Positions 1 to 64,000 of a DNA stretch of 64,000 nt are shown here, piece by piece. A program made the position numbers and the translations under genes. How positions within the stretch are numbered: position 1 is the stretch's first letter; every line of letters starts with the position of its first letter. A model generated the notes under the pieces. It did no database searches and was not told where the DNA came from. It worked only from the letters and a program-made list of their open reading frames with translations. Source of the DNA: an uncultured Gemmatimonadales bacterium (GTDB taxonomy: Bacteria > Gemmatimonadota > Gemmatimonadetes > Gemmatimonadales > Gemmatimonadaceae); contig CAWBZV010000002.1 of the NCBI GenBank assembly GCA_963793305.1, positions 544,001 through 608,000 of the forward strand. Direction: 5' to 3'.

Positions 1-384
1 GTGCCCGGAGTAGCCAAATCCGTAGGCGACTCCGCCGTAGAACCCGATGTGTTCGCCCCAATATCCCTCGTGGAACACAAATGCACTGCCACCCCACCCC
101 CAATATCCAGGGGTCCAGAGGAAGCCGGGTTGGGGCGGTTCCACCCAGGCACCGGCGACCCAGTAGTAGCTGCCATCAGCCCACGCCCAATAGCCGGGAG
201 TCCAGAGGTAGCCGTCTCCGGGGCACGGCGGCTGTGAGTAGGCGGGAAGGTCCGGCGGCGCGACATCGACCGCCGCGCTGGTTGTGACGTATTCGTCCGG
301 TGGAGGGTAGCCGGCCGAGCCACACGCGGCGAGCGTGATGGTCGTCAAGAGCATTGGAAGCACGCGGATCACGGTATTTCGCAT
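1..384 (-). CDS. YXWGXW-repeat lipoprotein (3' end runs off the window)
   Basis: Manual translation from ATG at 384: MRNTVIRVLPMLLTTITLAAC (lipobox)...PPCPGDGYLWTPGYWAW...WVEPPQPGFLWTPGYWGW...HEGYWG. Absent from the ORF track because there is no stop codon in the window. Confidence 0.85.
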   Translation of the reverse strand, partial: MRNTVIRVLPMLLTTITLAACGSAGYPPPDEYVTTSAAVDVAPPDLPAYSQPPCPGDGYLWTPGYWAWADGSYYWVAGAWVEPPQPGFLWTPGYWGWGGSAFVFHEGYWGEHIGFYGGVAYGFGYSGH

Positions 385-455
385 TTGAGTTCGCCTTGAG
401 TATCGAGTCAGTAGGCCGACGTCGGGTGCGGATGTGACGTTAAGCGCCTGTGTCG

Positions 456-1001
456 TCAGGTCTGATCGAGCGGATAGCGCGTAACCGCGCCGGCGATCGT
501 CTCGCCCGAGACCGATGCATACATGTGGCGGTCGGTGATGGTGAGCGAGAGCGCTGTCCGGCGCTGCAGACGGGCGGCGATACCATCGATGAACTCACGG
601 TCAAACGCATACAGCTCGACATCGGCGGCTCGATGGATCCTCTCGCCGACCCACTGACGCACCAGCAGGGGCGCGTTCTTGTGCGTGTAGACGACGACGC
701 GTGGCGCGGCCTTGCTGGCTTTGTGTAGTCGGACGGCATCCGGGGCGCCGATCTCGATCCAGACGCGCAGCGCGCCGGCCAGATCGCGCACGGCCAACGC
801 CGGCGCGTCCGGCTCGGCGAGCCCGGCCGAGAATGCGATCCCCTCGGTGTACTCCAGACAGTAAGCGAGTACCCGGGTGACCAAGTACTCCTCGGTCTCG
901 GACGGATGACGCGCGACGCGAAACGACAGCGGTGTATAGATATGGCGATCGACGTCGGACAGGTCGATGTCGAAGTTGTAGATGGTCGCGGAGAGAGCCA
1001 C
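456..1001 (-). CDS. yaeQ: YaeQ family protein
   Basis: GTG start at 1001 gives (M)ALSATIY...DLSDVDR...ARHPSET...RVLAYCL...WIEIG, typical YaeQ motifs. Confidence 0.9.
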   Translation of the reverse strand: MALSATIYNFDIDLSDVDRHIYTPLSFRVARHPSETEEYLVTRVLAYCLEYTEGIAFSAGLAEPDAPALAVRDLAGALRVWIEIGAPDAVRLHKASKAAPRVVVYTHKNAPLLVRQWVGERIHRAADVELYAFDREFIDGIAARLQRRTALSLTITDRHMYASVSGETIAGAVTRYPLDQT

Positions 1002-1054
1002 GGTGCCAGCATACCCCGCCATCGTCCATGGTGCCAGGCCGCCGCGCATCGTCG

Positions 1055-1849
1055 TCATGCATGCTGTCCGGCCGCATCCAGGATCAACTGGGTGATCTCG
1101 TCGGGATGGGAGATCGGCGAGAGATGGCTCGACTTCAACTCAATAGTCTTGGCGCCCATGCGCTTGGCCATGAAGCGCTCGAGGTCGGGGTTGATCGTCC
1201 GATCTTCCGTCGACACCGCGTAGAAGCTGGGCTTCGAGCGCCAGGCCGCGTGTGTGGTCTTGCCGGCGAGCAGCGCCTTGTGGAATGGCCATTGAGCCGC
1301 GTAGAGCACCTTGGCTTTCGCTTCCGGGATGTCGCCAGCGAAGTCGCGAAGGAACGCCGCTTCGGTGAAACGTCCTTCATCGCCGTCGAAGACGATCCCA
1401 GCCGAGGCGGGAGGCGCTGGAAATGTCTTGGCCAGGGCCGCGTAGTCCTCGCCCGCGTCTGGCGCCCTTGCGGCCACATAGACCACCGCTGAGACGTTCG
1501 GATGCACGCCGGCTTCGGTGACGATCATTCCCGAGAAAGAATGGCCAGCCAGGACAGTCGGGCCATCCTGTCGGGCCAGGACGCGCTGGGCCGAGGCGAC
1601 CGCGTCAGGCAGCGTCGTCAGAGGGTTCTGCACGGACGTGACATTGAGCCCTGCCGCCTGTAGTCGCGCGATCACCTCGGACCAGGACGACCCGTCGGCG
1701 AATAGCCCATGCACCAGGACGACGTTGCGGGCCACGACTGGGGCCGGGGTTGGGGTCGCGGTTATGCCGAGCCTGGAGAGCACCGAGCCAGCGGCGCCAG
1801 CAAGCAGGGCCGCTGAGAACGTGCGTCTGTCCATCGTGTGCAGCATCAT
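1055..1849 (-). CDS. Tat-exported alpha/beta hydrolase
   Basis: DRRTF twin-arginine signal, VVLVHGLFADGSSW, nucleophile elbow GHSFSG, C-terminal SSHLS. Confidence 0.9.
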   Translation of the reverse strand: MMLHTMDRRTFSAALLAGAAGSVLSRLGITATPTPAPVVARNVVLVHGLFADGSSWSEVIARLQAAGLNVTSVQNPLTTLPDAVASAQRVLARQDGPTVLAGHSFSGMIVTEAGVHPNVSAVVYVAARAPDAGEDYAALAKTFPAPPASAGIVFDGDEGRFTEAAFLRDFAGDIPEAKAKVLYAAQWPFHKALLAGKTTHAAWRSKPSFYAVSTEDRTINPDLERFMAKRMGAKTIELKSSHLSPISHPDEITQLILDAAGQHA

Positions 1850-1871
1850 AGGATGGTTTCCCTCGTGGAAT

Positions 1872-1943
1872 GAAATGGGCTGGCATCACATCGCCGTCCA
1901 GCATCGCGACCGCGAGCAGATATGGCAGGCTGTGGTCCGCCTC
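1872..1943 (-). pseudogene. Remnant of an MmgE/PrpD family gene
   Basis: Intergenic minus-strand frame reads EADHSLPYLLAVAMLDGDVMPAHF, matching the ADHSLPY motif of MmgE/PrpD proteins. It is preceded by an in-frame TGA and the rest of the gene is missing. Confidence 0.65.
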
Positions 1944-1957
1944 TCAGGGGCGAAGAA

Positions 1958-2347
1958 CTACAATGTCGAGAGTCCGCCGCGGATCCAGGAGGCGAGCTCG
2001 GTCTCGGTCATCCGCTTGTCGGCCACCGCTCGCATCGTCTCGACGACATCGTCGTCCGTTCGCCCCAGGTCGTATCCATTCAACTCCAGGAAGATGGCCG
2101 CCACGAGGAACGCCGTGCGCTTGTTGCCATCGGAGTACGGGTGCGACATGGCGATCCCGAACGCATACGCCGCCGCAAGCTGCGCCATGTCAGCATCGGG
2201 ATCGTAGACGTATTTCTGCTGAGGTCGTGCGAGCGCGGCGGCTAGCGCGGTCGCATCGCGCATACCCTGCAGACCGCCGTGCTCATGGAGCTGACTGGTG
2301 TGGACGGCGTCCACGATGACGGCGTCCACCCAGATCGGTTCGTCCAC
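1958..2347 (-). CDS. doc: Type II TA toxin, Doc/Fic family
   Basis: HPYSDGNKRTA Fic/Doc motif, HGG..G.RD N-terminus, 129 aa, directly downstream of an antitoxin. Confidence 0.9.
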   Translation of the reverse strand: MDEPIWVDAVIVDAVHTSQLHEHGGLQGMRDATALAAALARPQQKYVYDPDADMAQLAAAYAFGIAMSHPYSDGNKRTAFLVAAIFLELNGYDLGRTDDDVVETMRAVADKRMTETELASWIRGGLSTL

Positions 2348-2578
2348 TTACTTCCGTGACAAGTCGCGGAGCGCACCTCTGTACTTCTTCGCGATGCGAT
2401 CATAAGCCTCCATCGCGCGCTCAGTCGTCGGATCGTACGGCGTGAGCAGCACACCGGCCTCAGTCTCGACCGCGAAAACCGTGTCGCCCACGCCGATGTG
2501 AAATCGATCGGCCATCTCCTTTGGGATGGTCGCCGACACCGATGTGCCAGTCTGCCGGACAATCACTTTCTTGACCAT
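2348..2578 (-). CDS. AbrB/MazE-type antitoxin
   Basis: MVKKVIVRQTGTSVSATIPKEMADRFHIGVGD...LLTPYDP...KYRGALRDLS. Swapped-hairpin pattern, abuts the toxin gene. Confidence 0.88.
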   Translation of the reverse strand: MVKKVIVRQTGTSVSATIPKEMADRFHIGVGDTVFAVETEAGVLLTPYDPTTERAMEAYDRIAKKYRGALRDLSRK

Positions 2579-2584
2579 GGATCT

Positions 2585-2617
2585 ATTATAAGCATAATAA
2601 TGCTTATTTGCAAGCAT
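2585..2617 (-). promoter_or_regulatory. Sigma70 promoter and palindromic operator of the TA operon
   Basis: Minus strand TTGCAA (2613-2608)-N17-TATAAT (2590-2585), 6 nt before the ATG. Inverted repeat ATAAGCAT-N4-ATGCTTAT at 2588-2607, with a third half-site AAGCAT at 2612-2617. Confidence 0.85.
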
Positions 2618-2620
2618 ATA

Positions 2621-3145
2621 TCAGCCAACAGTTTGCTCCACCAATGCGTCGACCTCGCTCAAGAGGCCGGTCTCCATGTCGAATACAAAGCCCCGCACCG
2701 GGACCTCTTTCGATATCCACGGATGGGATCTGACCTTGTGGATCTGCTCGCGAGTATGCTGCACCGGGTCTTTGTACGCGTAGAAGCGGATCGGAGCGGG
2801 CGACGAGTCGCCAGTCTCGGCCGTGAGCTTCTTGTTTAACTCATCGTCGGTGAACGTCGTCCAGCCGCACCCGGTGTGGTTGAGCAGCATGATCTCTTTC
2901 GATCCAAGCACGTGATTAGAAACGAGAAGCTCCGAGATCACATCGTCGGTTACCACTGGTCCGCCGGTGCGGATGACGTCGATATCGGCCATCGGCACCC
3001 CTAAGATTGCCGAGAGGTCCGACATGCGCGGATCCATACAGACGACAACGGCGATTTTGGGAGCCGGACGCTGCGCGCGCTTTGGATCGTGCGTCTTCGC
3101 CGCGTAATCACGATTCGCTTCCAGCGCCTTGTCAATAAGACTCAT
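2621..3145 (-). CDS. Beta-class carbonic anhydrase (short, clade D-like)
   Basis: CMDPR and HTGCG zinc motifs, VRGFVFDMETGLL C-terminus. Start taken at MSLIDKALEAN. Confidence 0.88.
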   Translation of the reverse strand: MSLIDKALEANRDYAAKTHDPKRAQRPAPKIAVVVCMDPRMSDLSAILGVPMADIDVIRTGGPVVTDDVISELLVSNHVLGSKEIMLLNHTGCGWTTFTDDELNKKLTAETGDSSPAPIRFYAYKDPVQHTREQIHKVRSHPWISKEVPVRGFVFDMETGLLSEVDALVEQTVG

Positions 3146-3190
3146 TCCTGGGCTCTCCGTGTGAGAAGACAGCAAGTTGCTGCAAGCACC

Positions 3191-4181
3191 GTGCTCGTGA
3201 CAGGTGGCTCTGGGTTCATCGCCAGCCACTGCATCCTCCAGCTCATAGCCGCGGGCTATCAGGTTCGCACGACGGTGCGGAACCAGTCGCGCCAGGTCGA
3301 ACGTCTCGTCCGTCGTCGCCGATTTGCAGAACGATGCAGGCTGGACTGAAGCGGTCGCCGGATGCGAGTACGTACTTCATGTGGCGTCGCCGTTCCCGCA
3401 CACCATGCCAGCAGACGAAAACGAGCTGATCGTGCCGGCGCGAGACGGCGCGCTGCGAGTGCTCCGGGCGGCGCGCGACAGTGGCGTCAAGCGCGTCGTG
3501 CTAACCTCGTCGTTCGCCGCGATCGGTTACGGACACAAGGAGCAACGAGCGGCATTCGACGAGACCAACTGGTCGAATGTGAAAACTCCCTGTGTGACGG
3601 CATACGCCAAGTCCAAGTTCTTCGCCGAACGCGCGGCGTGGGATTTCATGGCGAAAGAGGGCGGAGCCCTGGAGCTGTCCGTCGTCAATCCCGTCGGCGT
3701 GTTCGGACCGCTGCTAAAACCGGATCTGGCGACGTCGATCCTCATGGTGAAGCGCATGATGGACGGCGCCATCCCCGGCGTCCCGCAGCTCTACTTCGGT
3801 ATCGTCGACGTGCGCGATATCGCCGACCTGCACATTCGGGCGATGACGCATCCCGCCGCCAAAGGAGAGCGCTTTCTCGGCACGGCCGGCGACTTCATGT
3901 CGATGCTGGACATGGCGAGAGCGCTGAAGCACCGCCTGGGAGCAGCGGCCAGGCGAGTGCCGGCGCGAGCGCTCCCCAACTGGATGGTTCGCCTCGTGGC
4001 GCTGCGGGATCCAGCGGCCCGATACATCCTGCCCGAGCTGGGCAAGTACAAGAACGGCACGAGCGCCAAAGCCAGACGCCTGCTGGGATGGACGCCGCGC
4101 CCCTCGGAGGATGCCTTGGTCGCCACGGCCGAAAGCCTGCTGCAACTCGGCCTCGTCAAAGGACATCGGGTCGCCGCATAG
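3191..4181 (+). pseudogene. NAD-dependent epimerase/dehydratase (aldehyde reductase-like), frameshifted
   Basis: VLVTGGSGFIASH Rossmann motif in one frame, then ADLQNDAGW...VLHVASP...YAKSK in the next. Frame changes by +1 near 3308, and the start codon is unclear. May be a sequencing error. Confidence 0.7.
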
Positions 4182-4217
4182 TGTTTCGCTCACCACTGCG
4201 GTGTCGTCTACCATCAT

Positions 4218-5669
4218 ATGGTGGCAGGCGAGGGCGGTCCGTGGCGGGCGCTCGTCGAACACGCCAGCGAAATGCTGTGCGTGACCGGGCCGCATGGGCG
4301 GCTCGTATACGTTAACGCAGCATGGCGCCGAACCCTCGGCTATAGCCTCGAGGAAGCGGCATCACGCCACCCGGCCGAGTTCGTGGCGAGCGAAGATCGC
4401 GCGCGCTATCGCTCGATCGCCAAGCGCATGGTCGAAGGACACCCCGTCGAGGATTTCGAGGCATCACTCGTCGCCAAAGACGGACGGTACGTCGTGTGTC
4501 GCGGATGGGCCGTCGCGCAGTACACGGACGGAACGCTCACCGGCACGGTAGCCGGATATCACGATTGCACCGCGGAGCGCGCGGTCGAGCGAGCGATCGA
4601 TGCGCTGGCGGAAAGCGAGGCGCGATTCCGGCGACTGTCTGATGCCGCGACGGATGGCGTCGCCGTGTCGCGCGAGGGCTTGCTGCGTGAAGTCAATGCC
4701 GCGTGGTGCCGGATGTTCGGCGTCACGGAAGAGGCCGCGCTCGGCACACAGACCGCCATGTTGGTCGCCGAGGACGAGCGACAGGACGTATTCCGGCGTA
4801 TGGCGGAGGCGCCGTCGGTCGCCCAGCTGCTCACGCTCGTACGACCGGACGGCACGACGTTCGATGGCGAGCTCACCGCCGGCCCGATTTCGTATCGCGG
4901 CACACCGGCGCGTATCCTGGTGGTGCGCGACATGTCGGCGTGGATGCGCGTCCACCGCCTCAAGAACGAGTTCGTGTCGACGGTCTCGCACGAGCTGCGG
5001 ACCCCACTGACCGCGATCCAAGGCGCCATCAAGCTGTTGGAGAGCGGCGCGATAGCGGCCGGCACACCAAAGGCCGCCCAGCTCCTCACCGTCGCTCGCG
5101 CCAACTCCGAACGCCTCGGACGACTGGTCAACGATCTCCTCGATCTCGAGAAGATCGAGGCGGGGCGTCTCGTCCTGCGCCGCGAGGAAGTGTCGCCACA
5201 CGATGTCGTGAGCGCCGCGCGTGATGCCACCGCCGAGTTGGCCGCCCAGGCGCACGTCGGCGTCACCGCCATGGTCCTCACCGAGCGCACGTTCCCCGCC
5301 GATCCCGATCGCGTCGTGCAGGTGCTCACGAACCTGGTGTCGAACGCCATCAAGTTCGCGGCGACGGATTCGCGCGTGCGCGTCGAGGTCTGCCTCGCGA
5401 GCGAAGCGGCCGTGCGATTCGCGGTGACGAACGTCGGTGCGGGCATCTCGGCCGCGGATATGCCCCGGTTGTTCACGAAGTTCGGTCAGCTGGATGGATC
5501 GGATGCCCGGCGCCACGGCGGGACCGGCCTTGGGCTCGCGATAGCGAAATCGATCGTGGAACAGCATGGTGGACGCATCGGTGTGCAGTCGGTCGTCGGC
5601 GGTGAGACGACGTTCTGGGTGGAGTGGCCCGTCAGCGGGTATCCGGCAGACGGTCGAGCACATCCCTGA
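4218..5669 (+). CDS. Cytoplasmic PAS-PAS sensor histidine kinase
   Basis: Two PAS-like repeats, H-box VSHELRTPL, N-box NLVSNAIKF, G2 box GGTGLGL. Confidence 0.92.
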   Translation: MVAGEGGPWRALVEHASEMLCVTGPHGRLVYVNAAWRRTLGYSLEEAASRHPAEFVASEDRARYRSIAKRMVEGHPVEDFEASLVAKDGRYVVCRGWAVAQYTDGTLTGTVAGYHDCTAERAVERAIDALAESEARFRRLSDAATDGVAVSREGLLREVNAAWCRMFGVTEEAALGTQTAMLVAEDERQDVFRRMAEAPSVAQLLTLVRPDGTTFDGELTAGPISYRGTPARILVVRDMSAWMRVHRLKNEFVSTVSHELRTPLTAIQGAIKLLESGAIAAGTPKAAQLLTVARANSERLGRLVNDLLDLEKIEAGRLVLRREEVSPHDVVSAARDATAELAAQAHVGVTAMVLTERTFPADPDRVVQVLTNLVSNAIKFAATDSRVRVEVCLASEAAVRFAVTNVGAGISAADMPRLFTKFGQLDGSDARRHGGTGLGLAIAKSIVEQHGGRIGVQSVVGGETTFWVEWPVSGYPADGRAHP

Positions 5670-7176
5670 CCGCGCGCGAGAGCCCCGCGGCGGTGAAGGG
5701 CTTCTGCACAAACGGTGTCGTGGCATCGATCAGCCCGCGACGGATCACGTCGTCGTCCGTATACCCCGACATATACAGCGGACGTACGTTGGGTCTGACG
5801 GCGGCGACCGCCTGGTACGCCGCGCGACCCGACCCGCCCGGCATGACGAGATCGGTGAGCACCAGCGCGATCGGACCCACATGCGTCCGCGCCGCCTCGA
5901 GCGCTTCCGCGCCGGTCGCGGCAGTGATGACGCTATAGCCCTGTGAGACCAGCACGCGCGCCGTCAGCGCGCGAACCGCCGGCTCGTCCTCGACCACGAG
6001 AATCGTCTCCGTGTTGGAGCGGATGCTCGGCGCCTGAACGGGCGGTGTCGCTTGATTGACGTCGGGCTGGGCGAGTGGAAGGTAGATCTTGAATGTCGTG
6101 CCCAGTCCGACCTCGCTATAGACCCAGATGTACCCTCCGGACTGCTTGACGATGCCGTAGACGGTCGCGAGCCCCAGTCCCGTCCCGGAGCCGAGCGCTT
6201 TCGTGGTAAAGAACGGCTCGAAGAGATGGTCCCGAACGTGGCGGTCCATGCCGCAACCCGTGTCGGTCACCGCCAGGACGGCGTATCGCCCGGGCACCAC
6301 GACCGTCCGGCGCTGCGTGTAGCACGCGTCGAGCTCGGCCACTCCAGTCTCGACGGTCAGTGTCCCACACCCGGGCATCGCATCGCGCGCGTTCGCCGCC
6401 AGGTTCATGAGCACTTGCTCGAGCTGACCGGCATCGGCCACGATCGGCAACTGCTCATCGCCCGGTCGGGTCACGATGTCGATGTCCTCAGGGATCAGGC
6501 GGCGGAGCATCGCCTCCAGGCCGAACACGATCGTATTCAGGTCGAGCACGCGCGGGCGGAGCAGCTGCTTCCGGCTGAACGTGAGGAGCTGACTCGTGAG
6601 TCGGCCAGCAGCCGCCACCGCGGTCAATATGGACTCGACTTCCGGCCGCGCGGCGTGATCCGGCGGGAGGTCTTCCCCGAGCAGCTCGCCGCTGGCGCTG
6701 ATCACCGTCAGCAGGTTGTTGAAGTCGTGGGCGATCCCGCCGGCGAGGCGACCGACGGCGTCCATCTTCTGTGCCTGGCGCAACTGCTCCTCGAGCCGGC
6801 GATGTGCCGTGACGTCATCGACGACCACGAGGTGCGCGGGCCGGTCGTCGAACGTGGTCGCCGAAAACGTGAGATTGACGATGAGCGTCCGGCCGTCGCG
6901 CGTCCGATGCGTGACATCCGTGCGCACGTTGCGCGCGGCGAATCGATTCAGGAGCTCAGGCGCGTCCGTCCGTTCGAGGTCGGACAGGGTCAGCGCCAGA
7001 AATGCCTCGCGGGAGTATCCGTAGCACCCGATCGCCGCCTCGTTCACATCGCGAATCGCCAGCGTGGCATTGTCGTAGATGAACATGGGCACGGGCATTT
7101 CGAGAAACAGCAAACGGTAGGACTCCGGCGCGGTTCGCGACAATGGCAGGGCGATCGAGGCGGCGCTACGCGGCAT
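5632..7176 (-). CDS. Hybrid PAS histidine kinase with receiver domain (CckA-like architecture)
   Basis: AHDFNNLL H-box, EPFFTTK, GTGLGL, C-terminal receiver domain (ILVVEDE...TDLVMPG...QKPF). Confidence 0.93.
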
Positions 7177-8737
7177 TGGCGATCACCGTGAGGTATTCGA
7201 TCGAGCCGACGAACGCGGCGAACACGTCCGGGCGCCACCAGTGCGAGAGCTTTCGCATCTTGGCGACCGCCTCGCCCGGCGGAACGGGATCCTGGTAGCT
7301 GCGCGCCGAGGTCATCGCATCGAAGACGTTGGCGACGCACACGATCTGGGCATGCAGCGGGATCTCGTCGCCCGCGAGCCCGTCGGGATAGCCGGTGCCG
7401 TCGAGCTTCTCGTGATGCCACCGGATGATGGGCTTGATGAGCCACGGGAACTCGAGGTCCTCGAGAATCTCGAGTCCCCATTCCGGGTGCTTCTTGATGA
7501 TGTCGAACTCCTCAGGCGTCAGCTTCCCGGGCTTATTCAAAATGGTCGGCGGGATGCGCACCTTGCCGATGTCGTGCAGCGACGCACCCACCCGCACGGT
7601 CGTGACGTTGACCGGATCGAGCGCCAACGCCTCGGCGATTGCGACCGCATAGGCCGCGACGCGCTCCGAATGCCCATAGGTGTACGTATCGGCCGACTCG
7701 AGCGACCGGCCGTATTTGGCGACGACGTCGAGAAACGTGGCTTCCAGATCCTCGACGTCGGCGACGACGCGCCGATGATCGGCATTGGCGCCGAGCTGGC
7801 TGAACAGCCGGTGGGCGGCCGTGAGCCGGGTCATCGCGTCGTGATTCCGCTCCTGCTTGATGTACAGCAGCGCCATGTCGCGATTGGCTTCGGCGATCTG
7901 GAGCGGCGCGCCAACCGCCGTCGCGTTGGCCAGCGCCGCCCGGAATCGCTGCTCGGCCAAGTCGGGGATGCCCATCTCGCGATAGACGATGCCGAGCGAT
8001 CGATACGCATCGGCCTTGCCGCTGACGTTGCCGAGTCGCGTGAAGATCTCGAGCGCCTGCTCCGCGTCCGTGAACGCGCGATCGTAGTCGGCCAGTCCGA
8101 CCTGGACTTCGGATCGGTTCAACAGGACGCTGGCCTGGAACGGGATGTCGCCCAATCGTTCGGCGATCTTGAGGCTGGCCGCGAAATATTCGTCGGCCTT
8201 GCGCCACTCGCGCTGGTCGGCCGTCAGCATGCCGAGGTTATGATACGCGACCGCGCACCCCTGCTCGTCGCGGGCTTGGCGGAAGCGCATCAGCGAGCGC
8301 AGGTACCGCTTGCGCGCCGCGGGAAAGTCGCCTTGAATGTTGGCGATGATGCCGAAGTTCTGCTCGATCCGCGCGACGAGTAGTGCTTCGGATCCCGCGA
8401 GCTCGAGCGCCCGGGTCAACTGGGTGGTGGCGTTCGCCCACTGCGCCTGGTCGATGTGGACGAGCGCCCGACCGTTGAGCGCTTCCGCGGCAGTCACGTG
8501 ATCGTCGGCCGCGATGGCCATCTCGTACGCGGTCTGGCACATCATGATCGCCCGGTCGAACTCTTGCCGGCGGCGATGAATCGAGGCGCATCGCCGGAGG
8601 GCAGTCGCTCGTTCGCGAGCGTCGTAAGACGGCACGGCCATGGCCACCGCGGTGTAGGCTTCGAGCGCCCCGGTGGTGTCGCCGGCCCGGTCCAAGTCGA
8701 GCGCGGCGGACAGCAGCGGCCCTGCCGCGCTGGTCAC
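7166..8737 (-). CDS. TPR-repeat plus HD-GYP domain protein (putative c-di-GMP phosphodiesterase or receptor)
   Basis: About 330 aa of TPR-like helical repeats (AVAYHNLG, ADAYRSLGIVY), then GHSERVA, LHDIGK, HHEKLDGTGYPDGL. Confidence 0.9.
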   Translation of the reverse strand: MTSAAGPLLSAALDLDRAGDTTGALEAYTAVAMAVPSYDARERATALRRCASIHRRRQEFDRAIMMCQTAYEMAIAADDHVTAAEALNGRALVHIDQAQWANATTQLTRALELAGSEALLVARIEQNFGIIANIQGDFPAARKRYLRSLMRFRQARDEQGCAVAYHNLGMLTADQREWRKADEYFAASLKIAERLGDIPFQASVLLNRSEVQVGLADYDRAFTDAEQALEIFTRLGNVSGKADAYRSLGIVYREMGIPDLAEQRFRAALANATAVGAPLQIAEANRDMALLYIKQERNHDAMTRLTAAHRLFSQLGANADHRRVVADVEDLEATFLDVVAKYGRSLESADTYTYGHSERVAAYAVAIAEALALDPVNVTTVRVGASLHDIGKVRIPPTILNKPGKLTPEEFDIIKKHPEWGLEILEDLEFPWLIKPIIRWHHEKLDGTGYPDGLAGDEIPLHAQIVCVANVFDAMTSARSYQDPVPPGEAVAKMRKLSHWWRPDVFAAFVGSIEYLTVIANAA

Positions 8738-9282
8738 CGCCGCTCAGCTCCTGCGTACACGGAGAAGTGGCCGATGAGTGCGCTCACCGTGTGCGAATCG
8801 AGGTGGAGGATCGATGGCAACCATTGCAGGATCTGACCGAGTGGCCCATTCAGGTAGACGATGCTCAGTGAGTTCGACGGCTGCGGATTACACTGGGCGT
8901 AGCCGAGTGTGAGCGTCGCCGGTACCAGGAACTGCAAGCCCTCGGGCTGGAGCACGGCGGTCAGGTGGCCGTCCGCTGGAGCGGTGGCGGTGATGGTCGT
9001 CTGCCTGAGCAACGCGCCGGGCGGAATGAGCAGCGTGTGCGGTCCGAAGTTGATCACGCCACCCAATAGACCAATGGTCGCCGTGTCCGACGCCGCGACC
9101 GTGTCCGCGGCACACACGAACAGAGACTCCGCCGGCGGCGAGAAGAGCAGGTTCGACCGCACGGAAGGAGAGGTCACGTTGGTGCGGTCGTCGCGACAGC
9201 CAGTCAGCAACCAGGCAGTCGTGGCGGCGCCGACGAGGAGCGCGCCGAAGAGCAGATTGCGTTTGAGTGTGATGGCTGACAT
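8734..9282 (-). CDS. Lipoprotein with a ZU5-like domain and C-terminal HFS motif
   Basis: Lipobox LTGC. The segment TIGLLGGVI...LLIPPGAL...QPEGLQFLVPATLTL resembles ZU5. Ends IGHFSVYAGAERR and overlaps the next gene by GTGA. Confidence 0.75.
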   Translation of the reverse strand: MSAITLKRNLLFGALLVGAATTAWLLTGCRDDRTNVTSPSVRSNLLFSPPAESLFVCAADTVAASDTATIGLLGGVINFGPHTLLIPPGALLRQTTITATAPADGHLTAVLQPEGLQFLVPATLTLGYAQCNPQPSNSLSIVYLNGPLGQILQWLPSILHLDSHTVSALIGHFSVYAGAERR

Positions 9283-9606
9283 CGCGAATACCGGTGGGAG
9301 TCGGACTGAATGACCACAAAAACTTCTGTCCTTTCAGGTGCGACTAGTATTTGCGCAATGTCGCAACTGGTGCAGAATCGCGAGATCCGTCGATGTCCGG
9401 CAAATGGTGCGTCACTCTATCGCATTGCTGCATAGCGATTAAGCAGATACGCATCGAGTGCGCTCGCCCGAGCCGTGAACTATCGTGACACGACGCGGTT
9501 GCGGGTCGTCGAGACGTAAATGCGTCTATCTGTCACGTTATTTAACAGACCGCTTTCTAGGCGGTTCGGGAGAATCTCGGAGTGATCGGTGCTCGTCCCC
9601 GACGCG

Positions 9607-10443
9607 TCACTGGACGGGGAGCGAGAGGTACAACTTCCCGAGATCCGTCAGCTGGCCGGTGGCGCCGAGGAGGCTCGTGTAGTGCGGGTCGGGGCTCAGT
9701 CGGCCCGTGAACCAGGCATAGCGAAAGACGTCAGTGCGACTCTCGCAGGTCGCAACCATATCCGTCATCTGCGCTTCTTGCTTCGCCAGCGTGTTGATCT
9801 CGGCCCCGTCGTTCTGGCTGTGCCAATTCGCGAATTCGGTTACCCAGAACGGCTTCCCGTATTTCGTCAGGCGATCGAGTTGGGCGGAGAGGCCGTAGTC
9901 GTACCAGTGGAACGCGAGATAGTCAATGCGTGGTTGCCGACCATTGTTCGCGGCTTCGTATGCCGCGTAGAACGCATCGAGCCACGCCACGGGATCCTCA
10001 TAACCTGTCATGGTGCCCCACGTCATCGCCGGGCCCACGATGTCGGCGCCAGTCTGTGACGCGAGCACTTCGAACTGCGGCCACATCTGCGCTGCTTGCT
10101 GCGGCGTGACATTGGCCTGCGTCGCGATGTTTGGTTCGTTCAGCACCAGGATGTAGCCGTGCGTCTGCATCCCGGACACGGTGAAGTTGAACGTCCAGAG
10201 CATTGGCTCGAACTGCATGCCGTACTGCGTCGCGTAGTTTGCGGGAACGGCGGCGTTTGGGTACGGACTCCAGTTGTACCACCAGCTCACGCCCGGTGAG
10301 AGGGCAGCGAGGTCGGCGGGAGATGCGAGATCGTAGGCGATACCCCGCTTCGCGCTCTTGCTGAGTGTGCTGCTCGTGCTTGTGCTCGTAGCGCCGGAGC
10401 AGGCCGCCACAGCGGCGACTATCAGCAGGGCGTAGTGTTTCAT
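9607..10443 (-). CDS. GH128-like glycoside hydrolase lipoprotein (putative beta-1,3-glucanase)
   Basis: KRGIAY, WWYNWS, PMLW, NEPN acid/base, AFHWY, WVTEF nucleophile, RYAWF. Lipobox VAAC. Confidence 0.85.
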   Translation of the reverse strand: MKHYALLIVAAVAACSGATSTSTSSTLSKSAKRGIAYDLASPADLAALSPGVSWWYNWSPYPNAAVPANYATQYGMQFEPMLWTFNFTVSGMQTHGYILVLNEPNIATQANVTPQQAAQMWPQFEVLASQTGADIVGPAMTWGTMTGYEDPVAWLDAFYAAYEAANNGRQPRIDYLAFHWYDYGLSAQLDRLTKYGKPFWVTEFANWHSQNDGAEINTLAKQEAQMTDMVATCESRTDVFRYAWFTGRLSPDPHYTSLLGATGQLTDLGKLYLSLPVQ

Positions 10444-10455
10444 TAATGTTCCCAG

Positions 10456-11574
10456 ATGCCGAGTAAGAGCTCGAGTTCTCGCTGGTCATGGACGATCGGC
10501 CGGATCGCCGGTATCGATATCCAGGTCCACGCAACGTTCCTGTTACTGCTTGCCTGGATCGCCTACGCGCAATACCAGGCAGCCGGAACGGCCGCGGCAG
10601 CGTGGTCGGGCGTCGCGTTCACACTTGCGGTATTCGGCTCCGTCGTCCTTCACGAGCTCGGCCATGCGTTGACCGCGGCGCACTTTGGCGTCAAGACGCG
10701 CGCGATCCTGCTGTGGCCGCTTGGCGGCGTTGCCCAGCTCGAGCAGATCCCTGATGCACCGCGAGAAGAGTTCTTGATCGCGGCGGCCGGGCCGGCGGTC
10801 ACCGTTGTGATCGCGATCATTCTGTACATCGTCCTGCGACTCGCCGGCGTTCCACTGGATTGGCGGAACGCACTCAGTGGAACCGGACAGTCGTTCCTCG
10901 AACGCCTCTTGTGGATCAACGTGGTGCTCGCCGCGTTCAACCTCCTGCCGGCGTTTCCGATGGACGGCGGACGGATCCTGCGCTCGCTCCTCGCGATGCG
11001 CATGGATCATGGACGCGCGACGACGATCGCGGCGGCCATCGGGCAAACGTTCGCGATCGCGTTCGGCCTCATCGGGCTGTTCGTGACGGGGAATGTGTGG
11101 CTCGTGTTCATCGCGTTCTTTGTCTGGATCGCCGCGGCGAGCGAAGCGCGGGCGTCCCGCTTCAAGTCGGCGCTCGATGGCATCCCCGTGTCGCGCGTCA
11201 TGATCACCAACGTCCAAACGCTCGCGCCGCGCGATCCGCTGTCGGCCGCCGTGGATCACGTCGTGGCCGGCTTCCAACACGACTTCCCGGTGATCGACAA
11301 CGGGAAAGTGGTGGGTGTGCTCACCCGCTCCGATCTCCTGCGAGCCGTCGCTCAGGGGCGATCCGGCGCAACGGTCGGCAATGTCATGCAGACGAACTTC
11401 GCGGCCGCATCGCCGAACGACATGTTGGATGCGGCGCTCACCCGGCTGCAACAGTGCGCGTGTCAAACGCTGCCCGTGCTGCGTGACGGTCAGCTCGCCG
11501 GCGTGCTCACCATGGAGTCCATCGGCACGCTCGTGGCGTTCAGTGGTCAAACCCCTTCACCATCGTCAGCATGA
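10456..11574 (+). CDS. Site-2 protease (M50) with a CBS pair
   Basis: HELGH, NLLPAFPMDGGR, two C-terminal CBS domains. Confidence 0.93.
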   Translation: MPSKSSSSRWSWTIGRIAGIDIQVHATFLLLLAWIAYAQYQAAGTAAAAWSGVAFTLAVFGSVVLHELGHALTAAHFGVKTRAILLWPLGGVAQLEQIPDAPREEFLIAAAGPAVTVVIAIILYIVLRLAGVPLDWRNALSGTGQSFLERLLWINVVLAAFNLLPAFPMDGGRILRSLLAMRMDHGRATTIAAAIGQTFAIAFGLIGLFVTGNVWLVFIAFFVWIAAASEARASRFKSALDGIPVSRVMITNVQTLAPRDPLSAAVDHVVAGFQHDFPVIDNGKVVGVLTRSDLLRAVAQGRSGATVGNVMQTNFAAASPNDMLDAALTRLQQCACQTLPVLRDGQLAGVLTMESIGTLVAFSGQTPSPSSA

Positions 11575-12134
11575 AAGTCATCCCCATTCTCAGTCTGGCG
11601 TTACTCGCTTCCTGCGCGACGGTACAAGTGCGTACCGCGGCGGCGCCGGGCACCCAATTCTCCACCCTGCACTCGTTCATCGTGATGGCGACACCGAAGG
11701 GCCACAGGGATACTGGAGGCGAGGGTGATCAGTTCAACAGCGTAGACCCAATGCTCCAGAACTCGATCACCTACCGCGCGCTGCACAACGACCTCGTGTC
11801 GAATTTCCAGGAACGCGGCTACGTGGTCGACTCGGCCAAGCCGGACTTCGCGGTCGCGGCCTACGCCACGGCACGGCAGCGGCTCAATGTGACCGACTAC
11901 GACTACGGATACCCGTATTGGCGGCACGGGTGGTGGGGGCCGGTCGTTCCGGCCATCACGGAGTACACCGAAGGGACCGTCGTCGTCGACGTGATCAACC
12001 CGACGACGAAAGAGCTATTGTGGCGCGGCCAGGGCACCGCTTCGGTCTCGGATGATCCGCAGACGTACGCGAAGGAGTTGGCCAGAACCGTGGCGAAGAT
12101 CGTCGACCGGTTCCCGGAGGCGGCGCCTCGATAG
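11571..12134 (+). CDS. DUF4136 family lipoprotein
   Basis: Lipobox LASC and YTEGTVVVDVINPTTKELLWRG signature. Confidence 0.85.
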   Translation: MKVIPILSLALLASCATVQVRTAAAPGTQFSTLHSFIVMATPKGHRDTGGEGDQFNSVDPMLQNSITYRALHNDLVSNFQERGYVVDSAKPDFAVAAYATARQRLNVTDYDYGYPYWRHGWWGPVVPAITEYTEGTVVVDVINPTTKELLWRGQGTASVSDDPQTYAKELARTVAKIVDRFPEAAPR

Positions 12135-12162
12135 TCGCCGGGCGCGATTAGATTACCGGCCC

Positions 12163-13722
12163 ATGCGTCTTACCACTGTGGTCGCGCATGGGATCGTCGT
12201 TCGCTTTGGTGGCGTCGCCGCGCTGAGTGGCGTCGATCTCACGCTCACCGCAGGGTCGGTTCACGCGCTCTGCGGTGAGAACGGGGCCGGGAAGTCGACC
12301 CTCATGAAAGTATTGGCCGGCTCGGTGACGCCGGACGAAGGCTCGGTCGCGATCGATGGCCAACCGGTGACCTTCGGTAGCCCGCGCGATGCACTGGCGG
12401 CCGGCATTCGGATGGTGCACCAGGAGTTGAGCCTGGTGCCCGCGCTGTCCGTCACCGAGAACGTGCTGCTCGGCGCCGAGTCTCCCCGAAACACCATGCG
12501 CCAGCGGACGCTGGATGCGTTGGCGCGGATCGGCTCAGGACTCGACCCTGACGTTCGGGTCGAGACCCTGTCGCTCGCGGACCAGCAGATGGTCGAGATC
12601 GCGAAGGCGCTGGCCTCGGCCAATACCCGCGTGTTGATCCTCGACGAGCCGACGGCGATCCTCTCGCCCCGCGAGTGCGATGCCCTGTTCGCGTGCATCC
12701 AGCAACTCACGAGCCCGGGTCAAGCGAGCCCGGGTCAAGCGAGCCCGGGTCAAGCGAGCCCGGGTCAAGCGAGCTCGGGTCAAGCGAGCTCGGGTCAAGC
12801 GAGCTCGGGTCTCGCGAACTCGGGTCTCGCCGTGCTCTACTGCACGCATCGTCTGGAAGAAGTCGCCCGCGTCGCCGACACCGTAACGGTCTTGCGCGAT
12901 GGCCGCGTGATCGCATCCGGTCCGGTGGCCGAGATGCCCCGGGATGTCATCGTGCGCCACATGGTCGGTCGAGACGTTGCGCGCGCAGCGCGCACGCACA
13001 ATTCGCCCGGCCCAGTGGCGCTCGCCGTGCGCGACCTGTCGTCGGGATTCGTGCGCGAGGTGACGTTCGAAGTCCGCTACGGCGAGATCGTCGGATTCGT
13101 GGGCCTCGTCGGCGCCGGTCGCACCGAGCTCGTTCGCGCGATCATCGGCGCTGCCCCAATCGATGGCGGCGCCATGATGTTAGAAGGCCGCCCGTTTCGT
13201 GCCCGCCGGCCGGCCGACGCCATTCGCCAGGGATTCGGCTTCGTACCAGAGGACCGAAAGGGCGCTGGACTGATCATGCACGAGCGCGTGCGCGTGAACA
13301 CGACGCTGGCGCGCCTCACGTCCTTCGCGCGGTGGAGTATCGTCGATCGCCGCCGTGAGCAGCAGGTGACGCGCGAGTGGATCGACCGGCTCCACATCAA
13401 GGCGCAGTCGACCGAGATGCCGGTCGACCGCCTCTCCGGCGGGAATCAGCAAAAGGTCGTCCTGACGCGGTGGCTCCTCGGCGAGCTCAAGGTGCTGATC
13501 GTCGATGAGCCGACGCGCGGCGTCGACGTCGGCGCCCGCGCCGAGATCTACCGAATCTTGATCGAGCTCGCGCAGTCCGGTGCCGCCGTGATCGTCGTCA
13601 CGTCCGATCTGCCGGAGGCCGCCGAGCTCTGCGATCGCTTGCTCGTGATGCGAGAAGGACGGCTCGTGGGAGAATCCGACACGGCCGAGCGCGCCGGAAC
13701 GATGATGGTGGGCGGCGCGTGA
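12163..13722 (+). CDS. Sugar ABC transporter ATP-binding protein (RbsA-like, two NBDs)
   Basis: GENGAGKST Walker A, ILDEPT, LSGGNQQK, DEPTRGVDVGA. Carries an internal repeat insert. Confidence 0.92.
   Translation: MRLTTVVAHGIVVRFGGVAALSGVDLTLTAGSVHALCGENGAGKSTLMKVLAGSVTPDEGSVAIDGQPVTFGSPRDALAAGIRMVHQELSLVPALSVTENVLLGAESPRNTMRQRTLDALARIGSGLDPDVRVETLSLADQQMVEIAKALASANTRVLILDEPTAILSPRECDALFACIQQLTSPGQASPGQASPGQASPGQASSGQASSGQASSGLANSGLAVLYCTHRLEEVARVADTVTVLRDGRVIASGPVAEMPRDVIVRHMVGRDVARAARTHNSPGPVALAVRDLSSGFVREVTFEVRYGEIVGFVGLVGAGRTELVRAIIGAAPIDGGAMMLEGRPFRARRPADAIRQGFGFVPEDRKGAGLIMHERVRVNTTLARLTSFARWSIVDRRREQQVTREWIDRLHIKAQSTEMPVDRLSGGNQQKVVLTRWLLGELKVLIVDEPTRGVDVGARAEIYRILIELAQSGAAVIVVTSDLPEAAELCDRLLVMREGRLVGESDTAERAGTMMVGGA
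12710..12829 (+). repeat. 15-bp tandem repeat, 8 copies, in frame
   Basis: CGAGCCCGGGTCAAG x4, CGAGCTCGGGTCAAG x2, CGAGCTCGGGTCTCG, CGAACTCGGGTCTCG. Encodes (SPGQA)4(SSGQA)2SSGLANSGLA. Confidence 0.97.
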
Positions 13723-14588
13723 GCGCGTTCGCGTCAGCGTTCTTCTCTGTCGCCAATCTGGTCAACGTCGCGCTCTCGATCGCCATCGTCGGCGTGCTTG
13801 GCGTGGGGATGACCGCCGTGATCCTGACGGGCGGCATCGACCTCTCGGTCGGATCGGGTGTGGCCCTCGTGGGCATCGCGACCGCGCTCGCCGCGCATGC
13901 GGGCGGGTCTCTCCTCGCATTGGCTGCCGGCATCCTCCTCGGCGGCCTCGGCGGCGCGTTCGTCGGGCTGCTCGTCGCCCGGTGGCGCGTCCCTTCGTTT
14001 CTCGTGACGCTCGCCACGCTGTCGATCTACCGCGGACTCGCGTATTGGATCAGCGGTGGTCGCTCGATCGGAGAGTTCCCACCCGGTTTGACCTGGCTCG
14101 GTCAGGGCATCGTGTTTGGGCTTCCGGTGCCGGTGTGGGTCATGCTCCTTGTGTTCGCTGTCGGCTGGTTCGTTCTGACCCGCACGACGGGCGGCCGCTG
14201 GGTCTATGCTACTGGCGGAAACGAGCAAGCCGCGTGGCTCGCCGGCGTGAATACACAGCGCGTCGTATTCGCGACCTATCTCGCGAACGGTCTCCTCGTC
14301 GGTCTGGCCGGGGTCATGCTCGCCGCGCGACTGGGCGCCGGCGTACCGAACGCGGGCGTCGGATACGAGCTCGATGTGATCGCCGCCGTCGTCGTTGGAG
14401 GGACTGCCCTCGTCGGCGGACGCGGCGGGGTGATCGGGACCCTGATCGGCGCCGTGTTCATCGGAGTGCTGAACAACGCGCTCAACATCGCCAACGTCGA
14501 TCCGTACATACAGCGGATCGTCGTGGGAGTCGTCATTTTGGGCGCTGTCCTGGCCGACCAGGTCTGGCGCCGCATACTTCGCCTGTGA
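13719..14588 (+). CDS. Sugar ABC transporter permease (RbsC-like)
   Basis: GMTAVILTGGIDLSVGS, YATGGNEQAAWLAGVN, YELDVIAAVVVGGT. Confidence 0.92.
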   Translation: MSAFASAFFSVANLVNVALSIAIVGVLGVGMTAVILTGGIDLSVGSGVALVGIATALAAHAGGSLLALAAGILLGGLGGAFVGLLVARWRVPSFLVTLATLSIYRGLAYWISGGRSIGEFPPGLTWLGQGIVFGLPVPVWVMLLVFAVGWFVLTRTTGGRWVYATGGNEQAAWLAGVNTQRVVFATYLANGLLVGLAGVMLAARLGAGVPNAGVGYELDVIAAVVVGGTALVGGRGGVIGTLIGAVFIGVLNNALNIANVDPYIQRIVVGVVILGAVLADQVWRRILRL

Positions 14589-15874
14589 AAAAACTCTACT
14601 GGATTGTCGCGCTCCTCCCCGTGGGTTCCGCCGCGGCCCAGTCGCCGGTCGATTCCGGACTCGCCGCGGCCATCGCGCAGATTCGCGCGATCGATAACCA
14701 CGCGCATCCGCTACTCCCGCCCCACGCGGGCATGCCGGCCGACTCCGACTACGATGCGCTGCCCCTGGCCGCGATTCCGCCGTTTCCGCTGCCGGCCGCG
14801 TTTGCCCCCGACAACCCCCAGTACGCGGTCGCGTGGCGCACGTTGTACGGCGACTCCTCGAAACGCTCTCAGGTCATGGCCCAACATGGCGACGGTTGGC
14901 CGACGTGGGCCCTCGACCAGATGGGCACCGACATCATGCTCGCCAATCGCGTGGCCGTGGGACCCGGTCTCATGCCGCCGCGATTTCGCTGGGTCGCGTT
15001 TATCGACCCGCTGCTGTTTCCCCTGAATACCTCGTTGGAGCGGGCGGCCACCCCCGACGTGCGCTCCCTCTATCCCCACGAAGAGCGTATCCTCGGCCGA
15101 TATCTCGCCGCGTTGCACCTCAAGATGGTCCCAGCGACGCTCGACGCGTACCTGTCCACCGTGGTCGTCCCCACCCTCGATCGGGTCAAGCGCGAGGGAG
15201 CCGTGGCGATCAAATACGAGGTGGCGTACCTCCGCGGGCTCGACTTCGGCAACCCATCGCGAGCGGCCGCGGCGGCGGTATATGCGCGCTATGCGGGCGG
15301 TGGCACCCCGACGCACGCCGAGTACAAGACGCTCGAGGACTTCCTGTTTCGCGAGATCGGTCGCCAGGCCGGCAAACGCGGGCTCGCCGTGCATATCCAC
15401 TCGGCCGACATCGCCGGTGGCTTTTACAACGTGACGGGCAGCCAGCCGCTGTTGCTCGAGGGTGTATTCAACGACTCGACCCTCCGGGGCACCAGGTTTG
15501 TACTCCTCCACGGTGGCTGGCCGCAAACACGCCAGACGCTGTCGATGCTCGGAAAGCCAAACGTGTACGCCGACTTCTCGATGATGGATCAAATGTTGTC
15601 GCCGGCAGTCCTGGCGGGCGTCCTGCGCGAATGGCTCAGCGAGTATCCAGACAAAGTTTTGTTCGGTACCGACGCCTTCGCCGACCACAACGAGGATCCG
15701 GTCGGCTGGGTCGAGACCGGCTGGGTCGCCGCGCGGACGGCGCGACGTGCGTTGGGGATCGCCCTGACCGGCATGATGAACGACGGCGAGATCTCGCGCG
15801 ACCGCGCCGTCCAGATCGCACGGATGGTGATGCGCACCAACGCGGCCACGTTGTACGGGCTGCCGGCAGAATAA
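14585..15874 (+). CDS. Secreted amidohydrolase family protein
   Basis: GTG start overlapping the permease stop, signal peptide ending SAAAQ, IDNHAHP metal motif, VHIH, LLHGG, LFGTDA. Confidence 0.85.
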   Translation: MKKLYWIVALLPVGSAAAQSPVDSGLAAAIAQIRAIDNHAHPLLPPHAGMPADSDYDALPLAAIPPFPLPAAFAPDNPQYAVAWRTLYGDSSKRSQVMAQHGDGWPTWALDQMGTDIMLANRVAVGPGLMPPRFRWVAFIDPLLFPLNTSLERAATPDVRSLYPHEERILGRYLAALHLKMVPATLDAYLSTVVVPTLDRVKREGAVAIKYEVAYLRGLDFGNPSRAAAAAVYARYAGGGTPTHAEYKTLEDFLFREIGRQAGKRGLAVHIHSADIAGGFYNVTGSQPLLLEGVFNDSTLRGTRFVLLHGGWPQTRQTLSMLGKPNVYADFSMMDQMLSPAVLAGVLREWLSEYPDKVLFGTDAFADHNEDPVGWVETGWVAARTARRALGIALTGMMNDGEISRDRAVQIARMVMRTNAATLYGLPAE

Positions 15875-15949
15875 ATACTGCGTGAAATAAATTCCGAAAC
15901 ACGTGGGTAGTGTTGCGCGGCCCGGACGACGTGCTATCGTTACAAGTGC

Positions 15950-16351
15950 ATGGCTGCTGAGCCGCGAACGTTGTTGATCGTGGACGATGAGCCCGTAATC
16001 GCGCGGGGTCTGGCTGCGTTGTTGGGCCGCCGCGGGTTCAACGTATTGACGGCCATGAGCGGATCCGCCGCCAGGGAGATACTCTCCCACCAGCACGTCG
16101 ACGGCCTCTTGATCGACTACCGCGTCGCCGACCTCCGTGGCGATGTTCTCCTCGCCGGCGCGATCGCGATCCAACCGCACCTCCGCAACCACGCGGTGTT
16201 CTTGACGGGCGACATCAGCGACACCGCGCGAGACGTCATCGCGGAGACCGGGTGCCCGGTCGTCATGAAGCCGTTCGAGACGGCGGAGTTGGTGCGCGTG
16301 TTGAACGAGGTCATTGGCGAGCCGCGTGAGTCTCAGCAGGGGAGTGCCTGA
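15950..16351 (+). CDS. Single-domain response regulator
   Basis: LLIVDDEP, LIDY, FLTG, MKPF. Confidence 0.88.
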   Translation: MAAEPRTLLIVDDEPVIARGLAALLGRRGFNVLTAMSGSAAREILSHQHVDGLLIDYRVADLRGDVLLAGAIAIQPHLRNHAVFLTGDISDTARDVIAETGCPVVMKPFETAELVRVLNEVIGEPRESQQGSA

Positions 16352-17229
16352 GGTGTTCCCGCACTAGCTCTACGACGGTCTCGGGCTCCTCGATGTGTGA
16401 GAACGTACCACTCCGCTCCATCCAGACAAATCGCGCCTGTGGGGCATAGCGCGCGAACTCGATCTGATACGCGGGATAGAGCGCGCGATCATAGCGTCCC
16501 GCAAGTATCAGCGTCGGCACCGACATCGACAGCTCGGCAAGCCGCGGTCGAAAATCCGGCAGCTTGGCGACCTCTCCTCCAATAAAGAACTCAACGTCGT
16601 CCCCGACGAACACCGGGTACAACTCGGCGTTTCTCGATCCCGGTTCGCTGAGCAGCTTCTTCGCGTTGTCGGGATTGAAGAAGCGCACCAGCGGTCCATG
16701 CACGGCATACAGCGCCTGAACCCTCGGATCGGTCGAGCGAACCCCCGTCGCCCGCAGCGCCAATATTTTCTCCCACACTTCGGGAAATTGGTTTGCGATC
16801 TCGCGATTGATATTTTCGTGATTGCGCTGCCACATCTCGGGACTGTGCAGCGTGTTGGCGAGGATGAGGCGGCGTACACGATTGGGATGTGCGAGTGCAT
16901 ACGCCATGGCGACCATGCCGCCGTATGAAAACCCGTAGATGTTCAGCTGCTCGAGCCCGAGCGCCTCGCGCACGACGTTCGATGTCGGCCACGTCGCCGG
17001 CGAACGTGATGGTGCCTTGGTTGTCGGACTTTCCCCGGCCCCGATAGTCGAGATAGAGAATCCGATACTGATCGGCCAGCGCCGAGAAGTACGGGTGGAA
17101 CGTCAGATGGGAGCTCGCCGGCCCGCCGGAGAGTAACAAGAGGGGCGAGCCGCTCCCTTCACTCTCGACCCACAGTCGACCGCCGGGAATGTCAAGATAT
17201 TCCCCACTCACATGATAGTTCGGTGTCAT
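16311..17229 (-). pseudogene. Proline iminopeptidase-like alpha/beta hydrolase, frameshifted
   Basis: N-half LLLSGGPASSH...DYRGRGKS and C-half GFSYGG...GRYD...HIEEPE lie in different frames. One extra base near 16977 joins them. Probably a sequencing error. Confidence 0.75.
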
Positions 17230-17326
17230 ACCGGGCAACGTAGACGGACCGAGTTCCACGTGCGTGCCGGAGCTTGCGCCCGAATTCGCTTGGGCCTAGG
17301 ATCTCGCAACCCCCGGAGGAACAACT

Positions 17327-19366
17327 GTGGCGATACGACGTGCGTTGTGCGTGATAGCGATCGTGGCGACTCGGGTACAGGCGCAGGAGTCCCTGGCGCC
17401 GCTACGCGTGGTCGATCCGACGTACATGGATACCACCGTGAAAGCCTGTACGGATTTCTTCCAGTATTCGGTCGGCGGCTGGCTCAAGCACGACACGATT
17501 CCACCCGACTATTCGTACTCGGGAGTCGGTCGTGACATGGAGGACCGAAACGAGCTCGTGGTCCGATCCGTGCTCGAGGACGCCGCTTCGCATCGTGCGA
17601 CGGCGCCTGCAGGCAGCACCGAGCGGAAGCTCGGCACCTTCTACGCCACGTGCATGGATTCGACAGCGGCCGACGAGAGCGGCATCACGCCGCTCCAGCC
17701 GGCGCTCGATAGCATCGCGGCGGCGCGGACGTCGGCCGATCTCCTGCGACTGATCGTGGCGAATCAGGAGCGTGGCGCCAGGGTCCTGTTCAACTATGAT
17801 CCGGCCCCCGATCTGCACGACGCCGGCCGCTACATGGCGTTTCTCGGCCAGGGCGGCCTCGGGATGCCCGATCGCGATTACTACACGAACACGGGACACG
17901 AGGCTGACTCGCTCCGACAGGCGTACGTGCGGCACGTGACGAACACCCTGACGCTCGCGGGCGAGACACCGGGCGCTGCCGCGGCCGATGCGCAACACAT
18001 CATGGCGCTCGAGACCGCGCTGGCGAAGGCGTCGATGACGCGCGTGGCCCTGCGTGATCCGAAAGCGACCGATCATCCAACGTCCCTGGCCACGCTGCAC
18101 ACGACCGTGTCGGCGTTCGATTGGACCTCGTATTTCCGGACGATCGGCCTCGAGACGCCACCGGCGAAGGTCAATCTCTCGGAGCCGGCGTTCTTCAAGG
18201 AAGCCAACAGCCTGCTCGTCTCGACGCCGCTCTCAACTTGGAAACCGTATCTCCGCTATCACCTGATCCAGGCGGGCCAAAGCTGGCTCAGCACGCCATT
18301 CGTGAACGAGGATTTCGCCTACACGTCGTTGTTCACGGGCGCGAAGCAGCTCCTGCCGCGTTGGAAGCGCTGCCTCAGGGAGACCGACGGCGAGTTAGGA
18401 GAGGCGCTCGGCAAAGCGTACGTCGACAAGACCTTCCCGCCGGAAGCCAAGGCTCGGGCGAAGGAGATCATCGACGATGTGCGCGCCGCGTTTGGTGAAC
18501 GGCTGCGCAAGCTGACCTGGATGTCCGATACGACGCGGCAGAAGGCACTCTACAAGCTCGCGCAAATGCACGAGAAGGTCGGGTATCCGGACCTCTGGCG
18601 CGACTACTCGAAGCTCGAAGTGGCCGAGGGGCCGTTCGCGCTCAACGTCTTCCGCGCGAACCAATTCGAGTGGCAGCGCGTCGTCCGCCGGCCCGGGACG
18701 CCGGTCGACACGACCGAGTGGGGCATGACGGTCCCGACGGTGAACGCGTACTACAATGGCTCGAAGAACGAGATGGTGTTCCCCGCGGGAGCGCTCGAGC
18801 CGCAGACCTTCGATCCCAAGGCCGATGACGGCGCGAACTTCGGGTCGCTCGCCGGCAGCTGGGCCGGTCACGAGTTGACCCATGGGTTCGACGACGAAGG
18901 GCGGCATTTTGATGCGAAAGGCAATTTGACGGATTGGTGGACGGCGACCAATGGGGCGAAGTTCACGACGCAAGCCGACCTGATCGTCAAGCAGTTCAAC
19001 TCGTACGTCGCGGTGGACACGCTTCACGTGAACGGCAAGCTCACCGAGGGCGAGAACATCGCCGATTATGGCGGCGTCCTCACCGGATACGACGCGCTCG
19101 AGCGGGCGCTCCAGCAGCACGGACGGCCGGGGCTCATCAATGGATTCACGCCCGAGCAACGGTTTTTCCTCGGCTATGCGCAAAGCTGGCGCGGCCAGAC
19201 GCGGCCAGAGGAGATGCGCACGCGCGTCGCCACGGATCCGCACGCGCCCGAGCAGTGGCGCGTCAACGGGCCGCTCTCGAACGATCCGCTGTTCGCTCAG
19301 GCCTTTGGTTGCAAGGCCGGCGACCCCATGGTACGGTCAGCGGAGCTCGTGCCGCATATCTGGTGA
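17327..19366 (+). CDS. M13 family metallopeptidase (neprilysin/PepO-like), secreted
   Basis: CTDFFQY, VNAYY, HELTHGFDD, GENIAD. Signal peptide, GGAGG ribosome-binding site. Confidence 0.95.
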   Translation: MAIRRALCVIAIVATRVQAQESLAPLRVVDPTYMDTTVKACTDFFQYSVGGWLKHDTIPPDYSYSGVGRDMEDRNELVVRSVLEDAASHRATAPAGSTERKLGTFYATCMDSTAADESGITPLQPALDSIAAARTSADLLRLIVANQERGARVLFNYDPAPDLHDAGRYMAFLGQGGLGMPDRDYYTNTGHEADSLRQAYVRHVTNTLTLAGETPGAAAADAQHIMALETALAKASMTRVALRDPKATDHPTSLATLHTTVSAFDWTSYFRTIGLETPPAKVNLSEPAFFKEANSLLVSTPLSTWKPYLRYHLIQAGQSWLSTPFVNEDFAYTSLFTGAKQLLPRWKRCLRETDGELGEALGKAYVDKTFPPEAKARAKEIIDDVRAAFGERLRKLTWMSDTTRQKALYKLAQMHEKVGYPDLWRDYSKLEVAEGPFALNVFRANQFEWQRVVRRPGTPVDTTEWGMTVPTVNAYYNGSKNEMVFPAGALEPQTFDPKADDGANFGSLAGSWAGHELTHGFDDEGRHFDAKGNLTDWWTATNGAKFTTQADLIVKQFNSYVAVDTLHVNGKLTEGENIADYGGVLTGYDALERALQQHGRPGLINGFTPEQRFFLGYAQSWRGQTRPEEMRTRVATDPHAPEQWRVNGPLSNDPLFAQAFGCKAGDPMVRSAELVPHIW

Positions 19367-19424
19367 GCTTGACATGGGAGGCCCCTCTCGGCAACGTGAG
19401 GCAACTGAAGCCGAGAGGGGCCCC

Positions 19425-20321
19425 ATGGACAGTACACGGTCGCTGAACACCGTCGTCGTCTGGGTGGTCAATGTGCTCGTCGCCGGTCTGTTTCTGGCGG
19501 TCGGCGTGCCCAAGGTCCTAGGACTGGAAACGAACTTCTTCCAGTTCGCCGCCATGCGCGGCTTCCCCGATTGGATCCGCATCGTCGTCGGCGTGTGCGA
19601 GGTCATCGGCGCCATCTCCCTGCTCATCCCCCGACTCTCCGCATACGCGGCGCTCGGGCTGGCGATGCTGATGGTCCCCGCGGCCATCACGCAACAGATG
19701 AGCGGTCAGCCGGGTGTCTACGTCCCGATCGTGCTCTTCGTCGTCCTGCTGATCTTGGCGGAGCGCAGGAACCCCGCGGCTGTCCGGGCCATGTACCGGT
19801 CGATTGCCGATACGCCGCATCCGTTGCTCAAGAGCGGTACGATCGCGGGAGTCATCGGCGCCACCTGCGTGGCCGGCTGGTTTTTCATCGTCGATATCGT
19901 CAGCAACATCCCGTTTGCCACGCCACTCGTGCTCGGCCACGCCCTGCTGACGCTGCTGCGGCCCACGCCGAGTTGGGCGAGCTCGCCCGCGCTCGTGATC
20001 CTCGTCTACACGCTATTCCACTACGCCGCGTTCATTGGGGTCGGCATCGTCGCCGCCGTCGTCGTCGGCTGGGCCCGCACCGAGCCGTCCGTGCTCCTCG
20101 GCTTCGTCATCCTGTTCGCGGCCGTGGAAGTCGGTTTCTATGGCTTCGTCGCCGTACTCGCCCAGGCCAGCGACCTGCATTCGCTTGCTTGGTACCAGGT
20201 AATGCTCGGTAACTTGATCGCGGCGACCGGCATGGGTCTGTATCTCTGGCGCGCCCACCCGCAGCTGCACGATCAACTGCAACATGCGCTCGATGTTCCG
20301 ATTGGGAACGAATCCAGTTAG
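19425..20321 (+). CDS. DoxX-like membrane protein with an extra C-terminal multi-TM domain
   Basis: GVPK...GFPDWIRIVVGVCEVIGAISLLIPR DoxX pattern followed by about 4 more TM helices. Alternative in-frame ATG at 19374. Confidence 0.75.
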   Translation: MDSTRSLNTVVVWVVNVLVAGLFLAVGVPKVLGLETNFFQFAAMRGFPDWIRIVVGVCEVIGAISLLIPRLSAYAALGLAMLMVPAAITQQMSGQPGVYVPIVLFVVLLILAERRNPAAVRAMYRSIADTPHPLLKSGTIAGVIGATCVAGWFFIVDIVSNIPFATPLVLGHALLTLLRPTPSWASSPALVILVYTLFHYAAFIGVGIVAAVVVGWARTEPSVLLGFVILFAAVEVGFYGFVAVLAQASDLHSLAWYQVMLGNLIAATGMGLYLWRAHPQLHDQLQHALDVPIGNESS

Positions 20322-20338
20322 CGTCGCGTTCGTTTGGC

Positions 20339-21934
20339 ATGGCAACAGCAGTAGTCCCAACGGTTGAGCAGCAGCAGGTAGACGCCCGGCGGTGGTTCAT
20401 TTTGATCGGGTTGATCACCGCCGCAATCATGGAGGTTCTCGACACCACCATCGTCAACGTCGCGCTCCCGCAAATGGCGGGGAATTTGAGCGCGACGACG
20501 GACGAGATCGGTTGGGTCGCGACCGGATATATCCTCTCCAACGTCGTCGTGCTCCCCATGACGGCGTTTTTCACGACCCTCTTCGGCCGCCGGAATTATC
20601 TCGTCGGCTCGATCGTGATCTTCGCGATCGCGTCGTTCCTGTGCGGCACATCCCACACGCTGATCGAGCTGGTGCTCTGGCGCGTGGTGCAGGGCGCTGG
20701 CGGCGCCGCCCTCCTGTCGACTGCCCAGGCCACGCTCAGGCAAGTCTTTCCGCCGAAAGAGCAGGCGATGGTGCAGGCGCTGTTCATTGTCGGTCTGATC
20801 GTCGCGCCAACGCTGGGCCCAACCCTCGGCGGGTGGATCACCGACAACTACAACTGGAACTGGATCTTCTTCATCAATATCCCGATCGCGGCCGTCACCG
20901 TGTTCTTGACGATGACGTTCCTGCAGGATCCTCCGGGCATGCGCCGGAAGCCCGACCGGATCGATTTTCTCGGGATCGGTCTACTGACGGTCGGGCTGGC
21001 GTCCCTGCAGTATGTGCTCGAGGAAGGGCGTCGCTACGATTGGTTCCAGGACGACAGGATCAAGCAATTGAGCGTCATCGCCGCCGTCTGTCTGTCGACC
21101 ATGATCTGGTGGGAGCTGTCGTCGCGGAACAAGCACCCGATTGTCGACTTCCGCGTGCTCAAGAACCGCCAGCTCGCCGCGTCGATCTTCCTCTTCGTCG
21201 CGCTCGGATTCGGTCTCTATGGCGGCGTGTTCATCTTCCCGCTGTTCACGCAGACGATTCTCGGGTTCTCTCCGACGGCGACGGGTCTGGCGCTGCTCCC
21301 AGGTGGTATTGGTACCGCGATTACGGCGATCATCTGCGGGCGCCTCCTGAGCGGCAACAAGGTCGATGGCCGCATTCTGATCGCGCTCGGTGTCGTGATT
21401 TTCTCGGTCGCGATGTGGCGGCTCGGGCACCTCACGACCGAAGCCGGTGAGCCGCAAGCGCGTGCCGCGCTCTTCATTCGCGGACTGGGGCTCGGTCTGC
21501 TCTTCACGCCGATCAACAACGTCGCGTTCGGCGGGATCGACCCTAAGGATGCGCAACAGTCCGCGGGCTTGATCAACCTCGCGCGCCAGCTCGGCGGGTC
21601 ATTCGGCATCGCCATCTTGAGTACGTACGTGGTGGATCAGACGCAGTACCACCGGGAGAACCTCGTCCAGTACGTGACGGCCTACAATCCGCAGGTGGCT
21701 ACCCGCACGGCGGCCATCGCGTCGAATCTCGTCGCGCACGGATTCTCGTACGATGCGGCTCGCCGCGCCGCCGTTGGAGCGCTCGACAATATCGTGACGC
21801 GCCAGGCGGCGATGATGGCGTACAACGACGCGTGGCTGCTCATCCTGCTGATATTCGTGATCGTCTCGCCCGCGATCCTACTGCTCCGGCGGCCTCGGGG
21901 CGGCGCTGGCGCGGGGGCTGGCGCTGGTCACTAG
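20339..21934 (+). CDS. DHA2 (EmrB/QacA) MFS efflux permease
   Basis: MEVLDTTIVNVALP, APTLGPTLGGWITDN, NLARQLGGSFG. Confidence 0.95.
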   Translation: MATAVVPTVEQQQVDARRWFILIGLITAAIMEVLDTTIVNVALPQMAGNLSATTDEIGWVATGYILSNVVVLPMTAFFTTLFGRRNYLVGSIVIFAIASFLCGTSHTLIELVLWRVVQGAGGAALLSTAQATLRQVFPPKEQAMVQALFIVGLIVAPTLGPTLGGWITDNYNWNWIFFINIPIAAVTVFLTMTFLQDPPGMRRKPDRIDFLGIGLLTVGLASLQYVLEEGRRYDWFQDDRIKQLSVIAAVCLSTMIWWELSSRNKHPIVDFRVLKNRQLAASIFLFVALGFGLYGGVFIFPLFTQTILGFSPTATGLALLPGGIGTAITAIICGRLLSGNKVDGRILIALGVVIFSVAMWRLGHLTTEAGEPQARAALFIRGLGLGLLFTPINNVAFGGIDPKDAQQSAGLINLARQLGGSFGIAILSTYVVDQTQYHRENLVQYVTAYNPQVATRTAAIASNLVAHGFSYDAARRAAVGALDNIVTRQAAMMAYNDAWLLILLIFVIVSPAILLLRRPRGGAGAGAGAGH

Positions 21935-22560
21935 TAGTGCTGATAGAGGCGAACGGCGCTTAGCCGGATGGAGCCGAGCTTGATCTCGGTCGCGGTCTGG
22001 GACGAATCGAATTGAATGTCGAACGCCGTTTCCTGCACGGAGTGCGAGCAGGTCGAGTACGACGCCTCATAATAGACCGATGCCAGGTCGATGGCGGAGC
22101 ACGTGCCGGCCGCCGAGACGACGGTGTCGACAATCGTACCCTGCTGTGAGACCTGTTCGGCGGCGCCGTTCAGATAGCCCAGGGCGAAGTCCTGTTCGGC
22201 GGGCAGATACTGGGAGATGATCACGCGGTTCGCGTCCGGATCGGCCCAGGCCGCGAAGTTGTAGGTCGAGTCGACGGGCGTTCCTTGGATGGTGACGTTG
22301 ACGAACTCGAAGGCCACCGCCTGGTACATTGCCGACGTTCCGTTCACCGTGATCGAGACCTCGTGCGGCGCGACGCCGAACGCGAGCGGCACCGCGATAT
22401 ACTGCATCGCGATCTGCCGCAGGTTGTCGTTCGTCTCGACCGCGCGCTGCCACAAGCTGTCGAAGTGCACCGCCAGTGACCGTGCCGAAGGCCCGGTCGG
22501 CGCATCGCTGCCGCAGCCCATGGCGAACGTCGCGGTGACGAGGAGGATGGTGGCGCGCAT
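21931..22560 (-). CDS. Hypothetical lipoprotein
   Basis: MRATILLVTATFAMGC lipobox, coding-like composition, no recognised domain. Confidence 0.7.
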   Translation of the reverse strand: MRATILLVTATFAMGCGSDAPTGPSARSLAVHFDSLWQRAVETNDNLRQIAMQYIAVPLAFGVAPHEVSITVNGTSAMYQAVAFEFVNVTIQGTPVDSTYNFAAWADPDANRVIISQYLPAEQDFALGYLNGAAEQVSQQGTIVDTVVSAAGTCSAIDLASVYYEASYSTCSHSVQETAFDIQFDSSQTATEIKLGSIRLSAVRLYQHY

Positions 22561-22703
22561 GGCAGACGAAGGTGCCGATCGGACCGTCGAGCGGCAATGC
22601 CGAAGAAATGGGACGATATTCCCCCAACCCTGCCGAAGGCAGGCTCGCAACGCAACCGATAGCCCGAAGGGCCGAGTCCGAAGATGCAACCCCCAGGGGA
22701 GTC

Positions 22704-25700
22704 ATGACCGCCCAGCCCGACCGCGCCACTTACGGCCTTCGGCCCGACATTCTGTCGCAGTGGGAGACGCTCGCCCAGTCGCTCTCCAGCATCGCCCCCA
22801 CGGCGGCGCCGGCGATGATCATTCCCTTGGTGATCGCCGCCGCGGGACGGTCGGCGTGGGTGTCGTTCGTCGTCGCGACGATCGCCATGGCCCTCGTCGC
22901 CGCTCACGTCAACGTGTTCGCCCGCGACTCGGCTACGCCAGGGTCCCTGTACGCGTTCGTCCGCGGCGAATTCGGGTCATGGGTGGCGCTGCCGGCGGGT
23001 TGGGCGCTCCTCGTCGCCTATATCGGGACGGCCGCCGCGGTGACCGGCGGGATCATCCAGTATGCGCAGAATCTGGTCGGGATCGCTGGTACCGGCGTCG
23101 CGATCCTGCTGATCATCCTGTCGATTGGCCTGTCGGCCATGCTCGCCTATCGCAACGTGGAGCTGTCCACGCGATTCATGCTCTGGATCGAGTGCGCGTC
23201 GGTGGCGACGATCGTGCTCTTGTTCGTGATCCCGACGCGCGCGCATCCGTTGAGCTGGGATCCCACGCAATTCACGCGGTCGGTGTTCGCCGTCACGCCG
23301 GTCGGCGCCGGCCTCGTGCTCGCGACGTTCGCGTTCGTCGGGTTCGAGAGCGCCACCGCGCTCGGCGCCGAAGCGAAAGATCCATTGACGACCATCCCCC
23401 GCGCGGTCATGGGGACGGCGCTGATTTCTGGTGCGTTCTTCGTGTTCTCGACCTACGCCGAGGTCGACGCGGTCGGCTCGAAGGTCGATCTCCTGACGGG
23501 GACGCAAGCGCCACTGCAAGTCCTCGCGACCCTCAAGGGGCGATCGTGGGTGGGGCCGATCGTGTCGGTTGGCGCGATCATGAGCTTTTTTGCGTGCGCC
23601 ATGTCGTGCATTACGGCGGCCGCGCGCACGATGTTCCTCATGGGCGCGCAGAAGGTCTTGCCATCGCGGTTGGGACAGGTGCACGCACAACATCAGACGC
23701 CGTCCATGGCGGTGATCGTATCCAGCATCGCCGCCGCCGTTCCCGCCTTAGCCTTGGCCGCGCGACATGTCAGCGCGTTCGATCTGTACGGGTGGCTGGC
23801 CACGATCGCGACGTACGGATTCCTCGCGGCGTATGTGTTCGTGACGGTCGCCGCGCCGATATATGAATTGCGCCGACGCACGCTGACGGTGCCAAAGGCC
23901 GGCCTCGCGGTCGTGACCGTGGCGTTTCTCGTCTGGGCGTTCGTCGCCAGTCTGCCGCCGGCAACCTCCACCGGTCCCGAGCGATGGCTCGCGCCCATCT
24001 TCTTCGCGCTGATTGTGGCCGGCTGTGTGTATTGCATGGCACGCCGCCGCCTCATCGTTGCCGGCGCGATGATCGTGCTGTTTGCCACTCCCGCTCGTGC
24101 ACAATTCACGCGGGAGCGGAGCTGGCTCAAGATGCCCGATGGCGTTCGTCTGGCGGTCACATACTGGCGACCGACGGGAGCGAAAGACAAACTCCCCGTG
24201 CTGCTCGAGTATCTGCCGTATCGGAAAGAAGACTCGTTCTATCAGCGCGATTACCCACTCTACAGCTGGTTCGTACGCCATGGCTTCATCATGGCCAAGG
24301 TCGACATTCGAGGTACGGGATCGTCCGAGGGACATCTGCCGGACCGCGAGTACTCCGAGCAGGAGATGAAAGACGCCGACGTCATTATCGATCAGCTCAG
24401 CCGGCTGCCGGGGTCGAATGGCAACGTGGGCTTGTGGGGAATCTCCTGGGGCGGATTCAACGCCATCCAGATCGCCATGCGCCACCCACCGGCGCTCAAG
24501 GCCATCATATCAGTGGATGCCACGGACGACCTCTATCACGATGACATTCACCAGATCGACGGCGTGCTCCACATCGATCAGTACGCTCTCCAGATCGACC
24601 ACGAGAACGGCCTCCCCGCGCCGCCCGCGTACGCGATCGACTCGGCGTACTTTCACAATCGGTTCGATACATCACCATGGTTGCTCACCTATCTGCATCA
24701 TACAGTCGACGGACCATGGTGGCGCTGGAACTCGCTGCGTTTTCAGTACGACAAGCTGACGATTCCGTGCTTTCTCATAGGTGGTCTGCTGGACGGCTAC
24801 CGCGATGCCATCCCGCGCATGCTCGACAGTGTGCACGCACCGATCAAGGCGATCGTCGGGCCATGGAACCACACCTTTCCCGATGATGCCGTCCCGGGAC
24901 CCGCCATCGAGTGGCGCGGTCTCGCCGTCAAATGGTGGAAGCATTGGTTGGAGGGCGAGGCCAACGACATCATGGACGGACCGCGGCTCACCGTCTTTGT
25001 CCGCGACTCGGTGCCGCCGGACGTATCCCTCGCCATCAGTCCCGGGCATTGGCGCGGGGAAGACTGGCCGATTGCTCGCACGCAATGGCGCACGTGGTAC
25101 CCGAACCCCAGGCATGAGCTTGGCGAAGCAGTTGGAGCGCGAGATTTCGGCTGGTACGATTGGTTGGCTTATACCGCGGGCGTTGGCACGGCGGTTCCAG
25201 TCTGGTGGAATGATGCGACGGGCGACCAGGCGGCCGATGACGGACAGAGCTTGACCTATGACAGCAGGGAGCTGCGGGAGCCGGTCGAGATCATCGGTTT
25301 TCCGCGCGTGCGCTTGCAGGTTCGGCCCGCCGCCCCGATCGTCGATTGGACCGTGCGGCTCGAAGACGTCTTTCCCGATGGGCGCGTCGCGCTCGTGACC
25401 GGGGTGCTCCAGAGCGGCGCCCAATGGTCATCGCGCCTCGATCCGGCGCCACTCGCACCGGGCTTGCCGTATGTGATCAAGACGCCGCTGCACTTCACGA
25501 CGTGGACCTTCCGACCGGGACACAAGATCCGCCTGGCTATCGCGAACTCGCAGTTCCCAATGGCGTGGCCGACGCCGTACCCCACGACGACATCATTGGA
25601 AGTCAATGACGGCAGCACCACCCTCGACCTTCCGGTCGTCCCGTCAGCACCGAACGCACAGGTGCCGGTCTTTGCGGCGCCCCAGCCCCATGACCAGGCA

Positions 25701-26066
25701 CCGGATGCGCGAACGTTACAGGAGACGGGCTATCCCGGCGCCATCGTCACCCACAACGTCGTGGCAAAAACCACGGCTGTTGATTTTCTTACACGCTTCT
25801 CGTACCAGATCCTCGACCGCCGAATCGAGAACATCGAGAAGGAGCATTACGAGACACACGATGACGACCCGGCCCACTCGAGTTTCGTCGGCGACGAATC
25901 CCATCACATATGCCGCCCGAAGCGCTGCCTCGTGCTTCGCACCGGAATAGACGTGCAGTCGGATAGCACGACGTTGCGTGTTCGCGTAACCCGGCGACTC
26001 GAGGAGAACGGCCGGCTCGTGCGCACGAAGATCTGGACCGACACGATCCCGCGGGGGATCAACTAG
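22704..26066 (+). CDS. APC amino-acid permease fused to a CocE/NonD (S15) hydrolase
   Basis: GGGGAG ribosome-binding site. About 445 aa of APC permease (QSLSSIAPT, FVGFESA, PSMAV), then MPDGVRL, YLPYRK, DIRGTGSSEG, GISWGG, GPWNH and a PepX_C-like domain in one open frame. Confidence 0.88.
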   Translation: MTAQPDRATYGLRPDILSQWETLAQSLSSIAPTAAPAMIIPLVIAAAGRSAWVSFVVATIAMALVAAHVNVFARDSATPGSLYAFVRGEFGSWVALPAGWALLVAYIGTAAAVTGGIIQYAQNLVGIAGTGVAILLIILSIGLSAMLAYRNVELSTRFMLWIECASVATIVLLFVIPTRAHPLSWDPTQFTRSVFAVTPVGAGLVLATFAFVGFESATALGAEAKDPLTTIPRAVMGTALISGAFFVFSTYAEVDAVGSKVDLLTGTQAPLQVLATLKGRSWVGPIVSVGAIMSFFACAMSCITAAARTMFLMGAQKVLPSRLGQVHAQHQTPSMAVIVSSIAAAVPALALAARHVSAFDLYGWLATIATYGFLAAYVFVTVAAPIYELRRRTLTVPKAGLAVVTVAFLVWAFVASLPPATSTGPERWLAPIFFALIVAGCVYCMARRRLIVAGAMIVLFATPARAQFTRERSWLKMPDGVRLAVTYWRPTGAKDKLPVLLEYLPYRKEDSFYQRDYPLYSWFVRHGFIMAKVDIRGTGSSEGHLPDREYSEQEMKDADVIIDQLSRLPGSNGNVGLWGISWGGFNAIQIAMRHPPALKAIISVDATDDLYHDDIHQIDGVLHIDQYALQIDHENGLPAPPAYAIDSAYFHNRFDTSPWLLTYLHHTVDGPWWRWNSLRFQYDKLTIPCFLIGGLLDGYRDAIPRMLDSVHAPIKAIVGPWNHTFPDDAVPGPAIEWRGLAVKWWKHWLEGEANDIMDGPRLTVFVRDSVPPDVSLAISPGHWRGEDWPIARTQWRTWYPNPRHELGEAVGARDFGWYDWLAYTAGVGTAVPVWWNDATGDQAADDGQSLTYDSRELREPVEIIGFPRVRLQVRPAAPIVDWTVRLEDVFPDGRVALVTGVLQSGAQWSSRLDPAPLAPGLPYVIKTPLHFTTWTFRPGHKIRLAIANSQFPMAWPTPYPTTTSLEVNDGSTTLDLPVVPSAPNAQVPVFAAPQPHDQAPDARTLQETGYPGAIVTHNVVAKTTAVDFLTRFSYQILDRRIENIEKEHYETHDDDPAHSSFVGDESHHICRPKRCLVLRTGIDVQSDSTTLRVRVTRRLEENGRLVRTKIWTDTIPRGIN

Positions 26067-27622
26067 TGGCATTCTGTCCGCCGCCGTGCGAACCAGCCAT
26101 CGCGAACACGGCGGTGTCCCGCGAACCCCAAGGCGCCCGCTCCACTGGCTGGATCCTCGCCGCCACGATCCTCGGCTCGAGCCTCGCGTTCATCGACGGC
26201 ACGGTCGTCAGCATTGTCCTGCCGGTCATGCAGCGCGAGATGCACACGACGATCGTCAACGCGCAGTGGGTCGTCGAGATTTACCTCCTCTTCCTCTCGT
26301 CGCTGATCCTCGTCGGCGGCGCGGTCGGCGACCGCTGGGGCCGCGAGCGCGTGTTCACCGGCGGCATCATCGCGTTCGGCCTGGCATCCATCGGGTGCGC
26401 GCTCGCGCCGAACATCAACTGGCTCATCGCGTGGCGAGCCCTGCAAGGCATTGCCGCCGCATTTCTCATCCCCGGCAGTCTCGCGATCCTCGGCGCCGCG
26501 TTCTCGCCCGGCGAACGAGGCCAAGCCGTCGGCACGTGGTCGGCGGCGACCGCCATCGTCACGGCCGCCGGTCCAGTCCTCGGCGGTTGGCTCGTCGAGC
26601 ACACCTCGTGGCGATGGATCTTCGCGCTCAATGTGCCGCTGGCCGCCGCGGTCGTCGCCATCATGGTGTTCGAGGTGCCATTCTCCGCGCCCGCGAAAGT
26701 CACCCGCTCGCTCGATTGGACCGGCGCCGCGCTCATTACCGCCGGGTTGGGCGGCATCGTCTTCGGGCTTATCGAATCACCGCACTACGGTCTCGGCAGC
26801 CTGAGAGTCGTATTGAGCCTGATCGTCGGCGTCGCACTGGTCGGCGCGTTCATCGTCGTCGAGGACAGGGTCATCCGACCGCTGGTGCCGCTCATGCTCT
26901 TTCGCTCGCGAGCGTTCAGCGGCGCGAATCTCATCACCCTGTTGCTCTACGCCGCACTGGGCGGCGCGCTCTTCTTTTTGCCCTTTGATTTGATCCAGAT
27001 TCATCATTACACGGCCACCGCCGCGGGCGCGGCGCTGTTGCCGTTCGTCATTATCGTGGCGCTCCTGTCACGCACCGCGGGCGAGATGGCTGAACGGGTC
27101 GGCATCACGCTCCCCCTCACGCTCGGCCCGCTCATCGCGGCCGTCGGGATCGCGACGTTTGCGCTGCCGGGCGCGGGCGGCGGCTACTTCACGACGTTCT
27201 TTCCCGGGATGGTGCTCCTCGGCCTGGGGATGGGGATCACGGTCGCGCCTCTTACGACGGCGGTGCTCTCATCCGTCGATGACGAGTTCGAAGGCGTCGC
27301 CTCGGGAGTGAACAACGCCGTCGCGCGCCTTGGCGGCCTCCTCGTCATCGGCGTCCTCGGGATCATCATGGTCCAGCGCTTCTCGACGCAATTGGATGCG
27401 GGGCTCGCCCATGCGGGCGCTCCCACGCAGGTCCGCCAGGCGTTGGGCGCTCAAGCATTGCAGCTGGCGGCGATCACGCCGCCGCCAGCCTACGAGCACC
27501 TCGTCACGGCAGCGGCCGTCTCGGCATTTCGGGGCGCGATGATCGTGTCGGCGGTGCTCGCACTGGCTGCCGCTGGGGTGGGGGCCACCACTTTGCCTCC
27601 GCGGCGCAGCCGCCGCCGGTAA
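26066..27622 (+). CDS. DHA2-type MFS transporter
   Basis: ILGSSLAFIDGTVV, GDRWGR, GPVLGGWL, ASGVNNAVAR. Confidence 0.92.
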   Translation: MAFCPPPCEPAIANTAVSREPQGARSTGWILAATILGSSLAFIDGTVVSIVLPVMQREMHTTIVNAQWVVEIYLLFLSSLILVGGAVGDRWGRERVFTGGIIAFGLASIGCALAPNINWLIAWRALQGIAAAFLIPGSLAILGAAFSPGERGQAVGTWSAATAIVTAAGPVLGGWLVEHTSWRWIFALNVPLAAAVVAIMVFEVPFSAPAKVTRSLDWTGAALITAGLGGIVFGLIESPHYGLGSLRVVLSLIVGVALVGAFIVVEDRVIRPLVPLMLFRSRAFSGANLITLLLYAALGGALFFLPFDLIQIHHYTATAAGAALLPFVIIVALLSRTAGEMAERVGITLPLTLGPLIAAVGIATFALPGAGGGYFTTFFPGMVLLGLGMGITVAPLTTAVLSSVDDEFEGVASGVNNAVARLGGLLVIGVLGIIMVQRFSTQLDAGLAHAGAPTQVRQALGAQALQLAAITPPPAYEHLVTAAAVSAFRGAMIVSAVLALAAAGVGATTLPPRRSRRR

Positions 27623-27702
27623 AAGGTCAGCCTCCGTCCTCGTCAGAGGACGAAAGGACACCCTTAAGCTCCGCTTAACAGCAGAGATTCGCGGTCGTCT
27701 CC

Positions 27703-27717
27703 TGGAACAGTGGTTGC
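27703..27717 (+). promoter_or_regulatory. Putative sigma54 (-24/-12) promoter
   Basis: TGGAAC-AGTGG-TTGC has exact GG-N10-GC spacing and lies about 30 nt upstream of an ATG with an AGGAGG ribosome-binding site. Confidence 0.55.
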
Positions 27718-27746
27718 CTTAACTACGGCTTTCAGGAGGTGACATA

Positions 27747-28427
27747 ATGCATCAACGAATGTGGGTCGCCGCACTGGGCGCGATGGCGCTGTCGGCGTCC
27801 GTCGCGAGTGTAGCGAGTGCCCAGTATCGTGTGCGATACGGGTACAATTACGACGCGTTCGACAATGAAGCAGTGCACATCGGCATCTCGGGAGGCGCCG
27901 CCGTCCCGACTGGTCCGTACGCCGAACGATTCAATCCGGGTTGGAATGTCGATGGGAACCTGGCGATTCCGCTCGATCGTCGCTCACCGATCTGGCTCCA
28001 GTTCGATGTTGGGTACTCGCGCTTCGGCGTCAATTCACAGACGCTGCAAGACTTCAATGTGAATACCGGATTCAGCAGCATGCTCTCCGGTACCGCCAAT
28101 CTCGTGATTGGCCTGACCAATGATCCGCGCGCCCGCGTGGTGCCGTATCTCATCGGCGGCGGCGGTGTGTATTCGCGGTATGTCGAGCTCGATAACTACC
28201 AGAACTCGGGCGTGGCCTGCGATCCGTTCTTTGGATTCTGTCAGAGCTACAATCAGGCCGTGCCCGTCCTGACACGGACCGAGACCGTCGGCGGTTTGGA
28301 TGGCGGGGCCGGACTGCGCTTCAAGATGCGACGGGTGAATTTCTACCTTGAGGCGCGGTACGAAACAGCTTTCACCAACACCACGAATACGGCGTTCGTT
28401 CCCATCAGATTCGGCATTGAATTCTGA
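27747..28427 (+). CDS. Outer-membrane beta-barrel protein
   Basis: Signal peptide ASAQ, amphipathic strands, PYLIGGGG, C-terminal Phe (FGIEF). Confidence 0.88.
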   Translation: MHQRMWVAALGAMALSASVASVASAQYRVRYGYNYDAFDNEAVHIGISGGAAVPTGPYAERFNPGWNVDGNLAIPLDRRSPIWLQFDVGYSRFGVNSQTLQDFNVNTGFSSMLSGTANLVIGLTNDPRARVVPYLIGGGGVYSRYVELDNYQNSGVACDPFFGFCQSYNQAVPVLTRTETVGGLDGGAGLRFKMRRVNFYLEARYETAFTNTTNTAFVPIRFGIEF

Positions 28428-28444
28428 TAGCACCTCGATAGGTT
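28417..28444 (+). promoter_or_regulatory. Putative sigma70 promoter for the leaderless leader-peptide transcript
   Basis: TTGAAT (28417-22)-N16-TAGGTT (28439-44), 7 nt before ATG 28452. Confidence 0.55.
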
Positions 28445-28451
28445 GTATAGC

Positions 28452-28505
28452 ATGACGCTGCGCTGTTGTTGTCTCGCCCCCCGCATCCCAGAGACTCAGG
28501 CGTAG
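28452..28505 (+). CDS. Cys-rich attenuator leader peptide MTLRCCCLAPRIPETQA
   Basis: ATG ACG CTG CGC TGT TGT TGT ... GCG TAG: three tandem TGT codons upstream of a terminator and a sulfite/nitrite reductase. Confidence 0.8.
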   Translation: MTLRCCCLAPRIPETQA

Positions 28506-28526
28506 CGCGCCCCGTGTACACCCGTG

Positions 28527-28558
28527 CCCGCCGGAGTTTTCTCCGGCGGGTTTTTTTT
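28527..28558 (+). terminator. Intrinsic terminator (attenuator)
   Basis: Perfect 10-bp stem CCCGCCGGAG-TTTT-CTCCGGCGGG followed by T8, ending directly at the reductase ATG. Confidence 0.9.
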
Positions 28559-30160
28559 ATGCCTGAAACGACTGAAACACCGACACAGCGCATCGAGCGC
28601 ATCAAACGCGAGAAAGCGTCCTGGTCGATCCTGGACGATATTCGTCGCTACTCCACGCTCGGCTACGACGCCATTCCGGACGACGACCTGAACGTCCGGT
28701 TCCGTGCGTGGGGCCTGTATACGCAGGGCGATGGCCTTGGCGTGCATGGCGAAGCCACGCGCTTTTTTATGATGCGCGTGCGGACGCCCAACGGCATCGT
28801 GACGTCGGCGATGGCGCGTACGATCGCCGATCTCTCCGATCGCTATGCGCGCGGTTCGCTCGACATCACGAATCGACAGAACTTCCAGCTGCATTGGCTT
28901 CGCATCGAGGACATCCCGACGGTGTGGGATGCTCTCGCGGCTGTCGGTTGGACGAGCATGGGCGCATGCGGCGACAACACGCGTACGGTCACGGGTTGTC
29001 CGCTCGCCGGCGTCGACGCCGCGGAGATCGCCGATGCCTCGCCGATTGCCGTGCAGATCGACCAGCGGATGAATGGCAATCCGCTGTACGCGAACTTTCC
29101 GCGCAAATTCAAAATCTCGGTCACGGGCTGCGCGCATTGGTGCACATATCCCGAGATCAACGACATTGGATTGACGGCCGTGCGACGCGGCGACGAGATC
29201 GGGTTCAGCTTGCGTGTCGGCGGCGGTCTTTCGACCCGCCCCCGACTCGGCGATCGACTCAACGTCTTCGTGCCGTGGGACGCCGTGCCCGATGTCGTCG
29301 ACGCCGTCGCCGCCATCTTCCGCGACTCCGACGAGTTGCGCGTGCAGCGCGCGAAAGCGCGTATGAAATTCTTATTTCTCACGCATGGCTGGACGCCCGA
29401 TCGATTTCTGGTCGAGCTCACCCATCGGCTAGGCTACGCGCTCAGCCCCGCGGTCCCAGAAGTGCCGCCGGACGGCTCATTCCGCGATCACGTCGGGGTG
29501 CATCCGGAAAAGAGTGGGGCATCATTCTACGCGGGATTCACGGTCGCGTCGGGTCGCATCTCTCCGGATGCCCTTCGTTCTCTCGCCTCGCTCGCGGACG
29601 AATATGGCACTGGATCGCTGCGCACCACCGCGATGCAGAACGTGGTCGTGCTCGGCATCCCGGCGGAGCGGCTCGGCGCATTTCAACGGGCGGCTGCGCG
29701 GAGCGCGGCGCCACCACTGGAAGGGTCGCCGTTCCGTCGTGGGATACTCGCGTGCACCGGTTCCGAGTATTGCAAGCTCGCCGTGGCCGAGACGAAGCGG
29801 TTCAGCCTGGATCTCATACCGGAGCTCGAGCGCCGACTCCCGGGATTTCAGTCGCACGTGAAGATTTTTGTCACGGGCTGTCCGAACGCGTGCGGCCAAC
29901 ATTGGATAGCGGATATTGGGCTGCAGGGCGCCGCGGACGGCTTTGACATATTCATCGGTGGCGGGCTCGGCGCGACGCCGGGATTCGCCGACCGGATCGG
30001 AGTCCGCGTCGCGGCAGCCGAGACGGCGGATGCATTGGAGACGCTGTTCCGCGAGTACCTGGGCGGCCGTGCAGGCGACGAGACGTTCCGAGCATGGACC
30101 GCACGCGTCGGCCCAGATTACGTCAAGACCGCGCTCGCGATGGCTCGATCACAACCATGA
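28559..30160 (+). CDS. Siroheme-[4Fe-4S] sulfite/nitrite reductase (CysI/Sir-like)
   Basis: FMMRVR, TNRQNFQLH, FPRKFKISVTGC, ACTGSEYC and TGCPNACG cluster ligands. Sulfite specificity is inferred from the Cys leader. Confidence 0.9.
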   Translation: MPETTETPTQRIERIKREKASWSILDDIRRYSTLGYDAIPDDDLNVRFRAWGLYTQGDGLGVHGEATRFFMMRVRTPNGIVTSAMARTIADLSDRYARGSLDITNRQNFQLHWLRIEDIPTVWDALAAVGWTSMGACGDNTRTVTGCPLAGVDAAEIADASPIAVQIDQRMNGNPLYANFPRKFKISVTGCAHWCTYPEINDIGLTAVRRGDEIGFSLRVGGGLSTRPRLGDRLNVFVPWDAVPDVVDAVAAIFRDSDELRVQRAKARMKFLFLTHGWTPDRFLVELTHRLGYALSPAVPEVPPDGSFRDHVGVHPEKSGASFYAGFTVASGRISPDALRSLASLADEYGTGSLRTTAMQNVVVLGIPAERLGAFQRAAARSAAPPLEGSPFRRGILACTGSEYCKLAVAETKRFSLDLIPELERRLPGFQSHVKIFVTGCPNACGQHWIADIGLQGAADGFDIFIGGGLGATPGFADRIGVRVAAAETADALETLFREYLGGRAGDETFRAWTARVGPDYVKTALAMARSQP

Positions 30161-30692
30161 TGAACCGCAGGGGGCCTTTCCCCACGTTCGCGTACCGATG
30201 TGGCCGATCGGCGCGAAAAACCAGAGAGTCCCCCCGCGCCATGCTATGCGTGTCGGCGCCGAGCGTCAGCGTGAGACTCCCGGCGAGGGCGTAGAGCATC
30301 TCGCGTGACCCGGGTGGGTGCGCGGCGCCATCGTATCCATCGCCTGGCGCGATGCGCCAATCCCATACCTCGGACTGATCCGATCCGATCAGCAGCGTCG
30401 CGACGCTGCCCGGAAGCCCGTGCCACAACTCGGCGGCGTCGGCCGCGCGCACGACGCGCACGGGCGGCGACTCGTCGACCTCGACCAGCCGGGGGACGGA
30501 GACCCCGAGCGCATCGGCAATGCGGCACAGGGTCGCAATGCTCGGGTTGGTCCGCGCTTGCTCGATTTGCACGAGCATGCCTTTGCTGACGCCCGAGCGT
30601 GTCGCCAGCGTGTCGAGCGTCCACGACCGCCGCGTGCGCAGCGCGTGCACCGTGCGCGCGATCGCCGCCGCGATGGCGTCAGGGTCGGTCAT
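30123..30692 (-). CDS. XRE-family HTH regulator with cupin sensor
   Basis: WTLDTLATRSGVSKGMLVQIEQARTNPSIATL and cupin motifs (HPPGSRE, DRPHRYAN). Confidence 0.92.
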   Translation of the reverse strand: MTDPDAIAAAIARTVHALRTRRSWTLDTLATRSGVSKGMLVQIEQARTNPSIATLCRIADALGVSVPRLVEVDESPPVRVVRAADAAELWHGLPGSVATLLIGSDQSEVWDWRIAPGDGYDGAAHPPGSREMLYALAGSLTLTLGADTHSMARGDSLVFRADRPHRYANVGKGPLRFIMVVIEPSRARS

Positions 30693-30698
30693 CGAGCC

Positions 30699-30731
30699 TC
30701 AGTATACTGACCATAAATGTCAGTATATATT
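30699..30731. promoter_or_regulatory. Putative operator(s) between the divergent regulator and EamA genes
   Basis: Perfect palindrome TCAGTATACTGA (30699-30710). TCAGTATA repeats 21 bp later. Overlaps TATACT and TATATT -10-like hexamers. Confidence 0.7.
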
Positions 30732-30737
30732 ACCGCC

Positions 30738-31571
30738 ATGGCCCCACTGCTCGCCATACTCGCCTCGATCTGCTACGGCGGCGCGGACTTCCTCGGCGGG
30801 CTCGCCAGCCGAAAGAGCTCGGCGCTCGCGGTCGCCGCCGTCTCACAGTTCGTGGGTCTCGCGCCCCTCGCGATCGCGATGCTCGTGGCGGGCCCGAGTA
30901 CGCCGAGCACCGCCGACCTCGCGTGGGGCGCTGCCGCCGGCTTAGCGGGAGCCGCGGCGCTCGCCCTTTTTTTCAAGGCGCTCACGCTCGGACGCATGAG
31001 CGTGATGGCGCCCGTTGCTTCGGCGACGGGCGCCGCGGTCGCCGTGCTCATTGGCTTCGCTCTCGGCGAGCGACCCGGGCCCCTCGTGCTCGCCGGGTTC
31101 GCACTCGCGGTCGTGTCGATCGTGCTCGTCGCTCAAGACCGATCGGGCCCCGACGGGTCGACCGAGCGTGGCGTGCTCACCGCGCTCGCGTGCGGCATCG
31201 CGCTCGGCGCGTGGTACACGTGCTTGCACCCAACGTCGATCGCCGCCGGTCTCTGGCCACTGGTGATGGCCCGAGCGGTATCGCTGCCGCTCCTGGCTCT
31301 GGCGACCCGATTGAGGGGCCGGTCGCTGCGCCTCCCGAGAGACGTGATGGCTATCGCGCTGCCGTCGGGCACGCTCGACATCATCGCGAACGTCTGCTAT
31401 CTGATCGCCGTGCGACAGGGTATGCTGAGCGTCGTCGCGACGCTCGCCTCCCTCAACCCCATCGTGACCGTCGCCCTCGCCTGGTCGGTCCTGCACGAGC
31501 GCCTGCGCCCCGCCCAGTATCTCGGACTCGCCTTGGGCATCGCCGCGATGGCGATGATCTCATTGGGCTAG
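30738..31571 (+). CDS. EamA/DMT family transporter
   Basis: About 10 TM helices, YGGADFLGG, GRMSVMAP, LASLNP..T..LA...LHERL. Confidence 0.9.
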   Translation: MAPLLAILASICYGGADFLGGLASRKSSALAVAAVSQFVGLAPLAIAMLVAGPSTPSTADLAWGAAAGLAGAAALALFFKALTLGRMSVMAPVASATGAAVAVLIGFALGERPGPLVLAGFALAVVSIVLVAQDRSGPDGSTERGVLTALACGIALGAWYTCLHPTSIAAGLWPLVMARAVSLPLLALATRLRGRSLRLPRDVMAIALPSGTLDIIANVCYLIAVRQGMLSVVATLASLNPIVTVALAWSVLHERLRPAQYLGLALGIAAMAMISLG

Positions 31572-32483
31572 GTAGGGCTCCATGTGGACTAATACGCCCT
31601 GCACGAAAGGCGCGACCGCCAGGATCGCGCCCTTGACCGAGCCGCTGAGCTCGTGCGCGTCATGAAGCGACATGTGCGGGTCCGCCTGCACATGTATCTC
31701 GACGAAGTATCCGAGTCCCGACCGTCGCATTTTCAAGTTCTCGATCATGCGCACGCCGGCGGTCGACATCGCGGCCTCGCGAACGCGATCGATCAGCGCG
31801 GGACTCGGCGCGGTGTCCATGAGATCGGCGAGCGCCGGCCGCAGCATGTGCGCGCCGTTGTACGCGACGATGCCGGCGGCGACCAGCGCTGCCCAGTCGT
31901 CGGCAGACTCCCATCCGCGTCCCCCGATCACGTGGCCACCGATCAGCGCGACCGCGATCCCGATAGACGCCGCGCCCGAGCTGACGGCGTCGCTCAGGTG
32001 ATGCCACGCATCCGCGCGAATGACCGTGCTGCCGATGGCCGTCCCGACGTCGTTCACGCGCCGGTAGAGGTAGATCTTCACGACGAACGCGATCCCCGCC
32101 ACGGCCAGCGTGAACGGCTCGGGCAGACGATGGGGGGTTTGGATCAAATGGACGGCGCCGGCCGCGATCGCGATCGCCGCCGCGATCAGCAGCAGCGCGA
32201 CCGCCATGCTGGCGAGCGGCTCCGCCTTGCCGTGACCAAACGGGTGGTTCTCGTCCGCCGGCTGCGCGGCGACGTACAGTCCGAACCAGACAATGAGCGA
32301 CGACAGGATGTCGCTCGACGACTCGGCCGCATCGGCCACGAGCGCGTACGAGTGTCCGAGGACGCCCGCCGCGAGCTTGACCAGGACGAGGCCGATGTTC
32401 GCGGCCAACCCGGTTTGCGTGGATCGGATGCCCTGTTCTGCTCTCGCCTGCAGGAGACCCGACTGCGCTCGCGCGGACATCAT
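31560..32483 (-). CDS. Cation diffusion facilitator (FieF-like)
   Basis: SYALVADA, HPFGHGKAE, ADAWHHLSD, HDAH, VHMEP. Confidence 0.92.
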   Translation of the reverse strand: MMSARAQSGLLQARAEQGIRSTQTGLAANIGLVLVKLAAGVLGHSYALVADAAESSSDILSSLIVWFGLYVAAQPADENHPFGHGKAEPLASMAVALLLIAAAIAIAAGAVHLIQTPHRLPEPFTLAVAGIAFVVKIYLYRRVNDVGTAIGSTVIRADAWHHLSDAVSSGAASIGIAVALIGGHVIGGRGWESADDWAALVAAGIVAYNGAHMLRPALADLMDTAPSPALIDRVREAAMSTAGVRMIENLKMRRSGLGYFVEIHVQADPHMSLHDAHELSGSVKGAILAVAPFVQGVLVHMEPYLAQ

Positions 32484-32530
32484 CCTCCAAATCTTGACGC
32501 CACGGTCAGGCGCCCGCTAGCCTCCCTTCC

Positions 32531-33499
32531 ATGACTGTCTCAGCCTTCCTGAAAGAGCACTTCCGGCACTTCAACGCCGCCGCCTTGATGGACGCCGCCG
32601 AGGGATATCGGCGGCACCTCGATTCCGGTGGCAGCATGCTCGTCACGTTGGCCGGCGCCATGAGCACGGCCGAGCTGGGGCGGTCCTTGGCGGAAATGAT
32701 CCGCAAGGGCAAGGTGCAGGGGATCGCCTGCACGGGGGCGAATCTCGAAGAAGACGTGTTCAACCTGGTCGCCCACAAACACTACACGCGCGTCCCGAAT
32801 TACCGCGATCTGACGCCCGCTGACGAGCAGAAGCTCCTCGAGCGGCACATGAACCGGGTCACGGACACGTGCATCCCGGAGGCCGAGGCGATGCGGCGGA
32901 TCGAGCGCGCGGTGCTCGAGGAATGGGTCAAAGCGGATCGCGAGGGCAAGCGCTATTTCCCGCACGAGTTCATGTATCGCATCCTGCGCAGCGGCGTGCT
33001 CAAGAGCGAGTACGAGATCGACCCGAAAGACTCGTGGCTGTTGGCTGCCGCCGAGCGGGACCTGCCGATGTTCGTTCCCGGTTGGGAGGATTCGACGCTG
33101 GGCAACATGTACGCGGGCCACTGTATCTCCGGCGACGTGTGCAACGTGCACACAGTGCGCACGGGCATCGAGTACATGATCAAGTTGGCGGACTGGTATC
33201 AGACAACGTCCGCTAAGTCCTCGATCGGTTTCTTCCAGATCGGCGGCGGCATCGCGGGCGATTTTCCCATCTGCGTCGTGCCCATGCTGCACCAAGATCT
33301 GCAGCGGCCCGAGGTTCCACTCTGGGGCTACTTCTGCCAGATCTCGGATTCCACGACTTCGTACGGATCGTACTCCGGGGCTGTCCCCAACGAGAAGATC
33401 ACCTGGGGCAAGCTCGGCGTGGACACGCCCAAGTTCATCATCGAGTCCGACGCCTCGATCGTCGCTCCCCTCGTCTTCGCCCTCGTACTCGACTGGTAG
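32531..33499 (+). CDS. Deoxyhypusine synthase-like protein (probable homospermidine synthase)
   Basis: TLAGAMS, TGANLEED, IGGGIAGDF, SYSGAVPNEKITWGK with the catalytic Lys, ESDASI. Confidence 0.9.
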   Translation: MTVSAFLKEHFRHFNAAALMDAAEGYRRHLDSGGSMLVTLAGAMSTAELGRSLAEMIRKGKVQGIACTGANLEEDVFNLVAHKHYTRVPNYRDLTPADEQKLLERHMNRVTDTCIPEAEAMRRIERAVLEEWVKADREGKRYFPHEFMYRILRSGVLKSEYEIDPKDSWLLAAAERDLPMFVPGWEDSTLGNMYAGHCISGDVCNVHTVRTGIEYMIKLADWYQTTSAKSSIGFFQIGGGIAGDFPICVVPMLHQDLQRPEVPLWGYFCQISDSTTSYGSYSGAVPNEKITWGKLGVDTPKFIIESDASIVAPLVFALVLDW

Positions 33500-33503
33500 C
33501 GCG

Positions 33504-35114
33504 TTACGGGTATCGCCAAGCGTACGTGACGCTGAGTTGTGTCTGGGCGTAGTACGCAGCCGGCGAGGGCACGTTGTTCGCGTTCGTGATCCGCGCGAGC
33601 TGCACGCTGAGCGTGATCGGCAGGATGCGAGTCAGTAGCCGAGCCGAGAGATCGCCGAGGTAGGCAGTTTGCACGGGATGCCCGGGCTCGTTCGTCGGAA
33701 ACGGCGGGTTTCCGACGTTGACTGGCGAGACCGCGGGCCGGGTGTCGATGCGCAGCAGCCCGCGACGCCAACGGCCGATATCAGCGCTGATGCAAAGAAG
33801 ACCCGTGGGGAAGGCCTCGGCCCCAAGCCGGAGATAGTCGGCGTCGGGCCCGAGCTGAGACCCGATCGGCTCGTTCCAGAACTGCTGGACCTCGAAATAG
33901 TACTTCCGCATGTACAGGTAGCTGTCCGATCGATCGTACTCGACCTCGGCGTCGATCGGGACCAATGCCAAGATGGGAATCGGGGTATCGGCCACGAGGC
34001 GCCAGCCAAGTTGGTCCGGTGTCTTCGCCCTATCGGCCGCATCGATCTGGATGTCGTCGACGAAGAGCTCACCGGCCAGCGTCACGGGGCCAAGGCGCGT
34101 TCGCAGGGCAAAGAAGTCGATGAGGTTATCTCTCGCGTCGTCGCCGGTGCGTCCCGTGTCGTGCTGGATGATGAGATAGGGCAGGAACGGGTCGACATAG
34201 AGCAGATCGGGCGCTCGCGAACCGCGGGACGAGACCGCGGTCTCGCCAATCGTGAGCTCCAACATGCGGTCTGGTCGCCAGGTGATCTCGTGCGCGAACA
34301 GCCAGCGGTAGAAGTGGAGCGGCTGGAGCCCTGAGGCCAACCCATCGTGGGCCGAATCCAGCGTGACGTCGTTCAGCAGCCCGGCGTACGCCCGCCCTTC
34401 GAAGTGGGCCGTTCGGAACCCAAAGGCGAGGCGATCGATCGGCGGTCCGTTGGCCGAGAGCGCATACGAATCGTTCCCGGAGCCCAGCCAGGCCTCTCGA
34501 CCACGGCCGAGGGTCGCGTAGAAGGCTCCGGCGCCGGCCGCGATGTACGTCTCGTCGAGGTTCGCCGCGACCTTGTTCTTGAGCCCCTCATCAGCCGGGA
34601 GGGTGGGATCGTTCCTCCCGCTCGTTTCGACGAAGCCCGAAACGACGACCGCGACGTGCTGTCCGTCGCTCCAGGTCACGCGCGGCTCCAGGACGCCGAC
34701 GAGCGGCGGCGTCCCGTCATCGGTTGGTCGTACGTTCTCCCAAAGAGGACGGAAGACCCCGTTTGACAGTCCTGTCGCGCGGACAGTCGCGGCCGCGCCG
34801 CCTCGCAGAGCTGGCATAGTGTCAGCCGGCGCGGGCGCGAATCGTGCACGCAACGCATTCAAAAGGGGTCCGACACATTGACGTTGCGTTCTGGCAGCTT
34901 CGAGCGCGGACCGTATCGCGCCGACCTCGTATGGTCGATTGGGCGAGACACGGGCGGCCGCGCAGCCGAGTCGCTCGAGTGCGGCGAGTTGCGTATAGGC
35001 GGGATCGTCGAGCGGAAGAGTGACGAGGCCGGACTGCGCGTGAGCGAAGTCGGGGAAGCTGAGCGCGGGGAGCGCGGCGAGCGCGATGAGCGCGAAGTGG
35101 GTCCCGAGGGCCAT
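33504..35114 (-). CDS. Capsule assembly Wzi-like outer-membrane protein
   Basis: Signal peptide AHAQ, LPLDDPAY N-terminal helices, GRGREAWLG...LSANGPP, IGETAV, GELFVDD, LGPDAD. Confidence 0.7.
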   Translation of the reverse strand: MALGTHFALIALAALPALSFPDFAHAQSGLVTLPLDDPAYTQLAALERLGCAAARVSPNRPYEVGAIRSALEAARTQRQCVGPLLNALRARFAPAPADTMPALRGGAAATVRATGLSNGVFRPLWENVRPTDDGTPPLVGVLEPRVTWSDGQHVAVVVSGFVETSGRNDPTLPADEGLKNKVAANLDETYIAAGAGAFYATLGRGREAWLGSGNDSYALSANGPPIDRLAFGFRTAHFEGRAYAGLLNDVTLDSAHDGLASGLQPLHFYRWLFAHEITWRPDRMLELTIGETAVSSRGSRAPDLLYVDPFLPYLIIQHDTGRTGDDARDNLIDFFALRTRLGPVTLAGELFVDDIQIDAADRAKTPDQLGWRLVADTPIPILALVPIDAEVEYDRSDSYLYMRKYYFEVQQFWNEPIGSQLGPDADYLRLGAEAFPTGLLCISADIGRWRRGLLRIDTRPAVSPVNVGNPPFPTNEPGHPVQTAYLGDLSARLLTRILPITLSVQLARITNANNVPSPAAYYAQTQLSVTYAWRYP

Positions 35115-35257
35115 GAGGTCCGGTTACGACTCAATCTATGACGACGTTCCTATTCGGTCACGGTGGAACCCAACGTTCCGGTGTGGGTAGCGGCATGCTA
35201 GCGTGGGGAGATACCGCTACTTTGCTGGCACCCCACGTGTCATTTACCTCATCCCTC

Positions 35258-38200
35258 ATGCACTCGCGGACCACGCGCCTCATCGTGCTGGCGGCTATCG
35301 CCCTGATGCTTCCGGGGGCGGTGCGCGCCCAGTACTTCGGAGAGAACAAGGTGGCCTACCGGAATTTCGATTTCCGGGAGATGCACACCCCTCACTTCGA
35401 TATCTACTACTACACCGCGGAGTCCTTGGCCACCGCGGACGTGGCTCGCATGGCCGAACGATGGTATGAGCGCCATTCGGCAACGCTGCGCGACACGTTC
35501 CCCAAGAAGCCGATCGTGCTGTTCTCGGATCCGCCGGCGTTCTCGCAACAGAATATCGCCTACATCCCGCTCGGCGGTCCCGTCGGCGGCGTGACGGAGC
35601 CCATCCGGAATCGCGCGATCATTCCGATGAGCCCCGACTATCATCAGACCGACCACGTGCTCGGCCACGAGTTGGTGCACACCTTCCAGTTCGATATCGC
35701 CGAGAATATCCGTGGGCCGGGTGGTGGCGGGATCGGCGCGTTCGAGCGCATTCCGCTGTGGGCCACCGAAGGCATGGCCGAGTATCTCTCGATCGGCCGC
35801 GATGACCCGAACTCGGCCATGTATCTGCGCGACGCCGTGTTGCGGAACGACATCCCGGCCCTCCGCAGGCTCGGACGGGGCAACTACTTCATCTATCGGT
35901 GGGGCCAGATCTTCTGGGCGTACGTCGGTGGCAAGTACGGGGACGATGTGATCCCGCGGCTTTTCCGTCAGGCGCTGCGCACGGGCTTCGAGCCCGCGGT
36001 CCGGAACGTCCTCGGGATGTCCAGCGACTCGCTGAGCCGGGAGATGGCGGCTGCCATCCGCCGCGAGGTCACCCCGCAGCTCAATGGACTCGTCCGTCCC
36101 GAGAACGTCGGCGATCGCCCGCTGCAGCCGATGAGCCGGCGGTTCGGCGACATCGACGTCGGGCCGGCCTTGAGCCCTGACGGCAAGTACGTCTCGTTCT
36201 TCACGCAACGTGGTCTGTTCCAGATCGATCTCTACGTAGCCGATGTCGAGACGGGCCGGATCGTGCACAAGCTGACCAGCATCAACTCCAACCCGCACTA
36301 CGACGCCTTGAATTTCGGCGGCTCGGCCGGGTCGTGGTCACCCGATGGCCAGCGCCTCGCGGTGGGTGTCTACGCGAAGGGCAAGGAAATGATCGGGATC
36401 TTCAATGTCCAACATGGCGGCTTGGAGCGGAAGATCGACATTCCCGAAGTCACGACGGCCGAGGACATCTCGTGGGGCGTCGACGACAAGTTGGCGTTCT
36501 CCGGCAACCACGGCGGCATCACGGACTTGTACGTGTATGATCTCAAGACCGGGAAAACGACGCAGCTCACGGATGACCGGTTCGCGCAGATTCAGCCAGC
36601 ATGGTCGCCAGATGGCAAGTACATCGCCTATGTGACGGACAGCGGCACGACGGACATGAACAAGCTGGCGTGGGGTCCGCTCCACGTCATGATCCGCGAC
36701 ATGACGACGGGAACGTCGCGCATGCTGCCGACGTTCCCGAACGCCAAGGCGATCAATCCGCAGTGGACGCCCGACGGCAAGGGCATCTACTTCGTCGCCG
36801 ACCGGAATGGCATTCCCGACATTTATCGCGAGAACATCGAGACGGGCGAGATCACCCAGATCACCCGAATCGCGACGGGCGTGACGGGCATCCTGCCCAT
36901 GTCGGCTACGATGACGGTGGCGCGCACCAGCGGCCGGATCATGTTCGACGTGTTCGCCCGTGAGGGATACGAGCTGCACCGCTTGGATCCGGAAGCCGCG
37001 GCCGGCACGCCGCTGATCGCTGGGCAAGGTGACACGACCTCGGTCGGCGTCCTGCCGCCGACGGATGTGCCAGGCGGCGGGGCAGTGACCGCCCGCATTG
37101 CCAATGCCAGCACGGCGCTGCCACCGGAGCACGATTTTCCGACCGGGCCGTATCATCCCTCGTTCGGGCTGGAGTACCTCGGCTCGCCAGGCGTGGGTGT
37201 GGCCGTCGGGGGGCCGTTCGGCAGCGGACTCGCCGGTGGCGTCTCGGCGTATTTCGGCGATCAGCTGGAGAACAACGTCCTCGCCGCGCAGCTCGCCGGG
37301 TCTGGGCAGATCCAGGACTTCGGCGGCGAGGTCTTGTACATCAATCAGGCGCACCGCCTCATCTTTGGCGCCAGCGTCGGTCACATTCCGTACTTGACTG
37401 GTGGGACGTTCGTGAGCGACACGACGCTGCCGACGTCCGGCGGCGGGTCGGCCCCAGGGCAAGTCATCCACGAGGTCTTCGAGCGCGCGTTCTATGAGAC
37501 CGGGACATTGTTCGCCCAATACCCGTTCTCACAGTACCGGCGTCTCGAGTTGAGTGCGGGATATACGTACCTGCACTATCAGATCACGCAGGACGAGTAC
37601 ATCACCGACAATTTCGGGAACATCCTGACCGCGAATTACAACCAGGGGTTCCCGGGCACGCCGCCCGGGCTCAGTCTCTGGCAGACGAGCATTGCGTATG
37701 CGACCGACTACACGACGTTCGGGTTCACCTCGCCGATCGCCGGCGCGCGATATCGATTCGAGGTCGATCCGACATTCGGTAACCTCCTGTATACGACCGT
37801 GCTGGCCGATTACCGGCGGTACATCTTCGCCAATCCGGTGACCTTCGCGTTCCGGTTGACTCACTACGGGCGGTATGGTCGCGACGCCGAAGATTCGTCG
37901 ACGCTCTTTCCGTTGTACGTCGGCGATCCGTATTTCATCCGCGGGTACGATTACAACACGATCAACATCAACGAGTGTCAGGGGCCGACCGTGGCGAACG
38001 GCGGCTGCCCGGTGCTCGACCGGTTGTTCGGCAGCAAGATCGCCGCGGCGAACTTCGAGATCCGGTTCCCGCTGACCGGTGTCGCGCAATACGGGTTGAT
38101 CAACTTCCCCTATCTGCCGATCAACGTCGCGCCGTTCGTCGACGCGGGCGTCGCGTGGTACAACCACGATACGCCGGTGTTCAAGTTCTCCGAGACCTCG

Positions 38201-38350
38201 AGCCAGCGCATTCCGGTGTTCTCCAGCGGCATCAGCACCCGCATCAACGTGCTCGGCTACATCGTCGCCGAGGTCTTCTGGGCCTATCCGTTCCAGCGAC
38301 CTATGCAGAAATCCGGGATCTGGGGTTTCCAGATTCTCCCAGGCTGGTGA
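35258..38350 (+). CDS. Secreted multidomain protein: zinc-peptidase-like domain, PD40 propeller and Omp85/BamA-type barrel
   Basis: Signal peptide RAQYFG, HELVH...EGMAEY, repeated SPDG/WSPDG/WTPDG, IRGY Omp85 loop motif, C-terminal Trp. Confidence 0.85.
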   Translation: MHSRTTRLIVLAAIALMLPGAVRAQYFGENKVAYRNFDFREMHTPHFDIYYYTAESLATADVARMAERWYERHSATLRDTFPKKPIVLFSDPPAFSQQNIAYIPLGGPVGGVTEPIRNRAIIPMSPDYHQTDHVLGHELVHTFQFDIAENIRGPGGGGIGAFERIPLWATEGMAEYLSIGRDDPNSAMYLRDAVLRNDIPALRRLGRGNYFIYRWGQIFWAYVGGKYGDDVIPRLFRQALRTGFEPAVRNVLGMSSDSLSREMAAAIRREVTPQLNGLVRPENVGDRPLQPMSRRFGDIDVGPALSPDGKYVSFFTQRGLFQIDLYVADVETGRIVHKLTSINSNPHYDALNFGGSAGSWSPDGQRLAVGVYAKGKEMIGIFNVQHGGLERKIDIPEVTTAEDISWGVDDKLAFSGNHGGITDLYVYDLKTGKTTQLTDDRFAQIQPAWSPDGKYIAYVTDSGTTDMNKLAWGPLHVMIRDMTTGTSRMLPTFPNAKAINPQWTPDGKGIYFVADRNGIPDIYRENIETGEITQITRIATGVTGILPMSATMTVARTSGRIMFDVFAREGYELHRLDPEAAAGTPLIAGQGDTTSVGVLPPTDVPGGGAVTARIANASTALPPEHDFPTGPYHPSFGLEYLGSPGVGVAVGGPFGSGLAGGVSAYFGDQLENNVLAAQLAGSGQIQDFGGEVLYINQAHRLIFGASVGHIPYLTGGTFVSDTTLPTSGGGSAPGQVIHEVFERAFYETGTLFAQYPFSQYRRLELSAGYTYLHYQITQDEYITDNFGNILTANYNQGFPGTPPGLSLWQTSIAYATDYTTFGFTSPIAGARYRFEVDPTFGNLLYTTVLADYRRYIFANPVTFAFRLTHYGRYGRDAEDSSTLFPLYVGDPYFIRGYDYNTININECQGPTVANGGCPVLDRLFGSKIAAANFEIRFPLTGVAQYGLINFPYLPINVAPFVDAGVAWYNHDTPVFKFSETSSQRIPVFSSGISTRINVLGYIVAEVFWAYPFQRPMQKSGIWGFQILPGW

Positions 38351-38361
38351 GCAATTTTTCC

Positions 38362-38395
38362 AAAGGCCCGCCTCGCTTCGCGTAGGCGGGCCTTT
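38362..38395. terminator. Bidirectional-type intrinsic terminator
   Basis: AAAGGCCCGCCT...AGGCGGGCCTTT 12-bp inverted repeat just after the stop codon. Confidence 0.8.
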
Positions 38396-38421
38396 AGCTT
38401 ATGCGCATGTCTGGTTCGCGT

Positions 38422-39406
38422 ATGACTCGATTATTGCTTGTGCTGGCGTTGATGGGTAGCGCGTCCGCGCGAAGCGCGGCGCAGACATTGACGGTTCGCC
38501 TCGACACGACGGCCCATGAGATGGTCATGGAGATGCAGCCGATCACCCTCCATAGGATGGTCGAAGCGCAGCCCTGGCACGATCACGATCCCGTTCGATG
38601 GCTGGCTGCAAGGCTACGACTGCCAGCTCGTGGACTCGCATGGCAAGCCGCTCCCACACGCGTTCATTCATCACGTCAACCTGATCGCCCCGGAAAAGCG
38701 CGAGCTCTTCAGCCCGATCATGCTGCGCATCGGCGCCCAGGGCTCGGAAACTCCGGCCGTCGAGCTGCCAAAGATTCTGGGACTCCGGGTGCACCGCGGC
38801 GACACGCTGCTCGTGACCGCGATGTTCCAAAACGCGGGCGCTCACGACATCGTCGGCGCACGGCTCCTCATCCGGATGCCGTACCGAGCAACCGGCGCGG
38901 TCAGCGCGGTCTCCATCTACCCGATGTACTTGGACGTGATGCCACCGGCCGTCGCGAAGTCGTACGACTTGCCCGCGGGCCACTCCGAGAAGAGCTGGGA
39001 AGGCCACCCGGCGGTCTCCGGCCGCATTCTCGCGCTCGGCGCGCACATGCACAAATACGGCACCGCGCTCCGGTTCGAGGATGTCACCGCCAAGAAAGTG
39101 CTGTGGGAGACGAAGCCGATCGTCGACAAGACCGGCGAGCCGGTCGACATGCCGGTCAAGACATTCTGGTGGAGCTTGGGGCTCCCGGTCCGTCCAGACC
39201 ACGTGTATCGGGTCACCGCGATCTACGACAATCCCACGGGACGCACCCTCCCGCTTGGCGGGATGGGCACACTCGGTGGGGTCTTCATGCCATCGAACGT
39301 CGACGCGTGGCCACGCGTCGACCGCACGGCCCCCGACTACGTGCTCGACCTCAAGGACACGATGTCAACGGAAGACATGGCCGGCATGGCCGGCATGGAT
39401 CACTAA
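38422..39406 (+). CDS. Secreted protein resembling copper type II monooxygenases (apparent +1 frameshift)
   Basis: Signal peptide in one frame. FIHHVNL, AHMHKYG, YDNPTG...GGMG and a Met-rich tail in the next. Removing one C at 38572-74 joins them. Confidence 0.6.
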
Positions 39407-39831
39407 GGAGTCGGGGTACACGGCGGCGAACGGTCCGCGGTCGGCATGCACGTGAAGTCGTCGACGCCCATGTTCTTATTGATCGTGTACGCCGCGATCT
39501 GATTACGCGCCTGATCGTCCGTCATTGGCAACCGCCGCGCCGCGTGCGACTCGGTCGCCCAGAAGCGCACCCCACAGATCTGCGTGTCCGCGCAGAGCAT
39601 GTGCGCGGTCTTCCGGAGCTCGTCGTCCGACTTCGCGACCTTTGGCGACACGACCACGAAACGGATATCGCCCGAGGTGCCGAGCAGCTTGACGTCCTCC
39701 GATTGCCACCAGGAGCTTGGCGCAGCCAAGATCTGTCCAACCGACCCAGTCGTGCGGCGCGACAGCGCTGCCCCGACGCGCGGCGGAGCCGCGAAGAGAA
39801 CGAAGAGGACGAGCACGAGGCGGCCGGGCAT
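39403..39831 (-). CDS. Hypothetical exported protein
   Basis: Hydrophobic N-terminus, 4 Cys, fills the gap between neighbours, TAGCTT 7 nt before the ATG. Confidence 0.6.
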   Translation of the reverse strand: MPGRLVLVLFVLFAAPPRVGAALSRRTTGSVGQILAAPSSWWQSEDVKLLGTSGDIRFVVVSPKVAKSDDELRKTAHMLCADTQICGVRFWATESHAARRLPMTDDQARNQIAAYTINKNMGVDDFTCMPTADRSPPCTPTP

Positions 39832-39900
39832 CGCGTCAAAGCTACCGACGGCCGGGACGGTGGCATGTGACCCGCGTCACGACCGCGTAGCTTTCGCGTT

Positions 39901-40608
39901 ATGCCTGTTTGGCTTGAGTGCCTGCTGGCCGTAGGCATCGTGAGCGCCATTCCATTGGCGAGCGCGGTCGTTTTGCTCGTGGATCCGACGGTGCTACGCC
40001 GATCCGTCCCCGTGCTCGTCCGACTGGCGACCGGCGCGCTCATTGGCGCCGTGCTGTTCGACCTGATCCCGGAAGCTCTTGCCGCCGGTCAGCGACCCGT
40101 GCGCGTCGCTACGTCGCTCGTCGTGGGCCTTCTGGGCTTTGGACTTATTGACCAGGTGTTCGACCGACTCACATCGAGTCGGCGGATCGTCTGGCTCAAC
40201 TTCACGGGTGACGTCCTGCACAACGCGGTTGACGGCGTGCTCATCGCCGCGTCGTTTCTCGCCAATCCTTCGGTCGGGATCATCGCCACGCTCGCCGTCT
40301 CGCTGCACGAGATCCCTCGCGAGCTCGGAAGCCTGGGCATATTCATCCACGGCGGCCTGGCGCCCGTCCGCGCCTATGGCCTCAATGCGCTGACCGGTCT
40401 CGCGGCGCTCGGGGGTGCGGCGCTGACACTGGTCATCGGCCTCCGCGCCCGCGGGATCGCGACGGAGATGATTCCGATTGCCGCGGGCACGTTCCTGTAT
40501 CTCGCTGGCACCCTGATACGGTCGACCGGCCGCCCGCGCCTCGCGGACGCTGGTTGGATCGCCGCCGGCCTCGCCCTGATAGCCGTTACTGAACAGTTTT
40601 TCGCATAA
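39901..40608 (+). CDS. ZIP family metal transporter
   Basis: DLIPEA, GDVLHNAVDG, LHEIPRELG, AAGTFLY. Confidence 0.88.
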   Translation: MPVWLECLLAVGIVSAIPLASAVVLLVDPTVLRRSVPVLVRLATGALIGAVLFDLIPEALAAGQRPVRVATSLVVGLLGFGLIDQVFDRLTSSRRIVWLNFTGDVLHNAVDGVLIAASFLANPSVGIIATLAVSLHEIPRELGSLGIFIHGGLAPVRAYGLNALTGLAALGGAALTLVIGLRARGIATEMIPIAAGTFLYLAGTLIRSTGRPRLADAGWIAAGLALIAVTEQFFA

Positions 40609-42040
40609 GCGCTTCGATCTCGCTCGCCTCGCGAGGCGCGGTCGATGTGCGCTTGAGGCCACTCGAGGTGAGCACGTAATCGTCCTCGATGCGCACGCCG
40701 ATATTGGCGTAGCGCTGGATCAGGGAGCGCACCCGCTCGGCGTACGCCCGATTGCGCGGCGTGTCGGGTATGATGGACAAGATGTCGGCCTTGACGTACA
40801 CACCGGGCTCGATGGTGAGCGCGTCACCGACCGCGAATGTCTTCTCGCCGTAGTAGAACTGCGCCGGATCGTGCACATCGAGCCCCAGTCCATGACTCGG
40901 CCCGTGCGGAGCGAAGAGCCGCCATTGCGGACATGTATCCCCGGTCTGTCCGCAGAAGCCTTTCGGCGCATCCACGACGGCGGCCGCCGAATCGATGAGA
41001 TGCAACCGCACCAGCCCGGCAATGATGACATTGCCGATGCTATCGCGTTCGGCGGCGGCGGTGACGCCGGGCTTGACCTGCCGCTCGCCCGCCGCCTGCG
41101 CGTCCCGAATGATCTGATAGATCGCCCGCTGATCAGCGGTAAACGTGCCGCTCACCGGAACCGTCCGGGTGATGTCCGCCGCGTACCCCTGCACGCTGGC
41201 GGCACAGTCCATTACGACGACCTCGCCGGACTTCATCACGCGATCGTCGCGATCGTAGTGGAGCGTGGTGCCGTTTGGACCGGAGCCGACAATCGACGCA
41301 TAAGCCGGAAACCCGTCGCCCCCGTTCCGACGGAACGTGTACTCCATGAGTCCTTGCACGTCCGCCTCGCTCTTGCCAGGCGCGATCTCGGCCAGCACCG
41401 CCTTGTGTCCGAGCGACGACACCGCCGCCGCGCGCTCCAGCAACGCCATCTCGGCGGGACTCTTTCGCGCCCGCATCTCGTCCAGGATCTGCGTCGCGTC
41501 TTTGACCACGAGCGACGGATGCGCCGCATGCAGTGTTCGCACCAGCGCGCTGCCGAAGCTCAACGAGTCATCGGCGATGAATTCATCCGACTCGGCGTCG
41601 CTGGCGACCCACAATGGCAGGCCCGCCCCGGCCAGGGAGTCGAGATCAGCCTCGAGCTGCGTATTGCGCGCCGAGGCCATGCCGGTCTCGCGCATGATCG
41701 CCTCGGGCGACATGCGTTCGCCCGTGTAGAACTCCCGCCGAGGGTTCGACGGCTGCACGTAGAGCGTGGCCGTCGTATGCCCACCACGCCGGACGACGAC
41801 GAGGGACGCGTCGGGCGCCAGAAAGCCGGTCAGGTACCGGAACGGCGCTCGCTGCTTGAACGGCGGGTAATGATCGACCGGCTCGCGAGCACCGGCGATG
41901 AAGAAGATGCCACTGTCGATCCGCGCGACGATCGCGTCGCGGCGGGCGTGGTACTCGGCCTGGGTGATCTGGGCGCCGCCGAGCATGGGCGTCGCGGCGA
42001 GCGCGCAGACGAAGAGACACGAGAGTCGGGCGTTTGGCAT
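40586..42040 (-). CDS. Xaa-Pro aminopeptidase (M24B), secreted
   Basis: FRYLTG, TLHY, DCAA..GYAADITRT, SHGLGLDVHD, TIEPGVY, GVRIEDD. Signal peptide. Confidence 0.92.
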   Translation of the reverse strand: MPNARLSCLFVCALAATPMLGGAQITQAEYHARRDAIVARIDSGIFFIAGAREPVDHYPPFKQRAPFRYLTGFLAPDASLVVVRRGGHTTATLYVQPSNPRREFYTGERMSPEAIMRETGMASARNTQLEADLDSLAGAGLPLWVASDAESDEFIADDSLSFGSALVRTLHAAHPSLVVKDATQILDEMRARKSPAEMALLERAAAVSSLGHKAVLAEIAPGKSEADVQGLMEYTFRRNGGDGFPAYASIVGSGPNGTTLHYDRDDRVMKSGEVVVMDCAASVQGYAADITRTVPVSGTFTADQRAIYQIIRDAQAAGERQVKPGVTAAAERDSIGNVIIAGLVRLHLIDSAAAVVDAPKGFCGQTGDTCPQWRLFAPHGPSHGLGLDVHDPAQFYYGEKTFAVGDALTIEPGVYVKADILSIIPDTPRNRAYAERVRSLIQRYANIGVRIEDDYVLTSSGLKRTSTAPREASEIEALMRKTVQ

Positions 42041-42077
42041 GCGCAATTTTAGCGCGGCCGGTAACTTCCGGATAGTC

Positions 42078-44457
42078 ATGCGCGCGATCTGGATTCTCGT
42101 GCTCGCCGCCGTCCCCAGTGCCATGTGTATGGCGCAGGGACCGCCCGATGCGGCAACAGTGGCGGCGGCCGATGGCTACGGCGGAGTCGTTGCTGCCCTC
42201 GAGCCGTTCATCCAGCGCGAGTTGGCCGAGAAGGATATTCCGGCGTTGTCGATCGCGCTGGTCGACGATCAGCGGATCGTGTGGGCGCGCGGGTTCGGCA
42301 TTGCGAACGCGAAGGATTCGGCGAAAGCCACGGCCGCGACCATTTATCGCGTCGGGTCCGTCTCGAAGCTGTTCACGGACATCGGCGTGATGCATCTCGT
42401 CGAGCGCGGGCAACTCGATCTCGACGCGCCGATCAGTCGCTACCTCGCCGAATTTGCTCCCCACGACCGGTTCAACGGTCCGCCACCGGTGACGCTGCGG
42501 GAGCTGATGACGCACCGCGCGGGCCTCCCATTGGAGTCGCCCGTCGGCAGCTACGTGGACTCGACGACGCCGACGCTGGCGGCGACCGTCGCCAGCCTCA
42601 ACGAGGCGGCCCTGGTCTATCGGCCTGGATCGCACACGAAATACTCGAACGCGAGCGCGACCACGGCTGGTTACGCCATCGAGCGCACCCAAGGCGTTCC
42701 GTTCGCGCAGTGGATGGACCGCGAGGTCCTGGCCCCGTTCGGCTTCCGGCACAGCGGATTCGCGCTGACGTTCGACATGGTGCCCTTGCTCGCCGCCGGC
42801 ACGATGTGGACGTACGAGGGGCGGCGATTCCCCGCGCCGACGTTTCCCATTGGCGAGTCTCCCGCGATGGGGATGTACTCGAGCGTCACCGATCTCTCGC
42901 GGTTCATCAGCGCGTTGTTCACGTGGGGTCGCGGACCGCACGGGCCGGTGATCGCGCCGGCGACGCTTGCCGAGATGTGGCGGCCGCAATACGACACGAC
43001 GGTCGAGGGGGGCGTGCGCTATGGGCTCGGCTTCGCGATCTCATCGCTTGACGGGCATCGTCGCGTTGGGCATACGGGCTCGGTCTACGGGTTCGCGACC
43101 GATATCGCGCTCCTGCCCGAGGACCGGTTGGGTGTCGTCGTCATTTGCACGCTCGATGGGACGGGTCCGGTCGCGACGCGCATCTCGGACGCGGCACTGC
43201 GACTGATGCTCGCGCACCGCGGGGGACAGCCACTCGCGACCCCGGCGGATGATGCGGCCGTCCCGCCGCAGACCGCGGCCCGTCTCGAAGGCTGGTACCA
43301 CTCTGGGACCCGCGGCATTCTATCTCGAAGCACAGGAAGGCGCGTTGTACGCACGCTCCGCGCGAGGCGGGCAACGCTTGGAGCTTCGCACCATCGCCAA
43401 CGACACGCTGATTACCGACGATCGGCTCGGGTTCGGCAATCGCGTGTACCCGCTCGGCTTCGCGCTCATCGTGGACCGCGACACGTTGTGGCGCGCCGAG
43501 ATTCCGCAACCGACGCCGGTCAGCCCCCGCTGGATGGGACTCATCGGCGAGTACGGCGGCGACTACAACTCGCTCATCATCCTCGAGCGCGGTGGTCGAT
43601 TGATGGCGCTCGTCGACTGGTTCCAGGAGTATCCGCTCACGCAAGTCGGTGATCTCGACACGTACGCGTTCCCGGAGTGGGGCCTGTACGACGGTGAGCA
43701 GGTCACGTTCATCCGGGACGCGAACGGGAAGGCCGCGACGGCGGTCGCTGGCGGCGTCAGCTACGATCGGCGGATGCTCGGGCCCGACGATGGATCTCAA
43801 TTCCACATCACGCCCGTGCGGCCGATCGAGGAATTGCGCCGTGCCGCGCTCGCCGCGCAGCCGCCGGCGGAATCCGGTTCGTTCAACCCGACCGATCTCG
43901 TGGATGTCACGTCGCTCGATTCCACGATCAGGCTCGACATCCGCTACGCCACGAGCAACAACTTCCTCGGCGTGCCCGTGTACACCGAGGCCAAAGCCTA
44001 CCTGCAGCGCCCCGCGGCCGAGGCGCTGGTGCGCGTCAACCGTGCGTTGCGCCGGCAGGGGTATGGGCTGCTGATTCACGATGCCTACCGGCCATGGCAC
44101 GTGACCAAGCTGTTCTGGGATGCGACACCGCCGGAAGGCAAGGTCTTCGTGGCCGATCCGCAGCAAGGCTCGAATCACAATCGGGGGAGCGCCGTCGACC
44201 TCACGCTGTTCGACACCACGAGCGGGAAGGAAGTGCAGATGACCGGCGGGTACGACGAGATGTCGGATCGGAGCTATGCGTACTATCCGGGCGGCACGTC
44301 GCTCGAACGGTGGCGCCGCGATTTCTTGCGCCGGCTCATGGAGCAGCAAGGCTACCACGTGTACGACGCCGAATGGTGGCATTTCGACTTCGGTGACCCG
44401 AAGAAATATCGGATCGCCAATATCGATTTCGAACATCTGGCGATCGCCCGGCGGTGA
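42078..44457 (+). CDS. Serine hydrolase (beta-lactamase family) fused to a VanX-type D-Ala-D-Ala dipeptidase (apparent +1 frameshift near 43317)
   Basis: SVSK, YSN and HTG motifs in the first frame. DIRYATSNNF, DAYRP, SNHNRGSAVD and EWWHF in the second. One extra base joins them. Confidence 0.8.
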
Positions 44458-45053
44458 TTACCGTCCGGCATCTGTCGGGCGCCGAGGATCTCGACGCCTG
44501 CGTGCGCATGCAGCGCGAGACCTGGGGCGCCGATTGGGTGGTGCCGTACCCGATGCTGCTCGTGTCGCAGAAGCTCGGCGGCATCCTGGCTGGGGCGTTC
44601 GATGGCAACGGGCCGATGCTCGGCTTCGTGTTCGGCGTGGCAGGGGTCATCGCCGGTGACATCGTGCACTGGTCCGACATGCTGGCCGTGCACGCCGACG
44701 CCCGCAATCGTGGGATCGGGCGGGCGCTCAAGCGGTTTCAACGCGATGCGGTGCTGGCAATGGGGATCAAAACCATGTACTGGACGTACGATCCCCAGAT
44801 CGCGCGCAACGCCCACCTGAATTTGAATGTGTTGGGCGCCGAGGTGACCGAATACGTGCCGGACATGTACGGGCCGGGCACGGATCGATTCATCGTTCGC
44901 TGGTGTCTCGATGGCCATGCGCCGCGCCGACACGGCCCTGAAGAGGGGCGCATTGAGATTCCGGCGACACGCACCGAGTTCGAGCGGGCATTTGCGGACG
45001 GCCTCCGCGTGAGCGGATTCGACCGCACGCACTACATCCTGACGCGAGCATGA
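44454..45053 (+). CDS. GNAT acyltransferase (D-amino-acid N-succinyltransferase-like)
   Basis: GGILAGAF, HWSDMLAV, RNRGIGRALK, WTYDP..ARNAHLN, TDRF. Coupled to the NSAR/OSBS gene. Confidence 0.8.
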   Translation: MITVRHLSGAEDLDACVRMQRETWGADWVVPYPMLLVSQKLGGILAGAFDGNGPMLGFVFGVAGVIAGDIVHWSDMLAVHADARNRGIGRALKRFQRDAVLAMGIKTMYWTYDPQIARNAHLNLNVLGAEVTEYVPDMYGPGTDRFIVRWCLDGHAPRRHGPEEGRIEIPATRTEFERAFADGLRVSGFDRTHYILTRA

Positions 45054-46171
45054 GAATACAACAGATCACTCTCCGCGAGCTGCACTTGCCGCTCCGCGAG
45101 CCGTTCCGCATCTCCTCGGGCGTGGTGAGCGAGCGCCGGATCTTCCTGCTTGAGCTGCGCGATGCCGATGGCACCGTCGAATGGTCGGAATGTGTCGCGG
45201 GCGAGCACCCGAACTACACGTCCGAGACCGTCGAGACGGCGTGGATGGCCATCACCTCATGGCTCGCCCCACGCGTGCTCGGCGTTGACTTCGCCTCTCC
45301 CGCCGACGTTGCGCCCGCGCTCGATCGCGATCTCCGCGGCCATTCGATGGCCAAAGCGGCGATCGAGATGGGTTCGTGGGGTCTCACGGCGCGCCGCTCG
45401 GGGGTATCGCTCTCTCACCTCCTCGGCGGCACTCGCGATCGAATCGTTACTGGGATCTCCCTCGGCATTCAGGCGAATCCCGATGCGCTCGTCGCCCGTG
45501 CTCGCGCCGCGAGAGCCGACGGCTATCGCAAGATCAAGCTCAAGATCATGCCCGGCAAAGATGTCGAGTATGTCGGCGCCGTTCGGGAAGCCCTCGGCCC
45601 CGACGCCCACATCATGGCCGATGCCAACTCGGCATACACGCTGGCCCAGGCGGATCATCTGGCGAAGCTCGATGCATTCGATCTGATCATGATCGAGCAG
45701 CCGTTGGGCCAGGATGATTTGGTACGTCACGCGGCACTCCAACGCCGACTCTCGACCCCAATCTGTCTCGACGAGTCGATCACGAGTCTCGATCGCGCCG
45801 AAGACATGCTGACGCTGGGCTCGGGCCGGATCATCAACATCAAACCGGGCCGGGTCGGCGGGTTCTCCGTATCGAAGGCCATTCACGACACGTGCGAGCG
45901 CGCCAACGTTCCGGTGTGGTGTGGTGGTATGCTGGAGAGCGGGGTAGGGCGCGCCTACAACGTCGCGCTCGCGTCCTTGCCGAACTTCAAGCTGCCGGGC
46001 GACCTGAGCCCGAGCGCGCGGTATTGGGAGCGAGACATCGTGACGCCCGAGTGGACGATGGACGCTGATGGCATGGTGAAAGTGCCGCGAGAGAAACCAG
46101 GTACAGGGGTCACGGTCGACGTTGACCGCGTCGACAATCTCACCGTTCGACGCGAAGTGATCCACGCGTGA
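45050..46171 (+). CDS. menC: o-succinylbenzoate synthase / N-succinyl-amino-acid racemase (enolase superfamily)
   Basis: KIKLK, DANSAY, IEQP, LDES, NIKPGRVGG, WCGGMLE, GDLSPS. Confidence 0.9.
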   Translation: MRIQQITLRELHLPLREPFRISSGVVSERRIFLLELRDADGTVEWSECVAGEHPNYTSETVETAWMAITSWLAPRVLGVDFASPADVAPALDRDLRGHSMAKAAIEMGSWGLTARRSGVSLSHLLGGTRDRIVTGISLGIQANPDALVARARAARADGYRKIKLKIMPGKDVEYVGAVREALGPDAHIMADANSAYTLAQADHLAKLDAFDLIMIEQPLGQDDLVRHAALQRRLSTPICLDESITSLDRAEDMLTLGSGRIINIKPGRVGGFSVSKAIHDTCERANVPVWCGGMLESGVGRAYNVALASLPNFKLPGDLSPSARYWERDIVTPEWTMDADGMVKVPREKPGTGVTVDVDRVDNLTVRREVIHA

Positions 46172-46875
46172 GGCGTTGGTTTCTGGTCATCGCACTGGCG
46201 AGCCTGCCGGAGCGCGTGTACGCGCAGCGCGCCAGCGATCTGGAAGTCGGTGGCGTGTTCGTGCTGAGTGCGGTCGCTCTGACTCCGCTCGACGGCCGGG
46301 TGCACGACTTCATGAAGCAGCCGGCGCTCCAATCGAACGTGCCCCTCCATCGTTCGGCGAGCACGATCAGCTTCCTGATACTGCCGGGGACGGCCGGGCT
46401 CCTGCTCGGCACCTATGTCGCGGGGCAGGTGGGTCACGATCGCGGCTTGGCCGAGATCGGATTCCACGGCGGTGAGGCGATCTTCCTGAGTGAGCTCGTG
46501 ACCGGCGCCTTGAAGATCGCACTGGGCCGCTCGCGTCCGACCATCAGTCCCGATGACCCCTACCAGTTTCATCCGGGCGGGGCCCTCGGCCACGATGATC
46601 AGGGATCATTTCCGTCGGCGCACGCCACGGCCGCGTTTGCGCTCGCGGCGGTCCTGAGCGCGGAGAGCGCGCGGTGGTGGCACCATGCGGGGTGGGTGGG
46701 GCCCGTCGCGTACGGTGCCGCCGGCACGGCGGGGTTGGCTCGCGTCTACCTCGGGAAGCACTGGCTAAGCGATGTGCTCGCGGGCGCCGGCATCGGGATC
46801 GCCGGTGGCCTACTCGTCACGCACTTCAGTGAGTCCCACCCGAACAACGCGCTCGACCGCGCGTTCCTGCCCTGA
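46168..46875 (+). CDS. PAP2 family phosphatase
   Basis: KIALGRSRP, SFPSAH, ARVYLGKHWLSDV. Confidence 0.9.
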   Translation: MRRWFLVIALASLPERVYAQRASDLEVGGVFVLSAVALTPLDGRVHDFMKQPALQSNVPLHRSASTISFLILPGTAGLLLGTYVAGQVGHDRGLAEIGFHGGEAIFLSELVTGALKIALGRSRPTISPDDPYQFHPGGALGHDDQGSFPSAHATAAFALAAVLSAESARWWHHAGWVGPVAYGAAGTAGLARVYLGKHWLSDVLAGAGIGIAGGLLVTHFSESHPNNALDRAFLP

Positions 46876-48021
46876 CAACACTTCGCGATAGCTGACATCG
46901 AGGCGATCGAGCTCGTGGTCCCACGAGAGCGCCTCGGCGGTGCGCCGTGCACCCTCGCTCAAGCGTCTCGTCCGCTCCGGATCCGTCGCCAGCGACACAA
47001 TAGCGGCCGCCATCTGTTCGACATCGCTGGGCGGATAGGCGATGCCGTTGATGCCATCTCGGAGATGATCCGCCACTCCTCCGGCTGGCGCCGCAATCAC
47101 CGGTAGCCCTGAGGCCATGGCCTCGAGGACCACCAAGCCGAGCGTCTCGGTCAGCGAGGCGAACAGGAACGCATTGCTCGACGCATAGAGCGCCGGTAGC
47201 TCGGTGTGGCGATCGAGGTACCCGAGAAAGATCACACCCTCGGGTGCCGCTGCCCGCACGGCCGCTTCTTTTGGCCCAGCTCCGGCTATCACCAATCGGG
47301 TCGAGTCGGGCGGGAGCCGTTGGATGGCGCGCGCATACGCTTCGACGATCATCTCGGCGTTCTTCTCGTTCGCCAACCGCCCGACGTAGAGAAACGTGAA
47401 CCGATCCCCGAGCTGGAGGCGTTCGCGCAGCGACGCGCTCCGGTGTTTCGGCGAGTACACATTGATGTCGACGCCGCGTCCCCAGACTTCCACGTCGCGC
47501 ACGCCGTTCTTGAGCAAGTCTTCACGCGACGGCCCGGATGGCGTGTACGTCCGCACGCTCCGGCGATGAAAGCGCGCGATGTAACTCATGACCGGCTGTC
47601 GGAGCCAACCAACCCCGTATTCGGCGGTGTAGCGACTGAAGTCCGTGTGATAGGACGACACGCGAGGGATGCCGAGCGTGGCGCCAACGAGCTGCCCCAT
47701 GCGCCCGATGACGAACTCGGTCTCGCTGTGAATGAGATGGGGCCGAAATCGACGGGCCAGGTGGAGGACGGAGAAGTACGAGGGAGCCGAGAGGCGAATG
47801 TCGCGATACCAAGGGAAGGGCAGGCTCGGAATTGAGAGCACCTGGAGTTGTCCATTCCGCGCGTGCTCGGTGAAGACGTCGGTCTCCTCGGCCGGGTAGC
47901 TCGGCGCGACGACGGCGCATTCCCAGCCGCGCGCGAGGAGGCCCGCAGCGGAGAGGGCCGTGACGACGGACACGCCGTTCACTTGCGGCGGGTATGTATC
48001 GGTGCAGAACAGTACTCGCAT
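46810..48021 (-). CDS. GT4 glycosyltransferase (MgtA/Agt-like)
   Basis: TDTYPPQVNGV, SYHTDF, WGRGVD, YVGRLANEKN, TETLGLVVLEAMASGLPV. Confidence 0.92.
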   Translation of the reverse strand: MRVLFCTDTYPPQVNGVSVVTALSAAGLLARGWECAVVAPSYPAEETDVFTEHARNGQLQVLSIPSLPFPWYRDIRLSAPSYFSVLHLARRFRPHLIHSETEFVIGRMGQLVGATLGIPRVSSYHTDFSRYTAEYGVGWLRQPVMSYIARFHRRSVRTYTPSGPSREDLLKNGVRDVEVWGRGVDINVYSPKHRSASLRERLQLGDRFTFLYVGRLANEKNAEMIVEAYARAIQRLPPDSTRLVIAGAGPKEAAVRAAAPEGVIFLGYLDRHTELPALYASSNAFLFASLTETLGLVVLEAMASGLPVIAAPAGGVADHLRDGINGIAYPPSDVEQMAAAIVSLATDPERTRRLSEGARRTAEALSWDHELDRLDVSYREVLSGQERAVERVVRVGLTEVRDE

Positions 48022-48157
48022 TGGAACCGTCATCGAAGCGTTACGCATCTGTCGCGCGCCATGGTGGTATCCATTACCCCAAATCGCGAAGTTATGTAGC
48101 GGATGAGAGTTGCGCGCTGCGCGCGCGGCAATGTATCCCACCCGTGATGGAGCCGCC

Positions 48158-49003
48158 ATGACCGGTCCCACAGACGTCCGACGAGTTGTCCTGGTCGTAC
48201 TCGACGGCCTGCGCCCGGACGCCATTGAACGCTACAGTCTGTCTCATATCCGAGGCCTGGCCGCCGCGAGCGCGTCGACAATGGCCGGAAGCTCGGTCAG
48301 TCCCAGCGTCACTGCTGCCGCGATGGCTTCGATCCTGAGCGGCGCGCCGCCCCAGTACCACGGCCTGGAGAGCGATCGCTTCCATATTCCGCGATCGCGA
48401 GGACCTGTCCACCTTCTCCCTCGTGTCCTAGCCGATGCCGGATATCCGACATCGGCTTTTGTGCATTCAGTACCCCGCTTGTACGCGGGCTTGTCCAAGC
48501 GCATCGCCCGACACCTCGGTGTGGCCGAGGCGCATTTCAAGGGTGTGGGCGCGCTCGATATTCTCGAGGCCGCGAAACCAACCCTTCGGACCCAACGTCG
48601 TGGTCTCGTGCTCATGCACTGGCCGGACGCGGATCGTGCGGGGCACGACCACGGATGGATGTCACGAGAGTATGAGCGAGCCGCACGGGCCCTCGACGCG
48701 GGAGTTGGCGCGCTCGTCACCGAGCTCGATCCCGCGCGGGATCCGGCGACGGTGCTGATGGCGTTCGCCGACCACGGCGGAGGTGGTGCGGTTCCGAATG
48801 ACCACGATAGCGACCATCCATTGGATCGGACGATTCCTGTGATGTTATCTGGAGCGAGCATCGAGCCATGCGAGCTCTCGACTCCGGTCACGTTGCTCGA
48901 CATCCCGGCCACTCTTCTCTGGGCACTCGGCGTGCCCCGGCCTGCTTCCTATACCGGACGGGTGCTTACTGAGGCCTTTACGGCAGCGGCGGCAGCGGCA
49001 TAA
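48158..49003 (+). CDS. Alkaline phosphatase superfamily protein (NPP-like)
   Basis: VLDGLRPD, PSVT nucleophile, DRAGHDHG, ADHGG, DIPAT. Confidence 0.85.
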   Translation: MTGPTDVRRVVLVVLDGLRPDAIERYSLSHIRGLAAASASTMAGSSVSPSVTAAAMASILSGAPPQYHGLESDRFHIPRSRGPVHLLPRVLADAGYPTSAFVHSVPRLYAGLSKRIARHLGVAEAHFKGVGALDILEAAKPTLRTQRRGLVLMHWPDADRAGHDHGWMSREYERAARALDAGVGALVTELDPARDPATVLMAFADHGGGGAVPNDHDSDHPLDRTIPVMLSGASIEPCELSTPVTLLDIPATLLWALGVPRPASYTGRVLTEAFTAAAAAA

Positions 49004-49092
49004 GGCATTTTGCAAGACTTATAGAGGCTACGTTACGTGTTTGTTGCTGGTGCCAGGTGTTGATGTCACGCAACACTACTAACCTATAGGCT

Positions 49093-49617
49093 ATGGCTAC
49101 GTCCCTGTTTCAGCGTCTGGACGCGCGCGATCGGGCCCTCTTCGACCGCTGGACGATCGATCGGTCAACGGCAGGCCGTCGCGCTTGGATTGTTGTGACG
49201 CACATGGGAGGCCTCTGGTGCAGCGTGGCGGCGGCAACCGTCCCGCTGCTCGCCGCGAGCGCCACGCTGCGGGCGGCGGCGTTCCGGGCGTTTCTCGGAC
49301 TCGCCATTTCGCACGTGATCGTGCAGATCCTCAAGCGCAACGTGTTGCGCGTGCGGCCGACCGAGGAGCTCGGGCACGAGTCGCTGGTCCGGGTACCCGA
49401 CGAGTTCTCGTTCCCGTCAGGTCATGCGACGGCCGCGATGGCGGTGGCTCTGGCCTACGCGATGGCGTTCCCAATGCTCGCGTTGCCGCTCGTCGCGCTG
49501 GCGACGCTCGTCGGGTTCTCGCGCGTGTGTTTGGGCGTTCATTACCCGAGCGACGTGCTGGCGGGTCAGACGATCGCGATCGTCACGGACCTCGTTGTCT
49601 TCGCCGTGGTTCGCTGA
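49093..49617 (+). CDS. PAP2 family lipid phosphatase
   Basis: KRNVLRVRP, SFPSGH, SRVCLGVHYPSDV. Confidence 0.92.
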   Translation: MATSLFQRLDARDRALFDRWTIDRSTAGRRAWIVVTHMGGLWCSVAAATVPLLAASATLRAAAFRAFLGLAISHVIVQILKRNVLRVRPTEELGHESLVRVPDEFSFPSGHATAAMAVALAYAMAFPMLALPLVALATLVGFSRVCLGVHYPSDVLAGQTIAIVTDLVVFAVVR

Positions 49618-49666
49618 GCGACGGCTCATAGTTGCGACATTTGGGTTTCGGTCGTGATGTGGGGTG

Positions 49667-50188
49667 ATGGCCTCCCCCCAGCGCATCCCGGAACCGAAGT
49701 CGCTGACGCCGTTAGCGGCGCAGCTCAAGCGTGAACGGCTCAGGTTCTCGAACTTCCGATTTGCGCGGACCCCATCGGGGTTATGTACGGCCGAAGTCGA
49801 GCTCGAGTGGCTCGATGGGGTTTCCGTGGTTGGCCGGGCAACGGGGCAGTCGAGTCCCATGGGCGACCTCAGGGTCGCTGCCGAAGCGGCTCTCAAAGCA
49901 CTGGAAAACTTTGCTGGCGGGGCGCTGGCGTTCGAGCTGGCCGGTATCAAGGCGTTACGGGCGTTCGACGCCAATATCGTGATCGTGGCTGTCGGCCTTC
50001 GGAAGGGCGAAGGGCCGACCCGGCTCCTCGGCAGCTATCTTGCCGAGCAAGACCCCGTCCGCGCCGCTGTGGTCGCCGTGCTTAACGCTACGAATCGAAT
50101 TCTCGGCAACTTTATATCGACCGATGAGTTCGGCAGTATCGAACTCATCCCCGACCGACCAGTCGAGCACCGCGCAGCGGCTGCATGA
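49667..50188 (+). CDS. Hypothetical protein
   Basis: Open frame with coding-like composition between two clear genes, no function recognised. Confidence 0.7.
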   Translation: MASPQRIPEPKSLTPLAAQLKRERLRFSNFRFARTPSGLCTAEVELEWLDGVSVVGRATGQSSPMGDLRVAAEAALKALENFAGGALAFELAGIKALRAFDANIVIVAVGLRKGEGPTRLLGSYLAEQDPVRAAVVAVLNATNRILGNFISTDEFGSIELIPDRPVEHRAAAA

Positions 50189-50252
50189 CGTGCGGCGGAG
50201 CCGCGCTCGGTTAAAGGACCCGGACCCAGCTACCGGGGTACGGCAGGCCAAG

Positions 50253-51737
50253 ATGCGCCGTATCGCCCTTCTGGTCGCTTTTTCGGCCGTGGGGGCCTGT
50301 GGTGGGCACCACGCCCCGCCAGCGGCTCCACCGGCCCCTGTGGCGTCATCGGGCGCCCCAATGCCGTCCCCGGCCACGGAGCCGGCCCAGGCGCCTTCGC
50401 CGCCGGCCGATACGATGGTCCCGACCGTCGAGATCTCCAAAGAGTACACATTCGTTTTCGGAGACTCGTCGCGGAGTCCTTCGCTGGACACCGCGACGAC
50501 ACCGGCCGAATCCGCGGCCGTCCACTGGGACATGGACGTCAAGTCGTACGAGACGCAGCGTCGCGTCGCGCATTTCGTCTCGATCTTCGCCGGTGAGGCG
50601 CGCGATCACTTCGAGGAGCGCGTACAGCGCGGCACACGATACGAGCCCATGATCCGCGCCAAGCTCCACGCTGCGGGCCTGCCCGAAGACATGACGTACC
50701 TGGCGCTGATCGAGAGCGGCTACTCACCTCACGCGTACTCGTCCGCTGCCGCCGTCGGGATGTGGCAGCTCATGACGTTGACCGCGCGCGGCGCAGGATT
50801 GCGCGTCGATTGGTGGATCGATGAGCGTCGCGATCCGGTCCGCTCGACCGATGCGGCGATCAAGTTCCTCAAGTATCTCAAAGATCAATTCGGGTCGCCG
50901 TATCTCGCCGCCGCGGCATACGACGGCGGCCCGGGTCGTATCGCACGCGGGTTGAGTCGCTACGCGAGCGATTTCGAAGGCCAGAATGGCGACGACATCT
51001 TCTTCGCGCTCGCTGACAAGAAGTATCTCCGCAGCGAGACCAAGGATTACGTGCCGCAGCTCATCGCGGCCGCGCTCGTCGCCAAGCAGCCCGCGCGCTA
51101 CGGGCTCCACATTACGCCCGAGGAGCCGTACGCCTACGACTCCGTACGCGTCGGCCCCGCCACGCCGCTCGCCGCGGTTGCCAAGGCCCTCAACGTGCCG
51201 ACCAGCACGATCCTCGATCTCAACCCCTTCGTGTTGCGCGGCATGACGCCGCCGCGCGACTCATTTCTCGTGCGCGTGCCGACGGGGAACGCCGATGGCT
51301 TCGACTCGGCGTTCGCTGGGCTGGCCAAGGCGCAACGCACGGGGGTCACGCGCGTCGAGGCGAAGAAGGGCGACTCGTTCGCGACGATCGCGCACCGCGC
51401 CGGGCTCACGAGCCGGCAGGTCGCGGCCTACAACCCGAAGACCCCGCACACGAAATCCGGCCGCATCCCCGCGGGCGAGGTCGTGATGGTGCCGAGCAAT
51501 GCCGTCGTCGCGGCCTCGCTGGACGTGCCGGATCCTTCGATCGAGCGCTATGGCTCGTCAGGCCGCGGCAGCATCCACATCGTGAAGAAAGGCGAGTCGC
51601 TCGGCCTCATCGCGGTGCACTATCACACGACGGTCGCCCGCTTGATGCAGCTCAACGGCCTGCGCAAAAGCATCATTCTGCCGGGGCAGGCGCTCGTAGT
51701 CTCCGGCTCCGCCGGTCGCGCCAAGCATCGGTCCTAA
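50253..51737 (+). CDS. MltD-like lytic transglycosylase lipoprotein with LysM domains
   Basis: Lipobox VGAC, ALIESG, AVGMWQL, DERRDP, ETKDYVP, C-terminal LysM (HIVKKGESL). Confidence 0.92.
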   Translation: MRRIALLVAFSAVGACGGHHAPPAAPPAPVASSGAPMPSPATEPAQAPSPPADTMVPTVEISKEYTFVFGDSSRSPSLDTATTPAESAAVHWDMDVKSYETQRRVAHFVSIFAGEARDHFEERVQRGTRYEPMIRAKLHAAGLPEDMTYLALIESGYSPHAYSSAAAVGMWQLMTLTARGAGLRVDWWIDERRDPVRSTDAAIKFLKYLKDQFGSPYLAAAAYDGGPGRIARGLSRYASDFEGQNGDDIFFALADKKYLRSETKDYVPQLIAAALVAKQPARYGLHITPEEPYAYDSVRVGPATPLAAVAKALNVPTSTILDLNPFVLRGMTPPRDSFLVRVPTGNADGFDSAFAGLAKAQRTGVTRVEAKKGDSFATIAHRAGLTSRQVAAYNPKTPHTKSGRIPAGEVVMVPSNAVVAASLDVPDPSIERYGSSGRGSIHIVKKGESLGLIAVHYHTTVARLMQLNGLRKSIILPGQALVVSGSAGRAKHRS

Positions 51738-51755
51738 GCGCCAGTCCTGATGCAC

Positions 51756-51787
51756 AACGGGGCCGACCAATTACGGCCGACCCCGTT
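51756..51787. terminator. Hairpin between convergent genes
   Basis: AACGGGG...CCCCGTT with inner GCCG/CGGC pairing. Confidence 0.5.
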
Positions 51788-51808
51788 CGCTGTATGCGTT
51801 CGTCGACG

Positions 51809-52492
51809 TTAGTCGACCACGCCTTTGCCTTTGTAGCCTTTCATCACGAGATGCTCGTACCCGTTCGACGGGTCGAGACCCGCTTGGCGTGATTCGTTGA
51901 CCGCCGTTTCCCCGCGATTGTAGATCAGCAGCGCGAGCTTCATGTTGCCGTGATTCTCACGCACCAACGCGCGGAGATACCGGAGCCCGCACCGCAAGTT
52001 CGTCTCGCGATCATACAACGCGTCGCGCGTCACGCCCGGGACAAAGAAGCGAGCCGTCGCCGGCATGACCTGCGTGAGCCCGACCGCGCCCACGGGGCTC
52101 AGCGCGTGATCATTGAACTCGCTCTCGACTCTCACGAGACGGAACGCGAGCTCCGGCTCAATGCCTTCGGCCAACGCGACATCATAGATCGACGACGCGA
52201 GATCGGCCGCGACATGATACCGCGTCGAGAACGCAAACACGGCCTGCATACGCTCGAGCTGTGCGGTGGCGAGATCGAGCTTGCCCCGCGTCTCGTCGAG
52301 CTGATTCCTCAGATCGGACGACCCCATAACGAGCAACGGCGATACTTCTGCCCGCGCCTCGCTCGGCCGATGGCCCTCGAACGCGACGACGCCTACACCG
52401 CAGGCGAGGACGGCAATGATGCCGTTCCGCCAGCGAGCCCGACGACGTTCGATCTCTCCCCGACGCGCATACCCACTCTTGTATTGTCGCAT
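51809..52492 (-). CDS. SLT-domain lytic transglycosylase
   Basis: VRVESEF, GAVGLTQVMPATA, ALLIYNRG, N-terminal TM segment. Confidence 0.88.
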   Translation of the reverse strand: MRQYKSGYARRGEIERRRARWRNGIIAVLACGVGVVAFEGHRPSEARAEVSPLLVMGSSDLRNQLDETRGKLDLATAQLERMQAVFAFSTRYHVAADLASSIYDVALAEGIEPELAFRLVRVESEFNDHALSPVGAVGLTQVMPATARFFVPGVTRDALYDRETNLRCGLRYLRALVRENHGNMKLALLIYNRGETAVNESRQAGLDPSNGYEHLVMKGYKGKGVVD

Positions 52493-52552
52493 TGGATTTT
52501 TGTCCTGATTCAGAGAAAACGTGGGTCCAACCAGGCGCAACCGCCGTGCCAC

Positions 52553-53035
52553 TCATGAGCGGGTCCACGAGCCGCCCGCGCCGCCGTGCTTTTCCTGGAG
52601 CATAACGTCCGAAATCACCAGGGTCTTATCTATGGCTTTCACCATGTCATACACGGTGATCAAGCTCACCGCGACGGCGGTCAACGCTTCCATCTCAACT
52701 CCTGTCTTTCCGACAGTCTTGGCGATAGCCTCAGCCCGGAGACCCGGAAGCGCGTCGTCTGCAAAAAGACTGACCTGAAGGTCCGTCAATGGCAAGGGGT
52801 GACACAGCGGTATCAATTCTGCAGTACGTTTTCCTGCCATTATACCAGCAACACGTGATACGCTGAGAACGTCGCCTTTCGCGACAGTGTTTTTTTTGAT
52901 CGCTGACAGCGTATCGGCGTTCATGCGAATGGCACCTGTCGCGCGTGCAACACGAACCGTGTCGTTCTTATGTGTAACATCGACCATCCGTGCGGAGCCA
53001 TCCGCGTCGATGTGATTCAGATCACGTTCGCTCAT
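52553..53035 (-). CDS. moaC: Cyclic pyranopterin monophosphate synthase
   Basis: ARMVDV, KGDVL, LIPLCHP, TGVEMEAL, YDMVKA, KHGG. Confidence 0.96.
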   Translation of the reverse strand: MSERDLNHIDADGSARMVDVTHKNDTVRVARATGAIRMNADTLSAIKKNTVAKGDVLSVSRVAGIMAGKRTAELIPLCHPLPLTDLQVSLFADDALPGLRAEAIAKTVGKTGVEMEALTAVAVSLITVYDMVKAIDKTLVISDVMLQEKHGGAGGSWTRS

Positions 53036-53940
53036 GGCTCGAGCCCCATGAGTAGTACGGCCGTGATGAGCTGAGGATTCACGTTGTTCTCGAGCATGTC
53101 TTTCGCTTGCTCGACACGCGTGACACCCGCGACCGCTCGTTGTGCACTCTCGGTATCACCACGCCCGATCGCATCGCGCGCTCGTGCATGCAGCCCAACT
53201 GTCATCGCATCGAGTCGCTCGGCGAAGGCACCACGCGCGCCTGCCGCACCTTGGCGCAATGCGACGCGATACCGATCGGCACCCTGCGCGGTGAGCAACG
53301 CGCTCGCATCCACCTCGCGATGCGTGGGACGCACGCCGTCCGGCGCCACGCGAATCATCACGACGCGCGAGCGTATCGTTGGCAGCAATGCATCCGGCCT
53401 GCTCGTCGTCAGGATGATCGTCGTGTCGGCCGGCGGTTCCTCGAGGGCCTTGAGGAACGCATTCGCTGCTGCCTCGGCGCCCTCCTGTGGAACCATTCGC
53501 TCCGCATCGCCGATCACGACCACTTTGCGCGAACCGATCGCTGGTCGCATCGCCATACGAGCGAGCAGCGCGCGAACCGTCGAGACGTAGATCGCGTCGG
53601 ACCCGGATGGAGGCCCATACTGCCAACCCGTGTCGCGCCGCTCCGCGATCGCCGATGACAGATCCTCCCACACGGTGTCGGCCGACGCATCACTGTCTTT
53701 GAGGCGGGGTCGCGGGAAGATCCATGTAAGATCCGGATGCATGAGCGACGCGGCCCAGACGCAGGCCTGGCACATGCCGCACGGCTTGCCGGCCGGGGCC
53801 GTACACAGCAGGCGTTGCCCGAGCCACAACGCGAGGCGCTGCTTGCCGATGCCACTGGGACCAACGAACGCCATCGCCGACGGCAGTCGTCCCGCGTCAG
53901 CGCTGGCCGCGAGGCGCTCCTTCAAAGTTACGGCAGGCAT
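53032..53940 (-). CDS. holB: DNA polymerase III delta' subunit (compact)
   Basis: GPSGIGK, zinc module C...CGMCQAC, HPD, AANAFLKALEEPP, LLPTIRSR. Confidence 0.85.
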   Translation of the reverse strand: MPAVTLKERLAASADAGRLPSAMAFVGPSGIGKQRLALWLGQRLLCTAPAGKPCGMCQACVWAASLMHPDLTWIFPRPRLKDSDASADTVWEDLSSAIAERRDTGWQYGPPSGSDAIYVSTVRALLARMAMRPAIGSRKVVVIGDAERMVPQEGAEAAANAFLKALEEPPADTTIILTTSRPDALLPTIRSRVVMIRVAPDGVRPTHREVDASALLTAQGADRYRVALRQGAAGARGAFAERLDAMTVGLHARARDAIGRGDTESAQRAVAGVTRVEQAKDMLENNVNPQLITAVLLMGLEP

Positions 53941-53986
53941 AGGCTGAATATATGGCGCCCCCTCATTCGCCAGTTAACTTGCTCAT

Positions 53987-54607
53987 GTGCCGCCGCTTCG
54001 CACTGTCCAGCCGCCTCCGTCGTCGCCGCCACCACCGGCGCTGCATCTGCGCGCGCTCGATAACCTACAGTTCATTCGCGACACGATGGAACGCGCGGGC
54101 TCGTTCACGGCCATCTCCGGACTCGGGATGATCGTGATCGGCGTCGTGGCGTTCGTTGTCGCGGACATTGCCGCTCACAGCGCCACGCCTCGTGGATGGC
54201 TCATGTCGTGGATCGTCGCGGCGGCGATCAGCGCCGCGGTGTCGGCGTTCGCGATCGCGCGCAAAGCGCGCGGTGCACACACGCCAGTCTTCAATGGCCC
54301 GGGCCGCAAGCTCGCGCTCAGCTTCACACCGACGATGTTCGTTGGCGCGCTCCTCACCGTCGTGCTCTACCGCGCGGGCCTCGTGAGCGCACTCCCGGCA
54401 CTCTGGCTGCTGGTCTACGGTTCGGCGGTGATGACCGGTGGCACCTATTCGGTTCGCATCGTCCCGGTGATGGGACTCTGTTTCGTTGTACTTGGTATTG
54501 TTGCACTGATCGCGCCGGCGACCTGGGGCGACTGGTTACTCGCGGGCGGCTTCGGCGGCCTGCACCTGGCGTTCGGGACGGCGATCGCATGGAGGCATGG
54601 TGGCTAA
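53987..54607 (+). CDS. Hypothetical membrane protein
   Basis: ALDNLQFIRDTMER N-terminus, about 6 TM helices, GFGGLH. Overlaps the HTH gene. Confidence 0.8.
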   Translation: MPPLRTVQPPPSSPPPPALHLRALDNLQFIRDTMERAGSFTAISGLGMIVIGVVAFVVADIAAHSATPRGWLMSWIVAAAISAAVSAFAIARKARGAHTPVFNGPGRKLALSFTPTMFVGALLTVVLYRAGLVSALPALWLLVYGSAVMTGGTYSVRIVPVMGLCFVVLGIVALIAPATWGDWLLAGGFGGLHLAFGTAIAWRHGG

Positions 54608-54986
54608 AGGCAATGGTTCGGCAGTGCCGAAGGACGTCGAGGCCGCGCCACGCGGTGAGCGCCGGGTCGGCGCACGGGCCGCGGCACGGGCCTCCTCGTC
54701 GCTCGATCGCATCATTCACGAGCGACTCCGACTCGGCATCGTGAGCGCGTTGGCCGTCAATCAAGTGTTGAGCTTCAACGAGTTGAAGCAGCTCATGCAG
54801 GCGACCGACGGCAACTTGAGCGTCCACGCCCGCAAGCTCGAGGAGGCCGGCTACATCAGCTGTGAAAAAACGTTCAGCGGCCGGCTGCCCCACACGGAGT
54901 ATCGTCTGACGGCGTCCGGTCGTCGGGCACTGGAGCGCTACCTGGACCACATGGAAGCGCTCATTCGCGCGACCCGCGAAAAGTGA
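54597..54986 (+). CDS. Winged-helix transcriptional regulator (ArsR/MarR-like, HTH_34)
   Basis: [37 protein letters not shown]. Confidence 0.9.
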
Positions 54987-55035
54987 GACGAACCTTTTAT
55001 ATCGACTCGGCAATTTTTTTTGGGGTATAGGCTTC

Positions 55036-55773
55036 ATGGCACAAAGTGCTTCGCCCGCGGGAATGCATGTGGCGATCATTATGGACGGCAACGGACGGTG
55101 GGCGCGCGCCCGTGGACGGCCACGAGCCGCCGGCCATGTCGCCGGCGTCGAGACGGTGCGGAAGATCACGGAGCACGCGTCGACGCTCGGCGTCGGCACT
55201 TTGACCCTATACGCCTTCTCGGCCGACAACTGGCGCCGGCCGGCCCCGGAAGTCCGCGCGCTCATGCGCCTCTTTCGGCGCGCCCTGCGGTCCGAGATGG
55301 AGCGCTGCCTGGTCAACGGCGTCCGGATGTCGATCGTTGGCCGGCGCGACCGGTTGAGCCCGCAACTGCTAGAGACGATCGAGCACGCCGAGTCGGCCAC
55401 CGCCCACGGCCGCACGCTGTGGCTCCGCATCGCGATCGACTACTCATCGCGCGATGCGATCGTGCGCGCCGCCGCCCGCTATGCGGCGCTCCACCCGGGC
55501 GGGGCTCCTGCGATGCCCGGCAACGCGGAATTCGCCGCCCTCCTCTCGGAAGTTCACCACTCGGCCCCGGTGCCAAACGTCGACCTGCTCATCCGCACCG
55601 GCGGTGAGCAGCGGCTCTCGGATTTCCTCCTGTGGGAGTGCTCGTACGCCGAGCTCTATTTCACGCCGCGCATGTGGCCCGAGTTCGACACCGGCGAATT
55701 CTCGCACGCGGTGAACGAGTTCCGGCGGCGTGAGCGGCGGTTCGGTGGCCTTGTGGAGGCAGCCGCCGGTTGA
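55036..55773 (+). CDS. uppS: Undecaprenyl diphosphate synthase (cis-prenyltransferase)
   Basis: [46 protein letters not shown]. Confidence 0.93.
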
Positions 55774-56789
55774 TTGCGGCCGTCCTCCTGCTCGCTCTCC
55801 AGATGCGCGGCGTCAGCGTCGCGCATGATGGCACCGTCTGGGCGAGCAGCCAACACGGCGTCGTTGTCCACTCGACGGACCGCGGTGCGACGTGGCAGAC
55901 CGACACAATCGCCGCGGCCCGCACATTCGACCTGCGCGGCATAGCCGCCGTCGATCATCGCACCGCGCATGCAATAGTCGCTGGAGCAGACACGGGTCGG
56001 ATCTTCGTCACCAGCGACGGTGGCCATTCGTGGCGACTCGAGTACAATGACACGCGCAAGGGCGTCTTCTTCGATGCCATCGCGCTTTGGAGCTCGGCGG
56101 AGCCGAGATCTGTCCAACCGACCAGTCGAGCGGCGCGAAGCGCGCATCGACGTGCCGCGGAGCGGCGCCCGAGAGACCTGATCGTCCTCGGCGATCCGAT
56201 CGGTGATGCGTTTACAGTTCTTGTCAGCCGTGACGCGGGCGCGCATTGGACCGCCGTCCATCCACCGCCCGCGCTCCCTGGCGAAGCGGCCTTTGCGGCC
56301 AGCAACACGTGCCTGGCGACGGGCGCGCCCGGAGAAGCGTGGTTCGTCACCGGTGGGAGTCACACATTCGCACGAGCGTTTCATACGCTCGATTATGGCG
56401 TGCGCTGGTCAGTGACCAGCTTGCCACTTGTGGCTGGTGACGCGAGCTCAGGCGCGTTCTCGATCGCGTTCAATAAGAGTCATGGCGTCGTCGTGGGCGG
56501 CGACTATGCCGTTCCGGATTCGTCGCGCCCGAACATCGCCCTGAGCACAGACGGTGGCGCCACGTGGGCGCTCGGTCCTGGACCAGGCGCTGTACCATAT
56601 CTCTCCGCCGTTGCACCACTTCGAGCCGGCTGGATCGCCACTGGCACGCGCGGAACCTGGATCTCCCGCGACGACGGCATGAGCTGGACGCGGGCCGACA
56701 CGACCACGGAGAACGCGATCGCCGTCACGCCGACACACGCGATTCTCCTCGGGGCGAAAATCCAGCGAATTGGAGATCCAACGCGTTGA
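55770..56789 (+). CDS. Ycf48-like BNR-repeat beta-propeller protein
   Basis: [24 protein letters not shown] Asp-boxes, [14 protein letters not shown]. Confidence 0.85.
56091..56177. repeat. In-frame palindromic insert made of three GNA-triloop hairpins
   Basis: CTCGGC-GGA-GCCGAG (56093-107), GTCGAGC(G)GCGC-GAA-GCGCGC(A)TCGAC (56125-151), GCCGC-GGA-GCGGC (56154-166). Confidence 0.65.
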
Positions 56790-56815
56790 GAGAGGGGACT
56801 GTACAACCCTCTACC

Positions 56816-57305
56816 ATGCGAAAAGCAGCCAACTCCAATATCACGCTGCGACTGATCGGAGGCGCGCCGGCAACACGCGCGCTACGCCTGCTCCGCTCTC
56901 TCGAGAAGCGGCCCGCCGATGGAGCCAGCCGACCCGTCGTAATCGCGCTGGTGCTCCCGACAAATGAGGGAGACGTCACCGAGTCGATGACGACCGACGT
57001 TGGGCGAACCGTCCGTTTCGGGGACGTCACGGTCGACCTCGCCGCCCGCGCGGTCACGCGGAACGGGGAATCGGTGACGCTCACCCCGCGCCAGTTCGAC
57101 CTGCTGGCCGCGCTCGTGCGGTCAGGTGGCCGGGCGATGTCACGCCGGGAGCTCATCGACGTCGCGTGGCCGGACGCGAACGGCAGCGGCGCCCGGACGA
57201 TCGACACCCACATCTCGGCATCTGCGGCACCGGCTCGAGCTCGATGCCGCGGCGCCGCGGCACATCATGACCGTGAAAAAGATGGGCTATCGCTTTCAGG
57301 TCTGA
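56816..57305 (+). CDS. OmpR/PhoB-type DNA-binding domain protein without a receiver (apparent +1 frameshift near 57218)
   Basis: FGDVTVD...LTPRQFDLL...SRRELI...RTIDTHI continues in the next frame as HLRHRLE...HIMTVKKMGYRF-stop. Confidence 0.75.
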
Positions 57306-57712
57306 TCGCGGAAGCGGCTCATTGCGCGGAGCCGTTCCCGCTGGGGTGGCGTGAGAATGCTGTCGATGGCCGCCCGCGTGCCGAGCATCAGCGCGCGGAC
57401 ACGCGGTTGATACTCGTTTCGCAGCGAGTCGTACGCGGTCATCTGCCGCGCAATGATCGAGTCGATTTTGACTTGCTGCGCGGACGAGAGATCGAGCTCG
57501 CGTGCGAGCCGCCGCGCGGTCCCGCTGCCCGTTCCGTCCGTGATCACATCCGCGCCGTAGTACCGATATAAGACCAAGCGGTCGATCGCTACGCCGACCG
57601 CGACGCCGGCACATCCCACCAGCAGCAGCACGAGGGCAAACGTGACCTCGCGGCTCAGGTGGCGCTTTCGTGTGCGGGTGCCGAGCTCTCCGACGACGCC
57701 GGCGCTCGCCAT
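57296..57712 (-). CDS. Membrane-anchored helical protein in the ECF sigma operon
   Basis: TM segment then LARELDLSSAQQ...ILTPPQRER (LTxxQ-like). TGATG coupling to the upstream gene. Confidence 0.7.
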   Translation of the reverse strand: MASAGVVGELGTRTRKRHLSREVTFALVLLLVGCAGVAVGVAIDRLVLYRYYGADVITDGTGSGTARRLARELDLSSAQQVKIDSIIARQMTAYDSLRNEYQPRVRALMLGTRAAIDSILTPPQRERLRAMSRFRDQT

Positions 57713-58053
57713 CACCGGTCCGTGCCGACGGCCGCCGCGATCACCCACTCTCCGTCGCGCGGTCCCACCGCGGCGACCTCGAATGCCTGCGCCGACGCCT
57801 CATCGCCACTCACGGCGCCGAGCAGCGTTGCTTTGGGAGTGGGGATGAGCGCAATCGCCAGGGCGGCCGCCACCCCGGCGGCGATCCCCGCGGTCGCGGC
57901 CATCCGTGTCCAGCGACCCCAAGATCGGCGAGCGCGAAGCGCGAGCGAGGTATCCATACTGATACGCGCGGCAAGGCCGTCGAAATCGACGCCGCGCGTC
58001 GCGCGCCCGTCCACGCTCCGCCACAGTGCGCGGAGCCGATCGTTGCTCCTCAT
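57712..58053 (-). CDS. Putative anti-sigma factor (single TM)
   Basis: ATGA overlap with the ECF sigma stop, short cytoplasmic region then a TM helix. Confidence 0.6.
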   Translation of the reverse strand: MRSNDRLRALWRSVDGRATRGVDFDGLAARISMDTSLALRARRSWGRWTRMAATAGIAAGVAAALAIALIPTPKATLLGAVSGDEASAQAFEVAAVGPRDGEWVIAAAVGTDR

Positions 58054-58634
58054 CGGCTCACCAATGGCGCAAGGACGCGCCGCAGTGTCCGCCACGCGTC
58101 ATGCACGTGCCACCGCACGGTTGCCTCGGAGATCGCCAGCGCATCGGCCACTTCGCCGCGCGTACACCCATCGAGCTCGATCAATTCGATGACGATACGC
58201 TGGCGTGGCGGCAGCGCGTCGAGCGCCGACCGAAATCGCGCGCGCACCTCCGCACGCTCGACCGCGAGGTCGGTCCGCTCGACGCCCATGACGTCGTCGG
58301 GCAACGCCTCCGTTCTCCGCAGCGCTCTCGCTTTCCGCGCGTTGAGCCCGCGATTGATGAGCACCCGGTACATCCATGGCCCAAATGGCCGGCCGAGCTC
58401 GAAGCTGTCGATCTGTCGCAACAGGATCATGAACGTCTCCTGCACCAGATCTTCGGCATCTTCCCGATGGCCGAGCAACCGGAACGCGACGGTGAACGCT
58501 CTCCGGATGTAGCGCCGGACGAGCACGTCGTAGGCCGCCGAGTCGCCGCGTTGGACGCGCTCGACCAGGGCGGACTCCTCAGCAACTAGTGCCGCCGGGA
58601 GCGCGACCTCAGTACGGACGCGTGCCGGCTCCAC
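58050..58634 (-). CDS. ECF sigma factor (start uncertain)
   Basis: GDSAAYDVLV, DAEDLVQETF, WMYRVLIN, LPPRQR, EVADALAISEATVR. Confidence 0.9.
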   Translation of the reverse strand: MEPARVRTEVALPAALVAEESALVERVQRGDSAAYDVLVRRYIRRAFTVAFRLLGHREDAEDLVQETFMILLRQIDSFELGRPFGPWMYRVLINRGLNARKARALRRTEALPDDVMGVERTDLAVERAEVRARFRSALDALPPRQRIVIELIELDGCTRGEVADALAISEATVRWHVHDAWRTLRRVLAPLVSR

Positions 58635-59145
58635 TGGCGGTCCCTGGCGGTCCCCCGCGCTCGTTGATCAGCGGTCGGTGCGACATCCGCGCCTCGAACG
58701 CGAGCTGATCTTGCAGACTCTGCAGCTTCTTTTGCTGATCGGGATTCAGCACCGCAACGGCCTTCTCGCGCGCCGTCCGTCCGGCGTCGTGCACCTCGCC
58801 GAGCAACCGCGCCGTTGCGCGCCGCGTCGCGAGCAGACTGTCGCGTTGCTCGGCGGTCATCGGCACGGGTGGCACACCAGGCGAGTTCGGCGCCCGGGGC
58901 GGCGGAGCGGCCGATCGCAAATCGTCGAGCGAGTCCCTGAGTGGGCGCACGTGCATCGTGAGCTGCGCGCCGATGCTCTGCAGCGACGTCACCTGCGAGT
59001 CGGCCAACTTGAGCTCCGACCGGTGCAGAATGATGAACGGGGTCGGGTTCTCCGGATCCATCGGCTGCTTGAGCGCTATCGTGTCGGGCGTTTGCGCCGT
59101 CACGACATTGGCCAACAGAACGAGACCGAACGCTACACGCAGCAT
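58609..59145 (-). CDS. Secreted Spy/CpxP-like helical protein
   Basis: Signal peptide VTAQ, HRSELKLADSQV, VLNPDQQKK. Confidence 0.6.
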   Translation of the reverse strand: MLRVAFGLVLLANVVTAQTPDTIALKQPMDPENPTPFIILHRSELKLADSQVTSLQSIGAQLTMHVRPLRDSLDDLRSAAPPPRAPNSPGVPPVPMTAEQRDSLLATRRATARLLGEVHDAGRTAREKAVAVLNPDQQKKLQSLQDQLAFEARMSHRPLINERGGPPGTASGAGTRPY

Positions 59146-59157
59146 GAGTGCTCCAGT

Positions 59158-60321
59158 TTACACTGCCCGGCCGCCAGCCGTTGGGTTGCCAACACCGAGA
59201 CGGGCCAGCGCTTCCATCACTCGCCGGGTTGCCTCTTCAGTAGTATCGCCGACTGCCGCCAAATGTCCCATCTTCCGCGCCGGTCGCGCCTCTTTTTTTC
59301 CATACAAGTGCAGGCGTGTACCAGGAACGGCCAGCGCCGCCGCGAAATCGGGAGGGGCCGACCCATGCCAGGCGTTGCCGAGAATGTTCGCGATCGCGGC
59401 GGGTGTCACGATGGCCGTGTCGCCGAGCGGTAGGTCGCACACGGCGCGCACGAGTTGCTCGAACTGGCTCGTGACGCACGCCTCGATCGTGTGATGAAAG
59501 CTGTTGTGCGGCCGCGGAGCCAACTCGTTCACCAGCAGCCGGCCGTCCGCGGCGAGGAACATCTCGACGGCGAGCAGACCCACGACGCCGATCCCCTCGG
59601 CCAGCCAGGTGGCGAGCTCCGTCGCTCGTTCGGCCATCCCCGGATCCAAGCGGGCGGGGATCGCCGACCACGCGAGCTGCCCGGCCTCATGAACGTTGAG
59701 CGCCGGCGGATACACGGCTGTCTCGCCGTGAGGTCTGCGGGCCACCATCACCGAGATCTCGGCGGCCAGGTCCACCGCCTGCTCGACGACGCAGCGGGTT
59801 GCCCTGAGGGCTGCCCATGCCTCGGCGCACTCGTCGGGAGTCGTCACCCGAACCTGCCCACGCCCATCGTAGCCGCCGGTGGCAGCTTTCACATAGGACA
59901 CGCCGAACCGCTCGACAGCCTGCCGGCACTCGGCGACCGATGACACGGTGGCATAGGCGCCGACGGGTGCCCCTTGGCTGACGAGCCACTCTTTCTGCCG
60001 CGCCCGATCGCCGACGACCTCCAGGACTTTGGACCCGGGCCGCACGGGCGCGAACTCACTCGCGGCCACGAGGCCGGCCGGCGCGATCCGCTCGATTTCG
60101 AGGGTGACAACGTCGGCCATTTCGGCCAGCCGCGTGGCAGCTGCCACGTCGTCGAACCTCGCCGTGATGCACTGGCTCGCCAGCGGACCCGCTGGTGGGT
60201 GCGGGTCGGGGTCCAACACGACGATGTCATATCCCATCGCGCGGGCGGCGAGCGCGGTCATGCGCCCGAGTTGCCCGCCGCCGAGCAACCCGATCGTCGC
60301 ACCTGGGAGTATTGGGGTCAC
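59158..60321 (-). CDS. purK: N5-carboxyaminoimidazole ribonucleotide synthase
   Basis: GGGQLGRM, GYDGRGQ, NELAPRPHNS, HLYGK...RKMGH. GTG overlaps the purE stop. Confidence 0.96.
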   Translation of the reverse strand: MTPILPGATIGLLGGGQLGRMTALAARAMGYDIVVLDPDPHPPAGPLASQCITARFDDVAAATRLAEMADVVTLEIERIAPAGLVAASEFAPVRPGSKVLEVVGDRARQKEWLVSQGAPVGAYATVSSVAECRQAVERFGVSYVKAATGGYDGRGQVRVTTPDECAEAWAALRATRCVVEQAVDLAAEISVMVARRPHGETAVYPPALNVHEAGQLAWSAIPARLDPGMAERATELATWLAEGIGVVGLLAVEMFLAADGRLLVNELAPRPHNSFHHTIEACVTSQFEQLVRAVCDLPLGDTAIVTPAAIANILGNAWHGSAPPDFAAALAVPGTRLHLYGKKEARPARKMGHLAAVGDTTEEATRRVMEALARLGVGNPTAGGRAV

Positions 60322-60836
60322 GTCTTCGAGGGCGGCGGCAGAGTCTGCGCGAGCACCTCGTCCCGTCGCTCGGCGCGCCAAGCGCGGATTCGCTCTCTGA
60401 CCTCGGGTCGCGCGATCCCAACAATGAGAGCCGCGAGGATGCCGGCATTTGCGGCCCCGGCGGCGCCGATCGCCAGGGTACCGACGGGCACGCCCTTGGG
60501 CATCTGGACGATGGACAGCAGGGCGTCCATGCCGTTGAGTGCCGTGGCGGGCACCGGAACGCCAAGGACGGGTACGAGGGTTTTCGCCGCCAGCATGCCG
60601 GGCAAATGAGCAGCGCCGCCGGCCCCAGCGATAATCGCCTGCAGGCCGCGGGCTTCCGCCTGTTCGGCGTACTGGAAGAGCCAGTCAGGCGTGCGGTGTG
60701 CCGAGACGACGCGTTCTTCGAAGGGGACCCCGAATGTTCTCAGCATCTCGCACGCCGGCGCCAAGTGTGCGTAGTCGCTTTGGCTGCCCATCACGACGCC
60801 GACCACGGGATCTAAAACGTCAGGAATGGGATTCAT
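60318..60836 (-). CDS. purE: N5-CAIR mutase
   Basis: MGSQSD, SAHRTP, AGAGGAAHLPGM, SIVQMPKGVPV. Confidence 0.97.
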   Translation of the reverse strand: MNPIPDVLDPVVGVVMGSQSDYAHLAPACEMLRTFGVPFEERVVSAHRTPDWLFQYAEQAEARGLQAIIAGAGGAAHLPGMLAAKTLVPVLGVPVPATALNGMDALLSIVQMPKGVPVGTLAIGAAGAANAGILAALIVGIARPEVRERIRAWRAERRDEVLAQTLPPPSKT

Positions 60837-60886
60837 TCGGTGTAAGGAACCAATAGACGGCGGAAGACGTAATAGGCTATAACACT

Positions 60887-61234
60887 ATGCAAATCATGCA
60901 GCAATTGGGTCTCTCGGTGGGGCTCAGCGCGGCGGGCGGAATGGCGATCCGGCAAGCGATGGCCATGGCCGGCATCCCGGCTGAGTCCGGTGGTCTTCGG
61001 ATCACGGCGCAGCCACATGAGCACGGGTGCAAGTACCTGTTCTCGATCGAACAAGATGCGCGTGAGACGGATTACATTGTTAGGCAGCACGGAATAAAAA
61101 TGTACGTCGATCCATTCTCGGCTGAGCACGTTAATGGGAGTGAGATCGACTTCGCGGAGACCGAAGAGGGCGCTCGATTCACGTTGACGCCTCCAGATCG
61201 GTCGAAGCATTGGAAGGCGCCGCTCGTGGCGTAA
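60887..61234 (+). CDS. HesB/IscA-fold protein lacking the canonical Cys motifs
   Basis: GLRI...Y...D....GIKMYVDPFS..V.GSEIDF....F pattern, but no GGCSG or CGCG. Confidence 0.75.
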   Translation: MQIMQQLGLSVGLSAAGGMAIRQAMAMAGIPAESGGLRITAQPHEHGCKYLFSIEQDARETDYIVRQHGIKMYVDPFSAEHVNGSEIDFAETEEGARFTLTPPDRSKHWKAPLVA

Positions 61235-61263
61235 CCGCTGGCGCGGGTCAGCGGTTGATGCGA

Positions 61264-61303
61264 CGGGCGGACCCGGAAAGGGGTTCGCCCGCTTCGTTTC
61301 TTT
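61264..61303 (+). terminator. Terminator-like hairpin upstream of the sigma factor gene
   Basis: CGGGCGGACCC...GGGTTCGCCCG stem followed by CTTCGTTTCTTT. Confidence 0.5.
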
Positions 61304-61319
61304 GGGGGATAAAGGTAAA

Positions 61320-62252
61320 ATGGCGGTTCAGAAAAAGGGCGCTCGCCGGGCACGGCGCGCACCGGTAGCGATAGAGGCAGACCAGGGGCACGAGCTGCTC
61401 GATCTGTATATCGCGGAGCTGTCGCGCACGCCGGTGATGAACGCCGAGGCGCAGAAAGAGCTCGCGCGAAAGATGCGGAATACGAAGCTCTCGCAGCCCG
61501 AGAAGAACCAGGCGCGCGCGGAGTTGATCAGCGCGAACTTGCGGTTCGCGTTCTCGGTCGCCAAGCAGTACCAGAATCGCGGGCTGTCGCTCGAGGATCT
61601 GGTCGGCGAGGCGAACGCGGGATTGTGTCGCGCCGCGGACAAGTACGATCCGGACGTTGGCGTGAACTTCATCTCGTACGCCGTGTGGTGGATCAAGCAG
61701 GCCTTGCACGCGTCGATCACGACCAAGGGTCGTTCCGTGCGGTTGCCACTCGGCCGCGCCGGCGACCTCTCGCGTGTCGTCAAGGCCCAGGCAGCGTTGC
61801 GCGCGGCGCTCGGCCGCGAGCCGACGCATAATGAGATCGGCCGGGCGTGCAATTTGAGCCCGGAGATCGCCGAGAGCTTGGTGGCACTCGTGCAGCCCGA
61901 GCGGTCGCTGGATGAGCCGCTCGAGTCGGGTACCAACTCGCGCGCGGGCGGCAGCCGTACGCTCGCCAGTGTCATCGGCAACGATGACGATGAAGAGGGT
62001 CGTTTGCCAGGTCGGCTGGAAGACGAAGACCGTTGGAATGCTTTGCGTTTGGCGTTGGAGCCGTTGCCGGCTCGCGATCGCCAGGTGCTCGTGCTCTACT
62101 ACGGTCTCGAGGGCAAGGAGCCGATGACGCTCGAGCAGATTGGTTCGATGCTCGGAGTCACGCGCGAGCGTGTGCGTCAGTTGCGCGATCGCGCGATCGC
62201 GGCGCTGCGTTCGGGTCAGGCGACAGAAGTCCTGCGCGACTGGGCAGCGTAA
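61320..62252 (+). CDS. Sigma70-family factor (RpoD/RpoS-like, no region 1.1)
   Basis: ANLRFAFSVAKQY, DLVGEAN, FISYAVWWIKQ, SLDEP, TLEQIG...TRERVRQ. Confidence 0.93.
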   Translation: MAVQKKGARRARRAPVAIEADQGHELLDLYIAELSRTPVMNAEAQKELARKMRNTKLSQPEKNQARAELISANLRFAFSVAKQYQNRGLSLEDLVGEANAGLCRAADKYDPDVGVNFISYAVWWIKQALHASITTKGRSVRLPLGRAGDLSRVVKAQAALRAALGREPTHNEIGRACNLSPEIAESLVALVQPERSLDEPLESGTNSRAGGSRTLASVIGNDDDEEGRLPGRLEDEDRWNALRLALEPLPARDRQVLVLYYGLEGKEPMTLEQIGSMLGVTRERVRQLRDRAIAALRSGQATEVLRDWAA

Positions 62253-62253
62253 G

Positions 62254-62307
62254 AGCCCCCTTGGGGGTTTGGGGGATGAGAGTATTTCCCCCAAACCCCT
62301 AGGGGCT
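62254..62307. terminator. Long hairpin between convergent genes
   Basis: AGCCCC...GGGGTTTGGGGGA / TCCCCCAAACCCC...GGGGCT. Confidence 0.65.
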
Positions 62308-62494
62308 ACTCCGTGAGCCCATGATCCTGAATGCGATCGACGGTGTTCTTGCTGTCGATGTCGGGTTCCGCGTTCGGATCTTCCTCATCCCGCGTCTGCT
62401 CTTCCTCGTTCGCCGCGAACGACGCGCCAGCGAAATCCCGTCCATGCAGGTGGATGACTTTCGGCTCCTCGGGTTCGTCGTCGTGCTCACTCAT
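62306..62494 (-). CDS. Small acidic hypothetical protein
   Basis: 62 aa, strong AGGAG ribosome-binding site, follows the VOC gene. Confidence 0.6.
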   Translation of the reverse strand: MSEHDDEPEEPKVIHLHGRDFAGASFAANEEEQTRDEEDPNAEPDIDSKNTVDRIQDHGLTE

Positions 62495-62503
62495 GTTGTC
62501 TCC

Positions 62504-62959
62504 TCATGGCGTGTCGAGGTAACGTAACTCCAGACACTCGATGGTTCTCCCATCGGGATCGCACGCATACAGCGCTCTGACTCCATCCCAGGCTGATCCA
62601 GGCTCGACAATCGTCACGGCCTCGGAGATCTGGCCGGCGCCCAAGCTGACGAGTCGCTCCCGGGCCGCGTCGGCGCTGTCGACGACGAATCCCAAATGAG
62701 TATGGCCGGGCTGGTGTCGCTGTTGCGCGAGACGCCCCGTGACCGGGTGGACGTACTGGATGAGCTCGAGTAGTCCGCCGCCAGGTACTTCCAGATCAGC
62801 CGTCACAATGCTGGCGCCGGCAACGCCCGTCACCGTCTCGATCTCGTCACCACTATTCTGCGACCGTTCGCGCACACGGCACCCGAGCAATGCCGAGTAG
62901 AACGCGATCGATGCGTCGAGATCCGAGACTGTGAGGCCGACGTGATGCAGGCCAGTCAT
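62504..62959 (-). CDS. VOC/glyoxalase family protein
   Basis: LHHVGLTVSDL, LELIQY, HLGFVV, DPDGRTIE. Confidence 0.9.
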   Translation of the reverse strand: MTGLHHVGLTVSDLDASIAFYSALLGCRVRERSQNSGDEIETVTGVAGASIVTADLEVPGGGLLELIQYVHPVTGRLAQQRHQPGHTHLGFVVDSADAARERLVSLGAGQISEAVTIVEPGSAWDGVRALYACDPDGRTIECLELRYLDTP

Positions 62960-64000
62960 AGCTCGACCTCCGGCGCGTCCGGTGTATCGCGCCCGAGGAC
63001 CTCATCGAGCGTCTCGTGCCGCTTGACGAGGCGGGCCCGGTTGCCGCTGACCATGACGGTCCCCGGCCGCGCAAGCGCATTGAAATTGGTCGCGGCCGCA
63101 TCCTGATACGCCCCCGTATCCAGAAACGCGATGAGGTCGCCCGCCGTGACCTTGGGCGCCGGCACATCGCGCGCGAGAACATCGAACCCGCACGAGATGC
63201 CGACGATGTGAGCTGTCCCCGCCGGTTGCTCGTCGACGCGCGACGCGAACACGGGACGAAAGTGTGCGTGCTCGATCATGAGGTCCGGCAAGAACATCTC
63301 CGTCGTGTCGACCTCGATCCAGGTGGCCGGGGTCGGTCGCATCTGCGTTTTGATGTGCCGCACGCGTGTGAGATGCACGCCGGCGTCCGCGAACAGGCTG
63401 CGTCCGGGCTCGAGCTGCAGGACGATGCCGTCGGGCTCGACTCCACCCGCCCGGAGCGATGCACACAACGATGTGCCGACGCACTCGGCATACTTCTCGA
63501 TCGACGCGGCTGGCCGCCGCTCTGGGTCCGTCGGATCTCGCGGGGCGGGGAATCCGCCGCCGATGTCGAGCTCGCGCGGCCGCCACGGCGCCCACGCGCG
63601 GCAGAGCGCCGCTACCGCTGCCCCGAACCCCGCCGCCATCTTCGCCCAGACCGCCGGATCCGCACTATGTCGTCCCAGGTGCGTCATGAGCCCGCTCAGC
63701 TCCAGGTTCTTCTCGGAGAGCACTCGCAATCCAATCGCTCGTGCTGCACTCGGCTCGATCCCGGGTTTGTAGAGCTGCGCCGCATCCCGAATCGCCATGT
63801 CCGGGAAGAAGTCCGATCTCTCCGTCAGCGACTCGTGATCCGGTCGCACGCGCAGTCGAAGATGCGCTCGCAGTTGCATCGCGAGCAGCGCATCGAGCTC
63901 GGCCTCGCTGTCGAGCGTAATGGCGGCCCCAGTCTGCGCCGCTTCTCTCAGCAGCCCCGCATTTTTTGCTGATCCATTGACGGAGATCCGCTCGGCGGGC
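62956..64000 (-). CDS. PLP-dependent Orn/DAP/Arg decarboxylase family protein (5' end off the window)
   Basis: Frame open to the window edge: ISVNGSAK, TLDS..EL, HLG, LDIGGGF, LEPGR, GISC..D, DTGAY, NFN..RP. Confidence 0.88.
   Translation of the reverse strand, partial: PAERISVNGSAKNAGLLREAAQTGAAITLDSEAELDALLAMQLRAHLRLRVRPDHESLTERSDFFPDMAIRDAAQLYKPGIEPSAARAIGLRVLSEKNLELSGLMTHLGRHSADPAVWAKMAAGFGAAVAALCRAWAPWRPRELDIGGGFPAPRDPTDPERRPAASIEKYAECVGTSLCASLRAGGVEPDGIVLQLEPGRSLFADAGVHLTRVRHIKTQMRPTPATWIEVDTTEMFLPDLMIEHAHFRPVFASRVDEQPAGTAHIVGISCGFDVLARDVPAPKVTAGDLIAFLDTGAYQDAAATNFNALARPGTVMVSGNRARLVKRHETLDEVLGRDTPDAPEVEL

Follow-up and report, generated by a model that had tools for sequence, protein, structure and literature searches.

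A ZU5/GAIN-fold lipoprotein paired with a TPR-HD-GYP protein in Gemmatimonadota, a candidate peptide-signalling module

Across the phylum Gemmatimonadota, genes for small lipoproteins with a conserved HFS motif a few residues before the stop codon are mostly followed on the same strand by genes for TPR proteins, and in some members of 10 genera the pair lies beside a gene for an AppA/OppA-type binding protein. In the literature searched, no description was found of a self-cutting lipoprotein paired with a TPR-HD-GYP gene. We lean slightly towards the reading that the lipoprotein itself releases a peptide that Opp takes up and the TPR protein recognizes, as in RRNPP signalling. The lipoprotein would be exported, fold and cut itself at F173/S174, and its tail would be held as the last strand until freed by some trigger. 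Once freed, the peptide would enter the cytoplasm through an Opp/App transporter and dock in the groove of the TPR protein encoded next to it, and binding would change HD-GYP phosphodiesterase activity, in whichever direction, and thereby the level of c-di-GMP.

Gene layout and the hybrid kinase

The window, the whole stretch of 64,000 nucleotides analysed here, comes from an uncultured Gemmatimonadales bacterium and carries the following features.

8734-9282, minus strand: gene 1, lipoprotein and predicted peptide precursor (ORF, 182 aa; signal peptide, linker and ZU5/GAIN-fold domain)
9196-9282, minus strand: signal peptide and lipobox ending at Cys29 (hydropathy and conserved Cys)
8743-9117, minus strand: ZU5/GAIN-fold beta-sandwich, about residues 56-180 (AlphaFold model, structural matches)
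8761-8769, minus strand: H172-F173/S174, predicted autocleavage motif (HFS codons, structural register)
8737-8763, minus strand: tail SVYAGAERR, last strand and candidate signal peptide (sequence and model; family consensus SxYAVAW)
7166-8737, minus strand: gene 2, TPR-HD-GYP protein (ORF, 523 aa, GTG start)
7733-8725, minus strand: TPR superhelix of about eight repeats with a candidate peptide groove (model, fold search)
8573-8575, minus strand: Arg55, TPR repeat position 12, covarying with tail position 7; would pair with tail Glu180
8450-8452, minus strand: Asp96, TPR repeat position 13, covarying with tail position 2
7241-7702, minus strand: HD-GYP domain (Pfam HD_5, 2.4e-36; HD, HHExxDGxGYP and DA..R motifs)
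7328-7330, minus strand: Asn470, at a metal-ligand Asp position (PmGH D305 by motif; alignment)
5632-7176, minus strand: gene 3, PAS-HisKA-HATPase-REC hybrid kinase (ORF, 514 aa; Pfam domains)

The coordinates of the ORFs agree with a preliminary description of three overlapping, co-oriented genes, with overlaps of 4 nt between genes 1 and 2 (8734-8737) and 11 nt between genes 2 and 3 (7166-7176); the HFS codons likewise lie where that description placed them, at 8769-8761, followed by VYAGAERR and the stop. A search upstream of the lipoprotein gene revealed no sigma-70 promoter and no canonical sigma-54 site. An RNA contig from a relative (run X17, share 0.08) spans 8613-9292 with 59 differences in 680 bases; it crosses the lipoprotein gene and the start of gene 2, and does not show a single transcript.

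All three genes had been proposed to form one signalling operon, a proposal that fails for the kinase. Gene 3 is a genus-level neighbour outside the phylum-wide module: the module is accompanied by a kinase in 5 of 61 genomes and, in two sets of loci, in 5 of 54 and 3 of 38, against a background of 11-13% in random 10-kb windows, and with a frequency no higher than in such windows the kinase was rejected as a core part. A single circuit in which it is a required part could draw on its 11-nt overlap with gene 2, on the retention of its place in 3/3 same-genus orthologous loci (83-96% identity), on a homologue of 52-55% identity that lies divergently upstream in three loci of a sister genus, and on the kinases that also flank a paralogous pair. 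We nevertheless regard such a circuit as very improbable, given frequencies at or below background and kinase paralogues in the same genome that reach 41-50% identity, because of which the sister-genus matches may not be orthologues. Linkage of the kinase is confined to this genus and possibly a sister genus.

The lipoprotein and its predicted cut site

Gene 1 is predicted from hydropathy and a conserved cysteine to carry a lipoprotein-type export signal: hydrophobic residues 10-28 are followed by LTG-C29, and the lipobox Cys is present in 142 of 148 aligned homologues. Two further cysteines, Cys57 (146/148) and Cys131 (147/148), are likely to form a disulfide, which would fit export. An AlphaFold model (pLDDT 85) supports a ZU5/GAIN beta-sandwich, matching the ZU5 domain of ankyrin (VIA Z 12.0, rmsd 2.4, 112 aligned; Foldseek against ankyrin-B ZU5, E 1.6e-5), UNC5b (Z 9.0) and the GAIN domain of CD97 (Z 9.1). 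These matches bear out the ZU5 fold given in the preliminary description, but not its wording that the protein is almost entirely one such domain: the sandwich covers only about residues 56-180, and residues 1-50 comprise the signal peptide and a low-confidence linker. A Pfam search with gene 1 alone gave no match, weak matches to Pfam ZU5 were obtained for 56 of the 148 family members at E up to 0.1 (best 4.9e-5), and PDB sequence searches with the lipoprotein or its profile returned nothing significant, with weak matches to ZO-1 ZU5 at E 1.6-1.9.

The family comprises 1,129 clusters at 50% identity, most homologues being about 160-250 aa long. Its range as reported here is Gemmatimonadota, the phylum that the search covered; 79 of 80 named loci bear Gemmatimonadota names, the remaining one, labelled Chloroflexi, may be mis-binned, and looking up ten of the clusters yielded a single taxon name. 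Among the viral contigs and plasmids searched, no relatives were found.

Several lines of evidence point to self-cleavage. First, the HFS motif, which the model places between strands 165-172 and 175-180, is conserved at all three positions (H 146, F 143 and S 146 of 148 aligned homologues), and a His, a hydrophobic residue and an S/C/T nucleophile are kept in 146 of the best 151 representatives of the 1,129 clusters. Second, among the 50 alignments listed, seven GAIN/FIIND chains end exactly at query residue 173, namely 6x6c (1212), 7crv, 5kvm (382), 7qu8 (249), 8hc0 (566), 8vti (854) and 6v55 (827), and we take these chain ends to be cut sites. The motif is then in register with the cut sites of cleaved GAIN and NLRP1 structures, in line with its earlier assignment as a ZU5-type autocleavage motif. 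The top fold scores, to the ZU5 domains of ankyrin and UNC5b, belong to presumably non-cleaving proteins and would suit a non-cleaving ZU5 adaptor that keeps HFS for folding, but the conserved nucleophile and the register with cleaved structures make that reading extremely improbable. Third, bacterial HFS domains of the same superfamily do cleave, the cut having been shown between F and S of HFS in GAIN-like MAIN domains (bioRxiv 10.64898/2026.05.12.724683). We predict that the lipoprotein cuts itself at F173/S174, removing its last seven to nine residues.

The length of the tail and its nucleophile are conserved. In a census of 494 unique C-ends, 477 of which have a motif match in a search that also permitted A and G as nucleophile, a tail of seven residues follows the site in 366 of the 477; its first residue is S in 355, C in 8 and T in 3, and never A or G. 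In seven members the tail is duplicated, with the second copy placed exactly at the C-terminus; in six of the seven this outer copy is nearer the consensus than the one at the cut site, and in one of them (L085) the outer copy fits the receptor's Arg96 and the inner copy does not. In the model the tail is a core strand of the sandwich (residues 175-180), and MAIN/GAIN fragments remain associated after cleavage (bioRxiv 10.64898/2026.05.12.724683), so that release of the tail would need a trigger. Conservation of the tail can be explained by the needs of the fold alone.

Partner genes, importers and tail-groove covariation

The linkage of lipoprotein and TPR-HD-GYP genes, as noted in the preliminary description, is kept across the phylum. 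The next non-ZU5 gene downstream encodes a same-strand TPR protein for 111/133, 104/117, 110/145 and 49/65 lipoprotein genes in four non-independent samples with partial overlap; the counts are approximate, because the gene caller, a simple codon-usage script, missed or clipped genes (for example in L131, L147 and L159). Orphans of both partners occur (L160-L162, L002). Paralogous pairs have TPR-only or double-TPR partners, often adjoining sigma-54 activators, and would couple the same input to other outputs.

In the gene 2 protein, no signal peptide or membrane segment was found (highest 19-residue hydropathy 1.57). Its TPR part (Pfam TPR_12, 1.2e-26) makes up about 335 of its 523 aa, and TPR-only partners have 300-360 aa, compared with about 250-500 aa for RRNPP receptors; the superhelix displays conserved Asn88, Asn127, Asn167 and Asn207. 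The TPR model matches peptide-binding TPR proteins, namely phage Rap with peptide (Z 26.2), NprR (21.2) and AimR (20.5), as generic structural matches, since APPBP2 (Z 30.0) and LGN (27.8) score above Rap. The HD-GYP domain has the motifs LHDIGK and WHHEKLDGTGYP (among 68 homologues, HD is kept in 62 and GYP in 61) and matches 9rbz (Z 25.4), 4r8z (Z 20.8) and 4mcw (Z 20.6). Some HD-GYP domains are inactive or act on other dinucleotides. Asn470 is likely a base-call error or a private change; the position is Asp in 3/3 same-genus orthologues and in at least 90% of 82 aligned homologues. In PmGH, D305A reduces activity and does not abolish it.

Peptide import, which the preliminary description recognized as necessary, finds a counterpart in importer genes enriched beside the pair. 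An AppA/OppA-type (family-5) solute-binding protein is encoded next to it in 18 of 61 genomes, spanning 10 genera and 14 gene orders, and in 19 of 54 loci of at least 9 kb, compared with 0.45-0.5% of random windows in the genome from which the window comes. The best PDB match of the linked protein is AppA (E 2e-77); its NCBIfam scores all lie below cut-off, so that no substrate can be assigned. Sometimes the pair sits inside a whole opp operon, as in locus L183, which has the order oppA-oppB-oppC-[lipoprotein]-[TPR-HD-GYP]-oppD-oppF. A complete opp operon lies elsewhere in the genome of the window (C2:167915-173320), whose pair has no linked binding protein; among held-out loci from the family to which the window belongs, linkage was seen in only 2 of 38. 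The binding-protein gene is near-universal in the order, also in genomes without a lipoprotein match.

The tail and the TPR groove were compared in 122 non-redundant lipoprotein/TPR pairs. When every lipoprotein column was set against every TPR column, the two strongest couplings were tail position 2 with TPR position 96 and tail position 7 with TPR position 55, which are also the strongest charge anticorrelations among 9,587 column pairs (r -0.69 and -0.83). Position 55 is basic whenever tail position 7 is acidic. The pattern recurs in held-out loci, where acidic tail 7 accompanies Arg55 in 5/5 cases, aromatic tail 7 accompanies Arg/Lys55 in 0/30, and like charges at tail 2 and position 96 occur in 0/14. 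TPR positions 52, 55, 89, 96, 240 and 247 are ligand-face positions (PMC1261162); such positions make up three to four of the top six couplings versus a background of 20%, a modest share, and four among the top six are also reached by 4 of 95 other lipoprotein columns.

Relatedness tempers this pattern. The tail 7/55 pair changes one to three times on the tree; for basic tail 2 with acidic 96, there are five independent pairs, 3.2 going the same way and 0 the opposite way (p 0.25); and acidic tail 2 with basic 96 ranks 8 of 92 columns. The covariation of tail and groove proposed as a check thus holds as a charge pattern but not in significance once relatedness is controlled, the tree-controlled sign tests being non-significant, and we take it as suggestive of peptide binding by the TPR protein. 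A predicted complex of TPR residues 1-340 with the lipoprotein's last 30 residues, rather than a free peptide of 7-9 residues, gave a median score of 0.20 against a mark of 0.32, which speaks neither for nor against binding.

These data bear on two further readings. In one, the genes form a real co-regulated module in which the tail is merely a structural strand, the larger fragment or an envelope partner acts, and the TPR protein reads another ligand. The tail's place as last strand of the sandwich, the persistence of cleaved MAIN fragments as a complex and the non-significant tree-controlled tests all suit this reading, as does a sigma-54-type promoter upstream of 27 of 284 lipoprotein genes versus 0.9 in shuffles, since common regulation could hold the genes together. 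We think it unlikely, because it does not account for opp genes being linked to the pair in 14 gene orders, for the opposition of charge at ligand-face positions, which recurs in new loci, or for outer tail copies that are nearer the consensus than the inner ones. In the other, which we judge quite improbable, the TPR protein binds the tail of the unexported precursor in the cytoplasm, where it would monitor export or folding, or act as a chaperone, and relay secretion stress to c-di-GMP with no import. This draws on the same covariation, removes the topology problem, and accommodates TPR-only partners, members without the catalytic His that retain the tail and partner gene, and the importer's absence from most loci of the window's family; but it offers no reason for the conserved HFS with S/C/T nucleophiles alone or for the binding-protein linkage, and the conserved Cys pair suggests that the protein folds once exported.

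If the released peptide is the signal, the cell may be sensing the state of its own envelope as the lipoprotein unfolds or breaks down. We consider this no less likely than signalling between cells, because in a two-membrane cell a peptide in the periplasm would be captured by the binding protein of the same cell. A broader version, of which we are slightly less than half convinced, is a phylum-wide peptide language of Gemmatimonadota: GAIN-like lipoproteins would cut off a Stachel-like heptapeptide for Opp import and reading by the cognate TPR protein, tail positions 2 and 7 would set specificity, and the outputs would be c-di-GMP turnover and sigma-54 transcription. Tail 7/TPR 55 and tail 2/TPR 96 are the predicted specificity pairs.

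Comparison with known systems

Signalling by imported peptides and TPR receptors has so far been described for Bacillota. In the RRNPP(A) systems of that phylum (Rap-Phr, NprR-NprX, PlcR-PapR, Rgg-SHP and AimR-AimP), as here, the precursor gene directly adjoins the gene for a cytoplasmic protein with TPR repeats, and the modelled TPR part resembles Rap, NprR and AimR in fold, a likeness that does not by itself make it their homologue. Further likenesses are a linked oligopeptide importer, a candidate peptide of 7-9 residues, many paralogous pairs per genome and, in the second tail copies, tandem peptide duplications. RRNPP propeptides are Sec-exported, use signal peptidase I and are matured by outside proteases, whereas self-cleavage is proposed here; RRNPP outputs are HTH domains or the Rap bundle, whereas the partners here have an HD-GYP domain or no fused output; and the host is a two-membrane phylum rather than Bacillota. 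Tandem peptide duplications are known for Phr (PMC11343458), and the size criterion for RRNPP propeptides is 10-100 aa (PMC10075063), in contrast to a folded lipoprotein of 182 aa here. If true, the module would extend RRNPP-like signalling to a two-membrane phylum, with no need for a maturing protease.

The HD-GYP phosphodiesterases PmGH, PA4781 and DvhD share motifs and the fold of the output domain with gene 2; the main text of the HD-GYP survey of Galperin & Chou lists no architecture with a TPR input. The proposed mechanism would connect the envelope, or a neighbour, to c-di-GMP by a defined route in a soil phylum that is common and mostly uncultured.

PIDD, the FIIND of NLRP1/CARD8 and Nup98 share the ZU5 fold and cut-site register with the lipoprotein, but in PIDD, FIIND and Nup98 the cut separates large domains rather than a short tail. 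Bacterial ZU5 domains have been described in large polymorphic toxins and surface enzymes, and the available part of the same source describes no stand-alone ZU5 lipoprotein beside TPR-HD-GYP genes (PMC3482391). Closer are the MAIN domains, of the same fold superfamily, with the HFS motif as in the lipoprotein and with the export and envelope anchoring predicted for it. At a mean of 158 kDa, MAIN proteins are large, and their parts follow the order signal peptide, cargo, MAIN and C-terminal anchor (Brogan & Rudner, bioRxiv 10.64898/2026.05.12.724683), and their cargo is released while the small piece stays; the lipoprotein has an N-terminal lipobox and lipid anchor, no cargo and a stop 7-9 residues past the site, leaving the tail as the sole releasable part. 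According to that preprint, signalling has not been linked to the C-terminal fragment; its main text mentions no Gemmatimonadota, TPR, lipoprotein, ZU5 or HD-GYP; its supplementary tables, of 15,000 proteins, may list family members. The 2026 preprint leaves the role of the small GAIN-like fragment open, a question that the present module makes testable.

Finally, the tail holds the position of the Stachel strand of adhesion GPCRs, and in both cases a short self-cleaved strand is the proposed signal. The Stachel remains fused to its 7TM receptor in the same chain, whereas the free peptide here would cross the inner membrane to a separate cytoplasmic protein. If true, the module would show, in bacteria, a short strand acting as the signal after GAIN-type self-cleavage has freed it, and would bear on the origin of tethered-agonist signalling in adhesion GPCRs.

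Gene layout, fold and predicted cut site

Three minus-strand genes had been read in this region in the preliminary description, with overlaps of 4 nt and 11 nt and HFS codons at 8769–8761, and the sequence bears out all of it.

8734–9282, minus strand: gene 1, 182 aa, N-terminus of lipoprotein type
7166–8737, minus strand: gene 2, 523 aa, TPR and HD-GYP (Pfam)
5632–7176, minus strand: gene 3, 514-aa PAS hybrid kinase (Pfam)
4218–5669, convergent with gene 3 and overlapping its end: second PAS histidine kinase, in an arrangement also present in two same-genus genomes
9283–9606, upstream region: blocks at ~9420–9450 and 9310–9345 conserved in four same-genus genomes, a repeated GCACCA.TTGC motif and no match to known promoter types
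1958–2617: AbrB/MazE-like small gene, then a Fic/Doc-like gene; by eye, a toxin–antitoxin pair

The gene 1 sequence has no match in Pfam. The ZU5-like domain ascribed to it is supported by structural matches of an AlphaFold model made with 148 homologues as input (pLDDT 85 overall, 94–98 across most of the domain): first to the ZU5 domains of ankyrin (Z 12.0) and UNC5b (Z 9.0), next to the GAIN domains of CD97 (Z 9.1) and BAI3 (Z 8.0), and then to CARD8, Nup98 and NLRP1. In eight of the 50 rows listed in this search, the alignment ends exactly at query residue 173. Seven of these are GAIN/FIIND chains (GPR126, GPR110, latrophilin-3, GPR56, GPR97 and two of NLRP1), whose ends there we take to be their cut sites; the eighth is the ZO-1 ZU5 domain. 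Because the seven chains end at this residue, the predicted cut F173|S174 aligns with known sites of autocleavage. In the model, the tail past the cut (SVYAGAERR) sits where the Stachel strand of adhesion GPCRs sits. Of the 148 homologues, 142 retain Cys29, 146 retain Cys57 and 147 retain Cys131, a pattern that fits a lipidated protein folding after export.

Bacterial ZU5 domains are described in toxins, surface proteins and conflict systems in the accessible portions of PMC3482391 and PMC8195603. Weaker ZU5-profile matches within long open frames of 380–1,080 aa (for example G038:C10, G147:C3:670416 and G052:C5) probably represent multidomain surface proteins, closer to the MAIN architecture.

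Linkage to TPR genes across the phylum

The lipoprotein family comprises 1,129 clusters in a search of 50%-identity representatives; in a sample of 151 genomes of the phylum, it was found in 83. The names on close homologues read Gemmatimonadaceae or Gemmatimonadota, and 79/80 named loci have names from that phylum. The proposed linkage of lipoprotein and TPR genes holds up across genomes: for 111 of 133 lipoprotein genes called in 103 loci, the next non-lipoprotein gene downstream encodes a same-strand TPR protein (45 of them with HD-GYP), the remainder being followed by another gene (17), an opposite-strand TPR gene (1) or the locus edge (4). Further samples gave 104/117 (11 edges), 110/145 (13 edges, 22 other) and 49/65. 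The partner is a TPR-HD-GYP protein, in some cases a very large one, a TPR-only protein (300–360 aa) or a double-TPR protein (~690 aa). Tandem arrays of lipoprotein genes are frequent. The window's genome carries two additional linked pairs and one orphan lipoprotein; orphan TPR-HD-GYP genes also occur (L160–L162). We conclude that lipoprotein and TPR partner form a genuine module, and that it is phylum-wide.

Several loci depart from the simple pair. Up to six lipoprotein genes are arrayed with the double-TPR protein (~690 aa) in L083, L104, L185, L209 and L316, where the gene preceding the double TPR usually encodes Ser/Cys as the sixth tail residue and frequently HF|C. Very large TPR-...-HD-GYP proteins of 1,000–1,600 aa occur in L140, L143, L144, L374 and L381; in L140 and L143 they come after genes for a binding protein and a pair of permeases, and the lipoprotein gene is divergently oriented. 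In one clade, an exported ~477-aa protein follows TPR-HD-GYP (L083:8668–10101 and similar genes in L171, L173 and L248).

The hybrid kinase, which had been counted into the operon, does not belong to the conserved module, as kinases in module loci across the phylum are at or below background. Gene 3 keeps its position in 3/3 same-genus orthologous loci, a 52–55% homologue lies upstream in three sister-genus loci, and it may be co-transcribed with the module here.

Residue 470 of gene 2, Asn in the window, is Asp in the three same-genus orthologues. By motif it is the equivalent of D305 of PmGH, a metal ligand according to the accessible text of PMC4159591. The codon change belongs to a set of three private G-to-A changes found in gene 2 in a CGA(C/T) context (7609, 7330 and 7177); among the rows listed from public runs, 7609 and 7177 read as G, and 7330 has no row. 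A paralogue on C12 of the same genome (G000:C12, L001:9940–10010) has a frameshift in its HD domain, at a place where three same-genus genomes read intact. Together, the three private changes and this frameshift point to systematic base-call errors in the assembly, and Asn470 is likely due to one.

The tail and the TPR groove

Among the best 151 sequences, HFS is present in 143 and HL(S/T) in 3, with no match in 5, three of which are fragments. The motif matched 477 of 494 unique C-ends, 366 with exactly seven residues past the site and the consensus S-x-Y-A-V-A-(W/Y/E/D/F), which is inflated because the genome-derived share was partly retrieved by the pattern HFSxYAVAW; in the unbiased set drawn from the best 151, 107/146 have seven-residue tails. 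Position 1 of the 366 tails is S (355), C (8) or T (3), never A or G. The window's tail is a variant common to its genus, with Glu at position 7 and two additional Arg. A fourth family member in the same genome (G000:C5:930288–933304 = L145:5089–7982) lacks the catalytic His, ends in DGFTVYATAY and is flanked by a sigma-54 activator on one side and a TPR-only gene on the other; L086, L087, L120, L150, L217 and L218 repeat this three-gene order, also with His-less tails.

The modelled TPR domain (pLDDT 93) is a superhelix of about eight repeats with generic resemblance to APPBP2, LGN, Rap, MalT, NprR and AimR. Asn88, Asn127 and Asn167 are 98–100% conserved (163 non-redundant pairs). The top two couplings among all lipoprotein/TPR columns, computed over 122 TPR-HD-GYP pairs (effective number 36), join tail position 2 to TPR residue 96 and tail position 7 to residue 55; of 9,587 column pairs, no others are as strongly anticorrelated in charge. 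Across 153 combined pairs, a basic residue 55 accompanies an acidic position 7 in 20/20 cases and an aromatic one in 2/126, and like charges at 2/96 occur in 1 of 82 charged tails; the sole exception is L085, in which the tail is duplicated and its outer copy has the opposite charge. The window pairs Glu180 (position 7) with Arg55, and held-out loci obeyed the charge rule. Residues 52, 55, 89, 96, 240, 247 and 280 fall at TPR positions 6, 9, 12, 13 and 33, the ligand face as set out in the accessible part of PMC1261162, although ~4–20% of other lipoprotein columns, depending on weighting, equal this ligand-face enrichment. The covariation looked for between tail and groove is seen in the top couplings and held-out loci but is not significant once kinship is controlled, where 2/96 gives p 0.25 (though column 96 ranks first of 87) and 7/55 reduces to 1–3 events. 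It is suggestive evidence for contact, short of proof.

In seven members the tail occurs twice, the second copy reaching precisely to the C-terminus, and one such form is common to 4/4 cluster members checked. This outer copy is nearer to consensus than the one at the cut site in six of the seven, whereas a purely structural strand should leave the inner copy as the conserved one. Alternatively, the outer copy may fill the strand slot. Tandem pheromone duplication is known in Rap–Phr systems (PMC11343458, in the part available).

Importer neighbours and comparison with known systems

Apart from TPR genes, the neighbours met most often are sigma-54 activators (21/61 genomes; background 3.6–5%) and a family-5 solute-binding protein. 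The latter lies by the module in 18/61 genomes (background 0.45–0.5%), or 19 counting G145, whose lipoprotein the gene caller missed; by coordinates, four more genomes (G010, G019, G077 and G129) have it 2–6 kb past the retrieved stretch. It spans 10 genera, 3 families and 14 gene orders, is present in 19/54 long GTDB loci, and has AppA as its best solved-structure match. In L183 the pair lies inside oppA-oppB-oppC...oppD-oppF, the first part of which is common to seven loci. Against an importer link, the binding protein is near-universal in the order, occurring even where a genome has no lipoprotein match, and among 38 long held-out loci from the family of the window itself only 2 have it linked. 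The window's genome has an opp operon ~380 kb from the module.

Sigma-54-type −24/−12 sites precede lipoprotein genes in 27/284 upstream regions, against an expectation of 0.9 and none on the opposite strand; the window's lipoprotein gene has no such site upstream. In L132, L133, L138, L139 and L146, five genes follow one another on one strand: lipoprotein, TPR-only, short sigma-54 activator (~240–325 aa, in which no receiver domain was called), TPR-HD-GYP and binding protein. The activator there may be under the control of the TPR-only protein.

We found no paper combining ZU5 and HD-GYP. In coverage largely outside subscription journals, the module is not described by any paper listed on ZU5 autoproteolysis, bacteria and lipoproteins; Gemmatimonad peptide signalling or Gemmatimonadota c-di-GMP; RRNPP in Gram-negatives or with autoproteolysis; and HD-GYP with TPR and peptide, or tethered agonists with oligopeptide permease. 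TPR is absent from the main text of an HD-GYP survey (10.1101/2021.11.05.467447).

Most likely, at odds slightly better than even, the module operates in the manner of RRNPP signalling, with a folded precursor that cleaves itself, a scheme in which the signal could be the cell's own or pass between cells. Strand release is its weakest step. For GAIN-like MAIN domains of bacteria, Edman sequencing places the cut at the F–S bond of HFS, and the resulting pieces remain bound, as given in the accessible part of a 2026 preprint (10.64898/2026.05.12.724683). The module differs from MAIN proteins in being without their architecture. Its likeness to RRNPP lies in the proposed mode of working; by the membership criteria in the available part of PMC10075063, it falls outside that family.

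Follow-up and report, generated by a model that had tools for sequence, protein, structure and literature searches.

In a soil Gemmatimonadaceae genome (92% complete), a leader-peptide transcription attenuator precedes the gene for a siroheme/4Fe-4S reductase. The attenuator is predicted to respond to the supply of cysteinyl-tRNA and likely governs whether transcription proceeds into the gene; a probability of about 0.8 is assigned to this reading. A cysteine attenuator of the trp/his type had been proposed here in the first-pass annotation of the sequence, and the proposal is backed by co-transcriptional folding, by conservation of the leader, by its recurrence in three phyla and by five further leaders in the same genome. 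The short open reading frame (sORF), protector, antiterminator, terminator and run of eight T (T8) that it had named were all found at the bases it assigned to them. Positions are those of the window, the whole stretch of 64,000 nucleotides that was analysed, and the features around the reductase gene are the following:

27747..28427, + strand: upstream gene, 226-aa protein (ORF list and translation)
28417..28444, + strand: promoter-like element, TTGAAT/N16/TAGGTT (sequence)
28452..28505, + strand: leader ORF, MTLRCCCLAPRIPETQA, 17 codons followed by TAG (sequence)
28464..28472, + strand: three tandem TGT Cys codons, the proposed sensing site (sequence)
28456..28507, + strand: protector (1:2) hairpin, 28456-28475 with 28491-28507 (minimum free energy structure, MFE, of free RNA)
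28493..28538, + strand: antiterminator (2:3), 28493-28509 with 28523-28538 (MFE of masked nascent RNA)
28526..28558, + strand: intrinsic terminator (3:4), stem 28526-28536/28541-28551, loop TTTT, T8 28551-28558 (folding and consensus scan)
28559..30160, + strand: 533-aa siroheme/4Fe-4S reductase of the NirA/Sir type, the proposed regulated gene (NIR_SIR and NIR_SIR_ferr domains)
30123..30692, - strand: convergent gene of an XRE-HTH and cupin regulator (domain matches)

The whole leader element is compact, spanning about 140 nt. On its 3' side the reductase gene is monocistronic at this locus and is followed by the convergent XRE-HTH/cupin gene, which overlaps its 3' end and delimits the regulated unit on that side. 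On its 5' side lies a gene that probably encodes a small outer-membrane beta-barrel and whose stop codon falls within the promoter-like spacer; the encoded protein ends in ...RFGIEF, has a hydrophobic N-terminal stretch, taken on visual inspection for a signal peptide, and matches OMP_b-brl_2 weakly (E 0.0027, under the cut-off).

Leader ORF, promoter-like element and competing helices

The three TGT triplets are codons 5-7 of the leader, which stops at the TAG of 28503-05. TGT is the minor Cys codon of this genome, accounting for 27% of the Cys codons in long ORFs, and one tRNA-Cys(GCA) gene was found. An sORF of this kind is common by itself: the genome contains 93 with at least three tandem Cys codons, and the one at 28452 is the only one with a terminator behind it. 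Start codons are absent from the other leader frames. A reductase start further upstream, at TTG 28466, was dismissed because the extended N-terminus would cross the terminator and because two related loci, L015 and L016, carry frame-breaking indels (10 and 34 nt).

Upstream of the sORF, the hexamers TTGAAT (28417-28422) and TAGGTT (28439-28444) are separated by a 16-nt spacer, and 7 nt separate the latter from ATG 28452. Both hexamers are weak and were not called in a sigma-70 scan with an E. coli-type consensus. No Shine-Dalgarno sequence lies ahead of the sORF, and a -10-like hexamer stands 5-9 nt before the ATG in five of the six leader ORFs identified in this genome. A leaderless or near-leaderless start, as predicted from the -10-like hexamer 7 nt before the ATG, is plausible. 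On the annotated leaderless status the observations diverge: congeners with diverged spacers maintain the geometry TTGCGY-N17-CAGGTT-7 nt-ATG, but six assembled soil metatranscriptome contigs from relatives (90-99% identical), from which starts, ends and levels are not readable, span the upstream gene and the promoter-like region and reach into the sORF. A leaderless 5' end therefore does not apply to all of the leader RNA.

The MFE structure of 28452-28561 consists exactly of the protector and the terminator (-46.2 kcal/mol, z -4.66), and none of 200 shuffled sequences folded as well. The terminator, expected from the annotation to have a 10-bp stem and a T8 at the reductase ATG, was located by the consensus scan at 28526-28551 with 11 pairs, nine of them G-C, and with the T8 reaching ATG 28559; alone it contributes -24.4 kcal/mol. 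All 14 pairs proposed for the antiterminator are canonical or G-U (-17.9 kcal/mol), and this helix, which can be extended to 28491/28540, takes in the leader stop codon together with 13 nt from the terminator 5' arm region. Taken singly, the alternative helices gain modestly over chance, about 2 standard deviations against shuffles (protector, z -2.29; antiterminator, z -2.12; each equalled by 5 of 200 shuffles).

A stalled ribosome was modelled by masking 28452-28484 in nascent RNAs ending at 28538, 28540 and 28545, of which the MFE structure is the antiterminator (-17.5, -19.4 and -19.8 kcal/mol, respectively), whereas unmasked nascent RNA forms the protector first and then the terminator. 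Folding with and without a ribosome footprint, which had been suggested as a check, thus gives a divided answer: the nascent snapshots adopt the antiterminator, but the MFE of the full-length masked RNA retains the terminator. It follows that antitermination has to be under kinetic control, in the manner of classical attenuators, and co-transcriptional snapshots were used in place of the full-length masked fold. A regulatory codon run, an intrinsic terminator before the gene and mutually exclusive helices, the latter in silico, are all present.

In the proposed mechanism, sensing would reside in the speed of the ribosome across the three tandem Cys codons, which are part of the protector 5' strand. 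When Cys-tRNA is plentiful, the ribosome would reach the TAG at 28503 and cover 28491-28518, or it would be released and the protector would re-form; the antiterminator strand being blocked, the terminator would form and transcription would end at about 28558. When Cys-tRNA is scarce, the ribosome would stall at 28464-28472, covering roughly 28452-28485 and melting the protector, and the freed 28491-28509 would pair with 28523-28540 before the terminator 3' arm exists, which would allow the polymerase to enter the reductase gene. If no ribosome is loaded, the protector would form and transcription would terminate. Cysteine shortage would in this way switch the reductase gene on.

Conservation and recurrence of leader ORFs

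The leader peptide is identical or near-identical in eight congener or metagenome loci, all of which have the Cys run. When five distinct congener/metagenome homologues were compared with this locus at the nucleotide level, the leader was better conserved than the reductase CDS in every row:

Closest homologues (two loci): leader 100%, reductase CDS 92%
Second homologue row: leader 96%, reductase CDS 90%
Third homologue row: leader 94%, reductase CDS 84%
Fourth homologue row: leader 92%, reductase CDS 81%
Most distant homologue: leader 87%, reductase CDS 77%

The 60 nt 5' of the sORF fall to 49-60% identity in the three more distant loci. Variation at the genus level is confined mostly to loops and spacers, and the covarying stems that the first-pass annotation had hoped for did not materialise: the stems are almost invariant and show no statistical covariation within the genus. 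Two stem substitutions in locus L101 keep the pairing (G-U to A-U and C-G to U-G). In the diverged relative G003, in which the reductase is about 70-74% identical and the upstream gene is a different one, the leader peptide is MMPRRCCPVPCPRRRPA, and a 16-17-codon sORF with CC..C..C, the GCGTAGCGCGC motif, the terminator and the three-helix logic are all kept. The MTLRCCC... leader forms a separate, genus-restricted sequence family, distinct from a widespread Gemmatimonadota family that has a CGGCCGCTC terminator.

Conserved Cys runs were also sought, as had been recommended, upstream of orthologous reductases, in 141 distinct regions with the antisense strand as control, and they were found there in excess. 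An sORF with at least three Cys in eight residues occurs in 53 of the 141 sense regions versus 5 of the 141 antisense ones, and for at least four Cys the counts are 26 versus 0. Assigned to phyla by record title, Cys-rich sORFs were present in 16/45 regions of Gemmatimonadota, 18/21 of Acidobacteriota and 2/2 of Dormibacterota, and a hairpin with a U-run precedes the gene in 39 of the 53 Cys-sORF regions. These leaders belong to families that are unrelated in sequence; what unites them is a run of Cys codons, an ATG start and a stop codon ahead of the terminator. The genes closely 3' of the orthologous reductase (51 loci) include PALP genes (15), which encode cysteine-synthase-type enzymes, and siroheme-synthesis (21), HemD (3) and TauE (2) genes. 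In congener G005, a Cys-rich leader and terminator stand ahead of a cluster with two PAPS_reduct-family genes, which, judged by their motifs, we take to be CysD- and CysH-like. An automated measure of upstream pairing of the terminator arm at the 53 loci was discarded, as a truncated RNA always pairs its lone 5' arm and free and stalled states are not separated; the automated fold was used for terminator presence only. At L016 this measure chose the wrong hairpin, and the real terminator was identified separately.

Within the genome itself, 22 strict terminators lie directly 5' of long ORFs, and six of them stand behind leader ORFs that match the pathway of the downstream gene:

HHHHAHRH: before hisG
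TITTTTMTT: before homoserine dehydrogenase
LVLSLVLVLLI: before ilvD
YWFF: before DAHP synthase
FCC: before a rhodanese gene, a second and candidate Cys leader
CCC: before the 28559 reductase

The rhodanese leader is also the single match of the family-B signature regular expression across the genome. The leaders for other amino acids (His, Thr, ILV and aromatic) had no match in Rfam, and no Cys leaders were seen before the three cysK-like genes of the genome.

Alternative explanations

The hairpin and T8 might serve only as the terminator of the upstream outer-membrane protein gene, the CCC sORF and its pairings being fortuitous and the reductase transcribed in some other way. The arrangement of the locus lends itself to this, since the hairpin lies about 100 nt 3' of the stop codon of that gene, on the same strand and with no terminator between, and the six RNA contigs join the 3' end of the gene to the leader. 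Moreover, CCC sORFs are common by chance, as the 93 in the genome illustrate, and two RNA contigs from two studies end at 28516 without a loose end, where one DNA contig continues; this shared stop upstream of the hairpin is at best a weak hint. RNA contig coverage is absent over 28517-28699, a gap that was not counted as evidence. The hairpin may indeed also end transcripts of the upstream gene, but the roles of upstream terminator and attenuator are compatible, and an exclusive role is improbable: with the T-run directly against the reductase ATG, any reductase transcript has to cross the terminator; in G003, where another gene lies upstream, the leader and terminator remain linked to the reductase; the leader is conserved above the CDS while the sequence 5' of it decays; and unrelated Cys-rich leaders recur well above the antisense control.

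It is likewise improbable that the sORF senses cysteine with a translational or Rho/polarity-based output, as in mycobacterial polycysteine sORFs. This explanation draws on Ms5788A of M. smegmatis, which acts on translation initiation (bioRxiv 10.1101/834739), and on the position of the hairpin, which abuts the reductase AUG and could affect initiation. However, an 11-pair, G+C-rich stem followed by T8 makes up a canonical intrinsic terminator, no Shine-Dalgarno sequence that could be sequestered precedes ATG 28559, and the Cys codons pair with 28491-28507 in the 3' part of the sORF, inside the leader, and not with the reductase initiation region. The His leader at hisG, where the terminator likewise abuts the gene ATG, has the same build. 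Very improbable, finally, is a role in which translation of the sORF is not needed, the RNA acting as a switch that binds a ligand or a protein, or in which the CCC peptide is itself functional. In favour of such a role, nucleotide conservation is very high, synonymous positions included. Against it, Rfam gave no relevant match over 26000-31000 at E up to 10, and residues 10-13 of the peptide vary (APRIPE, ASRNPE, APRILE, APRIRE) at just those positions that form a loop in the RNA. The unrelated leader families share only the Cys run, ATG and stop before a terminator, and in the analogous leaders of this genome the codon runs are for His, Thr, Leu/Val and aromatic residues.

Sulfur supply, known systems and implications

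The reductase contains the NIR_SIR and NIR_SIR_ferr Pfam domains, in two stretches each. NCBIfam models all score under their cut-offs, the highest being ferredoxin-nitrite reductase (352 bits, cut-off 594), ahead of the NirA family (305, cut-off 523) and ferredoxin sulfite reductase (157, cut-off 731), and the best solved relative is 1zj8, with 295 bits, as against at most 245 bits for plant nitrite reductases. We infer that the enzyme reduces sulfite to sulfide for cysteine synthesis. The further suggestion of the annotation, that stalling induces sulfate assimilation, is not borne out: the reductase gene is monocistronic, and PAPS_reduct proteins (CysH/CysD) and ATP sulfurylase were found neither in this genome, where they may sit in the unassembled part, nor in four of five congeners, one of which is a single contig. 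Since neither APS/PAPS reductase nor sulfate-activating genes were found, sulfite would derive from non-sulfate sources, e.g., thiosulfate, and scavenging of sulfite or thiosulfate suits the reductase better than sulfate assimilation. Searches of the genome found no TauD, and no alkanesulfonate monooxygenase or cysE above the cut-off.

These observations can tentatively be joined in a wider scheme, which we regard as possible and clearly short of likely, of a Cys "attenuon" for the scavenging of (half-)reduced sulfur. In genomes of this genus that have no genes for APS/PAPS reductase or sulfate activation, the rhodanese and the orphan sulfite reductase would each stand behind their own, unrelated Cys leader. 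The leaders would be leaderless mRNAs, so that only transcripts from the leader's own promoter would load a ribosome and antiterminate, while upstream read-through would always terminate, so that a single hairpin would be both the terminator of the upstream gene and the Cys-gated entry into the reductase gene. Leaderless leader peptides might then be a general attenuator design in Gemmatimonadota (Cys, Thr, Ile/Leu/Val and aromatic).

Leader-peptide attenuators of enterobacteria include trpL, hisL, thrL, leuL, pheL and the ilv leaders. The element described here has in common with them a short ORF with tandem codons, mutually exclusive protector, antiterminator and terminator helices, an intrinsic terminator before the first biosynthetic gene and a leader stop codon within the antiterminator strand. 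It differs in the amino acid sensed, cysteine, in its occurrence in Gemmatimonadota without any sequence or Rfam relationship, and in having an sORF without Shine-Dalgarno sequence, a -10-like hexamer 7 nt upstream and a T-run that abuts the ATG. Classical attenuators of amino-acid operons are summarised in the introduction of bioRxiv 10.1101/834739.

Polycysteine leaderless sORF control in mycobacteria, to which the annotation had referred, is indeed described in that study (Canestrari et al., 2020, bioRxiv 10.1101/834739). These sORFs share with the present one consecutive Cys codons and a position upstream of sulfur/cysteine genes, and perhaps also the leaderless start; one mycobacterial operon with a Cys sORF includes the thiosulfate sulfurtransferase gene cysA2, which parallels the rhodanese behind a Cys leader in this genome. 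In the mycobacterial case, as presented there, the pairing partner of the Cys tract is the Shine-Dalgarno region and no terminator is involved, translation initiation is affected by Ms5788A and a transcriptional reporter is insensitive to cysteine, whereas the present element has a canonical intrinsic terminator and no feature that looks like Shine-Dalgarno sequestration. Cys leader peptides without terminators were also noted by Seliverstov et al. (2005, PMC1262725). Closer in design is uORFC-8-2 upstream of cysS in Rhodobacterales, a predicted Cys uORF attenuator with an intrinsic terminator (Brewer et al., 2021, PMC8632094). Both elements are predictions with tandem Cys codons inside a stem that is followed by an intrinsic terminator; as far as that account describes it, uORFC-8-2 belongs to Alphaproteobacteria, targets a cysteinyl-tRNA synthetase in place of a sulfur-reduction enzyme and has two Cys codons at positions 14-15 as compared with three at 5-7 here, with no sequence relationship seen. 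The novelty claimed for the intrinsic-terminator form has thus to be narrowed with respect to cysteine, given the cysS prediction, and holds for the lineage: our literature search found no published account of Cys-leader attenuators for a sulfite-reductase-type gene or for Gemmatimonadota.

The mechanism is textbook; it is sparsely documented for cysteine and undocumented for this lineage. To our knowledge, textbooks present cysteine without classical attenuation. The Cys cases in the literature consulted are the mycobacterial translational sORFs and the one predicted cysS motif of Rhodobacterales. Judging from upstream sequences, the combination of a Cys leader and an intrinsic terminator seems to be widespread in soil Gemmatimonadota, Acidobacteriota and Dormibacterota as a so far unpublished means of controlling sulfur reduction. 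The compactness of the element makes it suitable for reporters or for coupled in vitro transcription-translation. For annotation, a Cys leader would constitute functional evidence for sulfite as the substrate of "NirA-like" reductases. For physiology, the genus would possess a Cys-controlled sulfite reductase and yet be seemingly unable to reduce sulfate, which turns the origin of its sulfur into a concrete question.

Layout and predicted switching of the leader

The element upstream of the NirA/Sir-type reductase gene is a real, conserved and well-formed predicted Cys-codon leader attenuator, as judged from its sequence. Checked on the sequence, the whole arrangement reported for 28417-28561 by the first-pass annotation (promoter-like hexamers, a leader sORF with three TGT codons and three successively competing helices termed protector, antiterminator and terminator) is present as described:

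27747-28427, +, upstream gene, 226 aa, weak beta-barrel match, signal peptide and C-terminal phenylalanine (translation read by eye)
28417-22, +, promoter-like -35 hexamer TTGAAT
28425-27, +, stop codon TGA of the upstream gene, inside the TTGAAT/TAGGTT spacer
28439-44, +, promoter-like -10 hexamer TAGGTT, 16-nt spacer after TTGAAT, 7 bases to ATG 28452
28452-28505, +, leader sORF MTLRCCCLAPRIPETQA, 17 codons, ATG 28452, stop TAG 28503-05
28464-72, +, TGT TGT TGT, three tandem Cys codons in frame within the leader sORF
28559-30160, +, reductase ORF, 533 aa, NIR_SIR and NIR_SIR_ferr domains
30123-30692, -, XRE-HTH/cupin regulator gene, convergent, overlapping the reductase 3' end

The upstream gene product is probably a small outer-membrane protein, and the reductase is monocistronic at this locus. 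Elsewhere in the window, 22572-26066 (+) holds one 1164-aa ORF in which an amino-acid permease domain (61-474) is followed by an X-Pro dipeptidyl-peptidase S15 domain with PepX_C (residues 523-1010). Provided that the ORF is genuine, this is an uncommon fusion of transporter and peptidase. At 32531-33499 (+) lies a bacterial deoxyhypusine synthase homologue (Pfam DS, E 3e-39). The host genome (G000) comprises 5.7 Mb in 26 contigs with 64.9% G+C and is 92% complete.

The minimum free energy (MFE) structure of 28452-28561 consists of the protector (28456-75 with 28491-507) and the terminator (-46.2 kcal/mol, z -4.66), a value matched by none of 200 shuffles. The consensus scan calls a single strong terminator within 27600-30800; it occupies 28526-51 with a stem of 11 pairs, and its T8 tail reaches straight to the reductase ATG at 28559. 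In the antiterminator (28493-509 with 28523-38; -17.9 kcal/mol) all 14 pairs are canonical or G-U; protector and antiterminator alone are each about 2 sd better than shuffles, equalled by 5 of 200 in each case. Folding of nascent RNA with and without a ribosome constraint gave the alternation expected of an attenuator. Nascent RNA without a mask forms the protector (-21.8 kcal/mol) and then, after synthesis of the 3' arm, the terminator, and with 28452-28484 masked, RNA extended to 28538, 28540 or 28545 adopts the antiterminator (-17.5, -19.4 and -19.8 kcal/mol). The terminator stays in the MFE of the full leader with a ribosome mask on the Cys codons, which is usual since attenuators operate kinetically. 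The sORF stop codon sits within the antiterminator 5' strand and, given known bacterial ribosome footprint sizes, a ribosome arriving there would block antitermination.

A CCC sORF alone is not rare in the host genome, which has 2184 sORFs with at least two tandem Cys codons and 93 with at least three; a terminator follows only one of these 93, the window leader. In long ORFs 27% of Cys codons are TGT, and the search for tRNA-Cys yielded one gene (GCA); every genus homologue of the leader uses TGT three times. This choice would fit the pairing of its Us inside the protector (U-G and U-A), and wobble decoding may sharpen the stall.

Conservation and recurrence of amino-acid leaders

A search of 41 genomes from the order gave high-scoring reductase matches in each of the six genus members and in one further genus belonging to the family; five of the six members carry the leader. 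In the sixth (G002) and in the other genus (G013) no leader was found, and the reductase lies directly behind another gene. Metagenome and genome collections contributed further homologues (MTLRCCCLAPRILETQA, MTLRCCCLASRNPETQA and MTLRCCCLAPRIRETQA). Conservation of the leader exceeds that of the reductase gene behind it:

Identity to the window locus (leader; reductase CDS)
Closest two loci: 100%; 92%
Next locus: 96%; 90%
Next locus: 94%; 84%
Next locus: 92%; 81%
Most distant locus: 87%; 77%

In the 60 nt 5' of the sORF, identity falls to 49-60% in the three more distant loci. Besides two stem changes in one homologous locus, L101 (G-U to A-U and C-G to U-G), leader substitutions are confined to the spacer and to the loops of protector and terminator, a pattern that fits an RNA under structural constraint and is not covariation, because the stems hardly vary. 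A single-contig congener (G003), with a reductase 70-74% identical and a different upstream gene, keeps the sORF (MMPRRCCPVPCPRRRPA), the motif GCGTAGCGCGC around the stop codon, the terminator and the same protector/antiterminator logic; the leader thus belongs to the reductase and not to the outer-membrane-protein gene.

Upstream of reductase relatives in general, 160 loci were collected (80 from genomes, 80 from metagenomes), and 141 were retained whose upstream region was distinct and no shorter than 200 nt and whose alignment began by residue 40. The score of each was the highest Cys density among sORFs of 6-50 codons lying no more than 350 nt upstream, with the antisense strand as control. 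At least three Cys per 8-residue window occurred in 53/141 on the sense strand versus 5/141 on the antisense, and at least four in 26/141 versus 0/141. Negative loci often have another gene directly upstream, and in their case the count is a minimum.

Cys-leader positives by record title
Gemmatimonadota: 16/45
Acidobacteriota: 18/21
Dormibacterota: 2/2
Bacillota-labelled: 0/4
Methylomirabilota: 0/2
Armatimonadota: 0/1
Unlabelled: 1/4
Metagenome contigs: 16/62

A hairpin with a U-run lies between sORF and gene in 39 of the 53 positives. Their leaders are unlike in sequence (e.g., MPCCAVCCCMCNHTNPSLRPGPKQRA, MSACHSCCCQCCCCCCMCASTGAGRLLT, MNRFSCCPCCSLLIAARATC) and have in common a Cys-codon run in a translatable frame before a terminator.

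Other leaders of the host genome serve as a positive control for a regulatory reading of the Cys run. Of its 90 strict terminators, 22 lie directly upstream of a same-strand long ORF, and six of these 22 come after a leader ORF with a codon run that suits the gene it precedes. Besides CCC before the reductase, these are (all on contig C3):

303407-303556, HHHHAHRH before hisG (His), above NCBIfam cut-off
1375055-1375190, TITTTTMTT before homoserine dehydrogenase (Thr), above NCBIfam cut-off
64302-64443, LVLSLVLVLLI before ilvD (Ile/Leu/Val), above NCBIfam cut-off
467459-467597, -, YWFF before DAHP synthase (aromatic), above NCBIfam cut-off
about 1346347-1346477, outside the window, FCC before a rhodanese-family sulfurtransferase (124 bits, below cut-off)

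None of the His, Thr, Ile/Leu/Val and aromatic leaders matched an Rfam family. The T-run of the His terminator adjoins the hisG ATG, as at the reductase. The rhodanese leader (MRRETVTFCCATANLRPRRHT; TTGACA-N18-TAGTCT-5 nt-ATG; CGGCCGCTC/GAGCGGCC terminator, 12 nt before the gene) is unrelated to the window leader. By its terminator and 'RP' (GCGGCC) motif it belongs to the leader family that precedes other Gemmatimonadota reductases and a gene cluster in the congener G005, and it is the sole match in the host genome to that family's signature.

Start of the leader RNA and of its translation

The sORF had been read as apparently leaderless, which is plausible. TTGAAT/TAGGTT is weak and was not called by a consensus promoter scan; congeners with a diverged spacer keep TTGCGY-N17-CAGGTT-7 nt-ATG, and five of the six host leader ORFs have a -35/-10-like pair whose end is 5-9 nt away from the ATG (12 nt in the His leader). 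This spacing supports a leader AUG at or nearly at the 5' terminus. Against an exclusively leaderless RNA, six soil metatranscriptome contigs (six coded studies) continue out of the upstream gene through 28427-28451 and enter the sORF, so at least some leader RNA would start further upstream, unless the libraries carry DNA, as such libraries can. These contigs, 90-99% identical and thus from relatives, which may be active in soils, cover 28100-28516 (the 3' half of the outer-membrane-protein gene and part of the leader) and end at 28464, 28479, 28496, 28512, 28516 and 28516. They reveal neither transcript ends nor expression level, so that cover stopping at 28516 carries no weight; one DNA contig spans 28320-28691.

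Alternatively, the conserved block AGGTTGTA could be a weak ribosome-binding site. In the host genome the enrichment of SD-like tetramers at 9-12 nt from the first start codon of long ORFs is weak (389 versus about 205 in a 4-nt bin, the starts being noisy), and the absence of an SD is therefore uninformative. The reductase and hisG starts follow their U-run directly, and the data suggest that SD-independent initiation is common in this genome.

Sulfur source and place among known attenuators

The best solved relative of the reductase is 1zj8 (M. tuberculosis 'NirA', 295 bits), which we take to be in fact a sulfite reductase; plant nitrite reductases reach at most 245 bits. All NCBIfam scores are under their cut-offs, nitrite reductase being highest. 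Gene context favours sulfite as substrate: among 51 orthologous loci where another gene begins no more than 100 nt downstream, that gene encodes a siroheme-synthesis protein in 21, a PALP (cysteine-synthase-type) enzyme in 15, HemD in three, TauE in two and something else in three, with no assignment in seven.

The proposal that stalling induces sulfate assimilation does not hold as stated. PAPS_reduct family (PF01507, CysH/CysD) genes were not found in the host genome or in four of five congeners, single-contig G003 included, nor were ATP sulfurylase, TauD, or SsuD and CysE above cut-off in the host, whose incompleteness makes these genes 'not found' and not 'absent'; CysK and one sulfite-reductase-type gene are present. 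Only G005 of the six has PAPS_reduct-family genes, two of them, whose proteins gave no tblastn match in the host. On its contig C25 (L182:257-391), a Cys-rich sORF (MHVCRCSCACADTLSRPEAAIP) with a CGGCCGCTC...GAGCGGCC terminator, of the family widespread before reductases of other Gemmatimonadota, precedes a membrane-protein gene and the cluster with this pair, presumably CysD- and CysH-like from their motifs, the cluster being of cysDNH type. In the host, a putatively Cys-controlled rhodanese and sulfite reductase suggest thiosulfate or sulfite as sulfur source.

Polycysteine leaderless sORFs of mycobacteria act on translation, and their preprint describes uORF attenuation for cysteine as previously unknown (Canestrari et al., bioRxiv 10.1101/834739), whereas the Cys run of the window leader stands before an intrinsic terminator. 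Terminator-less Cys leader peptides were noted in Actinobacteria (Seliverstov et al. 2005, PMC1262725), cysS of Rhodobacterales is predicted to lie behind a tandem-Cys uORF and an intrinsic terminator (Brewer et al. 2021, PMC8632094), cysteine is not covered by Naville and Gautheret 2010 (PMC2965389), and the mycobacterial case is the only one cited in a 2026 Mtb attenuation paper (PMC13236596). In the full-text literature searched, from which most subscription journals are missing, neither a Cys leader attenuator of a sulfite reductase gene nor any leader-peptide attenuator in Gemmatimonadota was found described. The predicted element thus appears as a new sequence family with a known, textbook mechanism in a phylum without a published case, and its breadth across phyla, probable leaderless build and the missing sulfate pathway make it worth an experiment.
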